Shown: positions 1-64,000 of the stretch, one piece after another
How the letters are laid out: each line of letters begins with the position of its first letter
Numbering within the stretch: position 1 is the first letter of the stretch
Source of the DNA: Klebsiella pneumoniae
GTDB lineage: Bacteria; Myxococcota_A; UBA796; SXON01
Reading direction: 5' to 3'
Length of the DNA stretch: 64,000 nucleotides
Assembly (NCBI GenBank): GCA_945862325.1
Contig: CAMAXZ010000019.1
Span: 6,205 to 70,204, forward strand
The notes under the pieces: generated by a model
Seen by the model: the letters and a program-made list of their open reading frames with translations, nothing else
Told to the model about the DNA's origin: nothing
Databases searched by the model: none
Program-made: the position numbers and the translations under genes

Positions 1-348
1 CGTCCTCGTGCTGCCGGGTCACGTCGGGTGTTGCGCGGCCCCGACGATCGCGTGGGCCCGGACGCTCGAGGGCGACGTGCGCGTGCACGTCATGACGCAC
101 TACGCGCCCGTCGGCCGGGCCCGTGGGCACCCGACGCTCGGCCGCGCGCTCGACCCGGTCGAGCAGGCCCAGGTCGCGTCGCTGTGCGCCGGCCTCTCCG
201 CCCCGCCCATCGGCGCCGGCGCGGGGTCCGCGGGCGAGGACCCGGACGTCCCCGTGGAGATCGACGGCGAAGGCCGACTGTTCTTCCCGTTCGTGACGGG
301 CTCCGTGCTGCCGGCGCTCGAGGGGTATCGGTCGGTTAGCCCTGCGTC

Positions 349-1821
<1,473 letters not shown>

Positions 1822-2322
1822 ATGTCGGTGGTGGTCACCGTCGCGGCGGCGGGCGCCGTCACTGTAGGCGCGCCGGTGCTCAGCGCGCTCGCGGCGGCGG
1901 CGGCGGCGGCGCTCGGGATGCGCGTCCTGGACGCGGCGGAGCAGGAGCAGCACCGCGTGGATCTGCAGGCGCGCCGCGCCGCGCAGCTGACCGACCTCGA
2001 CACCTCGGTGGAGCTCAGCGTGGCCACGGAGGCCGTGGTGGATCAGGTCGTCGCCGACCGATGTGTCGTCGAGATGGCGGACGTTCGGGTGCTCTTGCGC
2101 ATGGAGCGCGACATTCGCGGCGCGCTGCGGGTCACCGCGCACGGGGAAGGGGTGAGCCGCGCGGAGGTGTCGCGGCGGGCCGAAGCGCTTCTCGGCCTCT
2201 TGCGTCAGCAGATCGCCTACCGCGACCTCGTGCGCCGCATGGAGGGGCACGGGTTCGCCGTGGCCGAAGAGCAGCGCGCCGCGGACGGCACCGTGCGCCT
2301 CCGCCTCCGGCGAGGCCGGTGA
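1822..2322 (+). CDS. DUF1257/Ycf35-like protein
   Basis: C-terminal QQIAYRDLV..MEGHGFAVAEEQRAADGTVRLRL resembles DUF1257; ATG directly follows the AAA stop codon. Confidence 0.6.
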   Translation: MSVVVTVAAAGAVTVGAPVLSALAAAAAAALGMRVLDAAEQEQHRVDLQARRAAQLTDLDTSVELSVATEAVVDQVVADRCVVEMADVRVLLRMERDIRGALRVTAHGEGVSRAEVSRRAEALLGLLRQQIAYRDLVRRMEGHGFAVAEEQRAADGTVRLRLRRGR

Positions 2323-2325
2323 CGC

Positions 2326-3096
2326 GTGTCCCGCTTCGACCACATCGTCGCGCCCGAGGCGGTCGACGGGCACGAGGAGGCTCGCCCGGGGCCGGAGCGC
2401 GTCCTGTCCACCGCGCGCACGGCGCTCGAGCACGGCGCGTTCGAGGCGGCGCTGCGCTTCTACAGCCGCGCGCTCGAGCAGGACCGGGGGAACGCGGAGG
2501 CGTGGATTGGGCAGGTGCGCGCGCTCCTCGGCATGGGGCAGCCGGAGGAGGCGGCGCGGTGGCTCGAGCAGGCCGCGGCCCAGCTCGGCGAACGACCGAC
2601 CCTGCACGCCCTTCGGGCTCTCGCGTCCCTCCAGGCGGGGCGGCTCGATGACGCGCGCGCGTGGTCGGACCGCGCGTTGCAGTCGGGTCGTGACGACCCG
2701 GAGGTCTGGCTCGCGCGCGCCGCCGTCGTGTATGGGGACGGACAGCCGAAGATGGGCCGGGTGAACCTCGACAAGGCCCACGAGCGCGCGCCGGGGCCGC
2801 TCGGCGCGCTCCACGCCGCAGAGGTCGCCCTGCACGCGGGGGATCTCCCCACCGCGCGCGTGTGGCTCGACCGTGCGCGCCGTGCCGACGACACCAACCC
2901 GCGCGTCGCCCTGGGCTACGGCGTGTACTGGGAGCGCGTCGGCGACCTCGCCCAGGCGCGTCAGGAGCTCGAGCGCGCGCTTGCCCTCGAGCCGCGCATG
3001 ACCTCCGCGCGTGTCGCGCTCGAGGACCTGTCCAACCGCGGGGTGTGGTCCCGCGTCGCCAGCGCCCTCCGCCGCTGGCTCGGAGGTGAAGCGTGA
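2326..3096 (+). CDS. Tetratricopeptide repeat protein
   Basis: Repeated TPR-like helices (AALRFYSRALEQDRGNAEAWIG, ARQELERALALEP). Confidence 0.85.
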   Translation: MSRFDHIVAPEAVDGHEEARPGPERVLSTARTALEHGAFEAALRFYSRALEQDRGNAEAWIGQVRALLGMGQPEEAARWLEQAAAQLGERPTLHALRALASLQAGRLDDARAWSDRALQSGRDDPEVWLARAAVVYGDGQPKMGRVNLDKAHERAPGPLGALHAAEVALHAGDLPTARVWLDRARRADDTNPRVALGYGVYWERVGDLAQARQELERALALEPRMTSARVALEDLSNRGVWSRVASALRRWLGGEA

Positions 3097-3335
3097 GCAC
3101 GGATGTCGATGATCCTGAGTTCGACGACGCCGAGATCCAGATCGAGCTGCGCCCCGACGGCACGGTCCGATTCGAGGTCGGCGGCGTGCCGGGCGCCGGG
3201 TGCGAGGCGCTCGAGCAGCGCGTGCTCGCGGCGCTCGGCGGCCGCGTCGTGGCGCGCGAGCACACGGCGTCGTTCTACCAGTCGCCGAAGCTGAGCCTCC
3301 TGGGTCGCGCGCAGCGGTGGCTCGGCCGGCGCTGA
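3093..3335 (+). CDS. DUF2997-like small protein
   Basis: IELRPDGTVRFEVGGVPGAGCEAL..LG..EHTASFY matches the DUF2997 pattern; GTGA overlap with the TPR gene. Confidence 0.75.
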   Translation: MSTDVDDPEFDDAEIQIELRPDGTVRFEVGGVPGAGCEALEQRVLAALGGRVVAREHTASFYQSPKLSLLGRAQRWLGRR

Positions 3336-3336
3336 C

Positions 3337-4230
3337 GTGCGTTGCGTCGCGTGTCACGAGCCGAACATGCCCGGGCTCACCCGGTGCTTCGCGTGCGGGC
3401 GCCCGTTGGCGGCCGCGGAGTCGCCGATCGCGGCGCCGCGTGTGCGGGCGGCGAACCCGTTCGCGCGCGCCGCCCCGGCGTCGACGCGGCCCACGCAGCC
3501 CCTCCGGTACACCGGCCCGGCGGTGGTCGCGGCGGCGCTCGGCGGGCTCGTGCCCGGCGCGTCTGCCCTCGTCCGGCGGGACCGGGCGTGGGGGTGGGCG
3601 TGCCTCGCGGCCTTCGGAGCGGGTTGGGCCGGGGTGTTCCTCGCGTGGGAGCGCCCGGCGGTGCTGGCGTTCGCCTGGGCCCTCGTGTTCGGGGCGATCG
3701 CGGCGTCGACGGCGCGTGAGGTGGTGGCGCGGCTCGGGGCCCGCCCACGGGCGGTCCTGGTGGCGGCCACGCTCGGCCTCGCGGCCGTCATCGCCTGGAA
3801 CACAGCCTTCGAGGTCGTGACGAACCTCGCCGTGGCGCCGATCGCGGTCGCCCGCGCCGAACGGCTCTCCGCTGGGCGGTACCTCACCACCCCGGTCGTC
3901 GCGCCCACCCCGGACACCCTCGTCGCCGCGCGGGCCGACGCCGGCCGCACCGAGTGGGTCGTCGCGCCCGTCCTGGCGACGGCACGGCAGCAGATCGAGC
4001 TCTTCGACGGGCGGGTGTACGTCGACGGCGCGCCGACGCCCGTGACGCCGCTCGTCGGCGCGGTGATCCCGCCGTTCGACCCGTTCGTCGTGCCCGACGA
4101 CCACGTGGTCCTGTACGCGGCGCCGTTGCGCCCCTTGCCCGTCGGCGCGATCCGCGGTCGAATCCACTACCGCCTCTCCCCCGTCGACGCGCGCGGGCCC
4201 GTCACCTGGCCCCCGGATCCCACCCGATGA
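3337..4230 (+). CDS. Zn-ribbon + multi-TM membrane protein with degenerate signal peptidase I (S26)-like C-terminus
   Basis: N-terminal CVAC..CFAC, about 4 hydrophobic segments, C-terminal IELFDGRVYVDG..FVVPDDHVV..PLPVGAIRGRI resembling LepB but without the SM/KR catalytic motifs. Confidence 0.55.
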   Translation: MRCVACHEPNMPGLTRCFACGRPLAAAESPIAAPRVRAANPFARAAPASTRPTQPLRYTGPAVVAAALGGLVPGASALVRRDRAWGWACLAAFGAGWAGVFLAWERPAVLAFAWALVFGAIAASTAREVVARLGARPRAVLVAATLGLAAVIAWNTAFEVVTNLAVAPIAVARAERLSAGRYLTTPVVAPTPDTLVAARADAGRTEWVVAPVLATARQQIELFDGRVYVDGAPTPVTPLVGAVIPPFDPFVVPDDHVVLYAAPLRPLPVGAIRGRIHYRLSPVDARGPVTWPPDPTR

Positions 4231-5282
4231 ACATCCTCGAGCTCCTCCACGAGGCCCGCCGCGTGGGGGCCAGCGATGTGCACCTCGTCTCCGGCCGGGC
4301 GCCGATGTGGCGCATCCACGGCTACATCGAGCCCTCCCCGGCGGAGCCGCTCACGTCGGACACGATCCGGAGCCTGATCTTCGATCTGCTGGACGACAGC
4401 CAGCGCCGCGCGTTCGAGGCCGCCCACGAGCTGTGCTTCTCCCTCGAATTCGGCGAGCTCGGCTTCTTCCGCTTCAGCGTGGCGGCGGCGATGGGGCGCG
4501 TCGAGGCGTCGATCCGCGTCGGCGCGCTCGAGCTGCCGACCCTCGGCGAGCTCGGCCTGCCCGACGTCCTGCTCGAGGCCGTGCGTCGGCCGAGCGGCCT
4601 GTTCCTGGTCACCGGCCCCACGGGCGTGGGGAAGACCACGACGCTCAACGCCCTGCTCGCCTCGATCAACCGTGAAGAGCGGAAGAAGATCGTCACGATC
4701 GAGGACCCGGTCGAGTACCTCCACCCCCAGGCTCGGTCCCTCGTCGTTCAGCGCGAGGTGGGGCGAGACACCGCGAGCTTCCACACCGGCATCGTGCACG
4801 CCCTCCGGCAGGACCCAGACATCGTGTGTATCGGCGAGATGCGCGATCTCCCGACCATCTCGGCGGCGCTGACGGCCGCCGAGACGGGGCACCTCGTGTT
4901 GGCGACGCTGCACACGAGCTCGGCGGCGCAGACCGTGAATCGCATCGTCGACGTCTTCCCACCGGCGCAACAGACACAGGTGCGCATCCAGCTCGCGAGC
5001 ACGATCCAGGGCGTGTTCGCGCAGCGCCTCCTGCCGCGCGCCGACGGGCGCGGCCGGCTGCTCGTGTACGAGCTGCTGCTCGCGAACACCGCGGCGCGCG
5101 CGATGATCCGCGACGGGAGGGCGCACCAGCTCAACAACGTCATCCAGACGGGCGCGACGCGCGGCATGCGCCAGATGGACACGATGATCCGGGAGGCCTA
5201 CGCCGCCGGCGACATCACCTACGACGTGGCCCTCGGCGCGATGAACGAGCCCGACGCGCTCACGTCGCGCCCGCTCCGGTAG
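4227..5282 (+). CDS. pilT: PilT/PilU-family type IV pilus retraction ATPase
   Basis: ASDVHL, Walker A GPTGVGKTT, TIEDPVE, QREVG, LRQDPDIVCIGEMRD, GHLVLATLHT; ATGA overlap with the upstream gene. Confidence 0.9.
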   Translation: MNILELLHEARRVGASDVHLVSGRAPMWRIHGYIEPSPAEPLTSDTIRSLIFDLLDDSQRRAFEAAHELCFSLEFGELGFFRFSVAAAMGRVEASIRVGALELPTLGELGLPDVLLEAVRRPSGLFLVTGPTGVGKTTTLNALLASINREERKKIVTIEDPVEYLHPQARSLVVQREVGRDTASFHTGIVHALRQDPDIVCIGEMRDLPTISAALTAAETGHLVLATLHTSSAAQTVNRIVDVFPPAQQTQVRIQLASTIQGVFAQRLLPRADGRGRLLVYELLLANTAARAMIRDGRAHQLNNVIQTGATRGMRQMDTMIREAYAAGDITYDVALGAMNEPDALTSRPLR

Positions 5283-5288
5283 GCGGCC

Positions 5289-7139
5289 TCAGCGCCCGTC
5301 GCGGAGGTGCTCGAGGGTCTTCTCCCCGATGAAGGGCGTCGCGGCCATCGCGCCGACATCGGCGAACGGCCGCTTCTCGAGGATCACGCTCGCCTGGCGG
5401 GGCGCGATGCCGAGGGCGAGCAGCTCGGAGCGGGTCGACTCGTTCGCGAGGCGGAGGGCCGCGGCGGCTTGCACGGCCGTGAACGCCACCCCGTCGGCGA
5501 CGATGACTCCGCCCGACGGCCGCGGGGCCGGCGCCGCGGCGTCGCGCTTCGCGGCGGACGGTGTCCGGGCTTTGCGCTCGAACACGACGTGGGTCGTCGA
5601 TGTGTCACCGGATACATCGAGCTCGACCTGCTCCGCGTCGGCGCCGAGCCTCACGACCAGCGCGAGACGTCTCATGTCCGCGGGGACCTCCATCGCGCCG
5701 GCGTACGGGGTGTCGCCGAGCGCCGCGCCGTCGCGGAGCACGGTCGCGCCGGCCGGCTCGCTCGATACGAGCAGCCACACCGTGCGGGTGATCGCCGCTG
5801 GCTCGAAGACCGGCTCGAGCGCGGGATCGAGCTCGTCGGGCGCGTCGACGGCCGGCGCCTCGCTCGCGGTCGGCGCCGTGAGTGTCCACAGCGCGGCCCC
5901 GCTGAGGCTTCCGAGCAGGGTCATCGCCCCGAGGGCGGCGAGCACGGGCAGACCCCGACGGGCCGCGCCGACGCGCGCCGGGCGCGGTGGGGGCGTTGGC
6001 GCGTCGGGGGGTGCGGGCGGCTCGCGCGGCGGGAGCGGCGTGACGATCGGTGTCGGCGGCGGGGTCGGCTCCGGCGGGCGCGGCGCGTGTACGTCCGAGA
6101 GGCGACGCGCGCCCGTGCGCACGTGGGATCGGTGCAGGGACGCGGCGGCGTCGATGCGCGTCGCGCCGCTCCCTTCGTCGGGCTCTCCCGGCGCGAACCC
6201 CATGGGAGCGAGCTGGGTCTCGAACCCCACGATCACGCCTTCGAGCGCGTCGATCACCGCGTCGCAGTCCGGAAAACGGTTGCTCGGCCGCTTCTCCAGG
6301 CACTTCCGCACGATCGCCTCGAGCTCGGGCGGTACGGCGACCTGCGGCGCACGGTCGCGCATCGGCGGCACGGCCGTGTGCAGGTGGGCCGCCACGAGCG
6401 CGGCGCTCCCGCGCACGTCGAACGGCAGGCGTCCGGTGAGGCTCGCGTAGAGCATGACGCCCACCGCATAGATGTCGGTCCGCGCGTCGGTGGTCTCGCC
6501 GCGGGCCTGTTCGGGGGCGACGTACTGCGGGGTCCCCAGGAACGTCCCGTGCTGCGTGAGCTCGGGGGCGATCGACGCGGAGAGCGACGGCGCGACGCCC
6601 CGCTCGTCGTCGGTCTGGAACGACTTCACGAGCCCGAAGTCCACCACCTTCGCCACCACGCCGTCGTCGCCCGGCACGAGGATGACGTTCGCGGGCTTCA
6701 TGTCGCGGTGGACCATGCCGGCGCGATGCGCGTGGCGAAGGCCCCGCAGGATCTGAGCGAAGACCTCGATCGTCTGGCGGGCGCTCAGGGGCCCGTCGCG
6801 CAGGACGTCCTGCAGGCTACGCCCGTCCAGGAGCTCCATCACGATGTAGCAGCGGCCGTCGTCCAGCCGGCCGAAGTCGTGCACGGTCACGACGTTCGGG
6901 TGCCGCAGGTTGCCGGCGAGCGAGGCCTCGCGCAGCCAACGTTCGGCGAACGCCGCGCCCTCGGTGCCGCTGGCCGCGTCGCGTCGTGTGACCTTCACGG
7001 CGACGGGCCGCCCGAGCGGCTCCTGAACGGCGCGATAGACCCGCCCGATGCCGCCTTCGGCGATCGTGCCCTCGATGCGGTAGCGGTCTCCGAGGAGCTG
7101 ACCGACGAGGGCGCTCGGATCGTCCCACGCGGTGGTCAT
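5289..7139 (-). CDS. Hanks-type Ser/Thr protein kinase with TM, PEGA-like segment and C-terminal helix-hairpin-helix domain
   Basis: EGGIG, VAVK, HRDMKPAN, DFGL, GTPQYVAPE; Pro-rich linker; TM LPVLAALGAMTLLGSLSGAALW; SSEPAGATV..LGDTP; C-terminal LLALGIAPRQA..RPF..IGEKTLEHL. Confidence 0.9.
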   Translation of the reverse strand: MTTAWDDPSALVGQLLGDRYRIEGTIAEGGIGRVYRAVQEPLGRPVAVKVTRRDAASGTEGAAFAERWLREASLAGNLRHPNVVTVHDFGRLDDGRCYIVMELLDGRSLQDVLRDGPLSARQTIEVFAQILRGLRHAHRAGMVHRDMKPANVILVPGDDGVVAKVVDFGLVKSFQTDDERGVAPSLSASIAPELTQHGTFLGTPQYVAPEQARGETTDARTDIYAVGVMLYASLTGRLPFDVRGSAALVAAHLHTAVPPMRDRAPQVAVPPELEAIVRKCLEKRPSNRFPDCDAVIDALEGVIVGFETQLAPMGFAPGEPDEGSGATRIDAAASLHRSHVRTGARRLSDVHAPRPPEPTPPPTPIVTPLPPREPPAPPDAPTPPPRPARVGAARRGLPVLAALGAMTLLGSLSGAALWTLTAPTASEAPAVDAPDELDPALEPVFEPAAITRTVWLLVSSEPAGATVLRDGAALGDTPYAGAMEVPADMRRLALVVRLGADAEQVELDVSGDTSTTHVVFERKARTPSAAKRDAAAPAPRPSGGVIVADGVAFTAVQAAAALRLANESTRSELLALGIAPRQASVILEKRPFADVGAMAATPFIGEKTLEHLRDGR

Positions 7140-7212
7140 CAAGCGCTAGCGTAGCGCGCACCCGGCGGAGTCGCGCGGCGTCCGCGTGTCGCGTGCGAGA
7201 CGATCGCGTGGC

Positions 7213-7845
7213 TCAGAGGGCGCGAACGTCGTCCGCGCGCGCGCTGAAGCCGACCCCCGGCGCCGTCTCCACGCGGGACTCCCAACCGACGAAGCCGACG
7301 CCGGGACAGTATCGGGTGGTCAACGTGATGCTTCGATCGTCGCGGTTCGTGACACACACCGCGTCGAGCCCGCCGTCGCAGGTCGATCCGGGCGCGAGGG
7401 TGCACGAGCGGACCACCGTGCCGTCGGCGACGCGATGCGTGCCGGTCCACGCGTCGCCCGCGGCCGGGGTCGCGGGGAGGACGAGGTAGGGAGGGTCGAA
7501 GCGCGCGAACGGGCGCTGGCCGATCGTGGTGCCGTGCACCTCGAAGCCGCGCGGGGTCCACGCCACCATCATGGTCTCTCGCGCGGGACCGCCGCCGGCG
7601 TCGCCCTCCGTGATCGTCCAGAACGTGCCTTGGGCCGTGTGGTTCGGGCCGGACCAACGCTGCTCGATCTCGCGGCGCGTGCCCCCGACGCCGTCGCCCC
7701 CCGTCGTCACTTCGGTCCAGCGATAGCCGCGCGCGGGCGGCACGAAGAGCGAGGTCGTGATCGGCAGGGGCGCGTTCGCCGCGACGGGCGCCGCGGTGAC
7801 CACCGGCGGCTTCGGACACGCGAGCAGGGTGAGGGCGAGCAACAT
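7213..7845 (-). CDS. Hypothetical lipoprotein
   Basis: MLLALTLLAC lipobox-like start, beta-rich body, C-terminal YCPGVGFV. Confidence 0.7.
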   Translation of the reverse strand: MLLALTLLACPKPPVVTAAPVAANAPLPITTSLFVPPARGYRWTEVTTGGDGVGGTRREIEQRWSGPNHTAQGTFWTITEGDAGGGPARETMMVAWTPRGFEVHGTTIGQRPFARFDPPYLVLPATPAAGDAWTGTHRVADGTVVRSCTLAPGSTCDGGLDAVCVTNRDDRSITLTTRYCPGVGFVGWESRVETAPGVGFSARADDVRAL

Positions 7846-7866
7846 GCGGCCGGATATACCGCCCCG

Positions 7867-8049
7867 ATGTCGGTCCCGCCGCTACAGCTGGGCCCCGCGG
7901 AGTGGGGCGTGTTCGTCGTCGCGAACCTCGTCATCACCTATTTCTGCGCGGGCCGCCTCGGCGACGATGTCGCGCGGTGGCGGGCCGCGGTGACGGGGCG
8001 CGACGCCCGGGATGCGTCAGGGCGCCGCGCCGAGGGTGCCAAGGAGTAG
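7867..8049 (+). CDS. Possible small membrane protein (60 aa)
   Basis: ATG lies 6 nt after TATACC; one hydrophobic helix WGVFVVANLVITYFC; overlaps the 3' end of the convergent gene by 33 nt. Confidence 0.35.
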   Translation: MSVPPLQLGPAEWGVFVVANLVITYFCAGRLGDDVARWRAAVTGRDARDASGRRAEGAKE

Positions 8050-8505
8050 GTTCGTAAGGAACAAAACCGCGTTTATCGACACGTGTCGGGCGACGGCCGC
8101 CGACGCCGGCTTCCAACGCGACACATCCCCGAGCAGCCCGCCGTCGAGCATGCGGGTCGGTTCGAGCGTGAAGATCTCGAGCCACACGTAGCTGACCCAG
8201 TAGGCGCCGAAGACGACGAGGCGCGCGATCGTCAGGGGATCGTCGATCGGCACCGCGAAGGCGTCGGGGAACCCGGCGCCGGGGTTCACCGCGTGGGCGT
8301 AGCGCCAGGCGCCGGCGAGGATGAAGAGCCCGAGCGACAGCCCGAGCGTGGCGCCCGTGGCCCGGAAGCAACGGACGAGGTCGGCTTCGGCCACCGACGG
8401 CACGGCGGAGCGGCCGACGAGGAGCAACGCGAACACCGCGAGGGTGCCGCCGTGCACGGTGCCGGCGAGGGTGAGCGCGAGCTCGGCGAGGGTGTGGACG
8501 GTCAC
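8017..8505 (-). CDS. Hypothetical 4-TM membrane protein
   Basis: GTG start overlapping the upstream stop; four hydrophobic segments. Confidence 0.75.
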   Translation of the reverse strand: MTVHTLAELALTLAGTVHGGTLAVFALLLVGRSAVPSVAEADLVRCFRATGATLGLSLGLFILAGAWRYAHAVNPGAGFPDAFAVPIDDPLTIARLVVFGAYWVSYVWLEIFTLEPTRMLDGGLLGDVSRWKPASAAVARHVSINAVLFLTNLLLGTLGAAP

Positions 8506-9941
8506 GAGGGCTCCGCGAGCGGCCCGAGCACGTCCGCCGCGATCGACGCGCCCGGGGCGTCGAGGGCGGCGCGCGCCGCGGGGCGGGTCGCGTCGTCGAA
8601 GCGTGCGAGGGCGAGCGCCTCGCGGCCGGAGGGGGCGATCAGGCGCGCTTCTGCCTCCGCGCCGGTGCCGAGGGGCAGGCTGCGGCGCTCGGGCCACGAG
8701 CCGCCGCGGGTCGTGTGGACGCGCACCTCGACGGGGAGCGCCCACCGGAAGGCGTCGAGATCGCAGGCGGTGAGGTCGCCGGGCCGGACGCGCAAGGCCG
8801 CGGCGACGCGATCCGGGCGGGCTCGCACGATCCGAGGGAGGTCGTCGATCGAGAAGGGTGGGAGCCCGCCGTCGAGCTCGAGGCCGCGTCGCGCGTCGCG
8901 CGCCGACGACCATCCGCCGAACAGCGGCCCGAGCGCGCGGGCGAGGCGCTCGTGGGCGGCGAGGGTGAGCCCCCAGTCGTGCTCCACCGTGACGCGCGCC
9001 GCGAGCGCGTCGATCTCCGTGGCGCGCTCCGCGAGCGCGGCCGGGGCGAGGTCGGCGGGGGACAGGGAGTGCCGCGCCACGAGCACCGCGATGCTGCGCG
9101 GGAGGGCGCTGGCGAGGTCGGCCCCGGCGGCGCGGTGCATGGCCCAGGTGTGGGCGTTGACGCGGAGCTCGACGCGCTCGACCTGGTCGGCGCGAAGGCG
9201 CTTGTCGGCCGCCTTCACGTGGCGGCGGAGGATCTCGTCGACCGACTCGAGCGCGGTCGCGCCCCAGACCAGCCCGGGGAAGGCGCGCACGAGGAGCGTG
9301 CGGGTGAGCCAGACCTCGCCGAGCCCCGCGAAGGCGCCGTGGAGCGGGCGCCGTGTGCGAGGCGCCCACCACGAGCCGCCCGGATCGAGCAGGTCCGTCG
9401 GCCCCCCGCTCGCGCGCTCGGCGGCGAGCGACGCTTCGATCGCCAGCGCCGGGCCGTCCGCGTCGCGCAGCGGCACGTGGCGTCCGGAGATGATCGCGCC
9501 GGCGACGGCGCGCGCGAAGGTGGTGGCATCGTCGCCGCGCAGCCACGCCGCCGCGGCGGCGCCGGCCGCGGTCGCGGCGTGGGTGTCGGCGTGACCGGCG
9601 CGCGGTCCGAAGAGGATCGCGAGGCCGATGCGCCCGCCCACCTCGTTGGCGACGACCAACGCGGTGGCGAGCTCGTCGAGCGTGCGGTCCCTGCCGAGCG
9701 CCCACACCACGTGCGGCGCCACGAGGCCGACGCGCCCCGCGAGCACCGGGTCGTCCCACGCGTGGCGCGCGGCGGCGGCGGAGAGGCGGGCGGCCAGGGT
9801 GGGGCCGGGGTGCGCGCCGGACGCGCGCGCGGCGCCCAGGGCGGCGACGAGCTGGAGGCGTCCGAGGGCGAGGACGTCGGCGGGGAGGTCCGCCGGGCGC
9901 ATGGAGCGCGCACGTGCGGCGAGGGCGTCGAGGATGGTCAT
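8502..9941 (-). CDS. MmgE/PrpD-family protein (divergent)
   Basis: DLPADVLALGRLQLVAALG, ALVVANEVGGRIG, LGEVWLTRTLLVRAFPG, DQVERVEL follow the MmgE/PrpD layout. Confidence 0.75.
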   Translation of the reverse strand: MTILDALAARARSMRPADLPADVLALGRLQLVAALGAARASGAHPGPTLAARLSAAAARHAWDDPVLAGRVGLVAPHVVWALGRDRTLDELATALVVANEVGGRIGLAILFGPRAGHADTHAATAAGAAAAAWLRGDDATTFARAVAGAIISGRHVPLRDADGPALAIEASLAAERASGGPTDLLDPGGSWWAPRTRRPLHGAFAGLGEVWLTRTLLVRAFPGLVWGATALESVDEILRRHVKAADKRLRADQVERVELRVNAHTWAMHRAAGADLASALPRSIAVLVARHSLSPADLAPAALAERATEIDALAARVTVEHDWGLTLAAHERLARALGPLFGGWSSARDARRGLELDGGLPPFSIDDLPRIVRARPDRVAAALRVRPGDLTACDLDAFRWALPVEVRVHTTRGGSWPERRSLPLGTGAEAEARLIAPSGREALALARFDDATRPAARAALDAPGASIAADVLGPLAEPS

Positions 9942-9960
9942 CGGGTTCCGGCGCGGCGCT

Positions 9961-10722
9961 TCACGCGTAGCCGATCTCCGGGACCGGCGTGAGCGCCGTC
10001 TGGCGCAGGATGTCCACGATGGTCTGCGGGCTCTCGTCCCCGAGGGCTTCGCGGATGCACGCCGCGCGGCCGCTGAGCCACGCGGTGGCGAGGCCGGAGC
10101 CTCGGTAGGTCGAGCGCGTGCGCTCCGGCGTGAGCCCGTGGCCGTGCGTGAGGAACTTGCCGGTGAGGGAGCCCCACTGCTTCGCGGGGAAGCGGTGCGG
10201 GGCGAAGTAGTACACCTTGTCGACCGGGCAGTCGGGATGGCTCGCCACGCCGACCGTCTCGGGGAGGTCGGCGGGGTAGGCCCGCTCGCCCTTCGGGTGC
10301 GCGGCGGCGAGCACGATCGCGCCCTGCTCGACCGCGAGGGCGCAGCAGTCCCGCAGCAACAGGGCCTTGCCCATGTTCGGCGTCCCGAGGGAGAGGTTGA
10401 TGATCCGCGCGCCGTTGCGCGCGGCGAGCTCGATGCCGGCGGCCATCAGGTCGGCGGAGGTCCGAAGCGCGCCGTCCATGATCTTGATGCACAGGAGCTG
10501 CGCGCCGGGCGCCATGGCGTGAACGGCCGCGGCCACGTCGGTGCCGTGCCCGTTCGCGTCGGCGAACTCGCCTTGGATGAGGACGTGCTGCGTCGCGCTC
10601 ATGGCGAGGCTGAGGCCGCTGATCTTCGCGCCGACGAGGCGGGGGTCGTTCACGTCGACCCCGCTGTCGATGACCGCGACGATCTGTCCTTGTCCGGTGT
10701 ACTCCTGTCCGCGGAACCGCAT
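9961..10722 (-). CDS. S8 subtilisin-like peptidase domain protein, nucleophile motif altered
   Basis: VAVIDSGV (Asp), NGHGTDVA (His), IINLSLG, YPA; the Ser motif reads RGSGLAT instead of SGTSMAT. Confidence 0.8.
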   Translation of the reverse strand: MRFRGQEYTGQGQIVAVIDSGVDVNDPRLVGAKISGLSLAMSATQHVLIQGEFADANGHGTDVAAAVHAMAPGAQLLCIKIMDGALRTSADLMAAGIELAARNGARIINLSLGTPNMGKALLLRDCCALAVEQGAIVLAAAHPKGERAYPADLPETVGVASHPDCPVDKVYYFAPHRFPAKQWGSLTGKFLTHGHGLTPERTRSTYRGSGLATAWLSGRAACIREALGDESPQTIVDILRQTALTPVPEIGYA

Positions 10723-10846
10723 GCGTGTGCCCGGCCTCGATGGGGGAGGATACGGACTGCGGCCCGGGCGCGCAAGCGCGCCCGCCTGCCGGCCGGCGCG
10801 GGACATCGGCGGAACCCGGAGCTAAGGTGAGGAGGGGAGGCAGCGG

Positions 10847-11734
10847 GTGACGGTCGCGCGCGCCATCGACGAGGCGGGGTACGGCGGGGCGACCCCGGTC
10901 GGGGCCGCGCTTCCGATCGACCCCGGAGGCCTGGGCGAACGCGACGTGCTCGCGACGATCGCCGGCGGCGCGCGTGACGCCGGCGTGAGCGACCCCCGCA
11001 TCTTCGGGCACGTGGTCGACGCTCGTCCTGCCGTCACCGAGGCGGCTCACGCGGCGGCGGCGCTCGCGGCCCTCGCCGCGGTCCGCGGCGGCGCGGAGCT
11101 CGGGGCCCAGGGCGCGAGCCTCGCCGGCATGGCGGCGCTCGGCGTGCTCGCGGCCTCGGCGGCGGCGCGGTGCATCGGCGCGCGGGGGCTCGCGCGCTGG
11201 CTCCCGCGGCTCGCGACGCACTCGCTTGTGTTGCGGCGGCCCCGGCGCGGGCGGCGCGTGGTGGTCGGGGCCCTCGATCGCCCCCGTGGCACGCGGAACC
11301 TGCGCCCCGCGGTGCTGGCCGGCATCGGCGGCGCCCTCGTGGCCGGCGCGGCGGGGCAGGGCGAGTGGGCCGCCACCGTCGCGCTCGCCGCGGCGGCCGG
11401 GTGGTCGATGTCGGTGGCCCGCGTGCGCCCGTCCGAACCTTCCGATCCTGCGCGGGAAGCAACGGTGGCGGCCTGCCTCGTCCGCTACGCCGCCGCGCTC
11501 GACGCCGCCGACGACACCGACACCGTCGTCGTCCTCGCCGCCGCGGGCAACGCCGACGCCTCCGGCGCCCTCGCCGTGTGCGACTGGTACGGCCTCACCC
11601 GCCGTGAGACGACGCTCCTCCTCGTCGATCCGCGTCCCGCGGCCGTCGTCGCCGCGCGCGTCCGCGGCTGGCGCGCCCGTCGTGTCGCCGCCGCCGCTCT
11701 CCCGATGCCCGCCCCGACGCCGGAGTCCGCATGA
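10847..11734 (+). CDS. Hypothetical membrane protein
   Basis: Long ORF in a gap between genes, Ala-rich TM segments, ATGA coupling to the next gene. Confidence 0.55.
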   Translation: MTVARAIDEAGYGGATPVGAALPIDPGGLGERDVLATIAGGARDAGVSDPRIFGHVVDARPAVTEAAHAAAALAALAAVRGGAELGAQGASLAGMAALGVLAASAAARCIGARGLARWLPRLATHSLVLRRPRRGRRVVVGALDRPRGTRNLRPAVLAGIGGALVAGAAGQGEWAATVALAAAAGWSMSVARVRPSEPSDPAREATVAACLVRYAAALDAADDTDTVVVLAAAGNADASGALAVCDWYGLTRRETTLLLVDPRPAAVVAARVRGWRARRVAAAALPMPAPTPESA

Positions 11735-13476
11735 TCTTCGTGGCCACCGCCGCCGCTGCGACCCTCTCCGGGGCCGTGCTCGACCCCTCCGGCGCCCCGA
11801 TCACCGGCGCGATCGTCGCCGCCTACGACGAGCGGCTCCAGTACACGGCGGTGCGCACGGACGCCGCGGGAGCCTGGTCCATCCTCGATCTTCCGGCGGG
11901 TCGGTGGCGCGTCCGCGCCGTCATGGAAGAGGACGACGGGCCGAACGTCGACGGCTTCTACCCGGAGGCGTGGGACTACTGCGACAGCCCCGCGCTCGTG
12001 CTGGGGCCGGACGACGCGCGGTCGGGCATCGACGTCGTCCTCGCCGTCGGTGGGCGGATCGCGGGGCGGGTGCTCGATCTCGACGGGGTGCCCGTCGCGG
12101 GCGCGGACGTGCTCGCGACGGGGGTGTCCACGCGCGCGCAGCTCTCCAGCCGCGCCACCACGACCGACGCCGAAGGCCGGTTCACCCTCGTCGGGCTCGA
12201 CTCCGACGACGGTGTGCCCGAGCCGTACCGGGTTCAGATCGCCGCGTCCGGGTTCCCGAGGCAGTACCTCGGGTCCACCTACGACTCCGAGGCGGCCGAG
12301 CGGGTCGACGTGGAGCGCGGCGCCACGGTCGACGTGGGCGACGTCGTGCTGCTCGACGGCATGTCGCTCTCCGGGGTCATCTACGGGGAGCCCGGCGACC
12401 CGGTCGGGTCGGGGGTCGTGTACGCGTATTCGCCCTCCCAGGTGCTCGACGCCGACATCGCCGAGGACGGGACGTGGCGCGCCGACGGTCTCCCCCCGGG
12501 CGACGCGATGTACTGGGCCAGCTCGGACGGCTGGGCCACGACGTACTACCCGGGCGCGGACCGACCGACGTCGACGCGCCTCTCCGTCCCCGACGAGGGG
12601 CTCGACGTGACCGACGCGGACCTGTCGCTGCCGGCCGAGTCCGTCGCGACCTTCCAATTCTCCGGCGTCGGGCGGTTCGAAGAGCTCGTGGGCCTCCTCT
12701 ACAACTCCGACGGCACGGTCGGCCGCGGCTCGCTCGTGTCGCCCGAGGGCCTGCTCACGATCGACGCCCTCTGGCCGGGCGAGTACACGCTCCTCGTCTA
12801 CGGCGACGAATCGGGCTTCGTCGAGGACTACCTCCGTGACGACGCCGGCGCGGTGCGGGTCTTCGAGGTGGCCGAGGGCGGCGCGCACTTCGAGATCGAC
12901 CTCGCGTCCGGGGCCTCGGCGACCGGCCTCGTGTCCGACGATCTCGGCGCGCCGATCTACGGCGCCTACGTCTACGCCTTCGCCAGCTCCGGCGCCTCGT
13001 ACGCGTCGTCGGCGGATCGCGACGGCGCGTGGACGGTGACGGGCGTCCCGGGCGGCGAGCCGGTGCAGATCCGCGGGTCGTACACGCCGTACTGTGACGA
13101 CGACCCGGGGTACGTCACGCGGTGGTGGCCGGACGCCCTCGCGCAGCAGGACGCGCCGTCGCTCGTGCTCGACGCGGGCGCGGTGGAGCCGGACGTCGAC
13201 CTCGTGCTCGAGCGCGACTTCGACCACGACGCGATGGCGGACGCGTGGGAATCGAGCCACGGGCTCGATCCTTCGCGTGACGACGCGGCGGAGGACGCCG
13301 ACGGCGACGGGTTCAGCAACCTCGCGGAGTTCCAGCTCGGCACGGACCCCTCCGACGCGAGCGACTGGGCCGACGACGGGTGCCTCCGGGGCGGGTGCGG
13401 CGGCGCGGCCGCCCTGGTCGTGTTCGCGCCCCTGCTCGGTGCCGTGCGCCGGCGGCGCGCCATCAGCGCGCGCTGA
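11731..13476 (+). CDS. Surface protein with carboxypeptidase-regulatory-like (Cna-B-like) repeats, Ca-binding DxDxDG tail and MYXO-CTERM-like anchor
   Basis: Repeated xSGxVxDxxGxPxxGA..TDxxGxW/F units; DFDHDAMADAWE..DADGDGFSNLAEF; C-terminus GC..GGC-hydrophobic-RRRR. Confidence 0.8.
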   Translation: MIFVATAAAATLSGAVLDPSGAPITGAIVAAYDERLQYTAVRTDAAGAWSILDLPAGRWRVRAVMEEDDGPNVDGFYPEAWDYCDSPALVLGPDDARSGIDVVLAVGGRIAGRVLDLDGVPVAGADVLATGVSTRAQLSSRATTTDAEGRFTLVGLDSDDGVPEPYRVQIAASGFPRQYLGSTYDSEAAERVDVERGATVDVGDVVLLDGMSLSGVIYGEPGDPVGSGVVYAYSPSQVLDADIAEDGTWRADGLPPGDAMYWASSDGWATTYYPGADRPTSTRLSVPDEGLDVTDADLSLPAESVATFQFSGVGRFEELVGLLYNSDGTVGRGSLVSPEGLLTIDALWPGEYTLLVYGDESGFVEDYLRDDAGAVRVFEVAEGGAHFEIDLASGASATGLVSDDLGAPIYGAYVYAFASSGASYASSADRDGAWTVTGVPGGEPVQIRGSYTPYCDDDPGYVTRWWPDALAQQDAPSLVLDAGAVEPDVDLVLERDFDHDAMADAWESSHGLDPSRDDAAEDADGDGFSNLAEFQLGTDPSDASDWADDGCLRGGCGGAAALVVFAPLLGAVRRRRAISAR

Positions 13477-14152
13477 GCCAGACCGCGCCGACCGGCGTGC
13501 CCGCCTCGTCGGCCTTGCGCTGGTAGTTCGTGCGGACCTCGTCGGGCCAGGGCGCGCCGTCGCGCTTGACGTCGTCCACCACGGCGCGCACGTCGAACAG
13601 CCCGTCGACGCTCTCGAGCATGGCGTCGACGTGGGGCCGGAAGTCGGTCTTGAGGCGCAGCTCGCCGCCCGTGGCCAGCAGGGGGCGGAGGAGCTCGAGG
13701 AAGTCCCGACCGATGAGCCGGTGCTTCGCCTGGCGATCGCGCGCCCAAGGGTCGGGGTGGTTGATGTGGACGCCCGCGAGCGACCCGGGGGCGAACAAGC
13801 TGTGGACCTGCGTGGCGTCGTAGCGGGCGACGACGGCGTTGCGGGCTTCGACCGCGCGGAGCTTGCGCGCGGCGATCACGACGCGCTTGTAGCGAAGCTC
13901 GATCCCGACGAAGTTCAACTCGGGGTGCAGGGTCGCCATGCCCGACAGGTAGAAGCCGTTCCCGGCGCCGATCTCGAGGTGCAAGGGCGCTTCGCGGCCG
14001 AAACGGTCGGCCCAGCGCCCGCGGTGCGCGGCGGCCTCGCCGGCGGGCATCGCCTCCTCCCCGAAGCTGCGGTGCGTCGCGACGTAGGGGTTCACGCCCG
14101 GGCGGGGGAGCTCGTGCGGCAGGAGGTCGCGCAGCGGCGGACGGACGATCAC
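13463..14152 (-). CDS. trmB: tRNA (guanine-N7)-methyltransferase
   Basis: LEIGAGNG, GIE, INHPDPW..KHRL, LKTD, TNYQRK. Confidence 0.9.
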   Translation of the reverse strand: MIVRPPLRDLLPHELPRPGVNPYVATHRSFGEEAMPAGEAAAHRGRWADRFGREAPLHLEIGAGNGFYLSGMATLHPELNFVGIELRYKRVVIAARKLRAVEARNAVVARYDATQVHSLFAPGSLAGVHINHPDPWARDRQAKHRLIGRDFLELLRPLLATGGELRLKTDFRPHVDAMLESVDGLFDVRAVVDDVKRDGAPWPDEVRTNYQRKADEAGTPVGAVWLSAR

Positions 14153-14565
14153 GGGCGGTTGGCCACCCACGCGGCTCCGCCGTCCGCGCGGTGCTCCTTC
14201 TTCCAGATCGGCACCCGCGCCTTTAGGGTGTCGATGAGCCAGCGCGACGCGGCGTACGCATCGTCGCGGTGGGGCGCCGCGACGGCGATGACCACGGCGG
14301 GCGTGCCGATGTCCACGCGCCCGACGCGATGCGCGACCGCGCAGGCCAGGGCAGGCCAACGTCGACGCGCTTCGTCCTCGATCGCTTCGAGGGCGCGCTC
14401 GGCCGCCTCGCCCCAGGCTTCGTACTCGAGGGCACTCACGACCGTGCCCGCCGTCGCGTCGGCGCGCGCGACCCCCTCGAAGACCAGCACGGCGCCGCGG
14501 TCGTCGGACCGCACCCGGGCGGCGAGCGCGGCGGCGTCGAGGGGGGTGTCCGACAGCCGGCTCAT
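14149..14565 (-). CDS. moaE: Molybdopterin synthase catalytic subunit
   Basis: GAVLVFEGVAR, LEYEA, HRVG, APHRDDAY, LKARVPIWKKE. Confidence 0.93.
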   Translation of the reverse strand: MSRLSDTPLDAAALAARVRSDDRGAVLVFEGVARADATAGTVVSALEYEAWGEAAERALEAIEDEARRRWPALACAVAHRVGRVDIGTPAVVIAVAAPHRDDAYAASRWLIDTLKARVPIWKKEHRADGGAAWVANRP

Positions 14566-14786
14566 CCGCCCCCCAACGGCGGGAGCAGCGCGACCTCGTC
14601 GCCCTCGACGAGGGCGACGTCGGGGCCGCACAGCTGCCCGTTCACGGCGATCGCGCACGTCAAGTCCGGGGGGCACACGCGCGCCCGCACGAGGCCGGCG
14701 GTGGCGCCGGGCTCGAGCTCGAGCTCTTCGGACCCGGCACCGCGTCGCTCACGCAGGGCCGCGAACGTGCGCACGACGATCCGCAT
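14562..14786 (-). CDS. moaD: Molybdopterin synthase sulfur carrier
   Basis: FAALRE..AVN..GDEVALLPPLGGG with C-terminal Gly-Gly; adjacent to moaE. Confidence 0.9.
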   Translation of the reverse strand: MRIVVRTFAALRERRGAGSEELELEPGATAGLVRARVCPPDLTCAIAVNGQLCGPDVALVEGDEVALLPPLGGG

Positions 14787-14842
14787 GGGTTCGCGGCTAA
14801 CGCGTCGGACCGCGCGGCGCCCGGGCGCGTTACGGCGCACGC

Positions 14843-15391
14843 GTGTGGGTTCTGTTGCCGATCCTGGCGTGCGGCGCGCCCGAGCCGGTGTTGCCGGTCA
14901 CCGCGCCGACGCGCGCGGCCGTCGAGGCCGTCGGCGAGCGTCGCGCCGGTCAGGAGCGCCGGGCGACCCGCGACGCGGCCGACGGGCTCCGCTACGTGAA
15001 GCCGACCGGCGTCTACGTCGACGGCCCGCACCTGACCGGCCGCTCGTGGGAGGCCTCCCGGGAAGCCATCGAGGCGCAGCTCGGCCCCTTCAAGGAGCAG
15101 GCGGTGCAGTCGGATGGCACCACGGAGGTGTCGTTCGAACGCGGGAGCGTTCGGGTGCTCGACGCCAAGGTGGTGGCGCTCCTCGTCCCGCTGCCGGAGC
15201 CGCTGCGACGCACCGACGCGCTCCTCGCGGTGGGGCTCGCGGCGACCACGCGCGAGTACCTCGCCTTCACCTTCGAGTACCGCCTCATCAACGAGCAAGG
15301 GTTCCGTCGCGTCCGGATGATGCGCACCGAGCGCGATTCCGAGTTCGTCTCGCGCGTCGAGCTGTGGCGGACGACCAGCGTCGATCGTTGA
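14843..15391 (+). CDS. Hypothetical lipoprotein
   Basis: MWVLLPILAC lipobox-like start. Confidence 0.7.
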   Translation: MWVLLPILACGAPEPVLPVTAPTRAAVEAVGERRAGQERRATRDAADGLRYVKPTGVYVDGPHLTGRSWEASREAIEAQLGPFKEQAVQSDGTTEVSFERGSVRVLDAKVVALLVPLPEPLRRTDALLAVGLAATTREYLAFTFEYRLINEQGFRRVRMMRTERDSEFVSRVELWRTTSVDR

Positions 15392-15432
15392 CAGGTCGTC
15401 AAGAACATGGGAGCATCCTCGGTGGAGGGGTG

Positions 15433-16362
15433 GTGTTCCCACTCGCGCTCGCGGCCCTGGGCGGCTGCAACGACTATGGCCTCGCGGACCGTGACGAAAC
15501 GGTGACGGCGGAGCTGCGCGTGAGCGAGCGCTTCGAGCAGTCCGCGCTCCGCGCGGTCGACATCCTCTTCGTCGTCGACGCGACGGGCTCGATGGAGGAG
15601 GAGCAGGCGGCGCTCGCCGCGGCCGCCGGCGCGTTCGTCACGGCGCTCGACGCGGCGGGGCTCTCCTGGCAGCTCGGCGTCGTGTCGATGGATCTCGCCG
15701 ACGCCGGGGCGCTGCTCGGCCGACCGTGGGTGCTGGCGCCCGGGCAGGACGCCGCGGCCGAGGTGTTCGCGGCCAACCTCCTCGTCGGCACCGACGCGCC
15801 CCCACCGTCCGCGGGCCTGGACGCCGCGGTGATGGCCATCCGTGACGAATCGGGGGCCAACCTTGGCTTCCGGCGCCCGGACGCCGCGCTTCACGTCGTG
15901 TTCGTGTCCGACGGCGACGACGAGAGCGGGGCGCTGCTCGGCGACGACCCCACCTCGGCCTTCCTCGCGGTCCTCGCCGACGAGGCCACGCGCACCGGCC
16001 GCGCGACCACCGCGAGCGCGGTCGTCGGCGACGTCCCGGCCGGCTGCCGCGGCCCCGGCGGCACGGCGCTCCCCGGCGCCCGCTTCGTCAACGTCGCGAC
16101 CCGCGCGAACGGCGTCGTGGCGAGCGTCTGCGACGCCGATCTGGCGCCGGTCGCCGAGTCCCTCGTCTCGGCCTCCTCGGAGTACCCCACCCGCTTCGCG
16201 TTGCAGGACACCCCCGCGCCCGGCAGCGTGCGCGTGTGGGTCGACGACGTGCGCCTCGACGACGGCTGGGAGGTCGACGCCGCCACGATCGTGTTCGACC
16301 CGGCGCCGGCCGACGGCGCCACGATCGACGTCAGCTACGTCGTGCGCGCGGAGGGCGCGTGA
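15433..16362 (+). CDS. von Willebrand A domain lipoprotein
   Basis: LAALGGC lipobox; DILFVVDATGSM MIDAS; VFVSDGDD; GGAGG upstream. Confidence 0.85.
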   Translation: MFPLALAALGGCNDYGLADRDETVTAELRVSERFEQSALRAVDILFVVDATGSMEEEQAALAAAAGAFVTALDAAGLSWQLGVVSMDLADAGALLGRPWVLAPGQDAAAEVFAANLLVGTDAPPPSAGLDAAVMAIRDESGANLGFRRPDAALHVVFVSDGDDESGALLGDDPTSAFLAVLADEATRTGRATTASAVVGDVPAGCRGPGGTALPGARFVNVATRANGVVASVCDADLAPVAESLVSASSEYPTRFALQDTPAPGSVRVWVDDVRLDDGWEVDAATIVFDPAPADGATIDVSYVVRAEGA

Positions 16363-18089
16363 TCGCCCTCGTCGGCGCCGCCCTGGCGCTCGGTCCCGCG
16401 CCCGCGCTCGTCGAGTGGGACCTCGACGCCGACGACGGGGGCTTCGCCTCGGGCGGCGAGACCGGTCAGTGGGCCTGGGGCGCGGTCACCCACGGCCCCG
16501 GCAGCGGCTGGGACGGCCCCAACGCGTGGAGCACCGGCCTCACCGCGGACACCCTGAACGACGCGACGGATTGGCTCGAGCTCCCGCTGCCTGACCTCGG
16601 CGGCGCGGGCCGCCCGGTCTTGCGGTTCGTCCATTACCTGGAGATTGGCGCCGGCGACGTCGCGCGCGTCGAGATCGACCGCGGCAACGGCTGGGAGGTC
16701 GCGGAGCCGATCTACGGCTACCCCGCGGCCGGGGGCTTCGTCGGCAGCTCCGGTGGGTGGGCGCCCGTCGCGGTCGACCTCGTGGGCGCGCTCGCGGTGC
16801 GCCTGGTGCTCGACACGGATCTCGCCGGGGTCGGCGCCGGGTGGACGATCGACGCGGTCGGGGTGTACGACGGCGACGTCGTGGGCCCGTCGATGGCGGC
16901 CACGCGTTGGCCCGCCGACACCGACGACCTCGACGGTCCCTACGTCGTCGAGTTGTTCGCGACCGACGACGTCGCGGTCAGCGCCGTCTCCTTGAGCTGG
17001 GCCCCGCGCGGGCGGCCGGCCGAGGTGGTGGAGATGCTCCCCGTCGGCGCGGGTGTGTGGCGCGGGACGATCCCGGGGCAAGCGGCGGACACGACGGTGT
17101 CCTGGTGGGTCGACGCCGACGACGGCCTCAACACCTCCACCCTCCGTGGGCCCGACTTCCGCGTGGCGCTCCCGGCGCCCACCGACCTCACCGCCCCCGA
17201 GGGCCGCATCGTGGCCACCAGCGCGCGGCTCACGTGGACGCCGCCGGAGTCCGTCCACGAGGTGCTCGACTACGTCGTGCTCCGCGGCGACACGACCGTC
17301 GCCACGGTCACCGAGCCCGCCGCGGACGTGCCGCTGCTCGAGGGCTACGACCGGTTCTCCGTGCGCGCGCGCTACGCCGCCGGGCTCGGCGATCGCTCCG
17401 CGGAGGTGGCGGTCGACGCCGCGGTGCCGGGCGACGTCACCCTGCTGCCCTCGGTGCTCGGGCCGGGCGAGCGCGTTCGCGTCGCGCTCCGCGGCGGCAA
17501 CCTCTTCCTCGTCGACGGCGACGTCGAGGTCTCGCTCGGCGCGGGCGTCGTCGTCGAGTCGGTCGACGTGCGGGACGTGGGCCTCGCCTGGGTCACGGCC
17601 TACGTCTCGCCCGAGGCCCGCCCGGGAGATCGCGACCTCGTCCTGCGCACGCCCGCGTACACGCTGGACGTGGAGGGCGCCCTGACCATCGACCCGTCCT
17701 CGTCGCCGCCGGCGATCGTCGCGCTGTCCCCCGACGCGGTTCGGCAGGGCGAGCGAGGCGTGTTGCGGGTGACGATCGAGGGCGCGCTCGACCTGTCGCG
17801 CGTTCCCCTGGTCGATCTCGGCGACGGCGTCGTCGTCGAGGGCGTCACCGTGGTGACGGTCGGGGCCAGCTCCGCCCTGGACGTGGCGTACGCGGTCACG
17901 CCCGACGCCGCCCTCGGCGGCCGCAACGTCGAGCTCGACGACGGCACGCACCTCGTGACGGGCGGGGTCGTCGAGGTGCGGGACAACCGCGTCGCGGACG
18001 CGGGCGGGTGCGCGAGCGTCGGCGGCGGGTCGGCGCTCGGCGCCGCGGCCGCGGGCTTGCTCGTGGCGTCGAGGCGACGGCGCCGTTAG
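16359..18089 (+). CDS. Secreted multi-beta-sandwich (FN3/Ig-like) surface protein with MYXO-CTERM-like anchor
   Basis: Signal peptide; QWAWG..NAWST; LPAPTDL..LTWTPP (FN3-like); C-terminus GGC-hydrophobic-RRRRR. Confidence 0.75.
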   Translation: MIALVGAALALGPAPALVEWDLDADDGGFASGGETGQWAWGAVTHGPGSGWDGPNAWSTGLTADTLNDATDWLELPLPDLGGAGRPVLRFVHYLEIGAGDVARVEIDRGNGWEVAEPIYGYPAAGGFVGSSGGWAPVAVDLVGALAVRLVLDTDLAGVGAGWTIDAVGVYDGDVVGPSMAATRWPADTDDLDGPYVVELFATDDVAVSAVSLSWAPRGRPAEVVEMLPVGAGVWRGTIPGQAADTTVSWWVDADDGLNTSTLRGPDFRVALPAPTDLTAPEGRIVATSARLTWTPPESVHEVLDYVVLRGDTTVATVTEPAADVPLLEGYDRFSVRARYAAGLGDRSAEVAVDAAVPGDVTLLPSVLGPGERVRVALRGGNLFLVDGDVEVSLGAGVVVESVDVRDVGLAWVTAYVSPEARPGDRDLVLRTPAYTLDVEGALTIDPSSSPPAIVALSPDAVRQGERGVLRVTIEGALDLSRVPLVDLGDGVVVEGVTVVTVGASSALDVAYAVTPDAALGGRNVELDDGTHLVTGGVVEVRDNRVADAGGCASVGGGSALGAAAAGLLVASRRRRR

Positions 18090-18097
18090 CCGGTCGG

Positions 18098-18571
18098 ATG
18101 ATCTCGAACGATTCCGTCGTCTCGCTGCGCTACGCCCTCCACGTCGACGGCGTCGCCGTCGAGGACGGCGAGCTCGACTACCTCCACGGCCACGGCAACA
18201 TCGTGCCTGGCCTCGAAGCCGGCCTCGAAGGTGCGATCGTCGGCGAACAGCGCGACGTCGAGGTGCCCCCGGAGCTGGGGTACGGCCCGCGCATGGACGC
18301 CGCCACGCAGCGCGTGCCGCGGGAGGCGTTCCCTCCGGAGGCGCCCCTCCGGGTGGGCCTGCGCTTCGCCGTGCGCGGTCCCGACGGGCAGCCGGTGCCC
18401 GCGTTCGTGGCCGACCTCGACGACACCTCGGTGCTCGTCGACCTCAACCACCCCATGGCGGGCAAGACCCTGCACTTCAGCGTCACCGTCGTCGCCGTGC
18501 GCGCCGCCACCGACGAGGAGCGCACCCACGGACACGCCCACGGGCCGGACGGCCACGGGCACCATCACTGA
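18098..18571 (+). CDS. slyD: FKBP-type peptidyl-prolyl isomerase SlyD
   Basis: YLHGHGNIVPGLE, VPPELGYG, VDLNHPMAGKTLHF, His-rich tail. Confidence 0.93.
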   Translation: MISNDSVVSLRYALHVDGVAVEDGELDYLHGHGNIVPGLEAGLEGAIVGEQRDVEVPPELGYGPRMDAATQRVPREAFPPEAPLRVGLRFAVRGPDGQPVPAFVADLDDTSVLVDLNHPMAGKTLHFSVTVVAVRAATDEERTHGHAHGPDGHGHHH

Positions 18572-18701
18572 GCCTCGTCAGCGCATCGACCGGTTGTTCC
18601 CGCTCGCGTTCGTGGGGTGACCCATCGCGATCACGCGCGTGACCACGGCCAGCGCGGCGGCCTTCAGCTTCGACAGGGCCGCCCGTACGACGCGCTTGGG
18701 C

Positions 18702-21257
18702 TCAGCAGCCATTCGGCAGGCCCGGAGTGCCACGATCGCCGCTGCCGTAGGTGGTGGTGGCGGTGCACCACCCCGAGGCGCTGTTGTTGCCCGTCGCGCT
18801 GAACGACGTGCTCCGCAGCTCCGCCGAGTAGCCGCTGCCGCCGAAGAAGCTCGACAGGTAGTACACCTCGTCGACGGTGACCCCGGCCACGGCCAGGATG
18901 ATCTCGTCGTCGGCGCCGTTGCCCATCTGGAGGCTGTTGCCGTACCCGTAGTCGGACGCGATGCCACCGTTGGCGGAGCTCGACGCGTTGCGCGTGAGCA
19001 CCGCGTACTCTCCGGCCCCGACGTACACGTCGCCTGACACCGTGGTCGTGTCGGTACCCGCGTCGCGGAGGGTCCAACCACAGAGGTTGATGTCGGTCGA
19101 CGACGCGTTGTAGACCTCGAAGTACTCGCCGTTCTCGTCGAGCACCGCGCTCGGATCGCGCATGATCTCGGTGATGAACAGCTCGCCGGCGGTCATGACG
19201 CCCTCGTCGCAGACGCCGTCGCAGTCGTTGTCCGCGCCGTCGCGCGCCTCGGTGCCGTCGGGGTTGGCGGTGTCGTCGGTGTCGTCGCAGTCGTCCGCGA
19301 GGGCGTACCCGTCCTCGTCCTGATCGTCGTCGTTTCCGTCACAGTCTTCGTCGACGCCGTTGTACCAGACCTCGGCCGCCGCGGGGTTGACGGACGCGTC
19401 GGTGTCGTCGCAGTCGCCCGCGTAGGTGTACCCGTCTTCGTCGCGATCGGTGTCGTTCCCGTCGCAGTCTTCGTCCACGCCGTTGTACCAGACCTCGGCG
19501 GCGCCGGGGTTCTGGCTGGCGTCGAGATCGTCGCAGTCGACGGTGTAGTCGTAGCCGTCTTCGTCGCGGTCGTCGTCGTTCCCGTCGCAGTCTTCGTCGG
19601 TGCCGTTGTACCAGATCTCGGTGGCGCCTGGGTTTTCATCCGCGTCGGTGTCGTCGCAGTCGACGGTGTACGCGTATCCGTCTTCGTCGCGATCGGTGTC
19701 GTTGCCGTCGCAATCTTCGTCTGTCCCGTTGTACCAGATCTCGGCGGCGCCGGGGTTCGTGTCGTCGTCGGTGTCGTCGCAGTCGACGCCGTACGCGTAC
19801 CCGTCTTCGTCGCGATCGTCGTCGTTTCCGTCGCAGTCTTCGTCGGTGCCGTTGTACCAGACCTCGGTGGCGCTCGGGTTGACGGACGCGTTGGTGTCGT
19901 CGCAGTCGACGGTGTAATCGAACCCGTCCGAGTCCTGATCGTCGTCCGTACCGTCACAGTCCTCGTCGGTACCGTTGTACCAGACCTCGGCGGCGCTCGG
20001 ATTGACGGATGCGTCGGTGTCGTCGCAGTCGACGGAGTAGTCGAAGCCGTCTTCGTCGCGATCGGTGTCGTTCCCGTCGCAGTTTTCGTCGGTGCCGTTG
20101 TACCAGATCTCCGCGGCGTCCGGGTTCACGGTGGCGGCGGTGTCGTTGCAGTCGACGCTCACGGCGAAGCCGTCACCGTCTTGATCGTCGTCGTTTCCGT
20201 CGCAGTCCTGGTCGACGCCGTCGTACCAGACCTCGGCGGCGTCGGGGCTGCGCGAGGCGTCGTCGTCGTCGCAGTCCTCCGCGAAGTCGACGCCGTCGCC
20301 GTCGCGGTCGTCGTCGCGACCATCACAGTCTTCGTCGACCCCGTTGTACCAGACCTCGGTGGCGTCGGGGCGGATGTCCGCGTCCGTGTCGTCGCAGTCG
20401 CCGTCGATCTCCGCCCAACCGTCCCCGTCGTCGTCCACGAGCGCGGTCCCGTCGTCCACGAGGTCGTTGCAATCGTTGTCCGCGCCGTCCGCCAGCTCGG
20501 GGGCGCCCGGGTACGTGTCCGGGTTCGCGTCGTCGCAATCGCCGTCGCACGCCGTCACGCCGTCTTCGTCGAGATCGTCGTCGTCGCAGCCCTCCACGGT
20601 CACGCGCGACCCACACACGTCCACCCGGCCGCCGGGGTCCGTCACGGTGAGCGTGAGTGTGTGGGCACCCGGGGTGAGGGTGAGGTCGAAGCCCGACACC
20701 GCGCCGGAGGAGGTTGGCGACCCGGCCCAGAGCTGACCGTCGACGTCACTCGACAGCACGCCGGTCAGCGCCGCCGGATCCGACTCGGCGTCGGTCGCGG
20801 TCGCTTCGAACGGAATGACGCCCTCCACGCCCCAGACGCTCCCGTCCTCGGGGCTGTCGATCGAGCACGCCGGCGGCGAGTTCGTCGTCGGCGACACGGT
20901 GATCGTGGCCTCGCCGGACTGTCCGCCCGGATCGACCACGGTCACGCTGAGGGTGTGCGCGCCGCCCGCGCTCAGGGACACGGTCAGCCCGGCGTTCCCG
21001 CCCTCGCAGCTCTCGGGCACGCCCGTGCCCTCCCACAAGAGGCCGTCCACGGAGCTCTGGAACACCATCGCGAGGGCGCCGAGATCCTCCTCGTCGCTGA
21101 CCTGCGCACACAGGACCAGCGGCTCCCCCGCGTCGAACGTCGCGCCGTCGAGGGGCGACACGATGTCCACCTGGGGGGGGCGATCCGCCTTGCCGAGCGT
21201 CGCGTCGTTGCACCCGAGAGCGCCGAGCGCGAGGAGGGGGACGAGGGGGCGCGTCAT
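18702..21257 (-). CDS. Lipoprotein with Ig-like domains, 11 putative metal-binding (MopE-related) repeats and C-terminal lamin-tail-like domain
   Basis: LGALGC lipobox; two Ig-like units; DxDxDG..DCDD..P...E.WYNG.DEDCDG repeats; ITEIMRDP..GEYFEVYN..GTPGLPN. Confidence 0.85.
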   Translation of the reverse strand: MTRPLVPLLALGALGCNDATLGKADRPPQVDIVSPLDGATFDAGEPLVLCAQVSDEEDLGALAMVFQSSVDGLLWEGTGVPESCEGGNAGLTVSLSAGGAHTLSVTVVDPGGQSGEATITVSPTTNSPPACSIDSPEDGSVWGVEGVIPFEATATDAESDPAALTGVLSSDVDGQLWAGSPTSSGAVSGFDLTLTPGAHTLTLTVTDPGGRVDVCGSRVTVEGCDDDDLDEDGVTACDGDCDDANPDTYPGAPELADGADNDCNDLVDDGTALVDDDGDGWAEIDGDCDDTDADIRPDATEVWYNGVDEDCDGRDDDRDGDGVDFAEDCDDDDASRSPDAAEVWYDGVDQDCDGNDDDQDGDGFAVSVDCNDTAATVNPDAAEIWYNGTDENCDGNDTDRDEDGFDYSVDCDDTDASVNPSAAEVWYNGTDEDCDGTDDDQDSDGFDYTVDCDDTNASVNPSATEVWYNGTDEDCDGNDDDRDEDGYAYGVDCDDTDDDTNPGAAEIWYNGTDEDCDGNDTDRDEDGYAYTVDCDDTDADENPGATEIWYNGTDEDCDGNDDDRDEDGYDYTVDCDDLDASQNPGAAEVWYNGVDEDCDGNDTDRDEDGYTYAGDCDDTDASVNPAAAEVWYNGVDEDCDGNDDDQDEDGYALADDCDDTDDTANPDGTEARDGADNDCDGVCDEGVMTAGELFITEIMRDPSAVLDENGEYFEVYNASSTDINLCGWTLRDAGTDTTTVSGDVYVGAGEYAVLTRNASSSANGGIASDYGYGNSLQMGNGADDEIILAVAGVTVDEVYYLSSFFGGSGYSAELRSTSFSATGNNSASGWCTATTTYGSGDRGTPGLPNGC
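19200..20580 (-). repeat. Intragenic tandem repeat, about 123 nt (41 aa) x 11
   Basis: Units such as DRDEDGFDYSVDCDDTDASVNPSAAEVWYNGTDEDCDGTDD; synonymous and amino-acid variation between copies. Confidence 0.9.
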
Positions 21258-21359
21258 GAAGGCTCCGTGCGGCTGGCGGGATAGCCGAGGATCGGGCAGG
21301 TCGCGAGCGACGGTTCCGTGTCGAGGGCTCCGCGAACGGGTTCGCGGTACGATGCGCGC

Positions 21360-22430
21360 ATGGACGCGAAGCCAACGTCGTGGTGGGCCAGGTGGTTCGG
21401 GTGGGGCGGGCGCGGGTCGACGCCTCCGGCGTTGGCGACGCCCCGTGCCACGCCGCCCACCCCGCGCGTGGTCGGGCCGCTGCCGACGCCGGCGGATCTC
21501 GCGGCGCTCCCGTCGCGCACGCCGGTCGCGGCGCCGTGGCACGGGGTCGAGGCGCCGCCGTCGTCGGACGCCGACGTGGTGCGGACCGCGCTCCTCCAGC
21601 GGCTCTACCACGAGCTCGATCGGGCGCCGTCGGAGGGAGATCGCACCTTTCTGAACCGCGTCGTCCGCGACTGCGGGGCCGCGCGGCTCGAGCTGCCGCT
21701 GTTCCCGGACGCGGCGATCCGGCTCGATCGACTGCTCCGCGCGGGCGATCCGCCCGTGTCGGAGGTCGCGGCGCTGGTTCGTCGCGAGACGGATCTCGTC
21801 CGCCGCGTCTGGCAGCACGCCTCCGGCGCGGCGTACCGCGGACAACCCCCGTCCACCCTCGATCAAGCCATCGTGCGCGTCGGCTTCGAGTCGCTCTGGC
21901 GCATCGGCATGAGCGCGTGCGTCAACGGGCCCGTGTTCCGGGTGCGCGGGTTCCAGGACCAGGCGAACCGCGCCCGCGCCTGCGCCATCGTCGCGAGCGA
22001 GGTCGCGCACACCGTCGGCGCCTGGCATCCGGACGCGTACCTCTCGGGCCTGCTCCACGGCGTGGGCAAGCTGGTGTTCTACCGATGCGCCGTCGTCAAG
22101 CCGCCGGCGCCGGTGCCGGACCCCGCGCGCGTCGAGCGCCTCGCGCACGCGCTGCACCCCTGGGTGGGGGTGCTCGTCGCCGACGCCTGGGGCTTCTCGC
22201 CGGGCGTCGGGGCCGGCATCGCGTACTGGCCGAACGTGGAGGCGTGCCCCGAGGCCTGGCGGGACGTGGCGCGGGTCGTTCGCGTGGCGAGCATCGCGGC
22301 GGAGACGACCGCCGAGGCGCGCGCCGGGCGGGACTGCGGCGGCCTCGCCGCCCTCGCGGAGATCGAGGGGGTCGACCCGGCGAAGGTGCTCTCCCTGGCG
22401 GACGCGGCGTGGGCGGGGGTCGCGCGCTGA
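21360..22430 (+). CDS. HDOD domain protein
   Basis: LELPLFPDAA, TLDQAIVRVG, YLSGLLHGVGKL, ADAWGF. Confidence 0.85.
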   Translation: MDAKPTSWWARWFGWGGRGSTPPALATPRATPPTPRVVGPLPTPADLAALPSRTPVAAPWHGVEAPPSSDADVVRTALLQRLYHELDRAPSEGDRTFLNRVVRDCGAARLELPLFPDAAIRLDRLLRAGDPPVSEVAALVRRETDLVRRVWQHASGAAYRGQPPSTLDQAIVRVGFESLWRIGMSACVNGPVFRVRGFQDQANRARACAIVASEVAHTVGAWHPDAYLSGLLHGVGKLVFYRCAVVKPPAPVPDPARVERLAHALHPWVGVLVADAWGFSPGVGAGIAYWPNVEACPEAWRDVARVVRVASIAAETTAEARAGRDCGGLAALAEIEGVDPAKVLSLADAAWAGVAR

Positions 22431-22442
22431 GGCGCGGCGCCC

Positions 22443-22802
22443 TCACAGCTCGCTGGACTTCTCGAGCCGCCCGCGGGCGCGTTCGACCGGGTACTTCTCC
22501 GCGTTCTTGGCAATCTTCCGCTCCGTCGCGGCCACGAGGTCGACCCCGGCCGCCTCGCAGAGGTTCAACAGCGAGATGAGCACGTCCGCCGCCTCTTCCT
22601 CCACCTGACCGCTCCGCGATGCCACCGGCGGCTGCGGGCCGGTGTCGCTCGACCACAGGTACAGGGCGAGGAGCTCGTTCGCCTCGACGGACACCGCCAT
22701 CGCGAGGTTCCGCGGGCTGTGGTAGCGGCCCCATTCGCGTTCGAGGTTGAAGGCGCGCAAGCGGGACCGTAGAGCGGAGAGGGGGGTGTCGTCGTCGGAC
22801 AT
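22443..22802 (-). CDS. MazG-like nucleotide pyrophosphohydrolase (dCTPP1-like)
   Basis: F..EREW..YHSPRNLAMAVSVEANEL, EEAADV, KIAKNAEKYP. Confidence 0.9.
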   Translation of the reverse strand: MSDDDTPLSALRSRLRAFNLEREWGRYHSPRNLAMAVSVEANELLALYLWSSDTGPQPPVASRSGQVEEEAADVLISLLNLCEAAGVDLVAATERKIAKNAEKYPVERARGRLEKSSEL

Positions 22803-22825
22803 GCCCTGCAGGTAGCATCCCGCCC

Positions 22826-23893
22826 ATGTCCGCACCGCTCGCCGCGCTCCTGCTCCTCGCCGCGTGCGCCGCGCCCGAGGCGCCTCTACAGGCGCGATGG
22901 GTCGCAGCGGTCGACGGCGACGACGCGGCGCGCGCCGCGGTGGGGCTCGCGTGGTCCTGGGCGCTCCTGGGCGGGGCGGCCCCCGCGCCCACCACCGAGG
23001 GCGGTGACCGCGCCACCTTCACGATCGATCCCGACGCGCTCGGCCTCGACGCCCGGGCGTCCGAGGCGCTCGCCGCCGCCCTCGGACCCCTGCGCGCGTC
23101 CGACGAGCACGCCACCACCGGCGCGGTCGACCTCGGGCGGCTCCTCGCGTACACGCTCCACAGCCCGGGCCGGTACTACGCGATCACCGGTGCGTGCGCG
23201 ACGGTGTCCGACTGGCAGGCCACGCGGCTCGGCGCGGTGGACGCCGACGTCACGGTCACCCGCTCGCTCCTCGTCGACGGGCCGCGGGCGGTGCGGTGGA
23301 GCGTCGCGCGCCCGGCGCTGAGCGCCACGGTCGACGGGGTCGAGCACGAGGTCGTGGACGGCATGGCCAACGGCGTCGCGCGCTACGCCGTCTACGGGGC
23401 CGACGGCGGTCTGGCGCCGTACGCGCTGCACACCGCGGCCGGGCAGCCGGGGCGGTGCGCGTGGTGCCACGAGCGCGGGCTCCAGCGCCCGGCGGACAGC
23501 GATCCGGAGTGGGCGAGGATGGACGTCGCCTTCGACGCGATCGAGGCGCGCATGTGGGCGACGTCTCGCGCCGCGGGGGTACCCGTGGACGACCCGCTGG
23601 CGCACGAGGAGGGGGAGCGGATCGTCCTCGACTTCCTCGAGCCCACGGCGCGCCGCGTCGCGGCGGAGTGGGGGGTGTCGGTAGCGTCGGTCGTCGCCCT
23701 CGATCTGCCGACCCACGTCAACGACGAGTATCCGGACTCCGGACTTCGCTTTCGACGCGCCGACGTCGACGCCGCCGACCCGCGCGGCATCGCGCACCTC
23801 GCGACGGTGGCCGACGGGAGGGGGGCCGACCCCGCGGCCACGCTCGAGGGCGCCGAGGAGCTCGGGCCCTGCCCCGACGACGGCGACGAGTAG
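22826..23893 (+). CDS. Lipoprotein with one CxxCH motif (possible c-type cytochrome)
   Basis: LLLAAC lipobox; GQPGRCAWCHE. Confidence 0.65.
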   Translation: MSAPLAALLLLAACAAPEAPLQARWVAAVDGDDAARAAVGLAWSWALLGGAAPAPTTEGGDRATFTIDPDALGLDARASEALAAALGPLRASDEHATTGAVDLGRLLAYTLHSPGRYYAITGACATVSDWQATRLGAVDADVTVTRSLLVDGPRAVRWSVARPALSATVDGVEHEVVDGMANGVARYAVYGADGGLAPYALHTAAGQPGRCAWCHERGLQRPADSDPEWARMDVAFDAIEARMWATSRAAGVPVDDPLAHEEGERIVLDFLEPTARRVAAEWGVSVASVVALDLPTHVNDEYPDSGLRFRRADVDAADPRGIAHLATVADGRGADPAATLEGAEELGPCPDDGDE

Positions 23894-23928
23894 GCACGGG
23901 CCACACACGGCGTTACACGCTCGTCACC

Positions 23929-24900
23929 GTGCGCACCCCGGTCAGCTGGCTCATTCCCGTGCGAGACGGCGCGCAGTGGCTCGGAGAGGCCGTTCGCAGC
24001 GCCCTCGCCGACTCGCACCCCCACGACGAGGTCGTCGTCGTCGACGACGGCAGTCGTGACGATCCCGCCTCCGCGCTCCCGGACGATCCCCGGGTCCGGC
24101 TGGTCGTCCAGCCGCCGTCGGGCATCGTCGCCGCGCTCGAGCACGGGCGCCGCCTCGCGCGCGCCCCGTACATCGCGCGCCTCGACTGCGACGATCTGAG
24201 CCTCCCCGGCCGGCTCGACGCGCAGGTCGCCGCGTTGGACGCCGAACCGCGGCTCGCCGTCGTCGGGGGGCGCGCGCTGTCGGACGGCCTCCCCGAGGGC
24301 ATGCGCCGCTACGTCGAGTGGGTGAACGGCCTGAGCGACCTCCACCGGGAGATCCTCGTCGAAAGCCCTCTGTTCCACCCCGGCACGCTGATCCGGGCCG
24401 CCGCCCTCGCGGACGTCGGGGGCTATCGCCAGGGCGACTTCCCGGAAGACTACGACCTCTGGCTCCGCCTCGCCGTCGGGTGGCGCCTCGGCGCCGTGGC
24501 GCACGACGTCGTGGCCTGGCGCGACCGCCCGGGGCGCCTGACCCGGACGGACCCCCGCTACGCCCGGCCGGCGTTCGCGTCGATCAAGCGGGCCTACGTG
24601 CGCGACGCCGTGCTCCGGCAGCCCGCCCGCGTCGTCGTGTGGGGGGCCGGTCAGGAGGGCACGCCGTGGGTGCGGTGGCTGGTGGGGGAGGGGCACACGG
24701 TGGTGGCCGCGCTCGACATCAAGCCGGGCACCACGCGCCACGGGGTGCCGATCGTCTCGCCGGAAGCGCTCCCAGGGTTGAGCTTCGAGCGGCTCTTCGT
24801 GGCCGTGGGGGCCCGCGGTGCCCGCGACGAGATCCGCGCGCGCATCGCCGACATGCGCCCCGACCTGAGCGAGGGCCGCGACTGGTGGGCGGTCGCGTGA
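23929..24900 (+). CDS. GT2 glycosyltransferase
   Basis: SWLIPVRD, VVVDDGS, IARLDCDD, EDYDLWLR; C-terminal VVVWGAG. Confidence 0.9.
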   Translation: MRTPVSWLIPVRDGAQWLGEAVRSALADSHPHDEVVVVDDGSRDDPASALPDDPRVRLVVQPPSGIVAALEHGRRLARAPYIARLDCDDLSLPGRLDAQVAALDAEPRLAVVGGRALSDGLPEGMRRYVEWVNGLSDLHREILVESPLFHPGTLIRAAALADVGGYRQGDFPEDYDLWLRLAVGWRLGAVAHDVVAWRDRPGRLTRTDPRYARPAFASIKRAYVRDAVLRQPARVVVWGAGQEGTPWVRWLVGEGHTVVAALDIKPGTTRHGVPIVSPEALPGLSFERLFVAVGARGARDEIRARIADMRPDLSEGRDWWAVA

Positions 24901-24969
24901 CAATGGGGTAGAGCCCGCGCCCTGCGGAGCCGCCGTGTCGCACCCCCGTCCGCATCCGACGACGAGCCG

Positions 24970-26412
24970 ATGCCGCTGAACGGCGCCGATCCGGCGCGGC
25001 TCGCGGTCGTCGACATCGGGTCGAACACCGCCAGCCTCGCGGTCTACGCCGCCAGCCGGGCCGGCTCGATCGACCGCGTGGCGGACCGGTCGGAGCCGCT
25101 CCGGCTGATCCGCCGCCTCGGCGCCGACGGTCGCTTCCCGGCCGCCGCGATCGACCGCACGCTCGACACCGTCGCCGGCTTCGTCGACGTCGCGAAGGCC
25201 CACGGCGCGAGCACGATCGAGGTGGTGGCCACGTCCGCCGTGCGCGACGCCCGCAACGGCGAGGAGCTCGCGCAGCGCTTCCGATCGCGGCTCGGCCTGC
25301 GCATGCGCGTGCTCGACGGCCCCGCCGAAGGCGTGTGCGCGGCGACCAGCTCGGTCAACACCCTCCCGCTCGACGACGGCTTCGTGATCGACCTCGGCGG
25401 CGGCTCCCTGCAGATCGTCGAGGTCAAGGATCGCCGGGTCCTGCGCTCGGTGTCCCTGCCGCTCGGCGCGCTCCGTCTCACCGACCAGTTCAAGACCGAA
25501 GGCCTGCCGTCGCCCGCGCAGCTCACCGCCCTTCGTCGCCACGTGCTCGAGCAGCTGCGCAGCGTGCCGTGGTTCCACCGCAGCGGCACGCTCGTGGGCG
25601 TCGGCGGCACGATCCGCGCCATCGCCAAGACCGAGCGCCGGGATCGCCTGTGGCCGATCCGCCACGGGCATGGCTACCGGCTCACGGACGACGCCGTGGA
25701 GACCGTCTGGGAGCTCGTCAGTCGGACCGACGCGCTGCGGCGCAAAGAGATCCCGGGGCTGAGCCCACACCGCGTGGAGGTCATCGTCGCGGGGACCCTC
25801 GTGGTCAACTGGGCGATGCGGGTCAGCGGCTTCGCGGAGCTGCGCACGTCCAGCTACGGCGTGCGCGAGGGCGTGGCCCTCCAGCGCTTGTTCGGCGGCG
25901 AGGAGCCGATGGTGCCGGACCGCCGGCGCGCCGGGCTGCTCGGCCGCTTCCCGGGTTCGCCCGACGAACACACGCGCGCCGGAGAGGTCGCCGCTGCCGC
26001 CGGCCGCCTGTTCGACGTGGTGGCGCCCACGGTGGATCTGCCGGCGTCCTTGCGCGCGGCCACGGTGTCGGCGGCTTACATCCGCGCCCTGCCGCCGCTC
26101 CCGTCGCGGTCGGACCCCGTCGAGGTGCTGCTCGACGCTCCCTTCCAGGGACACTGGCAGGAAGACACGCTCGTCGTCGCCGACCTCCTGTGTGGTGTAC
26201 CCAGGTTCCATCTCGATCCATGGCCGCACCAGCGCCTGCGGGCGCTCCTCGACGTGGCCGCGGGCGTGACCGGTGAGCTTCGGGCGCAGGTCCGGGAAGG
26301 CACCGTGATCGTCCAGGGCGCGCGATGCGCGGACGACGTGGGCCGCCGCTTCGCGGCGGCCTTCGGACGGGCGCTCGTGCTCTCCTCGCAAGGCGGGGCG
26401 ACGATCGGCTAA
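24970..26412 (+). CDS. ppx: Ppx/GppA-family exopolyphosphatase
   Basis: VVDIGSNT, ATSAVRDARN, IDLGGGSLQ, SLPLGA, GVGGTIR, GVREG; the C-terminal HD-like part looks degenerate. Confidence 0.88.
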   Translation: MPLNGADPARLAVVDIGSNTASLAVYAASRAGSIDRVADRSEPLRLIRRLGADGRFPAAAIDRTLDTVAGFVDVAKAHGASTIEVVATSAVRDARNGEELAQRFRSRLGLRMRVLDGPAEGVCAATSSVNTLPLDDGFVIDLGGGSLQIVEVKDRRVLRSVSLPLGALRLTDQFKTEGLPSPAQLTALRRHVLEQLRSVPWFHRSGTLVGVGGTIRAIAKTERRDRLWPIRHGHGYRLTDDAVETVWELVSRTDALRRKEIPGLSPHRVEVIVAGTLVVNWAMRVSGFAELRTSSYGVREGVALQRLFGGEEPMVPDRRRAGLLGRFPGSPDEHTRAGEVAAAAGRLFDVVAPTVDLPASLRAATVSAAYIRALPPLPSRSDPVEVLLDAPFQGHWQEDTLVVADLLCGVPRFHLDPWPHQRLRALLDVAAGVTGELRAQVREGTVIVQGARCADDVGRRFAAAFGRALVLSSQGGATIG

Positions 26413-26422
26413 GGTGCGCTCC

Positions 26423-26773
26423 GTGCGTCGCCTCACCACCGTCCTCGCCGCCCTCTACGTGGTGCTCGCCACGTTGTCGGCCTCGGTGAACGGCTGGATC
26501 TGCCGCGCGGAGCTCGGTCGTACGCCATGCGCGTGCGACCACTCGGCCGGATTGACCGACGACGACTGCTGCACCCGGCAGTCCGACGACGCGGCCACGG
26601 TCGCGCCGATCGTCCTCGTCGCCCCGTCCGTGCGTGCGCTGGCGCCTGCGCCCGTGGCGCGGTGGGTGCGTGCCGTGCGCGACCCGTCGCCGTCGCCCGC
26701 GGTCGCCGGCCGTCACGAGCCGCGCGCCCCGCCCGTCCCCCGCTTCCTGGCGCTCCGAACCTTGTTGATCTGA
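26423..26773 (+). CDS. Cys/His-rich leader ORF with C-terminal RAPP motif (DUF2946/CruR-like architecture)
   Basis: N-terminal TM/signal, WIC..PCACDH..DDCC, C-terminal HEPRAPP(12 aa)stop; GTG 7 nt after TAAGGT (alternative GTG at 26414). Confidence 0.7.
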   Translation: MRRLTTVLAALYVVLATLSASVNGWICRAELGRTPCACDHSAGLTDDDCCTRQSDDAATVAPIVLVAPSVRALAPAPVARWVRAVRDPSPSPAVAGRHEPRAPPVPRFLALRTLLI

Positions 26774-26840
26774 GCCTCGGGCTCGACGTGTGTCCGCCGT
26801 CGGCGTGAGCCGAACCGCACCCCGTCCCTCCGAGGTTCCT

Positions 26841-28037
26841 GTGTCAACCTGGATTTGTCTTGTTCTTTTCTGCGTCGCCGCGGCGCCTCTCACGCGCGCG
26901 GAGCTCGTGCGCGCCGTCCTCGACGCCCACCCGGAGGCACGTGTCGCCGCGATCGCCCGCGACGCCGCTGCCCTCGACGCCGCGGCGCCGAGCGTCGTGC
27001 CGCCCCTCATGGTCGGGTTGTCCGCCGCGCCGGTGTCCCTCGGGCAACACGCGCCGGGGGTCGCGGTGGACCTCGCGTGGGAGCTCCCGACCGGTGGCAT
27101 GCGTCGCGCCTCCACGGCGGTCGCCTCCGCGGCGGTCGAAGGCGCGTCCGCGGAGGTCGCGATGCGGCGGCTCGCGCTCGCGGCGCGGACGTCGGTCGCG
27201 CTCGACGCCGTCCGCCGATCCGACGCCGCGCTCGCCGTCCTCACGCACCACCGTGACGCCCTCGTGGAGGCCGCGCAGGCCGTCGAACGGCGCGTCGCCG
27301 CAGGGCTCGTCGGGCCCGACGGCGGGCCGATGGCGCGGATGGCGGTGCTCGAAGCCGAGGAGCGCCTCGTCGCGGCGCGCGCGCGCCGCGTGGTCGCGCG
27401 GGCGGAGCTGGGGTCGCTGCTCGTCGGCACGGGGATCGACCTCGAACGCGCGCTGTCGGCCGTCGACCTCGGCGGGTCCGGCCCGTCGTCCGTCGGTGGG
27501 GGCGAGGTGGCGATGGCCGCCGCCGACCTCGCGATGGCCGAGGGGGACGTGCGGATGGCGGTCGCGGACGGGCGGCCGATGATCGAGCTCATGAGCGGGT
27601 ATTCGACGATGTGGGCGGACGTCGGCCACCGGTGGATGGTCGGGGTCGGCGTCGAGGTCCCGCTGGACGGAGCGACCCGGAAGGCCCGGGTCGACGCCGC
27701 GGCGGCGCGCGCGCGCGCCGCCGCCGCGCAGCTCACGAACGAGGAACGACGCCGAGATCTCGCCGTGGCGACGGCGCGCGCGATGGTGGAGGAGGCCGCG
27801 GCGATGGCGCACCTGATGGAGCACGAGATGGCGCCGCTCGCCGCGGAGCGCGCGCGGCTCGCGCGCACGGCGTGGGAAGCGGGCCGCGGGGCGTACGCCG
27901 ATTGGCTGGCCGCGGAGAACGACCGGGTCCACGTGGCGCTTCGCGTGGCGGACGCGGCGCTCGACCGCGCCCGCGCCGAGGCGATGCTGGCGATGGCCGA
28001 GGGGCGCCTCGCCGGCGTCGACGGGGGTTCCCGATGA
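26841..28037 (+). CDS. TolC/CusC-family outer membrane efflux protein
   Basis: Signal peptide, LTRAELVRAVLDAHPE, two OEP-like repeats (DLAWELP / VGVEVPL), first gene of an RND operon. Confidence 0.8.
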   Translation: MSTWICLVLFCVAAAPLTRAELVRAVLDAHPEARVAAIARDAAALDAAAPSVVPPLMVGLSAAPVSLGQHAPGVAVDLAWELPTGGMRRASTAVASAAVEGASAEVAMRRLALAARTSVALDAVRRSDAALAVLTHHRDALVEAAQAVERRVAAGLVGPDGGPMARMAVLEAEERLVAARARRVVARAELGSLLVGTGIDLERALSAVDLGGSGPSSVGGGEVAMAAADLAMAEGDVRMAVADGRPMIELMSGYSTMWADVGHRWMVGVGVEVPLDGATRKARVDAAAARARAAAAQLTNEERRRDLAVATARAMVEEAAAMAHLMEHEMAPLAAERARLARTAWEAGRGAYADWLAAENDRVHVALRVADAALDRARAEAMLAMAEGRLAGVDGGSR

Positions 28038-29188
28038 TCCGTCCGACCGTCGCCGCGCTCGTCCTGGCCGTGCTCTGCGCGCCGATGCTCCCGGCCTGCA
28101 CGCTCGCTCCGGGTTCGCCGGAGGCGCCCGCGGCGTCGCCGCACGCCTGCCCGATGCACCCCGCGGTGCGCGCCGACGGCCCCGGGCGCTGCCCTCTGTG
28201 CGGCATGGATCTCGTCCCCGTCGCTTCGACCGACGACGGCAGCGTGGGGATCTCCGACGCGCGTCGCGCGCGGTGGGGCATCCGGACCGTGGCCGCCGAA
28301 CAGCGGCGGGTCACGCGGACGGTGCGCCTCGCGGGGGTCGTGGGGTGGGATCTCAGCCGCCAGCGCGACGTCGTGGTGCGCGCGACGGGCGTGGTCGCCG
28401 GCCTGCGCGTGGCCCAGGGCGCGGCGGTGGCGCGCGGCGAGGTGCTCTTCGAGCTGCAGAGCCCGGAGATCCGGGCAGCACAACAGGACTTCCTCGCGGT
28501 GGACCCGGCCGGCGCGGCCAGCGCGCGGGCCCGCCTCGTCTCCCTCGGCCTCGCCGAGGCGCAGATCGACGCGGTCACGGCGGCCCGCGCGCCGCTCGGA
28601 GGCGTGCCCGTGCTCGCCCCGGTCGCCGGGATCGTGGCGGAGCTCGGCGTGGTCGAGGGGAGCCCGGTCGGGCCGTGGACCGCCCCGGCGCGCATCGCCG
28701 GCGCGGGCGCGGTGTGGGTCGACGTGACCGCGTCCGCAGCCGACGCGGCGGCCCTGCCGCCCGGAGCGCGCGCCACCGTCAACCTGCGTTCGCGGTCCGG
28801 AGAGGCCTGGCATGGGGTCGTCCGGGCCTTGCCGAGCCCCGACGCCGCCACGTCGCGCCTCCGCGTCGTCGTCGAGGACGACGGGGGCCCGCCCCTGCTC
28901 CCGGGAGAGGTCGCGACCGTCACCGTCGAGGTGGACCGCGGGGAGCTCCTCGTCGTCCCTCGCGACGCGGTCGTGTGGACCGGGGCGCGGCGGGTGGTGT
29001 TCGTCGATGTCGGCGAAGGTGCGCTTCGACCGCGGGAGGTCCTCGCCGAGGCCCCCATCGGCGAGGTCGTCCCGATCCGCGGCGGCCTGGCCGCCGGAGA
29101 GCGGGTCGTGCGCGACGGGGCGTTCCTCGTCGCGGCCGAGAGCCGGGTCCGTGATCCGGACGCGTGGGATCGAGGGGTGACCCCATGA
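28034..29188 (+). CDS. cusB: CusB-like RND periplasmic adaptor with heavy-metal-binding domain
   Basis: CPMHP..GPGRCPLCGMDLVP; APVAGIV; VPRDAVV; GLAAGERVV. Confidence 0.85.
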   Translation: MIRPTVAALVLAVLCAPMLPACTLAPGSPEAPAASPHACPMHPAVRADGPGRCPLCGMDLVPVASTDDGSVGISDARRARWGIRTVAAEQRRVTRTVRLAGVVGWDLSRQRDVVVRATGVVAGLRVAQGAAVARGEVLFELQSPEIRAAQQDFLAVDPAGAASARARLVSLGLAEAQIDAVTAARAPLGGVPVLAPVAGIVAELGVVEGSPVGPWTAPARIAGAGAVWVDVTASAADAAALPPGARATVNLRSRSGEAWHGVVRALPSPDAATSRLRVVVEDDGGPPLLPGEVATVTVEVDRGELLVVPRDAVVWTGARRVVFVDVGEGALRPREVLAEAPIGEVVPIRGGLAAGERVVRDGAFLVAAESRVRDPDAWDRGVTP

Positions 29189-32100
29189 TCGCGGCGATCA
29201 TCGCGTGGTCCGCGCGTCACCGCGCGCTGGTCTTCGCGCTCGCGGCCGTAGGGAGCGTGCTCGGGGTGTTCGCGGCGCGTCACGCGCCGCTCGACGCCTT
29301 GCCGGACATCTCCGACACGCAGGTGGTCGTCGCGACGGAGTGGATGGGGAGGAGCCCGGATCTCGTCGACGATCAGGTCACGTGGCCGCTGTCCGCCGCG
29401 CTCCTCGGCACCGAGGGCGTGCGCGTCGTACGCGGGCAGTCGATGTTCGGGATGAGCTTCGTCTACGCGATCTTCGCGGACGCGACGCCTTCGGAGGACG
29501 CGCGCGCGCGCGTGGCGGCGGCGATCGCACGCGTGTCCCTCCCCGACGGCGTGCTCCCGGCCCTCGGGCCCGACGCGAGCGGCGTGGGGTGGGTCTACCA
29601 GTACGCGCTCGTGGACGACACCAACCGCTTGAGCCCCGCCGATCTCCGCGATCTGCAGGACTCCGTGGTTCGCCCGGCGCTCCAGGCGGTGGAGGGGGTC
29701 GCCGAGGTCGCGAGCGTGGGCGGACACGTCCGGCAGGTCGAGGTGTCCGTCGACCCCGCCTTGTTGCGCGCGTACGGCGTGAGCTTCGCGCAGGTGGCGC
29801 GCGCGGTGGCTCGGGCGAACGTCGCCGCGGGGGGCGGCGCGCTCGACATCGCCGGCCACGAGTGGGTGATCCGGAGCCGCGGAGAGGTCCGGAGCCTCGA
29901 CGCGCTGGTCGACGCGCCCATCCCCGGGGCGGTCGGTGGTGCGGGGCGAGGGCCCCGAAGCGGCGGGAGCCCGGTGGCGGAGGCGTCCAGCGACGGGATG
30001 GGCGGGATGTCCGAGGGCGCGTCCGCGGCGACGGCGGTGCCCGCAGGCGGTCCCGAGCGCGCGCGCGCGCGTGTGCTCCGGGTCGGCGACGTCGCGGACG
30101 TCGCGTGGGCGCCCACGCCACGGCGGGGCGTCGGCGATCTCGACGGGCGCGGCGAGGCCCCGAGCGGCATCGTCGTCGCGCGCCAGAAGACCAACGCCCT
30201 GGACGTGATCACCCGCGCCCGTGGCGCGCTCGACGCCGTGGCGCCGGCGCTCCCCGAGGGCGTCCGCATCGTACCGGTCTACGACCGATCGACCTTGATC
30301 CTCGGCACCCTCGGCACCCTCGCCGAGTCGCTCGGCGAGGAGCTCCTCGCGGTGTCCCTCGTGGTGCTCCTGTTCCTCGGCCACCTGCGCACCGCGCTCG
30401 TCCCGGTCATCGTGCTGCCGGTGGCGGTCGCGGTCGCGTTCCTACCGATGTACCTGCAAGGGTTGTCGATCGACGTGATGTCGGTCGCGGGGATCGCGGT
30501 CGCCGTCGGGGCGATGGTCGACGCGAGCATGATCTGCGTGGAGAACGTGCACGTCCGCCTCGCGCGCTGGGAGGCCGAGGGCGCGCGGGGCACCCGCACC
30601 GACGTGATCATCGGCGCGATGCAGGAGGTCGGCCCGAGCGCGTTCGGGTCGTTGGTCGTCATCGCCGTGTCGTTCATTCCGGTCTTCGCGCTCGAAGCCG
30701 AGGAAGGACGTCTCTTCGCGCCGCTCGCGTGGACGAAGACCTGGAGCATGGTCGCCGCCGCGCTGCTGTCGATCACCCTCGCCCCGGCGCTCGCGGTCGC
30801 GCTGATCACCCGGCGCGGTCGGGCCGAGGAGGAGGATCCGGTCTCCCGCGTCCTCGGCCGCATCTACGCGCCGATCGTGCGTGTGGTCGTGCGTTTCCGC
30901 TTCGCCGTGGTCGGCGTCGCGGCGGCCGTCGTCGTCGTGACGATCCCGGTGCTCCTCGCCATCCCGTCCGAGTTCATGCCGCCGCTCCACGAGGGCAGCC
31001 TGCTCTACATGCCGAGCGCGCCCCCAGGCATCTCCGAGTCGCAGGCGGTCGACGTACTCCAGAGGATCGACGCGGCGATCGCGTCGGTCCCCGAGGTCGC
31101 TTCGGTGTACGGCAAGATGGGGAGGGCCGACACCGCGACCGACCCGGCGCCGCTCGGCATGGCCGAGGTGGTGATCACGCTCCACCCCGAGCACACGTGG
31201 CGCGCGGGGATGTCGTGGGACGGCCTCGTCGCCGAGCTCGACGCGCGCCTCGACGTGCCGGGCTTGCCGAACGCCTGGTGGATGCCGGTGCGCACCCGCC
31301 TCGAGATGTTGTCGACCGGGCTCCGCAGCCCCCTCGGGATCAAGCTTTACGGTCCCGATCTCGCGAGCGTCGAGCGCGCGGCGCGCACCCTCGAGGGGGC
31401 GCTGCGCACCGTCCCGGGCACCCGCAGCGTCGTCGCCGAGCGCCTCGTCGGCGCGAACACCCTCGACGTCGACGTGCGCCGCGTCGAGGCCGCGGCGCTC
31501 GGCGTGAGCGCCGCCGATGTCTCCGAGGCGCTCGAGGGCGCGTTCGCCGGCGCCCGCGTCGGCGAGTGGGTCGACGGGCGCTCCCGTTTCGACGTGGCCG
31601 TGCGCTACGCGAAGGACTTCCGTACGTCCCCGGAGGATCTCTCCGCGATCCTCGTCGACCGCGCGGGCGGCGGCCCCGTCCCCCTCGGAGACGTGGCGGA
31701 CGTTCGCGCCGGGTCCGGGCCGGAGATGGTGCGCAGCGAGGGGGGCTCCCTCGTGGCGCACGTCCTGATCGATCCAGGGCAAACGCCCGTCGACCGCTGG
31801 GTGGAGGACGCCGACGCGGCGATCGCCGCGGCCGGGTTGGACGCTCCGGGGGCGCTCGGCGCCGGGGTGCGTCGCGCGTGGGCCGGGACGTTCGAGTCGT
31901 ACGTCCGAGCGAGCGGGCGGCTCGCGTGGATGGTCCCCCTGGTCCTCGCGATCATCGCGATCGTGGTCCGGGCGAACACCGGGGGATGGGTACCGACGGC
32001 GATCGTGCTGCTGTCGGTGCCGTTCTCGCTGGTGGGCGCGGTGTGGCTGCTGTGGGCGCTCGACTACCGGATGAGCGTCGCGGTGTGGGTCGGCATGATC

Positions 32101-32436
32101 GCGTTGGCGGCCTTGGACGCCGAGACGGGGGTCGTGATGCTGCTGTATCTGCGCCTCGCCTGGGCGAGCCGAACCCGGGGCGCGCCCGCGGTCGACGCCA
32201 TCGTGGCGGGCTCGGCGCGGCGCCTGCGCCCCAAGCTGATGACCGTGCTCACGGATCTCGCGGGCTTCGTCCCCGTGTTTCTCGTGGACGGCCCTGGTGC
32301 CGACGTCTTGCGGCGGATCGCGGCTCCGATGGTCGGCGGCCTCGTGTCCAGCTTCTTGCTTGAGCTTCTGGTCTACCCGGCGATCTTCGCGATGTGGGCC
32401 CCCTCGTCGGACGCCGATCGGCCCGACGAGGGGTGA
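29185..32436 (+). CDS. cusA: CusA/SilA-type Cu(I)/Ag(I) RND efflux transporter
   Basis: LDALPDISDTQVVV, GPDASGVGWVYQY, GAMVDA, EGSLLYMP, TDPAPLGM, RLEMLSTG (three Met equivalent to the CusA triad), RLRPKLMT. Confidence 0.92.
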   Translation: MIAAIIAWSARHRALVFALAAVGSVLGVFAARHAPLDALPDISDTQVVVATEWMGRSPDLVDDQVTWPLSAALLGTEGVRVVRGQSMFGMSFVYAIFADATPSEDARARVAAAIARVSLPDGVLPALGPDASGVGWVYQYALVDDTNRLSPADLRDLQDSVVRPALQAVEGVAEVASVGGHVRQVEVSVDPALLRAYGVSFAQVARAVARANVAAGGGALDIAGHEWVIRSRGEVRSLDALVDAPIPGAVGGAGRGPRSGGSPVAEASSDGMGGMSEGASAATAVPAGGPERARARVLRVGDVADVAWAPTPRRGVGDLDGRGEAPSGIVVARQKTNALDVITRARGALDAVAPALPEGVRIVPVYDRSTLILGTLGTLAESLGEELLAVSLVVLLFLGHLRTALVPVIVLPVAVAVAFLPMYLQGLSIDVMSVAGIAVAVGAMVDASMICVENVHVRLARWEAEGARGTRTDVIIGAMQEVGPSAFGSLVVIAVSFIPVFALEAEEGRLFAPLAWTKTWSMVAAALLSITLAPALAVALITRRGRAEEEDPVSRVLGRIYAPIVRVVVRFRFAVVGVAAAVVVVTIPVLLAIPSEFMPPLHEGSLLYMPSAPPGISESQAVDVLQRIDAAIASVPEVASVYGKMGRADTATDPAPLGMAEVVITLHPEHTWRAGMSWDGLVAELDARLDVPGLPNAWWMPVRTRLEMLSTGLRSPLGIKLYGPDLASVERAARTLEGALRTVPGTRSVVAERLVGANTLDVDVRRVEAAALGVSAADVSEALEGAFAGARVGEWVDGRSRFDVAVRYAKDFRTSPEDLSAILVDRAGGGPVPLGDVADVRAGSGPEMVRSEGGSLVAHVLIDPGQTPVDRWVEDADAAIAAAGLDAPGALGAGVRRAWAGTFESYVRASGRLAWMVPLVLAIIAIVVRANTGGWVPTAIVLLSVPFSLVGAVWLLWALDYRMSVAVWVGMIALAALDAETGVVMLLYLRLAWASRTRGAPAVDAIVAGSARRLRPKLMTVLTDLAGFVPVFLVDGPGADVLRRIAAPMVGGLVSSFLLELLVYPAIFAMWAPSSDADRPDEG

Positions 32437-32446
32437 ACCGCGTGGT

Positions 32447-33238
<792 letters not shown>

Positions 33239-33242
33239 TGGG

Positions 33243-33416
33243 TTTGTCTCCGGTTTCGCGCCGCGGAGCGCGGCTGCCCCATCTTTGTACCGGGTTTGAG
33301 CCCCGCTCGCCTGCCTCCGTGTCGGTGGTTTGTACCGGGTTGTAGTCACGGCTGCACTTCTGCGGACGTAGGCGGGCGCCGCGCGGCGGCGGCGCCCGTT
33401 CGCGTGTATCGGGTTT
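33243..33416 (-). promoter_or_regulatory. Four-copy direct repeat upstream of the DUF4397 gene
   Basis: + strand TTTGTCTCCGGTTT 33243-33256, TTTGTACCGGGTT 33284-33296 and 33329-33341, GTGTATCGGGTTT 33404-33416. Confidence 0.6.
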
Positions 33417-33438
33417 GCGATCCGTGCCCGGGGCTTGT

Positions 33439-34515
33439 TCAGAAGCGCGCGTCGAGCAGACCGGCGACCCGCTCGGCGGCGTCGGTGCGGCCGAGGGTGC
33501 GCTGCGCGTCCCCCATTCGCAGGAGCGCGCCGCGGTCCGCGAGGAGCGCCAGTACGTCCGCGGCGGCCCGATCGGCGTCGAATCCAGCTTCGAGGAGCAC
33601 CTTCGCGCCACCGACCCGCTCAACGCCGCGGGCGTTGGCCTCCTGGTGGTTGTCGGTGACGTTCGGGGAGGGGACGAGAACGGCCGGCTTCCCGAGGGCG
33701 GCGAGCTCCGCGAGCGTGCTCGATCCGGCCCGGCAGACCACCAGATCCGCCACGGCGTACGCGTCCGCCATGCGGTCCTCGTATCCGACGAGCCGCACGT
33801 GGGGCGGGACGTCGCCCCACGCCGCCCGCACCTCGTCGACGAAGCGCGGCCCCGCGACGTGCAGGATCTGGGCGCCGCCGCGCCGCCCGCAGGCGATCCC
33901 CAGCGCGTTGATCGTCTTCGCGCCCAGGGAGCCGCCGACGACCAGCAAGGTCGGGCGCGCGGGATCGAGCCCGTAGCGAGCCGCGGCCGCCGCGCGATCT
34001 CCGGAGAGGATCTTCGGGTCGACCGGGCAGCCCACCGTGACGCGCTCGGCGCGGCCCGGGAGCTTGGCCGCCGTCTCTTCGAAGGTGAGCAGCAGCAGCC
34101 GCGCCACGCGCGCGCACAAGCGGTTGGCGAGGCCCGGGGCTGCGTTCGCCTCGTGGATCGCCGACGGCACGCCGAGGGTCCACGCGGCGAGCACCGTCGG
34201 GGCCATCACGTAGCCGCCGACGCCGAGGACGAGGGTGGCGCCGTCGGCGCGCAGGAGGGCGCGCGCCGACCAGACGCTTCGCGCGAGATCGACTGCGAAC
34301 CGTGCCTTTCCGGCGAGCCCAGCGCGCGGGTACGCCCGTGCGTCGACGGCGCGGAAGTCGTAGCCGCGCTGCGGCGCGACGCGCCCTTCGAGCCGCGCGC
34401 CGTCGCCGTAGTAGAGCACGCGATGGCCGCGGGCCCGCAGGGCGTCGCCCATCGCGAGCGCCGGGTAGACGTGGCCGCCGGTCCCGCCGCCGGCCAGCAC
34501 GATGGTGTGCGGCAT
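33439..34515 (-). CDS. murG: Lipid II GlcNAc transferase MurG
   Basis: AGGGTGGHVYP, GGYV, HEAN..PGLANR, GGSLGA, CRAGSST, NHQEANA. Confidence 0.95.
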   Translation of the reverse strand: MPHTIVLAGGGTGGHVYPALAMGDALRARGHRVLYYGDGARLEGRVAPQRGYDFRAVDARAYPRAGLAGKARFAVDLARSVWSARALLRADGATLVLGVGGYVMAPTVLAAWTLGVPSAIHEANAAPGLANRLCARVARLLLLTFEETAAKLPGRAERVTVGCPVDPKILSGDRAAAAARYGLDPARPTLLVVGGSLGAKTINALGIACGRRGGAQILHVAGPRFVDEVRAAWGDVPPHVRLVGYEDRMADAYAVADLVVCRAGSSTLAELAALGKPAVLVPSPNVTDNHQEANARGVERVGGAKVLLEAGFDADRAAADVLALLADRGALLRMGDAQRTLGRTDAAERVAGLLDARF

Positions 34516-34575
34516 CGCGCGGGACTATCCACCCGGCGCGCGGGCCGCCGCCGCGGGTCGCGATAGGGGGAGGGG

Positions 34576-36936
34576 GTGACCGACACGCGCTTCGCGCCGG
34601 AAGCGGCGCGAGCCCTCCGCGCGGCCATCCGAGAAGCCGGGGGAATCGAGATCTTCGCCGTGGGCGAGGTGCGCGACGGGCGTGTGACGGCCGTCGAGGT
34701 GCACGCGCGGGGCACGGACGACCAGGTGATCGCGCTGATCTCGCGCGCCCGCTCCGGCCAGGTCGTCGTGCACAACCACCCGAGCGGCGTGGTGCGGCCG
34801 AGCGAGCCGGACATGAGCCTCGCCGGGCGCTTCGGCGAGAACGGCGTCGGCTTCGTCATCGTCGACAACTTGGTCGAACGCGCGCTCTGGGTCGTCGAAC
34901 CCCAGCGACGCGAGCGCGTCGCCGTCGACGAGCGCGCGTTGATCGCGTTCTTCGACGACGATCTCCCGCGCGTGCTCCCCGGCTGGGAGGCCCGGCCGGG
35001 GCAGCTCGACATGGCGCTCGCGGTCGCGCGCCACCTTCACGCCGGCGGCGACGACACCGCCAGCTCACTGGTGCTCGAGGCGGGCACGGGCACCGGGAAG
35101 TCCCTGGCGTACCTCGTGCCTTCCGCCTTGTGGGCGCTCGCCAACGAGGGGCGGGTGGTCGTGTCCACCTACACGCGGACCCTCCAGGCGCAGCTCGTGG
35201 CCGACGACCTCCCGCTCCTCGCGCGGGTGTTGCCGGTGCGCGCCGCGGTGCTCAAGGGGCGGACGAACTACGCGTGTCGGCGGAAAGTAGCGGCGGTCGA
35301 GCGCACCCCGCGCACCGAGGCGCTCGTGCGCTGGGCCGAGACGAGCGCCACCGGCGACTTCTCCGAGCTGCCGTTCGAGGTGGAAGAGGACGATTGGGAG
35401 TCGATCGAGAGTGACGTCGATCAGACGCTCCGGGCACGTTGTCCATACTTCAACCGGTGTTTCTACTACCAGGCACGCCGCGCCGCCGCCGGCGCGCACC
35501 TCGTCGTCGTCAACCACGCGCTCCTCCTCGCCGATCGCTCCCTGAAGCGCCTCGAGGCGCCCGGCATCCTGCCCGACTACGACCGGATCATCCTCGATGA
35601 GGCGCACCACCTCGAGCAGGCGGTCACGACCGTCGGCGCGACGCGCTTGAGCGCCCGCAGTCTCGGGCGCGCGCTCGGCCCGGTGCTGTCGCGGTCGCGT
35701 CGCCCCGGCGCGCTCGACCGTGTCGCCGACCGCTGGCCCGCCGCCGCGGCGCACGCGCACGGCGCGATCGACGCCCTGGCTCGGGTGCGCGATCTCGCGA
35801 AGGAGGGGTTTGCGCGGCTCGACGCCGAAGTCCACGAGCCGGCCCGCGTCCGCGCGGAGCCGCCGGACCCCATGTTCTTCTCCGATCTCGCCGACGCGCT
35901 CGACCGCGGCGCGGCCACGCTCGGCGCGGTGCAGGACGCCCTCGACGGGCAGGACGTCCCCGTCAGCCACGCGCAGCCAGTGCTCGACCTGCAGCGCGCG
36001 CGGCGCCGCCTCGAAGAGGGGGCCGCGTCGGCGCGCGCGTTCCTCGCGCCGGACGAAGAGGCCTGCCGCTGGCTCGATCCGGGCGCCGCCGGCGTCGTCG
36101 CGGCCCGCGCGCCGATCGACGTCCAGCCGCTGGTGCGGCGCCTGCTCGTCGACGGCGTGCACGCCGTCGTGCACACGTCGGCGACGCTGGCCGTGAACGG
36201 ACGCATCGACCACTGGCGCGACCGCGTCGGCCTCGTCGACGCGGGGTTCCGCACGTTCCCGTCGCCGTTCGACTATCCGAACCAGGCGATCCTCGCGCTG
36301 CCGCGCGACCTTCCCGCGCCCGACGCGCCGGGGTGGCTCGACGCGTGCGGCGCCGCCGTGGTCGCGGCGCTCGAGGCCAGCCGCGGCGGCGCGTTCGTGC
36401 TTTGCACGAGCCACGACGCGGTCCGCGCGTTCTCCGAGCGCGCCGAAGCGGCCCTCGGCGGGCGCCACGCGATCCTCCGGCAGGGGCGTGGCGGGAAGGG
36501 GTCGCTCCTCGAGCGATTCCGGAAGGATCGCGGAGCGATCTTGTTCGGAACGGACTCGTTCTGGGAGGGCGTGAGCGTGCGTGGCGACGGCCTGCGGCTC
36601 GTCGTGATCCCGCGCCTCCCGTTTCGGGTGCCGACGGAGCCGTTGTCCGAGGCGCGGTTCGAGCGCATCCGCGACCGCGGGGGGGACCCGTTCCGCGCGT
36701 GGTCGCTCCCGGAGGCGGTGCTGAAGCTGCGCCAGGGGTTCGGGCGACTCGTCCGGTCCAAGGGAGATCGTGGGGCGGTGATGGTGCTCGACCGGCGCCT
36801 CCACGAGGCCTGGTACGGGCGAGTGTTCCTCGGGTCGCTCCCGGATGCGCGCCGCGTCGTCGGGCCGCTACGAGCGGTCATCGAACACCTGACGGCGTTC
36901 TACCAGAGACGTGGCGTCACGGAGGGGCCTCCGTGA
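34576..36936 (+). CDS. DinG/YoaA-family helicase with N-terminal JAB/MPN-like domain
   Basis: HNHPSG..PSEPD; RPGQ, EAGTGTGKS, KGRTNY, VVNHALL, DEAH, SPFDY, FWEGV, RLPF, QGFGRLVR. Confidence 0.88.
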   Translation: MTDTRFAPEAARALRAAIREAGGIEIFAVGEVRDGRVTAVEVHARGTDDQVIALISRARSGQVVVHNHPSGVVRPSEPDMSLAGRFGENGVGFVIVDNLVERALWVVEPQRRERVAVDERALIAFFDDDLPRVLPGWEARPGQLDMALAVARHLHAGGDDTASSLVLEAGTGTGKSLAYLVPSALWALANEGRVVVSTYTRTLQAQLVADDLPLLARVLPVRAAVLKGRTNYACRRKVAAVERTPRTEALVRWAETSATGDFSELPFEVEEDDWESIESDVDQTLRARCPYFNRCFYYQARRAAAGAHLVVVNHALLLADRSLKRLEAPGILPDYDRIILDEAHHLEQAVTTVGATRLSARSLGRALGPVLSRSRRPGALDRVADRWPAAAAHAHGAIDALARVRDLAKEGFARLDAEVHEPARVRAEPPDPMFFSDLADALDRGAATLGAVQDALDGQDVPVSHAQPVLDLQRARRRLEEGAASARAFLAPDEEACRWLDPGAAGVVAARAPIDVQPLVRRLLVDGVHAVVHTSATLAVNGRIDHWRDRVGLVDAGFRTFPSPFDYPNQAILALPRDLPAPDAPGWLDACGAAVVAALEASRGGAFVLCTSHDAVRAFSERAEAALGGRHAILRQGRGGKGSLLERFRKDRGAILFGTDSFWEGVSVRGDGLRLVVIPRLPFRVPTEPLSEARFERIRDRGGDPFRAWSLPEAVLKLRQGFGRLVRSKGDRGAVMVLDRRLHEAWYGRVFLGSLPDARRVVGPLRAVIEHLTAFYQRRGVTEGPP

Positions 36937-37005
36937 ACGCGCCGCGTTGCGGCCTTGCCGCGGACGTGTGACGAAGCGTCGGCGTCGAAGGGGGCGGCCT
37001 TGTAC

Positions 37006-37944
37006 TTGGAGCTCGTGCTTCTCAATGGCAACTCCAATCCTCCGCTCGCGCGCGCGATCGCGGGGGCGTTGGGCGAGCCGCTCGGCATGGCGCGCGTCAC
37101 GCGGTTCAGCGACGCGGAGACGCAAGTCGAGATCGACGACAACGTGCGCGGTCGCGACGTGTTCCTCATGCAGAGCACGTGCAATCCGGCCAACGACCAC
37201 ATCATGGAGCTGCTGATCCTCGTCGACGCGTGCAAGCGGGCGTCGGCCGGGCGGATCACGGCGGTCATCCCCTACTACGGCTACGCCCGCCAGGACCGCA
37301 AGGTCGCCCCGCGCGCGCCGATCACCGCCAAGCTCGTGGCGGACATCCTCACGCGGGCGGGCGTGCAGCGCGTCCTGACGATGGACCTGCACGCCGGTCA
37401 GATCCAGGGGTTCTTCGACATCCCCGTCGACAACCTCTACGCGGGCCCCACCCTGCGGGCGCACATCGCCGCGTCGCTTCCGCTGGCCGACACGGTCATC
37501 GTGTCGCCCGACGCGGGCGGCGTCGAGCGCGCGCGCTCCTACGCGCGGCCCCTCGGCTGCGGCCTCGCCATCATCGACAAGCGGCGCAGCGGGCCCAACC
37601 AGGCCGAGGCCCTGCACCTCATCGGCGACGTCCGCGACAAGGACGCGATCATCATCGACGACATGATCGACACGGCCGGCACCCTGGTGAAGGCCGCCGC
37701 GGCGCTGCGCTCCAACGGCGCGCGGCGGGTGTTCGCGGTGGCCACGCACCCCGTGTTGAGCGGCCCCGCGGTCGAGCGCATCGTCACGAGCAGCCTCGAG
37801 CGGGTCATCGTGACCGACACCATCCCGCTGTCCGAGGCCGCCGCCGCGTGCGGGCGCATCGAGGTCGTCAGCGTCGCCCCGGTGTTCGCGCAGGCCATCA
37901 GCAGCATCCACAGCCACGACTCGGTCAGCCGACTGTTCCGCTGA
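37006..37944 (+). CDS. prs: Ribose-phosphate pyrophosphokinase
   Basis: RFSDAE, YYGYARQDRK, DLHAGQIQGFF, SPDAGGVERA, DDMIDTAGT; start codon uncertain (TTG at 37000 or 37006). Confidence 0.95.
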   Translation: MELVLLNGNSNPPLARAIAGALGEPLGMARVTRFSDAETQVEIDDNVRGRDVFLMQSTCNPANDHIMELLILVDACKRASAGRITAVIPYYGYARQDRKVAPRAPITAKLVADILTRAGVQRVLTMDLHAGQIQGFFDIPVDNLYAGPTLRAHIAASLPLADTVIVSPDAGGVERARSYARPLGCGLAIIDKRRSGPNQAEALHLIGDVRDKDAIIIDDMIDTAGTLVKAAAALRSNGARRVFAVATHPVLSGPAVERIVTSSLERVIVTDTIPLSEAAAACGRIEVVSVAPVFAQAISSIHSHDSVSRLFR

Positions 37945-37967
37945 GGGGCAGGGCGGCGCGCTTTTCC

Positions 37968-37996
37968 TTGACGCCCGGTGGCCCCTCCGTTAGAAG
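37968..37996 (+). promoter_or_regulatory. Putative sigma70-type promoter of the rplY operon
   Basis: TTGACG-17 nt-TAGAAG. Confidence 0.5.
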
Positions 37997-38182
37997 CGGC
38001 GGGCTTCGGGGTTGGTCCCTGAGGCACCGCCGCGCCGGCCCTCATGGGCCCTTCGTCCGAGGCGCGGTCCGACGGTGCGCTCACGCGCTCCGGGGTCCGG
38101 TGCATTCCGGGGGAAGGACGTTTCCCGCCGGTCGGCCCGCCCGTCCGTCGGGAGTCTTCAAGCACGGGCGCAGGAGTCGTTC
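37996..38182 (+). promoter_or_regulatory. Structured rplY 5' leader (candidate cis-regulatory RNA)
   Basis: Several complementary stems (see findings). Confidence 0.4.
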
Positions 38183-38866
38183 ATGGAAACCCACACCGTC
38201 ACCGCCACCGCGCGCCCGGAGTCCGGCAAGGGCTCGGCGCGCAAGGCGCGCGCGGCCGGCAAGACCCCCGGCATTCTTTATGTCTCGGGCGGCGAAGGCA
38301 CGCCGATCTCGTTCGAGCTCGGTCAGCTCGCGGCCATCTTCCGCAAGACGAACGACCCGAACACGGTCGTCACCGTCGTGCTCGGCGACACGACGCAGCG
38401 CGCGCTCGTCCGCGAGATCCAGCGCAACCCGGTCACCCGTGAGGTCGAGCACGTCGACTTCTTCGGCATCGACGACGGCACGCGCGTGCTGCTCGAGGTG
38501 GCGCTCGTCCCGGTCGGACGCGCCGCGGGTACCCGCGCCGGCGGCACCTTCCGGATGCTCACGCGTCGGGCCAAGATCGAGTGCGCCGCCGAGGCCATCC
38601 CGAAGTCGATCGAGTTCGACATCAGCGAGCTCGGCGTTCAGGAGTTCTTCAAGGCCAGCATGCTGAAGGTGCCGGACGGCGCGCGCGTGGTGTACCGGCA
38701 GGACTTCAACGTCGCGACGGTCGAAGGCAAGCGCGTGTCGAAGGAGCAGGCCGCTGCCGACGCCGCCGCCGCCGAAGCGGCCGCGAAGGGCGCTCCCAAG
38801 GCCAAGGCCAAGCCCGCGGCGAAGGCCGCCGCCAAGGCCGCCCCCGCGAAGGCCCCCGGCAAGTAG
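38183..38866 (+). CDS. rplY: 50S ribosomal protein L25/Ctc
   Basis: GKGSARKARAAGKTPGILY, REIQRNPV..HVDF, C-terminal Ctc domain; AGGAG RBS. Confidence 0.93.
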   Translation: METHTVTATARPESGKGSARKARAAGKTPGILYVSGGEGTPISFELGQLAAIFRKTNDPNTVVTVVLGDTTQRALVREIQRNPVTREVEHVDFFGIDDGTRVLLEVALVPVGRAAGTRAGGTFRMLTRRAKIECAAEAIPKSIEFDISELGVQEFFKASMLKVPDGARVVYRQDFNVATVEGKRVSKEQAAADAAAAEAAAKGAPKAKAKPAAKAAAKAAPAKAPGK

Positions 38867-39436
38867 TTGAACCTCGTCGTCGGCCTCGGAAACCCTGGCG
38901 CGCGCTACGCGAAGACCCGACACAACGTCGGGTTCCTCGTCGTCGATCGCATCGCGCGCCGCGCGGGCACCACCGTGGAGCGCAAGCTCTTCGGCGCCCT
39001 CGTCGGGGATGCCCAGGTCGGTGGCAAGCGCGCCGTGCTCGCCATGCCGCAGCAGTACATGAACGTCTCCGGCCAGCCGACGGTGTCCATCCAGGGCTTC
39101 TACAAGGTGCCCCTGGCGGACGTCGTCGTCGTCCACGACGACATGGATCTCCCGTTCGGCCGCCTTCGGGTGCGCGTGGGCGGGGGGCACGGCGGACACA
39201 ACGGAGTCAAGGACATCGCGCGCGCCTGTGGCGCCGAGTTCGTCCGTGTCCGTGTCGGCGTCGGGCGACCCCCGCCTCCGATGGATCCGGCCGATTACGT
39301 CCTCGCCGCGTGGACCCCCGCAGAGAGCGCCGGTCTGGAGACCGTCGTCGACACGGCGGCCGACGCGGTCGAGAGCGTCGTTCGAGACGGCCTCGTCAAG
39401 TCGATGAACACCTTCAACGCGGCCCCGACCGCATGA
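38867..39436 (+). CDS. pth: Peptidyl-tRNA hydrolase
   Basis: VVGLGNPG..Y..TRHNVGF, YMNVSG, HDDMDL, GGHNG. Confidence 0.96.
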   Translation: MNLVVGLGNPGARYAKTRHNVGFLVVDRIARRAGTTVERKLFGALVGDAQVGGKRAVLAMPQQYMNVSGQPTVSIQGFYKVPLADVVVVHDDMDLPFGRLRVRVGGGHGGHNGVKDIARACGAEFVRVRVGVGRPPPPMDPADYVLAAWTPAESAGLETVVDTAADAVESVVRDGLVKSMNTFNAAPTA

Positions 39437-39491
39437 CCCTCCGCGGGGCCCGCCTCGCGTGCCCCCGTTCCACGACCGAGTGGAGGAACCG
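39437..39491 (+). promoter_or_regulatory. S6:S18-type ribosomal leader candidate
   Basis: CCTCC 39438-39442 is complementary to SD GGAGG 39482-39486 and encloses hairpin GCGGGG/CCTCGC followed by a C-rich unpaired stretch. Confidence 0.5.
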
Positions 39492-39947
39492 ATGCCCACG
39501 ATGCTGAACGAGTACGAGACGATCTACGTCGCCCGCCCCGACCTGACGGACGACGTGATGACGCGCATGACCACCCGCTTCTCCGCTGTCGTCACCGACA
39601 ACACCGGGGTCATGTTGGTGGAGGAGGATTGGGGCAAGCGCAAGCTCGCCTACCCGATCGCCAAGCACATCCGCGGTCACTACATCTACCTGAACTACGT
39701 CGGCCCCGCGACGTTGGTCGCCGAGATCGAGCGCAACCTCGGCAACGAGGATCAGCTCCTCCGCTTCCTCACGGTGAAGATCGAGGACGACGTCGAAGTC
39801 GACGCCCGCCGCGCCCTCGCCGAAGAGCGTCGTCGCCTGCGCGCCGAGCGCATGGCCGCGCTCAAGGCCGAGGAAGAAGCGGAGGCCCGGTATCGCGCCG
39901 AGGCCGAAGAGGCTGAAGACGACGCCCCGCCCGAGCAGGACGAATAG
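39492..39947 (+). CDS. rpsF: 30S ribosomal protein S6
   Basis: YETIYVARPDL, WGKRKLAYPI, GHY, LLRFL. Confidence 0.95.
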   Translation: MPTMLNEYETIYVARPDLTDDVMTRMTTRFSAVVTDNTGVMLVEEDWGKRKLAYPIAKHIRGHYIYLNYVGPATLVAEIERNLGNEDQLLRFLTVKIEDDVEVDARRALAEERRRLRAERMAALKAEEEAEARYRAEAEEAEDDAPPEQDE

Positions 39948-39976
39948 CAACCCCTTCCGCTTCTTCGGAGTCCCCC

Positions 39977-40420
39977 ATGAAGGTCATCCTCCAAGAGGAC
40001 GTGCACAACCTCGGCGCCATCGGCGACGTGGTGGACGTGGCCGACGGCTACGGGCGCAACTTCCTCCTCCCCCGCAAGCTGGCGGTCATCGCCGACGCGA
40101 CCAACCAGCACCGCCTCGAGCACGTCAAGCGCGTGGCCGCGGCGCGTCAGGCCAAGGTCGTCGCGGAAGCGCGGGAGCTCGGTACGCGCCTCGGCGCGAC
40201 CGCGATCTCGATCAAGCGTCAGGCGGCCTCCGAAGACAAGATCTTCGGCTCGGTCACCAACGCGGACATCGCCGAGGCGCTCCTCGCCCAGGGCATCGAG
40301 GTCGACAAGCGCACGATCCTCCTCGAGGAGCCGATCAAGAACATCGGCGTCTTCCAGGTGCCCGTGCGCATCCACAAGGACGTCGACGCTTCGGTCAAGG
40401 TCTACGTCATCCGCGGCTAG
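39977..40420 (+). CDS. rplI: 50S ribosomal protein L9
   Basis: MKVIL..V.NLG..GDVVDVADGYGRNFLLP, IFGSVT, PIKNIG. Confidence 0.97.
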   Translation: MKVILQEDVHNLGAIGDVVDVADGYGRNFLLPRKLAVIADATNQHRLEHVKRVAAARQAKVVAEARELGTRLGATAISIKRQAASEDKIFGSVTNADIAEALLAQGIEVDKRTILLEEPIKNIGVFQVPVRIHKDVDASVKVYVIRG

Positions 40421-40435
40421 CGCGCAGGAGCGGGC

Positions 40436-41788
40436 ATGGCGGAGCGGCGCGGCGCGTCCCAGAGCTGGGAGATCGAGCGGAGCCTCCTCGGAGGGCTCCT
40501 GCTCGACCCGGCGCGACTGACCGACGCCCGCGAGCGGCTGAACGCCGACTGCTTCCAGAAGGCCGCGCATGCGGCCCTCTTCGAGCTCATGTGCGTGCTC
40601 GCCGACCGCAACCAGCCGCCGGAGCTCTCGCTCGTCCTCGATGAGCTCGGGCGGCGAGACGACGCGGGCGCCTTCGGCGGGATCGCCTACGTCGCGGACC
40701 TGCCCGGGGCGTGCCCGTCCGTCGTGATGATCCCGCAGTTCGTGGACCGTGTCCACGACCACTCCCAGCGGCGCCGCCTCACGATGGCCGCGGAAGGGAT
40801 CCTCGCTCGGGTGAAGGAGGGGGTGGCCTCCACGCCGGTGCTGCTCGACGAAGCCGAGCGGGCCGTGCTCGAGATCTCCAAGCTCTCGGGGCCCACGGAT
40901 TGGCATCCGCTGGCCACCGTCGTCGACGAGCACATCCGCGAGATCGAAGAGCGCGCCAAGAACCCCGGGCACGTGGTCGGCGTGCCGACCGGGTTCATCG
41001 ACCTCGACAAGAAGCTCGCCGGCATGCACAGCGGGCAGCTGATCGTCCTCGCCGCCCGCCCCGCGATGGGCAAGACCGCGCTGGCGCTCAACTTCGCGCT
41101 CAACGCAGCGACGCGGGGCGGCGCCGCCGTCGGCATCTTCTCGCTGGAGATGTCGCGCCACGAGCTGGTCAGCCGCATGCTGTGCAGCGAAGCGCTCGTC
41201 GACGCCGGGCACGTGCGCACCGGGCAGCTCGACGACGGCGAATGGCGTCGGTTGATCGCCGCTTCCGAGCGCCTCAGGGACGTCGCCCTGGAGATCGACG
41301 ATCAGTCCGGCCTGACGATCATGCAGCTCCGAAGCAAGGCGCGGCGCCTGAAGATCGCCCACCCCGACCTGAAGCTCATCGTCGTCGACTACCTCCAGCT
41401 CATGGAGGGCTCGGGCAACGCCAAAGAGTCCCGAGAGAACGTGATCTCCACGATCTCCCGTGGCTTGAAGGTGCTGGCGAAGGAGCTCGGCATCACGGTG
41501 CTCGCGCTCAGCCAGCTCAACCGCAGCCTCGAGACCCGGCCCAACAAGCGGCCGATGCCCAGCGATCTGCGCGAGTCCGGCGCCATCGAGCAGGACGCCG
41601 ACGTCATCCTCTTCATCTACCGCGAAGAGATCTACAAGCCGGACACGCCGGACAAGGGCATCGCCGAGGTCATCATCGCCAAGCAACGCGGGGGTGAGAC
41701 GGGCACCGTCAAGCTGGCGTTCCGCGGCGAGTACACGCTGTTCCAATCGCTGGCTCAGGATCGTGATGTTCCCGGTGGCTACGCGTGA
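40436..41788 (+). CDS. dnaB: Replicative DNA helicase
   Basis: AARPAMGKT, FSLEM, VDYLQL, LSQLNR, DLRESGAIEQDAD, KQRGG. Confidence 0.97.
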   Translation: MAERRGASQSWEIERSLLGGLLLDPARLTDARERLNADCFQKAAHAALFELMCVLADRNQPPELSLVLDELGRRDDAGAFGGIAYVADLPGACPSVVMIPQFVDRVHDHSQRRRLTMAAEGILARVKEGVASTPVLLDEAERAVLEISKLSGPTDWHPLATVVDEHIREIEERAKNPGHVVGVPTGFIDLDKKLAGMHSGQLIVLAARPAMGKTALALNFALNAATRGGAAVGIFSLEMSRHELVSRMLCSEALVDAGHVRTGQLDDGEWRRLIAASERLRDVALEIDDQSGLTIMQLRSKARRLKIAHPDLKLIVVDYLQLMEGSGNAKESRENVISTISRGLKVLAKELGITVLALSQLNRSLETRPNKRPMPSDLRESGAIEQDADVILFIYREEIYKPDTPDKGIAEVIIAKQRGGETGTVKLAFRGEYTLFQSLAQDRDVPGGYA

Positions 41789-41815
41789 CAGACGGGGTGC
41801 CGCGCGCCTGGGCGG

Positions 41816-41844
41816 TTGACTCGCGCGCCGCGGTCTACTATCAA
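41816..41844 (+). promoter_or_regulatory. Putative sigma70-type promoter
   Basis: TTGACT-17 nt-TATCAA upstream of the FHA gene. Confidence 0.45.
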
Positions 41845-41897
41845 CGCGTCTTCATGCAGCGCGTGCCCCGCGCGTGAACCCATTGGAGCGAGCAGGT

Positions 41898-43280
41898 ATG
41901 GAGAAGAAGGAACTCCTGGACGCGCTGGGCGGGCTGATCGCTCGGTACGAACAGCACCGCAACTACATCGAGAAGGCGCGCCGCCAGGCGGCGACGGGCA
42001 AGTTCAACCCGGCCGTCATCGAGAAGGTCATCCTCGACCACGAGATCAAGAGCGCGGACGTCGCCGACGAAGTCGCGCCGTTGCTCCCGGACATTCGGGC
42101 CCGCATCGAAGGGTTCGAGGCCGAAGCGGCCAGCGTCGCCGCTTCGCGGGTGTCCGTCGACGAGCAGGTGCAGGAGCTCGAGCTTCGGGCCGCCATCGGC
42201 GAGCTGACCGACGAAGAGTTCGAACAGGCGGTCGCGGATCTGCGCGCCAGCCAGGTCGGCGCGAACGCGCGAATCGCCGAGATCGACGCCGACCTCGGTG
42301 CGCTCCGCGGCACGCTCGACCGCTGGATCGCGCTCGCCGAGCCGGCGGGCCACTACACGCGCCCGCCCGCCCCCGAGGCGGCGCCGGTCGCCCCGGCCGC
42401 CGAGGCCGTGCCGGTCCAGGTCGACGTCTCGCCCGCGCCCGCGCCGGTCGAGCCCGCGCCGGTCGACTCCGCGCCGGTCGAGTCCGCGCCGGTCGAGTCC
42501 GCGCCTGTCGAGTCGGGGCCGGTCGATGTGGTGCTGGTGGACGCCGCGCCGGTGGCCGTGTCGGAGGTCGAGGTGTCCGTCGACGCCGACGTCTCGGTCG
42601 AGTCCGAGGTGTCGGTCGACCTGTCCGTCGACTCGGACATGTCGGTCGACGCGGACGTGTCCTTCGACGCCGAGATGTCGGTCGACGCACCCGCGTCCGC
42701 GGTCGACGCGGGTGAGGGGATGGACGTCGAGATCGACCTCGGTGACATCGGCGCGTCCGATGGCGCCGGGGCCCACGGTGCTCGCACCGAGATCGTCGAA
42801 GACCTCTCCAACCTGTTCGACGAGCCGGCGCCGGCCGCCGCGCCGTCGATGGACGACGACATCGCGATCGAGACGAACGAGGGCGCCGAAGAGAACGGCG
42901 CCGGTCCGAGCGCGGACGTCGCGTTCGGCTTCAAGAGCCCTTCCGAGCCTTCCGAGGCCGCCGGGGTCGACGGCGAGCCGCCGCGCCGCGCCTACCTGCT
43001 GTACCAGGAAGGCACCGCGGACGAGCAGATGTACCCGTTCAGCGGCGACCAGCTCACGATCGGGCGCGGCCGCGAGAACGACATCCAGATCAAGAACGAC
43101 TCCAAGGTCTCGCGGTACCACTGCAAGATCTTCCGCCGCGGCAACAACTTCTACATCGAAGATCAGAAGTCCTCGAACGGCAGCCTCGTCAACGGCGAGC
43201 TGATCACCGACCGGCGGCTCTTCGGCGGCGAAGAGATCGTCATCGGCGAGACGTTCTTCCGGTTCCGGATCGCGGACTGA
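41898..43280 (+). CDS. Coiled-coil / acidic linker / C-terminal FHA domain protein
   Basis: TIGRG..NDI..VSRYHC..SSNGSLVNG (FHA); N-terminal helical region with ELELRAAIGEL. Confidence 0.88.
   Translation: MEKKELLDALGGLIARYEQHRNYIEKARRQAATGKFNPAVIEKVILDHEIKSADVADEVAPLLPDIRARIEGFEAEAASVAASRVSVDEQVQELELRAAIGELTDEEFEQAVADLRASQVGANARIAEIDADLGALRGTLDRWIALAEPAGHYTRPPAPEAAPVAPAAEAVPVQVDVSPAPAPVEPAPVDSAPVESAPVESAPVESGPVDVVLVDAAPVAVSEVEVSVDADVSVESEVSVDLSVDSDMSVDADVSFDAEMSVDAPASAVDAGEGMDVEIDLGDIGASDGAGAHGARTEIVEDLSNLFDEPAPAAAPSMDDDIAIETNEGAEENGAGPSADVAFGFKSPSEPSEAAGVDGEPPRRAYLLYQEGTADEQMYPFSGDQLTIGRGRENDIQIKNDSKVSRYHCKIFRRGNNFYIEDQKSSNGSLVNGELITDRRLFGGEEIVIGETFFRFRIAD
42441..42530 (+). repeat. 15-bp tandem repeat (APVES-type), 5-6 copies
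   Basis: GCGCCGGTCGAGTCC-like units. Confidence 0.85.
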
Positions 43281-43290
43281 CGCGGCGCGG

Positions 43291-44706
43291 GTGCGAGCGA
43301 TGATCGCGCGCACCCTGCGGCTGGGCGCCCGTGCCGGCGGCCCCGCGGACGACTGGCTCGCGGCGCTGCCGATCCTCGCCGCGGCCCGGGCCGCGGAGCC
43401 CGAGGTGTGGGTCGCCTTCGCGTCGGAGGGCGACGCGGCGCGCGTGGAGGCCGGGGCTGCCGGGGCGCGGGCCCTCGTGTGGCTCTGTGAGGACACGCCG
43501 CCGCCCACCGTGGGGCCCACGGAAGAGGTGCACCTGTGCGCCGACCCGCCGGCGCGCCTGGTCACGCGCGCGGCGCTCGCGTACGCCCGAGCCCAGCAGG
43601 TGGGATCGCCGCTCACCAACCCGTGCGCGCGTCGGACCGCGCGCCTCGAGCGGCGGAACGCGGCGCTGGCGGATGCGCTCGACCGGTTCCTCTCGATGGC
43701 GAACCACGACCTCCGGAGCCCGCTCGCCGTGGTGTCGGGCCACTGCCAGCTCCTCGAAGAGAACCTGCTCGCGCCGGCGCAGCAGCGGCGCGCCGTGGAC
43801 ACGATCCGGCGTCAGACCGACCGCATCGCACAGATGACCGCGGCCGCCCTGGACGCGGCGCGGCGGGCGTTGGAGGCCGACGGTGAGATGGCGCTCGTGA
43901 GCGTGCCCGAGGCGGCGCGCGAGGTCATCGAGGCGCTCGAGTCGGACGCGGCGGCGCGCGCCGTGCGGGTCACCGTGCGCGCGACGGCCGCCTCCCGCGT
44001 GCACGCGCCGCCCGCCGCCTTCCGCGACGCGCTCTACGCGCTGGTCGGCGATGCCGTGCGGGCCGCGCCGTCGGGGACCGAGGTCCTCGTGCGCGCCGAC
44101 GATTCGGACGCGGGGACGGCCGGCGCGCCCGGTCGGGTGGCGGTCGAGGTCCTCGGCGCCGGCGTGGGGCCTCGCGCGCCGAGCGTGGACGCCGCCAAGC
44201 AGGTGCCGGGGCTGCGCACGGTGGCGCGCTTGCTCGAGGCCGCCGGCGTGGCCCTCCGTGCCGAGCCGACCGCGGCGGCCCCGTGGTCGGTGTGGTTCAG
44301 CCTGCCGCGCGCGCGGCCTCTCGCCGCGCCCGAGCGCCTGGACCCGGTGACCGGGGCCTGGCGCCTCGCGGCGGTCGCGCTCGAGCCGGGCCGCCTCGGC
44401 GTCCTGGTCGACCTCCTCGACCCGATCGCGGTCCGACGCCAGTATGGGTGGGTCGGCGCGGAGCAGCTCGCGATCTGGGTCGCGGGGGAGCTGCGGGCGC
44501 GCGCGGACGACGGCGATGTGTTGGTGCGCGTGGCGCAGGACTCGTTCGTGCTGGTGCGGTCCGACCGCGATGACGAACAGGTGCTGTTCGCGACGCAGCT
44601 CCGCGAGTCCCTCTCCCGCGCCCGGCCGCGCGTCGGCCTGTTGCGGGCGGCTCCCAAGTTCGACGTGCGCGTGGTAGACGTCGATCGGGATCTACGTGGG
44701 GCGTAG
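43291..44706 (+). CDS. Histidine-kinase-like protein with degenerate HATPase and degenerate GGDEF domains
   Basis: H-box ANHDLRSPL; N-box LVGDAVRA; G1 GAGVG; RQYGWVGAEQL..VRVAQDSF. Confidence 0.7.
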   Translation: MRAMIARTLRLGARAGGPADDWLAALPILAAARAAEPEVWVAFASEGDAARVEAGAAGARALVWLCEDTPPPTVGPTEEVHLCADPPARLVTRAALAYARAQQVGSPLTNPCARRTARLERRNAALADALDRFLSMANHDLRSPLAVVSGHCQLLEENLLAPAQQRRAVDTIRRQTDRIAQMTAAALDAARRALEADGEMALVSVPEAAREVIEALESDAAARAVRVTVRATAASRVHAPPAAFRDALYALVGDAVRAAPSGTEVLVRADDSDAGTAGAPGRVAVEVLGAGVGPRAPSVDAAKQVPGLRTVARLLEAAGVALRAEPTAAAPWSVWFSLPRARPLAAPERLDPVTGAWRLAAVALEPGRLGVLVDLLDPIAVRRQYGWVGAEQLAIWVAGELRARADDGDVLVRVAQDSFVLVRSDRDDEQVLFATQLRESLSRARPRVGLLRAAPKFDVRVVDVDRDLRGA

Positions 44707-44728
44707 GCGGAGCGAGTCGACGGGGCCG

Positions 44729-45337
44729 ATGTACTTCACGACCTTTCAGGTCGCGAAGGCGCTCGGCGTCAGCCCGCCGACCGTCGTCAACTGGATCAAC
44801 GCCGGGCTCCTCCAGGCGCACCGTACGCCCGGGGGGCACCGTCGTATCCGCCGCGAGGACGTCGTCGTGTTCGCGCGCGAGCACGCCTACCCGTTGGACG
44901 TCGAGCACCTCGGCGGCGCGCCCAACGGCGACGAACCGGCGGCCGAGACCCTCGCACGCCGGGTGCTCGTCGTCGACGACGATGTGGACTTCGCTCGGAT
45001 GGTCCAGGACTACCTGTCGCTCAAGGCGGGGTTCGAGGTCGAGATCGCCGAGAGCGGCTTCGCGGCGGGCTTCGCGGTCGCGCGGTTCCGTCCGAGCGTG
45101 GTGCTGCTCGACATCCAGATGCCGGACCTCGACGGCTTCGAGGTCCTCCGCCGCATGCGGGAGAACCCGGAGACGCGGGAGATCCCCGTCGTGGCCTGCA
45201 CGGCCTACGACAACCCGGACTGGGAGGACCGCGCGCGTCGCGAGGCGTTCATCGCCTTCGTGCGAAAGTCCACGCGCCTCGAGCGCCTCCTCGACATCCT
45301 CGACGCGGCGGTCCACGGGCGCGACATCCCCGCCTGA
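44729..45337 (+). CDS. Response regulator with N-terminal MerR/excisionase-type HTH
   Basis: TTFQVAKALGVSPPTVVNW..RTPGGHRRI; VLVVDDD, LLDIQMPDLDG, CTAY, RK. Confidence 0.9.
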   Translation: MYFTTFQVAKALGVSPPTVVNWINAGLLQAHRTPGGHRRIRREDVVVFAREHAYPLDVEHLGGAPNGDEPAAETLARRVLVVDDDVDFARMVQDYLSLKAGFEVEIAESGFAAGFAVARFRPSVVLLDIQMPDLDGFEVLRRMRENPETREIPVVACTAYDNPDWEDRARREAFIAFVRKSTRLERLLDILDAAVHGRDIPA

Positions 45338-45343
45338 GCGCGC

Positions 45344-46174
45344 TCAGCGCGGGCGGCGGGGCGGCGCGTACGGCGCGCCACGGGCGGGCAGCGGGGCGTC
45401 GGCGAGCGGACGCCCGGTACCGCCGCGGCGGACCTGGATCATCTCGGCCACCACGCTCACGGCGATCTCACCCGGGGTCTCGGCGCCGAGATCCAGCCCG
45501 ACCGGGACGCTGACCTGCGAGAACAAGCGCTCCTCCACCCCACCGGCCTTCAGGCGGAGGAAGAACTTCGCCGCCTTGGACCGGCTCCCGATCAACCCGA
45601 GCCACGCCCACGCGCCGGGCAGGAGAAAAGAGAGCAGGTCTTGATCGAGGCTGTGGGCGTGCGTCGTCAGCAAGAGCCACGTGCGCTCGTCGGCGCCGAG
45701 CGCCCGCGCGTGCGCGAGCGGGGACTCACACCGCACCGTGACGCCCGGAAAGTCCGCGGGATCGGACCACTCGTCGCGGTCGTCCACGACGGTGACGTCG
45801 AAGCCCGCGACCCGCGCGACCTGCGCCGTGGCGCGCCCGACATGCCCGCCGCCGTAGATCACGAGGCGCTCGATCGGGGACAGGGGCTCGATCAGCACGT
45901 CCATGGCGCCTCCGCAACACATCCCGAGGTCCCGGGTGAGGTGGACCGTCAGGCGTCGCGGCGCGCCGGCGGCGATCGCGGCGCGCGCCTCGGCGATGGC
46001 GCGGTGCTCGAGGGCCCCGCCGCCGATGGTGCCGACGATGTGGCCGTCAGGCCACACGACCATTCGCGCGCCTCCCTGGCGCGGGGCCGACCCGTCGACG
46101 CCCACCACCGTCGCGAGGGCGACACGTTCGCCACGCTCGGAGGCGCCCACGATGGCCCGCCAGACCTCGATCAC
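45344..46174 (-). CDS. xdhC: XdhC/CoxI molybdoenzyme accessory protein
   Basis: GSAPRQGGARM, GTIGGG, MCCGG, YGGGHVG, LIGSRSK, PVGLDLGAETPGEIAVS. Confidence 0.92.
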   Translation of the reverse strand: MIEVWRAIVGASERGERVALATVVGVDGSAPRQGGARMVVWPDGHIVGTIGGGALEHRAIAEARAAIAAGAPRRLTVHLTRDLGMCCGGAMDVLIEPLSPIERLVIYGGGHVGRATAQVARVAGFDVTVVDDRDEWSDPADFPGVTVRCESPLAHARALGADERTWLLLTTHAHSLDQDLLSFLLPGAWAWLGLIGSRSKAAKFFLRLKAGGVEERLFSQVSVPVGLDLGAETPGEIAVSVVAEMIQVRRGGTGRPLADAPLPARGAPYAPPRRPR

Positions 46175-47505
46175 GCGAGGCCGGCGCGGCGCGCCACGCG
46201 GTCGAGGCTCTGCTCGGCGAGGCGCACCGTCTCCGACGTGTCCCATGCCAGCACGCGTCCGTCCGACGCGACGAGGCGGCCGGCCACCCAGGTCTGTCGC
46301 ACCGCGCGCGCGTCGAGGGTGTAGACGAGCGCCCCGTACGGATCGCCGCCGCTCCACACCGCCCGCGGATCGAGCACGACGAGGTCGGCGGCGCGCCCGA
46401 CCTCGATCGTGCCGGCGTCGAGCCCGAGCGCCTCGGCGCCCGCGGCGGTGGCCATGCGGAACACGGTGCGCGCCGGCATCGCGGTGGGGTCCAACCGGGG
46501 CTTCTGCAGCAGCGCGGCGAGCCGCATCTCGGCGAACATGTCGAGGCGGTTGTTGCACGGCGCGCCGTCCGCGCCGATCGACACGTGCACGCCGGCGGCC
46601 ATGAGCTCCGGCACCCGGGCCAGGCCGCTGCCGAGCTTCAGGTTCGAGCCGGGGCAGTGCAGCACCCGCGTGCCGTGATCGGCGAGGCAGCGCAGCTCGT
46701 CGTCGGTCAGGTGGATGCAGTGGGCCAGCGCGACGTCCGGCCCGGCGAGGCCGAGCCGCGCGAGGTGGAGGACGTTGTCCGTGCCGGTGATGGCCCGAAC
46801 CAGGGCGACCTCGTCGAGGTTCTCCGAGGCGTGCGTGTGGATGAGCGCGCCGCGACGGCGCGCCTCCGACGCGACCTCCCGGAGGAGGGTGTCCGAGCAC
46901 GACGGGACGAACCGCGGCGCGAAGGCGTACGACGCGAGCCCCTTGCCGTGCCAGCGGTCCGCGAGCGCGCACGCGGCGCGCATGGAGCGCTCGGTCGGCT
47001 CCGACAGGCCCGCTTCGTTGTCGATGTCCATCTGCGCGCTGCCGCACCAGAGGCGCAGGCCGGCCTCCGCGGCCGCCTCGAACACCGCGTCGGTGTGGTG
47101 CACCGTCGCCATGTCGAGGATGGACGTCGTTCCTCCGCAGAGCAGCTCGCTGACGCCGAGCCGGGCGGAGGCGTAGACGCTGTCGATGTCGTGGGCGCGC
47201 TCGAGCGGCCAGATCCGGGTGCGCAGCCAGTCGAGCAAGGCGAGGTCGTCCGCGAGGCCGCGGAACAGGGTCTGCACGAGGTGGACGTGGGTCTGAACGA
47301 AGCCCGGCACGAGCCAGAGCCCGCGCAGGTCCACCGTGTGGTCCGCCTCCGAGGTGCCGCCGGCGCCCACGCTGACCACGCGCCCGTCCGACACGCACAC
47401 CGTCGCGTCGTCGAGGATGTCCCCCGCGGCGTTGTTGAGGAAGACCCGGGCACCTCGCAGCGCGGTGACCTGTCGCGCGCCCTCCGCCGCTTCGTTCCGT
47501 TGCAC
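46171..47505 (-). CDS. Amidohydrolase (MtaD / 5'-deoxyadenosine deaminase-like)
   Basis: PGFVQTHVHL, HTHASEN, AHCIH, HCPGSNLKLGSG, GADGAPCNN; start may be a few codons downstream. Confidence 0.88.
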   Translation of the reverse strand: MQRNEAAEGARQVTALRGARVFLNNAAGDILDDATVCVSDGRVVSVGAGGTSEADHTVDLRGLWLVPGFVQTHVHLVQTLFRGLADDLALLDWLRTRIWPLERAHDIDSVYASARLGVSELLCGGTTSILDMATVHHTDAVFEAAAEAGLRLWCGSAQMDIDNEAGLSEPTERSMRAACALADRWHGKGLASYAFAPRFVPSCSDTLLREVASEARRRGALIHTHASENLDEVALVRAITGTDNVLHLARLGLAGPDVALAHCIHLTDDELRCLADHGTRVLHCPGSNLKLGSGLARVPELMAAGVHVSIGADGAPCNNRLDMFAEMRLAALLQKPRLDPTAMPARTVFRMATAAGAEALGLDAGTIEVGRAADLVVLDPRAVWSGGDPYGALVYTLDARAVRQTWVAGRLVASDGRVLAWDTSETVRLAEQSLDRVARRAGLA

Positions 47506-47534
47506 GATCGTCGCCCCCCTCCGCTCCTATCGCG

Positions 47535-47563
47535 TTGACATGGGCTTGCCGTTCTTCTACGGT
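47535..47563 (+). promoter_or_regulatory. Sigma70-type promoter, probably giving a leaderless transcript
   Basis: TTGACA-17 nt-TACGGT, ATG 8 nt downstream, no SD. Confidence 0.7.
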
Positions 47564-47571
47564 CGCCCCCG

Positions 47572-49362
47572 ATGCTCCTGGCCGCGCTCGCGTTCCTGGC
47601 CTCTGACGTGGCGTACGCGCAGGAGCCCGCGTTGCCCGAGGCGATCGCGGGGGCGCCCGACCGCGGCTACGCCGGCGAGGCGACGGCCTCCCTCGCGGGC
47701 AACTACGTGTGGGAGCAGCGCGGGCGGTTCGAGACGGCGGCGACGATCACGGCGATCGCGGTCGAGCCGGGCCTGATCCCGCGGGCTTCGGGCGAACCGG
47801 CGGTGTGGCTGGCCGCCGACGAGCGCGGCCGCGTCTGGCGGTCCGAGGACGCCGGGGCGACCTGGACCCGGGTGCTGGACGCCGTCGGCGGCCAGGGCGC
47901 CGTGGTGGACGAGGAGGCCCTGCTGCTCGAGGCGGAGGCGGCGCTCGGCGAGGAGCTGGGCGACGACGAGGCGGTGGAGACCTCCGACCTGCGGGACGCG
48001 GCGGAACAGGCGTCGGCGCGGGCGACGGACGTCGCCCTGGTGGTGCGCAGCGGCACGTCGCTGTGGTGGCACCCCACGGAGGAGGGGGTGGTGCTCGCGG
48101 GGCGCCCGGACGGCATCTGGCGGTCGGACGACGGCGGCCGCGGCTTCGAGCCGGTCGACGATGCGGCCGCGACCGCGTTCTCGGCGGTGGGGATGTCGGT
48201 CGTCGCCGGCACGCGCGACGGGGTGCGGTGGTCCCTCGACGCCGGCCTCTCGTGGATCGACGTCGCCGACGCGACCGACGGCGCCGACGTGCACGGCGTC
48301 GCGCACGTGGGGGCGACGGTCTTCGCGGCGACCGACCTGGGCCTCTTCTCGAGCGCCGACGGGCTGCGCTGGCGACGCGCGTCGGCCTACACCGGGCCCG
48401 CGCTCGCCGTCGTGGCAGACCCCGACTGGGACGGCGGACTCTGGGTCGCCGCGCCCGGCGCGCTGCACCGCTCCGACGACGGCGGCGCGACCTTCTACGT
48501 GGCGGCGCGCACCCCCCTGCGCGACGTGCGGGAGATCCTCCACCTCCGCGACGCTCCGGGCCACTTGCTCGCGGCCACGTCCGACGGCCCGTGGGAGTCC
48601 ACCGACGCCGGCGCGAGCTGGACGCCGCTCACCCGCCTGCTCCCGGACCCCGACGTCCGCGACCTCTCCCTGGCCGACGGGCGCCCCGTCCTCGCCGCCC
48701 GCACCGGGCTCTTTCGGCTCGTCGAGCCTCCGGATCTGACCGCCGCGCCCTCCGCCGCGGCGCTCCCGCCGGTCGCCGCCATGGTCGCCGCCGCCAGCGG
48801 CCGCGGGGGCCTCGACGTCGACCTGTTGAGCCTCGGCCGCCGCGCCGTGCTCGCCGCCGTCGCGCCGAGCTTCGAGGTCACCTTCGACTACGGAGACTAC
48901 CGCGGGCGCCAGGCGAACTTCCTCGAGCTCAGCTCGAAGGCGGGGGACGGCGCGGACTGGGCGCTCACCGCGCGCGCGTGCTGGGGGTCGTGCGCCAGCA
49001 CCACCACGGTGTTCGGTCAGACCGTCGACACGGCCGAGGCGATCGAGCTCGGGGTGGATCCGGGCGAGTTCGAGGACCTCTACGTCGTGGGCGACGACGT
49101 GTTCGAAGAGGGGCAGGTCGTCGCCGCGGCTTCGAACGTCGCCCAGTCCATGCGCTTGTACCGTCAATACCTGAGCGGCGTCGTGGCCGACGCGTGGCGG
49201 GCGCGCCGCAAGCTCGAGGAGGAGTCGAGCGGCGCTGCCCTGCTGCCGCTCCGCGAGCAGGTGCGGCGTGCGATCGCCATCGCCGAGCTCGACGCCCGAC
49301 TCGACAGCTACACCGACGGCGCGTGGTCGCGCGCCCGAACGAATCCGGAGGAACGTCCATGA
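47572..49362 (+). CDS. Secreted BNR/Asp-box beta-propeller protein with C-terminal half-TolC-like module
   Basis: Repeated (W/H)RSxDxGxxW/F boxes; C-terminus similar to the downstream gene. Confidence 0.8.
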   Translation: MLLAALAFLASDVAYAQEPALPEAIAGAPDRGYAGEATASLAGNYVWEQRGRFETAATITAIAVEPGLIPRASGEPAVWLAADERGRVWRSEDAGATWTRVLDAVGGQGAVVDEEALLLEAEAALGEELGDDEAVETSDLRDAAEQASARATDVALVVRSGTSLWWHPTEEGVVLAGRPDGIWRSDDGGRGFEPVDDAAATAFSAVGMSVVAGTRDGVRWSLDAGLSWIDVADATDGADVHGVAHVGATVFAATDLGLFSSADGLRWRRASAYTGPALAVVADPDWDGGLWVAAPGALHRSDDGGATFYVAARTPLRDVREILHLRDAPGHLLAATSDGPWESTDAGASWTPLTRLLPDPDVRDLSLADGRPVLAARTGLFRLVEPPDLTAAPSAAALPPVAAMVAAASGRGGLDVDLLSLGRRAVLAAVAPSFEVTFDYGDYRGRQANFLELSSKAGDGADWALTARACWGSCASTTTVFGQTVDTAEAIELGVDPGEFEDLYVVGDDVFEEGQVVAAASNVAQSMRLYRQYLSGVVADAWRARRKLEEESSGAALLPLREQVRRAIAIAELDARLDSYTDGAWSRARTNPEERP

Positions 49363-49973
49363 TCCTGTTGTTCACCCTCGCCCTGTCGGTCGCCGAGGCC
49401 AAGGAGTTCCGTTCGCCGGAGGAGGTCCTCGCGTCGTTCAAGAGCGAGCCGGAGGTGCGCGACGTGCACCAGATGGTGCTCGAGTACAGCAAGACCGACC
49501 CGCGCTACGTCGACGCGTGGCTGAAGGCCGCGGTGAAGGCGGCGTGGCTGCCGGAGCTCACCTTCACCTACGACTACGACAACGGCTACGACCGCGACTA
49601 CTTCTACCTGACGTCGCAGGACGCCGGCTACGCGGGCGAGGCCTCCGCGGAGCTCGAAGGCAGCGCCGTGGACCTTCAGCACGGGCTGCAGGTGAAGGCC
49701 AAGTGGGAGCTCGACAAGCTGGTGATGTCCAGCGAGCGCATCCGCGTCATCTCCGAGGCGCAGGACATCGTGAAGCTGCGCGACAAGGTGCTCGAAGAGG
49801 TCACGCGGCTCTACTTCGACCGCCGCCGCCTCCAGGTCGACATGCTCCTCGTCGACTCGGACCTGAAGACCCGCCTGAAGAACGAGCTGCGGCTCCAGGA
49901 GCTGACCGCTCAGCTCGACGCGTACAGCGGCGGCCGATTCAGCGCGGCGATCACCAAGGGCGCCGCGCGCTGA
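49359..49973 (+). CDS. Secreted protein resembling a single OEP/TolC repeat
   Basis: Signal peptide; helix-LPELTFTYDY..GLQVKAKWELDKL-helix VTRLYFDRRRL..ELTAQLDAYSGG; GGAGG RBS, ATGA overlap. Confidence 0.75.
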   Translation: MILLFTLALSVAEAKEFRSPEEVLASFKSEPEVRDVHQMVLEYSKTDPRYVDAWLKAAVKAAWLPELTFTYDYDNGYDRDYFYLTSQDAGYAGEASAELEGSAVDLQHGLQVKAKWELDKLVMSSERIRVISEAQDIVKLRDKVLEEVTRLYFDRRRLQVDMLLVDSDLKTRLKNELRLQELTAQLDAYSGGRFSAAITKGAAR

Positions 49974-50662
49974 GCCCCCGGCTCGACGAGGCCCCGGCCT
50001 GGGCGGAAGCGGAGGCGTTCGTGCGCGCGTCGACCCGGCGCGCGCCGCCGGCCCTCGTGCCGGAGCTCGCGGTGCGCACCGCCGGCGAGGTGGTGCCGCT
50101 GTGGCACGCGGTCGAGCGTTTCCTCGGACGTGAGGGCACCGAGCCTCCGTTCTGGGCATGGCCGTGGCCCGGCAGCCAGGTCATCGCGCGTACGCTCCTC
50201 GACGACCCGGGGCTCGCGCGCGGCCGCCGCGTGCTCGACTTCGCGTCGGGTGGCGGCCTCGCGGCCGTGGCAGCGGCGCGTTGCGGTGCCCGGGTCACCG
50301 CGTGCGAGCTCGATCCGCTCGCGATCGCCGCGCTCCGCGTGAACGCCGGAGACGCGGGGGTCGAGGTGCGCGCCGTCCTCGGCGACCTCACCGGCGCCGT
50401 GCCCGCCGACATCGACCTCGTGATCGCCGGCGACACCTGCTACGAACGTGCTCCGGCGGCGCGCATCGTCGCGTGGCTGCACGCGTGTGCGGCGGCGGGG
50501 CTCGAGGTGTGGTTGGCGGACCCCGGGCGCGCCTGGGCGCCCACCGCCGGCGTCGACTGGTTCGGCACCTGGGACGTGCCGACGAGCGTGGACCTGGAGA
50601 ACGTGGCGGTGCGGAGGACGCGGTTGGGTCGGGTGGTAGGCCCCGTCACCGCCCCCGTGTGA
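49970..50662 (+). CDS. Class I SAM-dependent methyltransferase (lysine/ETFB-MT-like)
   Basis: PPFWAWPWPGSQ, VLDFASGGGL, IAGDTCYE, ADPGR; start uncertain (CTG 49970 or GTG 50021). Confidence 0.82.
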   Translation: MSPRLDEAPAWAEAEAFVRASTRRAPPALVPELAVRTAGEVVPLWHAVERFLGREGTEPPFWAWPWPGSQVIARTLLDDPGLARGRRVLDFASGGGLAAVAAARCGARVTACELDPLAIAALRVNAGDAGVEVRAVLGDLTGAVPADIDLVIAGDTCYERAPAARIVAWLHACAAAGLEVWLADPGRAWAPTAGVDWFGTWDVPTSVDLENVAVRRTRLGRVVGPVTAPV

Positions 50663-51521
50663 GGCGCTCGCGCACCTTGAGGTACAAGGCGCGTTGGGCC
50701 TCGTCGTGGGCGTCGCGGGCCGGCGGTGCCGCCGGCGGCGCGGACGCGGGGTCCCGCGCGATCGCCGGCGGGCCCGGGCGCGACCCCGGGACCGGGGGCG
50801 CCGGAGCCTGCGTCGGAGCGGGCACCGGGCCCGTCGGAGCGCGGGCCGGCTCGCGGAGGGCCCGGGCGAGCGGGCAGGCGGGGTCTGCGTCGTCGCCCCG
50901 GCGATAGCGCGTGAGCACCGCGCGCGACCGATCGGCGAGCGCGCGCCGAAGCTCGCGGCGCGCGCCCTTGACCGGCGCCACGGACATGTCGTCGTACGCC
51001 GTGGTCTGGTGGCGCATCCATGCGATCACGGCGGCCTCCGCGCGCTTCTCCACGGGGATGCGCTCCGTGCGCGCCACCGTACCGCTCCCCACGGGGGTGG
51101 CGTGCGCCGTGACGCGCGCGGCGAGCGCCGCCGCCACGGCGGCGTGGCGCGGGTCGAAGCGGAGGAACCGGAGCACCTCCGCCTCGAATTCCTGCACGTA
51201 GTCCGCCTGATCTTCCGCGCGACGGCGACGCGCGGCATCCAGCTTGCGTTGGTGCGCCGGGTCGGCGCGCTGCTCGGCGACGGCCTCCCGTGTCGCGCGA
51301 ACGTTCTCTGCCGGGGCCCACAATCCGCCTGAGAACACCTTGCGTCCCCGCTTCTCTTCGATCGCCCAGGTGGGGCCCATCGCCTTCACGCCCCGGGTCA
51401 CGGCCGCGTCGCCCGGCGGCAGGAGCTCCCAGGCGGGGGGCACGTCCAGCACGGCGCCATCGGCGTCGCGGACGGTGCGCGGGCGCGGTCCGGGCCGGAG
51501 GCCGGTGCGGGGCTCGGGCAT
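50646..51521 (-). CDS. DUF2293-like protein
   Basis: LLPPGDAAVTR, HATPVGSGTVART, AAVIAWMRHQTTAYD. Confidence 0.78.
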   Translation of the reverse strand: MPEPRTGLRPGPRPRTVRDADGAVLDVPPAWELLPPGDAAVTRGVKAMGPTWAIEEKRGRKVFSGGLWAPAENVRATREAVAEQRADPAHQRKLDAARRRRAEDQADYVQEFEAEVLRFLRFDPRHAAVAAALAARVTAHATPVGSGTVARTERIPVEKRAEAAVIAWMRHQTTAYDDMSVAPVKGARRELRRALADRSRAVLTRYRRGDDADPACPLARALREPARAPTGPVPAPTQAPAPPVPGSRPGPPAIARDPASAPPAAPPARDAHDEAQRALYLKVRERLTRGR

Positions 51522-51534
51522 CCGCGGGACCTGC

Positions 51535-52008
51535 CTACCGACCCGGCGTCGGGACGTCCGTGACCATGCGGCGGTAGTCCGAGCCCGACGCGTGACACCC
51601 GGCGCAGCCGGCGTTGTCTTCGGCCTTCGTGGCAGCACCGTCGGCCGCGCCGTAGGACACCCAGAGCCAGCCGGTCTCGGCGACGGACGGGTCGTCGGTC
51701 TTCCACATCACCGTGATGTTCCCGTAGGCGTCCGCCGCCGCCTCGTCGCGGTACCCGCGCTTCACGACGATGCTGTCGTCCGCCGCGGCGTCCTCCGCGT
51801 ACGAGCCCACCGCCGCGTCGTTCAGCCAGATCTGCACGTACTCGCCGTGGGTGTTGTCGGAGGACGGCTGGACGCCCGTCCACGGATCCTGCTGGGTCCA
51901 GCTCTCGTAGCCGTCGATCTGGGCCCAGAGATCCGTGGCCAGCGCGTCCCGGGCGCCTTGGAGATCTTCGTCGGGCGTGGCGCAGGCGAGAAGCAGGGTG
52001 ACGGTCAT
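51535..52008 (-). CDS. Cytochrome P460 / c'-beta-like lipoprotein
   Basis: LLLAC lipobox; DSIVVKRGY, TVMWK, GWLW, C-terminal CAGCH. Confidence 0.72.
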   Translation of the reverse strand: MTVTLLLACATPDEDLQGARDALATDLWAQIDGYESWTQQDPWTGVQPSSDNTHGEYVQIWLNDAAVGSYAEDAAADDSIVVKRGYRDEAAADAYGNITVMWKTDDPSVAETGWLWVSYGAADGAATKAEDNAGCAGCHASGSDYRRMVTDVPTPGR

Positions 52009-52204
52009 CGCGGTCTCCGTGGCGGCATGATGCCACGTCCGCCGGGCCTCCGCGCGCGTCTCTGTGCCCCATCGGCAGGCCACGGGGCCATCCATGCGGG
52101 CGGGCTAATGGCAACATGCTGATGCGTGCACTTCACCTCACGGGTGCCGGGAGCTACCTGGGGTGCGTCCGGCGGCCGTCGCCGCCTTCGACCCGGAGTG
52201 AACC

Positions 52205-53053
52205 ATGCCCCGCACCGTCCTCGTCCTCGCCGCCACCGGCACCACCGGCCGTGCCACCGTCCAGTCTCTCCTCGGCCGCGGCGCGCGGGTGCGCGCCGGC
52301 ACCCGCACCCCCGCCACCGCCGGCTTCCCGGCCGAGGTCGAGGTGGTCGCGTTCTCCTACGACGACCGTTCCACCTGGGCGCCCGCCTTCGCCGGCGTCG
52401 AGGCGCTCTACCTCGCCGTGCCCCCGTTCCGGCCGGACGAGGTGGCGCTCGGCCGGGACCTCGTGGCGGCGGCGAAGTCCGCCGGCGTCCGGCGGATCGT
52501 CAAGCTCTCGGCGGCGGGCGTGGAGAACGCGCCCGAGTCGGGCCACCGGCAGGTGGAGGTCCTCGTGGAGGCCTCCGGCCTGGCGTGGGTGCACCTGCGG
52601 CCCTCCTTCTTCCACGAGAACTTCGTCGAGTTCTACGGGGCCACCATCCGCGCCGACGGGGCGATCTACCTCCCGGCCGGAGCGGGCCGCACCGGCTTCA
52701 TCGCCGCTTCCGACATCGGCGCGGCGGCGGCCGTGGCGCTGCTCGGCGACGTGACCGGCGAAGCCTGGACCCTCACCGGTCCCGAGTCGCTCGATCATGC
52801 CCAGGTGGCCGCGGCGATCGAGGGCGTGCTCGGTCGACCGGTCCGCTACGTCGACGTCTCGCCGGAGGACCATGTGGCCGGCATGCGGTCCCACGGCATG
52901 CCGGAGGAGGCCGTGCACACCATGAGCTGGCTCTACGGCATGGTGCGCGCGGGCTACACCGGCGGGCTGTCGGGGGACCTGGCGCGGGCCACCGGGAGCG
53001 AGGGCGTTCGCTTCGTGGACTGGGCCAAGGCGAACGCCGCGCATTGGGCGTGA
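52205..53053 (+). CDS. NmrA-like NAD(P)-binding protein
   Basis: VLAATGTTG, AGVRRIVKLS, LRPSFF, IAASDIG, LTGPE. Confidence 0.88.
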   Translation: MPRTVLVLAATGTTGRATVQSLLGRGARVRAGTRTPATAGFPAEVEVVAFSYDDRSTWAPAFAGVEALYLAVPPFRPDEVALGRDLVAAAKSAGVRRIVKLSAAGVENAPESGHRQVEVLVEASGLAWVHLRPSFFHENFVEFYGATIRADGAIYLPAGAGRTGFIAASDIGAAAAVALLGDVTGEAWTLTGPESLDHAQVAAAIEGVLGRPVRYVDVSPEDHVAGMRSHGMPEEAVHTMSWLYGMVRAGYTGGLSGDLARATGSEGVRFVDWAKANAAHWA

Positions 53054-53078
53054 GGCCGGGTCGGGCGACCCGCTCGGA

Positions 53079-54701
53079 TCACTCCGTCCGCAGCCCCGGC
53101 GCCTCTCGTCCCATCGCCTGGACGTAGGCGTCGTAGCTGCCGTGGAACACGCGCGGGCCGTCGGGTCCCAGCTCGCACACCTCGGTCGACAATGCGCGTA
53201 GGAACGCGCGATCGTGCGAAACGAAGACGAGGGTGCCGTCGTAGTCCGCGAGGGCCTTGACCAGGGCGCGCTTCGTCAGGATGTCCAGGTGATTGGTCGG
53301 CTCGTCGAGCACCATGAGGTTCGGCGCGTCGTAGAGGAGCTTCGCGAGGGCGAGCCTCGACTTCTCGCCGCCGGACAGCACGTGCACCGGCTTGTCGACG
53401 TCGTCGCCGGAGAAGCCGAACGCGCCGGCGAGGTTTCGTAGGGTGCCCTGACCGGCGCGCGGGGCGTGGGCTTCGAGCTCCTCGAGGATCGTGCGATCGC
53501 TGTCGAGCTGCTCGACCTGATGCTGCGAGAAGTACCCGAGCGACACGCTCGCGCCGATCGTCACGTCGCCCTCGTCGGGGTCGAGCACGCCCGCCATCAT
53601 CTTCAGGAGGGTGGTCTTTCCCGCGCCGTTCTCGCCCATGATCGCCCAGCGCTCGCCGCGGCGCACGAGGAGCTCCACGCGGTCGTGGACCTTGCGCGTG
53701 CCGTAGCGCTTGCTGGCGCCCTTCACCGCGATGACGTCGTTGCCGCTCCGGTCGGGCTTGCGGAACGCGAAGTGCCGCTCGACGAACCGGCGCGGCGGCT
53801 CGATCTTCTCGATCTTCTCGATCTTCTTCGCCCGGCTCTGCACCTGGCTCGCCTTGCTCGGCTGCTTCTTGAAGCGCTCGATGAACCGGAGCTCTTTGGC
53901 GAGCATCGCCTGCTGCTTCTCGTACTCCGCCTCGCGCTGCGCGGCGTCGAGGGCCCGCGCGCGCTCGTAGGTGTCGTAGTCGCCCGTGTAGGAGCGCACG
54001 CGCCCGCCGTCGATCTCGACGATGCGGCGGGCGACACGGTTCATCACGTCGCGATCGTGGCACGTCATCAGGACGGCGCTCGCCGTGTCGCGCAGCCAGG
54101 CCTCGAGCCACACGATGCTCTCGATGTCGAGGTAGTTCGTCGGTTCGTCCAGGAGGAGCACGTCCGGCTGCATCAGCAGCATGCGCGCGAGCTGCACGCG
54201 CATCCGCCAGCCGCCGGACAGCGCGCCGACCTTGCCGTCCATCTGCTCCTGACTGAAGCCCAGCCCATGCAGGATGGTCCGCGCGCGGGCGTCGAGGTCG
54301 TACCCCCCGCCCTCCTGGTAGCGGGCCTGGACCTCGCCGTAGCGCTCGATGACCGCGTCGTAGTCGGGCGCGTCGACGTCGCCGAGGCGCTCCTCGAGGG
54401 CCTGGAGCTCGGTGCCGAGCGCGGCGAGCTCGCCGGCGCCGGCCAGGGTCTCGCCGAGCACGTCGCGGTCGCCGTGTTCGGCGAAGTCCTGGCGGAAGTA
54501 CCCGATCGAGACGCGTCGGGGGCGCTCGACGACGCCTTCGTCGGGGCGCTCCTCGCCCATGATGAGGCGGAAGATCGTCGTTTTTCCGGATCCGTTGGCG
54601 CCGACGAGGCCGACCTTCTCTCCCGGGTTCAGGGAGAAGGACGCGTCGAGGAACAGCACCTGGCGCCCATGCTGCATCGTCACCCCGGAGAACTCGATCA
54701 C
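53079..54701 (-). CDS. ABC-F family ATP-binding protein
   Basis: Two NBDs ([22 protein letters not shown]; [22 protein letters not shown]) and no TM. Confidence 0.93.
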
Positions 54702-54727
54702 CCGTCACCCCGCGCTTCGGGCGCGGG

Positions 54728-54755
54728 CCTATCCCGGCCCGCGCGGCGGGATAGG
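54728..54755. promoter_or_regulatory. Inverted repeat between the divergent ABC-F and guaA genes
   Basis: CCTATCCCG-10 nt-CGGGATAGG. Confidence 0.55.
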
Positions 54756-54764
54756 CGCGCGGAC

Positions 54765-56294
<1,530 letters not shown>

Positions 56295-56313
56295 CGGTCG
56301 CGGGGTGAACGCG

Positions 56314-56418
56314 GCGTTTCAATCGCGCGCGGCTTGAAACGCATCGCCCCGAATCGTGAAACGTGTCGCTCCATAATCGGCGTTTGGTCGATGATGGGCG
56401 GGCGGCATCCGTATTGCT
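56314..56418 (+). promoter_or_regulatory. Sigma54-type promoter with upstream palindrome
   Basis: CGGCATC-CGTA-TTGCT 56403-56418; GCGTTTCAA-11 nt-TTGAAACGC 56314-56342. Confidence 0.6.
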
Positions 56419-56442
56419 CTTCACCATGGCGGAGGCTCTGCC

Positions 56443-57294
56443 ATGGAAGTCAAGGCTCTGTTCGACCCGCGCACCTGGACCGTCACCTACGTCGTGTGGG
56501 ACCCGACCACGAAGGACGCGATCGTCATCGACTCGGTGCTCGACTTCGACGCCGCGAGCGGAAAGGTGTGGAGGGAGTCCCTCGACGCCCTGTTCGCGTT
56601 CGTCGAGGCCGACGCGCTGCGGGTGCGCGCGGTGTTCGAGACCCACGCCCACGCCGACCACCTGACCGGGGCGCAGGCGATCAAGGAGCGCACCGGCGCG
56701 CCGATCGTCATCGGCGCGGCGATCTCGGCGGTGCAGCAGGTGTTCGCCCCGGTGTTCGACCTCGACATCGCGACCGACGGCAGCCAGTTCGACGTGCGGC
56801 TCGGCGACGGCGAGCGGTACTCGGCCGGCAGCCTGACCGTTCAGGCGCTCCACACCCCCGGGCACACCCCCGCGTGTGTCAGCTACCGCGTGGGCGACGC
56901 GGTCTTCACCGGCGACGCGCTGTTCATGCCCGACTACGGCGTCGGTCGCTGCGACTTCCCCGCGGGGAGCGCGGCGACGCTCTACGACTCCGTGCACGGG
57001 GCCCTCTACGGGCTTCCGCGCGAGACCCGCGTGTTCGTCGGGCACGACTACATGCCCGGCGGACGCGCGCCCGCGTGGGAGACGACGATCGGCGCGTCGA
57101 TCGACGAGAACATCCACATCTCCGGCGCGACCACCCGCGAGGAGTTCATCGCCTTCCGCACCGCGCGCGACGCGACGTTGGCCGCCCCGCGCCTGCTCTA
57201 CCCGAGCGTGCAGGTGAACATCGACGCGGGCCGCCTCCCCGCGGCACGCGCGAACGGCCGTCGCTACCTCGTGACGCCGCTGCGCGTCGTGTGA
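56443..57294 (+). CDS. MBL-fold persulfide dioxygenase (ETHE1/Pdo-like)
   Basis: [54 protein letters not shown]. Confidence 0.9.
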
Positions 57295-57303
57295 CGAGCG
57301 ACC

Positions 57304-59607
57304 TCACCGCGCCCGCAGCCGCTCCATGAGGGCGGCTTCGGGCGCCGGCCTCCCGTAGTGGAAGCCCTGGAGACGGGTGCAGCCGAGCCCACGGAGCTGT
57401 GCGGCCTGCTCCGGGCGCTCGACGCCCTCGGCGACGATCGCGCGGCCGAGCTCGGCCGCGAACCGAATCACCGCGCGGCACGTGGCGCCCTGGTCGGTGA
57501 GCAGACCGGCGACGAAGCTGCGGTCGATCTTGACGATCTGGATCGGCAGCCGCTCGAGCCGGCTCAAGGACGAGTATCCCAGGCCGAAGTCGTCGAGCGC
57601 GAACTGCACGCCGAGGGCGCCGAGCGCCGCCATGTCGGCGTTCCAGCGGCGCTCGTTCCTGGAGAACAGCGACTCGGTCAGCTCGATGCACAGGCTCGAC
57701 GGGGGGAGGCCCGACGCGCGGAGCGCCGCGCCGACGTCGGCGACGAAGTCCTCGGCGTCGAACCGGCGTGCCGATTGATTGACCGACATGGAGAGGCCCG
57801 GGGCGAGCGCCCGCAAGCGGACGGCGGCCGCGCACGCGCGATGCAGGACGTACCGGTCGATCTCTTCGATCAGCCGGCTCTGCTCCGCGGTGGCGATGAG
57901 CGTGTCCGTGGGGACGGCGCCGCGCCCGGGGTGCGTCCAGCGGGTGAGGGCTTCGACGCCCACGATCCGCTCGGTCGTCGCGTCGACGATGGGCTGGTAC
58001 CACACGTCGAGCTCCTCGCGCGCGATGGCCTCGCGGAGATCCTCCTCGATCGACAGGCGGTCGCTCATGTCGGCGTGCTGCGCCGGATCGTAGACGACGA
58101 ACGTGTTTCGTCCCGCACCTTTGGCGTGGTACATCGCCGTGTCCGCGTCGCGCAGGAGGCGGTCGCGGTCCCCGTCCGAGCGCGGGAACGCCACACCGAC
58201 GCTCGCCGTGATGTCGAGCTGCCCCGCGCCGAACGGCACCGGCTCCTGCAAGCGGGCGAGGAGTCCGCGTACCCGGTCGAGCGCGGCGGGCGGGTCGACG
58301 TCGTCGAGCAGCACGGCGAATTCGTCGCCGCCGAGGCGGGCGATCGTGTCCGTCGCGCGAAAGGACTTGCGGAGCTTCTCCGCCGTCGACACGATCGCCA
58401 CGTCCCCCGCCGCGTGACCGAGGCGGTCGTTGATGGCCTTCAAGCGGTCGACGTCGACGAGCAGCAGGGCGATGCGCGGGGCTTCGCGGCGACGCAGGGC
58501 GCGCGCGAGCGCGAGGTCGACGCGGTCGTTGAGCAGCGTCCGGTTCGCCGCGCCGGTGAGCGGGTCGTGCAGGGCCTCGTGGCGCAGGCGCTCCGCGTCG
58601 GCGTCGCCCCGGTCGAGCAGGGCGTTGATCGCCGCGGCGAGCTCGTCGAGCTCGTCGTCGCTGCTCACGGGGAGCCGCGCCCCGGCTGGCGCGCGCCGCT
58701 GCCGGATCCGGTGCGCGAGGTCGCTGAAGCTCGCGATGCGGCGCAACATGCCGCGGTTCAGCACGACCCAGAGCACGCCGATCGACACGGCCGTCGCGGC
58801 GCCGAGCGAGCCGAGCAGCACGACGGCGGAGAGGAGGTCGTCGCCGGCGGGGCGAGGTTCGACGGCGACATGTCCGAAGGGCACGCCATCGAGCACGATC
58901 GCGCTGCGCGCGGCGGTCGGGCTGTCCGAGGGCGCGGCCGTGAGAGTGAAGTCGACGCCGGTGCGCGTGACCATTCGGGCGACGCGCTTCGCGTCGAGCG
59001 CGCGCGCGAAGACGACGTAGCCGGTGAGCGGCGCCATGGTGAGCGGATCGAACGCGGGGGAAGACGCGTAGATCCAGGCGGTGCCGTCGCGCCACAGCAC
59101 GCCCTCCGGGTACGCGAGCGGGGAGGGGAGCCCGTTCTCGAGGAGGAGCGCGGCGGCGGCGTCTCGAGCCGCGTCGTCTCGAGCCGCGCCGTCGGGCGCC
59201 ACCGCCCCGTAGACACGGTTGCCGCGGCGGTCGAGCAGCACGACGACGTCGACCTGCTCGAGCTCGAACGTCTCGTCGGTGAGGTGGAGGCCGATGTAGG
59301 GGGCCGGATCGCCTTGCAGGTACGCCGCCGTGGGCGCCCATCGGCCGTAGTCCTTCGCCGCGACTCGAACCTCCTCGACGGCGTCGGCCACGATCGTCGC
59401 GGCCCGCGCGACGCGCGCCTCGGCCATGTCGCGCTCGATGGCCCGCTCGCGGGCGTGGAGCGTGCCGTTCGCGATGGCGAAGGTCGCTCCGGCGGTCAGC
59501 GTGGAGGACAGGAGCACGGCGCCGAGCACCCGGGTGCGCAGGCTGCGCGGCGGCGCCACGAGCGGGGGAGGGCGCGGCCGAGGCACGTGCTCGACTAACC
59601 CGAGCAC
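57304..59607 (-). CDS. CHASE4-like/HAMP/GGDEF/EAL c-di-GMP signalling protein
   Basis: Two TMs, DYGRW sensor start, DELDELA (HAMP), HDPLTG, RLGGDEF, EALTRW, DDFGLGYSS. Confidence 0.9.
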   Translation of the reverse strand: MLGLVEHVPRPRPPPLVAPPRSLRTRVLGAVLLSSTLTAGATFAIANGTLHARERAIERDMAEARVARAATIVADAVEEVRVAAKDYGRWAPTAAYLQGDPAPYIGLHLTDETFELEQVDVVVLLDRRGNRVYGAVAPDGAARDDAARDAAAALLLENGLPSPLAYPEGVLWRDGTAWIYASSPAFDPLTMAPLTGYVVFARALDAKRVARMVTRTGVDFTLTAAPSDSPTAARSAIVLDGVPFGHVAVEPRPAGDDLLSAVVLLGSLGAATAVSIGVLWVVLNRGMLRRIASFSDLAHRIRQRRAPAGARLPVSSDDELDELAAAINALLDRGDADAERLRHEALHDPLTGAANRTLLNDRVDLALARALRRREAPRIALLLVDVDRLKAINDRLGHAAGDVAIVSTAEKLRKSFRATDTIARLGGDEFAVLLDDVDPPAALDRVRGLLARLQEPVPFGAGQLDITASVGVAFPRSDGDRDRLLRDADTAMYHAKGAGRNTFVVYDPAQHADMSDRLSIEEDLREAIAREELDVWYQPIVDATTERIVGVEALTRWTHPGRGAVPTDTLIATAEQSRLIEEIDRYVLHRACAAAVRLRALAPGLSMSVNQSARRFDAEDFVADVGAALRASGLPPSSLCIELTESLFSRNERRWNADMAALGALGVQFALDDFGLGYSSLSRLERLPIQIVKIDRSFVAGLLTDQGATCRAVIRFAAELGRAIVAEGVERPEQAAQLRGLGCTRLQGFHYGRPAPEAALMERLRAR

Positions 59608-59634
59608 GAGAATCTATCGACGTTTGCAGGAATA

Positions 59635-59732
59635 TGTGATTCACAGCTTCCGTCGTTAGGCGCATGCTGCACGAAAAATGCTCGTGGTTTCAATGGTAAA
59701 GCTGCGATCCTCGGTGTGGCACGGTGATTGCT
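59635..59732 (+). promoter_or_regulatory. Sigma54 promoter with upstream palindrome
   Basis: TGGCACG-GTGA-TTGCT 59717-59732 is a near-perfect -24/-12 consensus; TGTGATTCACA 59635-59645; AT-richer spacer. Confidence 0.8.
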
Positions 59733-59759
59733 TTCGACGTGGTCGCACCTGGAGTCACC

Positions 59760-62039
59760 GTGTCTGCTACGATCCTGCTCCTCCTTCCGCACGCGTTCGC
59801 CGCCGATCTCACCCTCACGCACACGGCCATGGAGGTCGACGTCGCCGGGCCCCTCGCGGATCTCGTCGTCACCCAGACCTACACGAACCCGACCGACGCG
59901 TGGCTGGAAGCCACGTACGTGTTCCCGCTCCACGAGGACGGCGCGGTTCAGGGCCTCGTGATGCGCGTCGGCGACCGCGTGATCACGGGCGAGGTGATGG
60001 AGCGGCAGCAGGCCCGGCAGGCCTACGACAAGGCGAAGGGCGAGGGCCGGGCCGCCGCCCTCACCGACCAGGAGCGCCCGAACGTGTTCACGCAGCGGGT
60101 GGCGAACCTCCCGCCGAAGGGCACGATCGAGGTCGAGATCCACGTCGTGCAGCCGGTCGAGCGCGACGCCGGCGAGTGGGTGCTGACCCTGCCGCTCGTC
60201 GTCGGTCCGCGCTTCACGACCGCCGCGGTCGAGGACGCCTCGGCCATCACGCCGCCGGTCGCGCGCGCCGACACCGGCCACCGGGTCGACGTCGACGTCG
60301 CGATCGAGGTGGGCGCGCCGCTCGCGGGCATCCGGTCCCCGTCCCACCCCGAGCTCTCGATCCTGACGGACGAGACCGGCGCCGCGGTGATGGCGTCCGC
60401 GCTGCCGTCCACGCGCGACTTCACCCTGCGCTGGACCGTCGACGCCGACGAGCCGCGCGCCGCGGCGCTCGTCGACGGGGACCACCTGCTCCTCACCTTC
60501 GAGGGGCCGGAGTCCCCGGCCCGCGCGGAGATCGTGCCGCGGGAGCTGATCTGGGTCGTCGACTCGAGCTGCTCGATGCAAGGCGCGCCGATGACGATGG
60601 CGAAGAAGGCGATCCTGGCCGCGTTCGACGGCATGGACGCGCGCGACGCCTTCACCGTGCTCGACTTCAACGACTCCGTGAGCACCCTGTCGGCGCGGCC
60701 GGTCCCCGCCACGCCCGCCAACATCGCGACCGCCCGCGCCTGGGTGGCCGGCTTCACGGGCAACGGCGGCACCGACATGCTCAACGGCGTCAGGGCCGCC
60801 CTCGCGTACCCGGGGGAGCCGACGCGCGAGCGCTACGTCGCGTTCCTGACCGACGGCTACATCGGCGACGAAGACGCCGTGTTCGCGGCGGTGGAGGACG
60901 GCATCGGCGACGCGCGCCTCCACTCCTTCGGCATCGGCGGCAGCGTGAACCGCGCGCTGCTCGACGGTCTCGCCGACGCGGGGCGCGGCACGGTCACCTA
61001 CGTGGGGATCGACGAGGATCCGGCGGCGGCGGTCGAGCGGTTCCTCGACACGGTCGGCCAGCCCGTCCTCACCGACATCACGGTCGATTGGGGCGATTGG
61101 AAGGTGGAGTCTCCCTACCCGGCGCGCATCCCCGACCTGATGGCCGGCCAGCCGCTCCGCGTGTCCGCCAAGGTGGTGCGACGCGGCAAGAGCGCCGTCC
61201 GCGTCCGCGGGCGCCTGGGCGGAGGGACGTTCGACGAGGCGATCGCCGTGGTCGACGTGGGGCCCGACGGCGACGCGCTGGCGACGACCTGGGCGCGCGC
61301 GCGCATCGCCGATCTGTCGAAGGAGCAGCGCTGGGGCGAGGTGCCCGAGGTGGCCGCCGAGATCCTCCGTACCTCGCTCGAGTACGGGATCATGAGCCGT
61401 TACACGAGCTTCGTCGCGGTGGATCGCGTGGTGACCAACCGGACCGGGGCGGTCGCCGCGCGCGACGTGGCGGTCAACGTGCCCGACGGCGTGTCGTACG
61501 AGGCGGCGGTGTCGCGCGAGTATCTGCCCCCCGGCGACCCGCTGCTCACGGTCGAGGCGCCGGAGGACGCGCGCGCCGTCGTGGCGGTGTTCCCGTGGGG
61601 CGAGCGCGCCAGCCTGCGCTGGGACCCGCTGCGTGGCCGCTGGTTCCACCGTTTCCTCGTGCCCCGAGAGGTCGAGGACGGCCCGGCGAACATCGTGATC
61701 CTCGTGGTCGACGCCGAGGGCGAGGTCGAGCGGCGCGAGCAGCTCGTGCACATCGACGGCGAGGCCCCGGAGATCGAGGCGCTCGTGGAGATCGAGGACG
61801 GGTTCACGCGGGTGACGATCTACCCGGAGGAGCCGCTGCGCTCGGTGCAGATCGCCCCCGTCGGCGCGCCGGAGCTCCGCACCCGCCGCGAGCTCGGTCC
61901 CGACGACGACACCCACGCCGTCGTCATCGAGCTGCCCGGCCTGCACGAGGAGGTGTCGATCATCGCGAAGGACCGCGCGATGAACACGTTAACCGCCACC
62001 GCACACGCGGGCGACGCGTTCGCCGAGGAGGCAGAGTGA
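59760..62039 (+). CDS. Secreted VIT + vWA domain protein
   Basis: VTQTYTNP..EATYVFPL..A, NVFTQRVANL (VIT); VVDSSCSM, GGTDM, LTDG (vWA). Confidence 0.9.
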   Translation: MSATILLLLPHAFAADLTLTHTAMEVDVAGPLADLVVTQTYTNPTDAWLEATYVFPLHEDGAVQGLVMRVGDRVITGEVMERQQARQAYDKAKGEGRAAALTDQERPNVFTQRVANLPPKGTIEVEIHVVQPVERDAGEWVLTLPLVVGPRFTTAAVEDASAITPPVARADTGHRVDVDVAIEVGAPLAGIRSPSHPELSILTDETGAAVMASALPSTRDFTLRWTVDADEPRAAALVDGDHLLLTFEGPESPARAEIVPRELIWVVDSSCSMQGAPMTMAKKAILAAFDGMDARDAFTVLDFNDSVSTLSARPVPATPANIATARAWVAGFTGNGGTDMLNGVRAALAYPGEPTRERYVAFLTDGYIGDEDAVFAAVEDGIGDARLHSFGIGGSVNRALLDGLADAGRGTVTYVGIDEDPAAAVERFLDTVGQPVLTDITVDWGDWKVESPYPARIPDLMAGQPLRVSAKVVRRGKSAVRVRGRLGGGTFDEAIAVVDVGPDGDALATTWARARIADLSKEQRWGEVPEVAAEILRTSLEYGIMSRYTSFVAVDRVVTNRTGAVAARDVAVNVPDGVSYEAAVSREYLPPGDPLLTVEAPEDARAVVAVFPWGERASLRWDPLRGRWFHRFLVPREVEDGPANIVILVVDAEGEVERREQLVHIDGEAPEIEALVEIEDGFTRVTIYPEEPLRSVQIAPVGAPELRTRRELGPDDDTHAVVIELPGLHEEVSIIAKDRAMNTLTATAHAGDAFAEEAE

Positions 62040-63493
62040 TCCTCGTTTCCTCCTACGCGCTCGCGGCGCTGCCGCTGGGCTCCCTCGCGGAGGTGGCGGG
62101 GCTCGCCGTGGACGGCGAGCGGGTGATCGTGGACACCGGCGGCGGGGTGGCGGTCTACGCCGCTTCGGGGGCGCTGGTGGAGACACGCGCGCGGCGCGCG
62201 CCCGCGGTGTCGGCGGCGGACGCGGCAAAGGGCGTCGTGGAGCGCGCGCGCTGGGAGGGCCGCGACGTCGAGCTGACGATCGACGGTCGCCTCCGGGTGG
62301 GCGCGGCACCAGGAGGACCAGCGTTCGACGTCGATCTTCCAGGGCCGGGAGCGGACATGGCCGTGCGCGGCGACACCCTGCGGGTCGCCGCCACCGCGGG
62401 CGCGCTCGAGCTCGGCCCGCGCGGCGCCCGACGCCTCCGTGTGCTCGCCACGGCGGTCGGGGAGGGCAGCGCGTGGGGGGCCTGGGGCACGCTCGACGGC
62501 GCCGTCGTCGGCGACGACGGGCGGCGCGTCACGGCGGTGCCCGGCGGCGCCGTGACCGCGCTCGGCGGGCTGGGCGACGCATGGTTCGTCGGCACCACGA
62601 ACGGGCTGTGGCGCGTCGGCGACGGGGACACGCGCCGCGTGGATCCGGCGGGTCTCTGCGGAGGTTTCGTCACCGGGCTCACGCGTTGGCGCGGCGATCT
62701 CGTCGTCTCCACCTTCGACGGCGGCGCGTGTGTCGCGCGCGACGGGGCTTGGGAGTCGCTCCCCCTCCCGAGCCCGATGACCAACGACGCCCTCGCCGTC
62801 GGCGACACCCTCTGGATCGCCACCGCCGCCGGGCTCGTGGCCTTCGACGCCGCGGGCGCCCGCACCGTCGTGGGCGAGGTGCCGGACGAGGCCCCTCGCG
62901 GCGCCCCGGGCACCAACCACGACGGGGTGAACGGGCTCGCGGCCAACGGCGACGCGCTGTGGGCGGTGGACGTGCTCGGGCCGGTGAAGGTCGGCCCCGA
63001 AGGCTGGCAGCGCTACCGCTGGGCGGTCAGCGGGCACAGCTACCAGGCGGTCGCGGCGTGCGCGACCGGCGAGGTGTGGGTGGGCTCGGAGGACGACGGG
63101 CTCGCGGTCACCGGCGTTCCGTTCGGGAGGAGGAACGGTCGCTCGAGCTGGCGACACGTCAGCGTGTCCGACGGTCTCCCGGAGGACTGGGTGATGGCTG
63201 TGGCGTGCGCCGGGCGCGACGCCGCGTGGATCGGGACGTACCGCGAGGGCGTGGGCCGGATGGACGCGCGCGGCTGGCACCCCGTCGCGGGTCTCGAAGG
63301 CGCGTGGACCCAGGTGCTGGCGGTCGATGGCGCCGACCTGTGGGTCGGCACCGCCGACGGCGCCTGGGTCGTGCGCGACGGGGTCGCGACGCAGGTCAGC
63401 GTCGCCGACACGTGGGCGATCCTTCCGGAAGAAAGCGGTGTCTGGCTGGGAACACGGGCGGGGCTGGAGTGGGTGGGGCGCGGGCCGCGCTAG
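62036..63493 (+). CDS. Secreted beta-propeller protein
   Basis: Repeated WFVGTTNGL / LWIATAAGL / WVGSEDDGL / WIGTYREGV blades; GTGA overlap. Confidence 0.75.
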   Translation: MILVSSYALAALPLGSLAEVAGLAVDGERVIVDTGGGVAVYAASGALVETRARRAPAVSAADAAKGVVERARWEGRDVELTIDGRLRVGAAPGGPAFDVDLPGPGADMAVRGDTLRVAATAGALELGPRGARRLRVLATAVGEGSAWGAWGTLDGAVVGDDGRRVTAVPGGAVTALGGLGDAWFVGTTNGLWRVGDGDTRRVDPAGLCGGFVTGLTRWRGDLVVSTFDGGACVARDGAWESLPLPSPMTNDALAVGDTLWIATAAGLVAFDAAGARTVVGEVPDEAPRGAPGTNHDGVNGLAANGDALWAVDVLGPVKVGPEGWQRYRWAVSGHSYQAVAACATGEVWVGSEDDGLAVTGVPFGRRNGRSSWRHVSVSDGLPEDWVMAVACAGRDAAWIGTYREGVGRMDARGWHPVAGLEGAWTQVLAVDGADLWVGTADGAWVVRDGVATQVSVADTWAILPEESGVWLGTRAGLEWVGRGPR

Positions 63494-64000
63494 AGATCCG
63501 GTCCCGACAGGATCCACGCCGCCCCGGCGTTGGTCCCGTTGGTGTCGTCGCGCTCGGCGCCGACCGCCACGTCCGCGCGGCCATCGCCGTCGAGGTCGCC
63601 CACGAAGGCGCCGCTCACCCGGTCGAGGTCCGCGGTCCCGAAGCGGCTCGACGCGCCGGCGATCGACCATGAGCCGCGCGAGAACGGGCCGGCGCCGTAG
63701 AACGCGGAGCCCGGCAGGTCGATCGTCGTCGTGTAGTCGGGCGCGAGCAGCGCGGCCGAGGCGCCCGCGAGGAGCAGGAGGTCGTCCGCCCCGTCTCGAT
63801 CGAGGTCGGGCCCGACGACGACGTCCACCCCGGCGTTGGCGTACACGCCGCCGGTCATCACGGTCATGTCCGCGGCGCCGAGGTCCACCGCGCCGCCGAG
63901 CGGGCCGAAGGACGCCCAGGCGACGGCGTCGACGCTCCGCTCCGCGTCGAACGTGGCGCCGAGCACGAGGTCCGTCTCCCCGTCTCCGTCGAGGTCTCCG
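63490..64000 (-). CDS. FG-GAP/integrin-alpha repeat protein, C-terminal part (5' end outside the window)
   Basis: DLDGDGETDLVLGA, DLDRDGADDL, GDLDGDGRADVAVGA..GAAWI. Confidence 0.85.
   Translation of the reverse strand, partial: GDLDGDGETDLVLGATFDAERSVDAVAWASFGPLGGAVDLGAADMTVMTGGVYANAGVDVVVGPDLDRDGADDLLLLAGASAALLAPDYTTTIDLPGSAFYGAGPFSRGSWSIAGASSRFGTADLDRVSGAFVGDLDGDGRADVAVGAERDDTNGTNAGAAWILSGPDL

Follow-up and report, generated by a model that had tools for sequence, protein, structure and literature searches.

Does the small open reading frame (ORF) in front of a heavy-metal efflux operon, found in the 64,000-nucleotide stretch of DNA analysed here (the window), encode a leader peptide that senses metal in cis, and if so, does ribosome arrest silence the pump or switch it on? 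Research on nascent peptides that control copper export is young: only CruR and CutF have been characterised, and their sensor polarities are opposite. Such leaders most commonly precede RND efflux pumps, a context without a worked example. Based on the analysis described below, the leader most likely represents, in its design, a relative of the CruR, CutF and SilD metal-sensing leaders that is specific to one lineage. We tentatively propose that it acts in cis as a metal-sensing leader peptide of the operon of outer-membrane efflux protein (OEP), membrane-fusion protein (MFP) and CusA, belonging by function with those three and working through release from arrest; taken as a whole, this reading falls somewhat short of being probable. 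The features on which the argument is built are collected in Table 1.

Table 1. Features of the leader gene, its regulatory region and the efflux operon (window positions)
Feature	Position	Strand	Basis or remark
-10-like hexamer TAAGGT	26410..26415	+	7 nt before GTG 26423; no SD between
Leader ORF	26423..26773	+	116 aa + TGA (26771-26773); 116-aa database protein; GC3; synonymous differences across 6 loci
N-terminal export signal or anchor	26423..26485	+	RR, hydrophobic core, SAS; alignments and AF2 helix
Cys/His cluster C27, C36-x-C38-x-H40, C49-C50, putative metal site	26501..26572	+	Invariant alignment columns
RAPP arrest-type motif (RAPP or RGPP in relatives)	26723..26734	+	Sequence; 20/23 family proteins
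Conserved tail VPRFLALRTLLI	26735..26770	+	Alignment; codon comparison; kept in 23/23
Anti-SD arm GAGCCUCGGG, overlaps stop codon	26772..26781	+	Folding, ribosome-placement folds, covariation
Nearly invariant block GGCTCGACGTGTGTCCGCCG, possible 6-bp hairpin	26780..26799	+	Helix 2 never varies across loci
SD arm UCCGAGGUUC (GAGG at 26832-26835)	26829..26838	+	5 nt before GTG 26841; folding, covariation
Outer-membrane efflux protein (OEP/TolC family)	26841..28037	+	PF02321, 1.1e-26
CusB-like membrane-fusion lipoprotein (MFP) with HMBD	28034..29188	+	ATG overlaps OEP stop (ATGA)
CusA/CzcA-family heavy-metal RND pump	29164..32436	+	TIGR00914, 845 bits

A conserved small gene ahead of the efflux operon

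An earlier reading of this DNA made from the sequence alone (the sequence-only reading) had singled out a 116-aa ORF directly before the efflux genes. It is a real, conserved small gene, with a coding-type GC3 of 0.91 in its frame compared with 0.94 for cusA; an alternative start, GTG 26414, would extend the product to 119 aa. In the alignments, homologues have SAWA|VP in the putative N-terminal export segment, and the AF2 model has a helix at residues 2-25 (pLDDT 86-95). The mature part is mostly disordered in both the AF2 (pLDDT 63.6) and the Atlas (0.51) models. None of the NCBIfam profiles matched the ORF (0 families). At the level of base composition, the 3' half of the ORF together with the spacer (26550-26999) has a GC skew of -0.12 to -0.145 (C>G).

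The same reading took TAAGGT, 7 nt upstream of the start codon, for a promoter of the leader's own. A TANNN[TA] hexamer is present 6-9 nt ahead of the start codon in 7/7 loci, the background rate of such hexamers being 7.6e-4 per position in the window; a strict sigma-70 scan returned 0 promoters. Judging from this arrangement, the leader mRNA probably is leaderless and has its own promoter. A terminator scan found no intrinsic terminator.

Relatives of the leader protein amount to 23 proteins, all from one uncultured 'Deltaproteobacteria' lineage, and the family is thus rare. The Cys cluster (C-x8-C-x-C-x-H ... CC) is invariant in all 23, and CXXC is absent. R[AG]PP is found in 20/23, where it lies 12 or 13 residues short of the C-terminus, with a CC-to-Arg spacing of 49-54. 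Its spacing to the Cys cluster and to the stop is fixed; the flanking residues vary. The remaining three proteins have GASS, RSPP or VRPP in its place and still keep the Cys cluster, the tail and the helix. A lack of RAPP and Cys cluster conservation in homologues had been named beforehand as grounds for giving up the idea; these counts speak to the contrary. The leader gene is followed by an OEP gene in 6/7 other loci, a contig end interrupting the seventh, and the stop codon is TGA in all 7 close loci and in a distant eighth.

Wider searches added little. An alignment-based pattern search (A3) produced 123 matches, no relative among them. The 20-nt block pattern matched at least 120 loci in genome contigs; of 120 scanned, four were genuine, all already known, and the others were chance matches in G+C-rich DNA. 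A tighter version of the pattern contributed one new locus, L150, from metagenome contigs. A 526-aa repeat protein, P0011 (E = 1.7e-4), was not counted as family, its match being limited to residues 21-56, and a DUF6153 hit (E = 0.0024, below the cut-off, 2/12 members) was read as low-complexity Pro/Ala similarity.

As for the operon itself, comparison of 7 loci places the OEP start at GTG 26841 and not at 26790. The invariant block was considered as the true OEP start and rejected: its GTG is in-frame in the window and in locus G007, but not in G016 or G012. The RND pump carries the TM4 motif AVGAMVDASMICVEN, which we take to be of the Cu/Ag type. Consistent with the earlier remark that no cusRS or cueR is nearby, a non-exhaustive comparison of 15 window ORFs (~16.2-38.9 kb) with Pfam revealed no two-component or MerR regulator.

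Arrest-type motif and post-motif tail

The sequence-only reading had placed RAPP correctly, 12 codons ahead of the TGA. Arrest is a reported property of RAPP-type motifs (PMC12992588, PMC9426467). RAPP and RGPP are described as the two robust, EF-P-refractory arrest cores; small secretory proteins encoded ahead of metal genes are enriched for them close to the C-terminus (PMC12992588). The leader fits this pattern: a small secretory or membrane protein with the core close to its C-terminal end and a co-directional gene downstream. In a crude, GC3-filtered set of the genome's ORFs, RGPP is avoided (2 seen, 17.2 expected; bias 0.12), while RAPP is only mildly under-represented (bias 0.80, compared with 1.71 for AAPP). 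Elsewhere in the genome, another small ORF with RAPP (C6:70244-70759, - strand) looks like an antisense artefact.

Between the motif and the stop lies the 12-residue tail. In pairwise codon comparisons among 6 loci, the nonsynonymous fraction was 0.26 and the synonymous fraction 0.36 in the tail, against 0.64 and 0.20 in the linker. By this comparison, the tail is the segment of the leader under the strongest peptide-level selection.

A predicted helix that sequesters the OEP Shine-Dalgarno sequence

The spacer between the leader and OEP genes is 67 nt here and 67-76 nt across the 7 close loci. A 9-bp pairing between the stop region and the OEP SD had been suggested from the letters alone; it holds, gains one extra G-U and is part of the minimum free energy (MFE) fold. 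The stem-loop has z = -3.74 at this locus, with 0/200 shuffles folding as well, and the helix is predicted in the MFE fold of 7/7 loci and of the distant eighth, although the z-scores are non-significant in 3/7 loci (0.11, -1.25 and 0.45). In the helix alignment, 89.1% of cells are paired, compared with 82.0 +/- 1.7 in shuffles (0/500) and 34-55% with slid partners. Changes on both sides occur at 4/8 pairs, in an alignment that was fitted to the model. Folding and covariation, proposed earlier as a check, thus show the predicted helix in all 8 loci, together with compensatory changes. The second anti-SD segment of the sequence-only reading, GAACCTTG (26757-26764), fared less well: it can pair with the SD region, but the pairing is weaker and at best partly conserved. 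At this locus the duplex energies with the SD are -11.0 kcal/mol for this segment and -16.6 for the one at the stop, and across 7 loci the tail-codon duplex (-5.9 to -11.0) is always weaker than the stop-region duplex (-10.6 to -18.7). An Rfam search found no relevant family, the nearly invariant block included.

Constrained folds were used to see what a ribosome would do to this helix. In these folds a ribosome on RAPP leaves the SD paired (mean P unpaired <=0.094), and one at the stop gives the SD a mean P unpaired of 0.05-0.49, so that it is only partly freed. Since a ribosome stalled at RAPP is predicted not to reach the helix, a scheme in which stalling is OFF and release is ON fits the layout, and the predicted geometry is compatible with completion of the leader as the ON state.

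Proposed mechanism

Our proposed scheme runs as follows. The leader gene would have a promoter of its own and give a probably leaderless mRNA, and its product would be exported co-translationally. On reaching R[AG]PP the ribosome would arrest, with the Cys/His cluster ~50-65 residues back, just out of the exit tunnel or translocon. The arrested ribosome would end ~27 nt short of the stem-loop that pairs the stop region with the OEP SD, leaving pump translation off. Cu or Ag bound by the Cys cluster would then relieve the arrest, as reported for CruR, and the released ribosome would read the last 12 codons and unwind the anti-SD arm at the stop, freeing the SD for translation of the pump genes. 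OEP, MFP and RND genes would be coupled to each other via their overlapping stops and starts. To our knowledge, every characterised bacterial relative (SecM, CutF and CruR) works in the opposite way, the stall turning the downstream gene on. The release model does not explain the strong conservation of the post-stall tail, nor the three family members that lack R[AG]PP and are otherwise intact.

Alternative explanations

One alternative is the opposite polarity. R[AG]PP and the tail together (16-17 residues) might form the arrest peptide, and a pause at the last codons or the UGA would cover the anti-SD arm, so that the stall is ON and periplasmic metal prolongs it. The tail is under the strongest peptide selection and is kept in 23/23 proteins, including the three without R[AG]PP; the predicted folds have the main helix removed by a ribosome at the stop; and TGA is used at all 7 close loci and the distant eighth, although TGA is also the expected stop in a 74% G+C genome. 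At termination, R[AG]PP would be 13-16 residues from the peptidyl-transferase centre, approximately at the tunnel constriction. The SilD family, too, has a conserved 10-12-residue tail between Pro motif and stop, and the polarity is the one shown for CutF (PMC9973294). However, the tail does not match any known arrest sequence, and the CruR arrest sits at the RAPP Pro codons (PMC12992588), which here are 12 codons before the stop. On balance, we consider this reading unlikely. It can be told apart from ours by experiment, as the competing models give opposite reporter predictions: with AAPP in place of the motif, the release model predicts a constitutively ON reporter, and a model in which the stall melts the helix predicts OFF.

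There might be no regulated arrest at all, the ORF encoding instead a small exported Cys-rich metal-binding accessory protein or chaperone (SilD-like), with the helix merely coupling OEP translation and R[AG]PP being neutral or a targeting pause. Protein-level conservation of tail and Cys cluster would agree with this, as would the natural variants lacking R[AG]PP, the weak avoidance of RAPP in the proteome and the annotation of SilD only as a conserved protein of unknown function (PMC7563307). Against it, the mature part is predicted to be largely disordered, and R[AG]PP is retained in most of the family at constant distances from cluster and stop among varying neighbours. Moreover, the sole alternate of RAPP is RGPP, which is itself a robust arrest core (PMC12992588), and CutF and CruR are reported to be quickly degraded and cis-acting (PMC9973294, PMC9426467). 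We therefore doubt that the gene is a plain accessory gene. A further alternative, which seems to us quite improbable, is transcriptional attenuation as in CruR: a ribosome at R[AG]PP, with its queue, would shield a C-rich rut region or block Rho, and release or lack of translation would lead to Rho termination before or within the OEP gene. The C>G composition of the 3' half of the ORF and spacer does resemble the cruR rut region (PMC9426467), and the scan found no intrinsic terminator. Yet the sensor polarity of CruR would make metal turn the exporter off, the spacer is short and structured, and the conserved, covarying SD-sequestering helix would be left unexplained.

Comparison with known metal-sensing leaders and arrest peptides

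The sequence-only reading suggested an HMM comparison with DUF2946 (PF11162), the Pfam family of CruR and CutF. This kinship did not materialise: the leader ORF has no PF11162 match at E<=1 (gathering score 23.7 bits), and 0/12 members of its own family gave one. A genome-wide PF11162 scan found a match on another contig only. When aligned by hhalign with 8 DUF2946-like proteins of the same phylum, the family shared 13 columns around RAPP at a probability of 2.4%; those proteins end in RAPP plus 2-6 residues, and the leader family has its motif 12 or 13 residues from the end. By these profile comparisons, the family falls outside Pfam DUF2946, and the locus would show that whole lineages of such leaders are missed by that Pfam entry. 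In design, the leader shares several traits with CruR (Bp2923, Bordetella pertussis): each has an export signal, stands first in a metal operon and is C>G-rich towards the 3' end. Each also has an RAPP motif and a Cys motif whose distance from it is conserved but differs between the two and, as proposed here, a sensor polarity in which metal relieves arrest. The Cys-to-RAPP spacing, reported as functionally important in CruR, is 45 residues there (PMC9426467) and 49-54 in the present family. CruR differs in having RAPP 3 residues from its C-terminus, CXXC instead of CxC + CC, a 162-nt spacer and an output via Rho termination of an uptake gene. Its arrest has been mapped to the point at which the two RAPP Pro codons occupy the P and A sites (PMC12992588).

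CutF of Rhodobacter capsulatus is likewise small and exported, carries a Cys motif and has a Pro motif at its C-terminus, and a stem-loop shields the SD of the next gene, a Cu-detoxification target. The published filters for CutF-like proteins are a length of <150 aa, PP among the final 15 residues, a signal peptide and a neighbouring gene on the same strand (PMC9973294). The leader has 116 aa, PP at -14/-13, OEP 67 nt downstream and a hydrophobic N-terminus, the signal peptide being judged from that N-terminus with its RR and AxA-like site. According to the same source, the most frequent context of CutF-like/DUF2946 leaders is upstream of RND outer-membrane genes, OEP being the commonest neighbour in the CutF-like set, as it is here. 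The sequence-only reading had overlooked CutF and this context; the locus is therefore less novel than was held. CutF differs in its PPP motif and EF-P dependence, and in that the stall itself is reported to melt the stem-loop (ON), Cu prolonging it (PMC9973294; bioRxiv 10.1101/2025.02.05.636593). In the present family, by contrast, 12-13 codons separate the motif from the stop and ~43 nt separate it from the helix, and a stall there therefore should not be able to melt the helix. In the Atlas features, the nearest cluster is at 0.97 and a cluster with 23% DUF2946 at 0.94, which we treat as a lead only.

A small secretory protein that carries an R[AG]PP core close to its C-terminus and is encoded ahead of a regulated gene is a feature also shared with ApdA, ApdP and uORFs of Streptomyces lividans (PMC7897499, PMC10951233, PMC12992588). 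These monitor Sec/YidC or respond to unknown signals, whereas arrest in the present leader is putative. The available portion of PMC12992588 describes no conserved 12-residue post-motif tail for RAPP/RGPP arrest peptides.

Judged by layout, no known system comes closer in design than SilD of Cupriavidus and Ralstonia. SilD/CusD of Cupriavidus metallidurans CH34 (silDCBA, cusDCBAF), which has homologues on megaplasmids of Ralstonia and Cupriavidus, is the small first gene of a Cu/Ag efflux operon of the OEP-MFP-RND type; SilD has been placed in the CutF-like network (PMC9973294). A hydrophobic signal at the N-terminus is followed by a Cys/His cluster and then by a Pro motif, which reads RAPP in Ralstonia, RGPP in C. 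campinensis and PRPPP in CH34. After the motif come a hydrophobic, conserved tail, 10-12 residues long, and an anti-SD (CCUCC) immediately 3' of the stop that closes a stem-loop over the silC SD (z of -4.37 and -2.61 in two homologues, -1.57 in CH34). The leader has the same succession of signal, Cys/His cluster, Pro motif, ~12-aa tail, stop-adjacent anti-SD and OEP-MFP-RND genes. Nonetheless, there is no detectable sequence similarity between the two by BLASTP (E = 0.93), and they differ in tail (PLxILHCCFR[TI] versus PRFLxLRTLLI), Cys pattern and phylum. Both sets of loci have a compact, well-defined layout of arrest motif, fixed 12-13-codon tail and stop-overlapping anti-SD. It is tempting to speculate that the present family and the sequence-unrelated SilD family of Burkholderiales represent a distinct, undescribed arrest-leader design for metal exporters, with R[AG]PP 10-13 codons before a stop-adjacent anti-SD, metal-triggered release as the ON state and the tail as a second functional nascent-chain element; because the arrest site lies that far upstream of the anti-SD, arrest would silence the pump. 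We regard this generalisation as possible and rather doubtful. If it is true, SD unmasking in this design would be termination-coupled, and its polarity would be the opposite of that of SecM, MifM, VemP, TnaC, CruR and CutF.

Leader gene, promoter and neighbourhood

The genome is 74% G+C, and the reading frame in front of the efflux operon, with a GC3 of 0.91, matches its genuine genes (ppx, OEP and cusA, 0.92-0.94), so it looks coding. The 116-residue ORF proposed in the sequence-only reading thus stands; an alternative GTG (26414) would make it 3 codons longer. Its product begins with RR and a hydrophobic helix (AF2 helix 2-25, pLDDT 86-95).

Features of the leader and of the genes around it
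Feature	Position	Strand	Remark
Ppx/GppA gene	end at 26412		upstream of leader ORF
Leader ORF	26423-26773	+	open frame, 116 codons
Cys/His cluster	C27, C36-x-C38-x-H40, C49-C50 (residues)		followed by Pro/Ala-rich linker
RAPP codons	26723-26734	+	after linker; then VPRFLALRTLLI, then TGA
OEP gene	start GTG 26841		downstream of leader; start set by comparison of 7 loci
CusB-like lipoprotein gene	ATG 28034		HMBD domain; start overlaps OEP stop
CusA/CzcA-family RND pump gene			downstream of CusB-like lipoprotein gene

The same reading gave the leader its own promoter, a claim that stands in part. All seven loci carry a TANNN[TA] hexamer (TAAGGT, TATGGA, TATAGA, TACACT, TATAGT, TATACT, TATTCA; background rate 7.6e-4 per position) 6-9 nt before the leader start, and in none does an SD intervene, which supports a promoter of its own and suggests a leaderless mRNA; a strict sigma-70 scan found no promoter. 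Overlapping ends and starts (OEP stop/MFP start at 28034-28037, ATGA; MFP end/possible CusA start at 29164-29188) suggest translational coupling across the three pump genes. The TM4 motif of the pump is AVGAMVDASMICVEN, which we take to resemble the Cu/Ag type. In line with the earlier remark that no cusRS or cueR regulator is nearby, none of the 15 window ORFs scanned against Pfam (~16.2-38.9 kb) is a two-component or MerR regulator. About 4 kb upstream of the operon, a long ORF with putative limits 18702-22157 (-) encodes a lamin-tail domain, a Big_7 domain and 11 putative metal-binding repeats of the 'Cu-binding_MopE' type, and overlaps an opposite-strand HDOD-domain ORF.

A narrow family with a conserved peptide

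Judged by sequence searches, the leader family is real but narrow. A single-sequence word search returned the leader itself as sole match (1/113 candidates), and an exhaustive phmmer search of 1.84 billion representatives gave 8 matches at E<=0.001, 7 of them family members including the leader. A profile built from 12 sequences reached 22 clusters, none with Pfam domains and with no name given other than 'hypothetical protein' (one from a 'Deltaproteobacteria bacterium'). Within the order, it matched 7 of 154 whole genomes, namely the window's and 6/12 of one other genus of the same family, and none from the six other families. The search against the DUF2946 HMM proposed earlier gave no match for the family, and a profile-profile test also failed. 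The public record with the G119 locus (L111) is named a Klebsiella pneumoniae MAG; its sequence is that of the high-G+C 'Deltaproteobacteria' family, and it is probably mislabelled.

The Cys cluster and a tail xPRFLxxR[TS]LL[IV] are kept in all 23 distinct family proteins, and R[AG]PP in 20 (at a distance of 12 residues from the C-terminus in six, 13 in fourteen), with a CC-to-Arg spacing of 49-54. Conservation of RAPP and of the cluster, on which the earlier proposal depended, is therefore found. The three exceptions have GASS (the G119 type, on 3 contigs), RSPP and VRPP, and are possibly natural motif 'knock-outs'; these variants (L020 (G119) 1501-1869; P0017, P0021, P0024) keep the Cys cluster, tail and SD helix. 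In G115, an eighth locus less closely related, RGPP is followed by 16 residues with WLI at the end. Across six loci, pairwise codon differences in the tail are the fewest nonsynonymous (0.26) and the most synonymous (0.36), compared with 0.64 and 0.20 in the linker, which argues that the tail is selected as peptide and not merely as RNA. In a crude ORF set of the window's genome, RGPP is avoided (2 seen, 17.2 expected), while the RAPP bias is only 0.80.

Sequestration of the OEP ribosome-binding site

The predicted pairing of the stop-codon region (26772-26781) with the OEP SD region (26829-26838) appears in the MFE folds of all seven close loci, where it closes a stem-loop across a 67-76-nt spacer, and in G115 (GAGCUCC:GGAGUUC, z = -4.02). 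The stem-loop clearly beats shuffles in four of the seven (z = -3.74 in the window, then -4.14, -3.26, -3.06, -1.25, 0.11 and 0.45). In an alignment of the seven loci made to the covariance model and thus fitted to it, the share of paired cells is 89.1%, compared with 82.0 +/- 1.7 for shuffles (0/500) and 34-55% for slid partners, and both sides change in 4/8 pairs of the stop:SD helix; at two loci (G012 and L150) the SD has shifted, with a matching change in the anti-SD (GACCUC:GAGGUC). The second proposed anti-SD segment, in the tail codons, can pair, but more weakly (-5.9 to -11.0 versus -10.6 to -18.7 kcal/mol) and with partial conservation. Just after the anti-SD, a 20-nt block, GGCTCGACGTGTGTCCGCCG (26780-26799), is nearly invariant in seven loci, although their proteins share just 33-46% identity; it can fold into an unvarying 6-bp hairpin with a GUGU loop, matches no Rfam family and keeps no consistent frame with the OEP start across the loci compared.

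In CruR the arrest was mapped with both RAPP Pro codons in the P and A sites (available text of PMC12992588). The like arrest here would put the P site at 26729 and the start of the anti-SD arm (26772) at +43, beyond the roughly +15 to +18 to which a ribosome extends. When folding is constrained, the mean probability of an unpaired SD is <=0.085 in free RNA, <=0.094 with a ribosome at RAPP and 0.05-0.49 with one at the stop. A stall at RAPP hence cannot open the helix and leaves the SD masked, as had been supposed; in these models a ribosome in the last leader codons does open it.

Discussion

The original observation is confirmed and its interpretation partly supported. Arrest at R[AG]PP would keep the stop:SD helix closed, metal bound by the Cys cluster would relieve the arrest by analogy with CruR, and the released ribosome would unwind the anti-SD at the stop, coupling pump translation to the leader. 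Taken whole, this is the explanation first proposed and the best supported, and we give it somewhat less than an even chance. It is favoured by the fixed motif-to-stop and Cys-to-motif distances and by the RAPP/RGPP alternation together with RGPP avoidance. Against it, in all bacterial arrest leaders studied it is the stall that activates, the CutF sensor has the opposite polarity and the post-arrest tail is left without explanation. A rival we consider unlikely is that the ribosome pauses in the tail or at the stop and keeps the helix open. The three natural variants lacking R[AG]PP also count against release; that the product is a plain accessory protein, translationally coupled, seems to us improbable to the same degree, and Rho-based attenuation quite improbable.

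Leaders of this kind are already established by CruR and CutF. According to the available text of PMC9426467, CruR belongs to DUF2946 and carries RAPP 3 residues before its C-terminus; Cu relieves its arrest, whereupon Rho terminates transcription of an uptake gene. Canonical small DUF2946-like ORFs of the window's phylum (L151-L163) close with RAPP and a further 2-6 residues, or with KxSPP variants (..APKTSPPA, ..APKASPPV). In CutF, with a PPP motif, Cu prolongs the stall, melting a stem-loop over the cutO SD (accessible parts of PMC9973294; bioRxiv 10.1101/2025.02.05.636593). The general idea of such leaders before RND genes is also published, since the available text of PMC9973294 counts 5,334 CutF-like proteins, most commonly followed by an RND outer-membrane protein, and names SilD, CusD and CzcI among them. 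Of the literature searched, it alone brings SilD together with ribosome, stalling and RND, and no description of the present motif-tail-anti-SD layout was found in its accessible text.

We compared silD of C. metallidurans pMOL30 (L164:10024-10419 (-)) and three homologues (L166, L167, L165). The C-termini, ...PRPPPRPLAILHCCFRI (CH34), ...ARAPPPPLSILHCCFRT (Ralstonia), ...ARGPPPLNILHCSFQT (C. campinensis) and ...ASPPHAILHCCFRT (Sphaerotilus), have RAPP, RGPP, PPP or ASPP and then a conserved 10-12-residue tail. In Ralstonia and C. campinensis, CCUCC directly 3' of the silD stop closes a stem-loop on the silC SD (z = -4.37 and -2.61); for CH34, pairing of the stop region covers part of the SD (z = -1.57). 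On this sequence comparison, SilD and the leader have one common design without detectable sequence similarity (E = 0.93). If true, release-activated polarity is possibly common to both.
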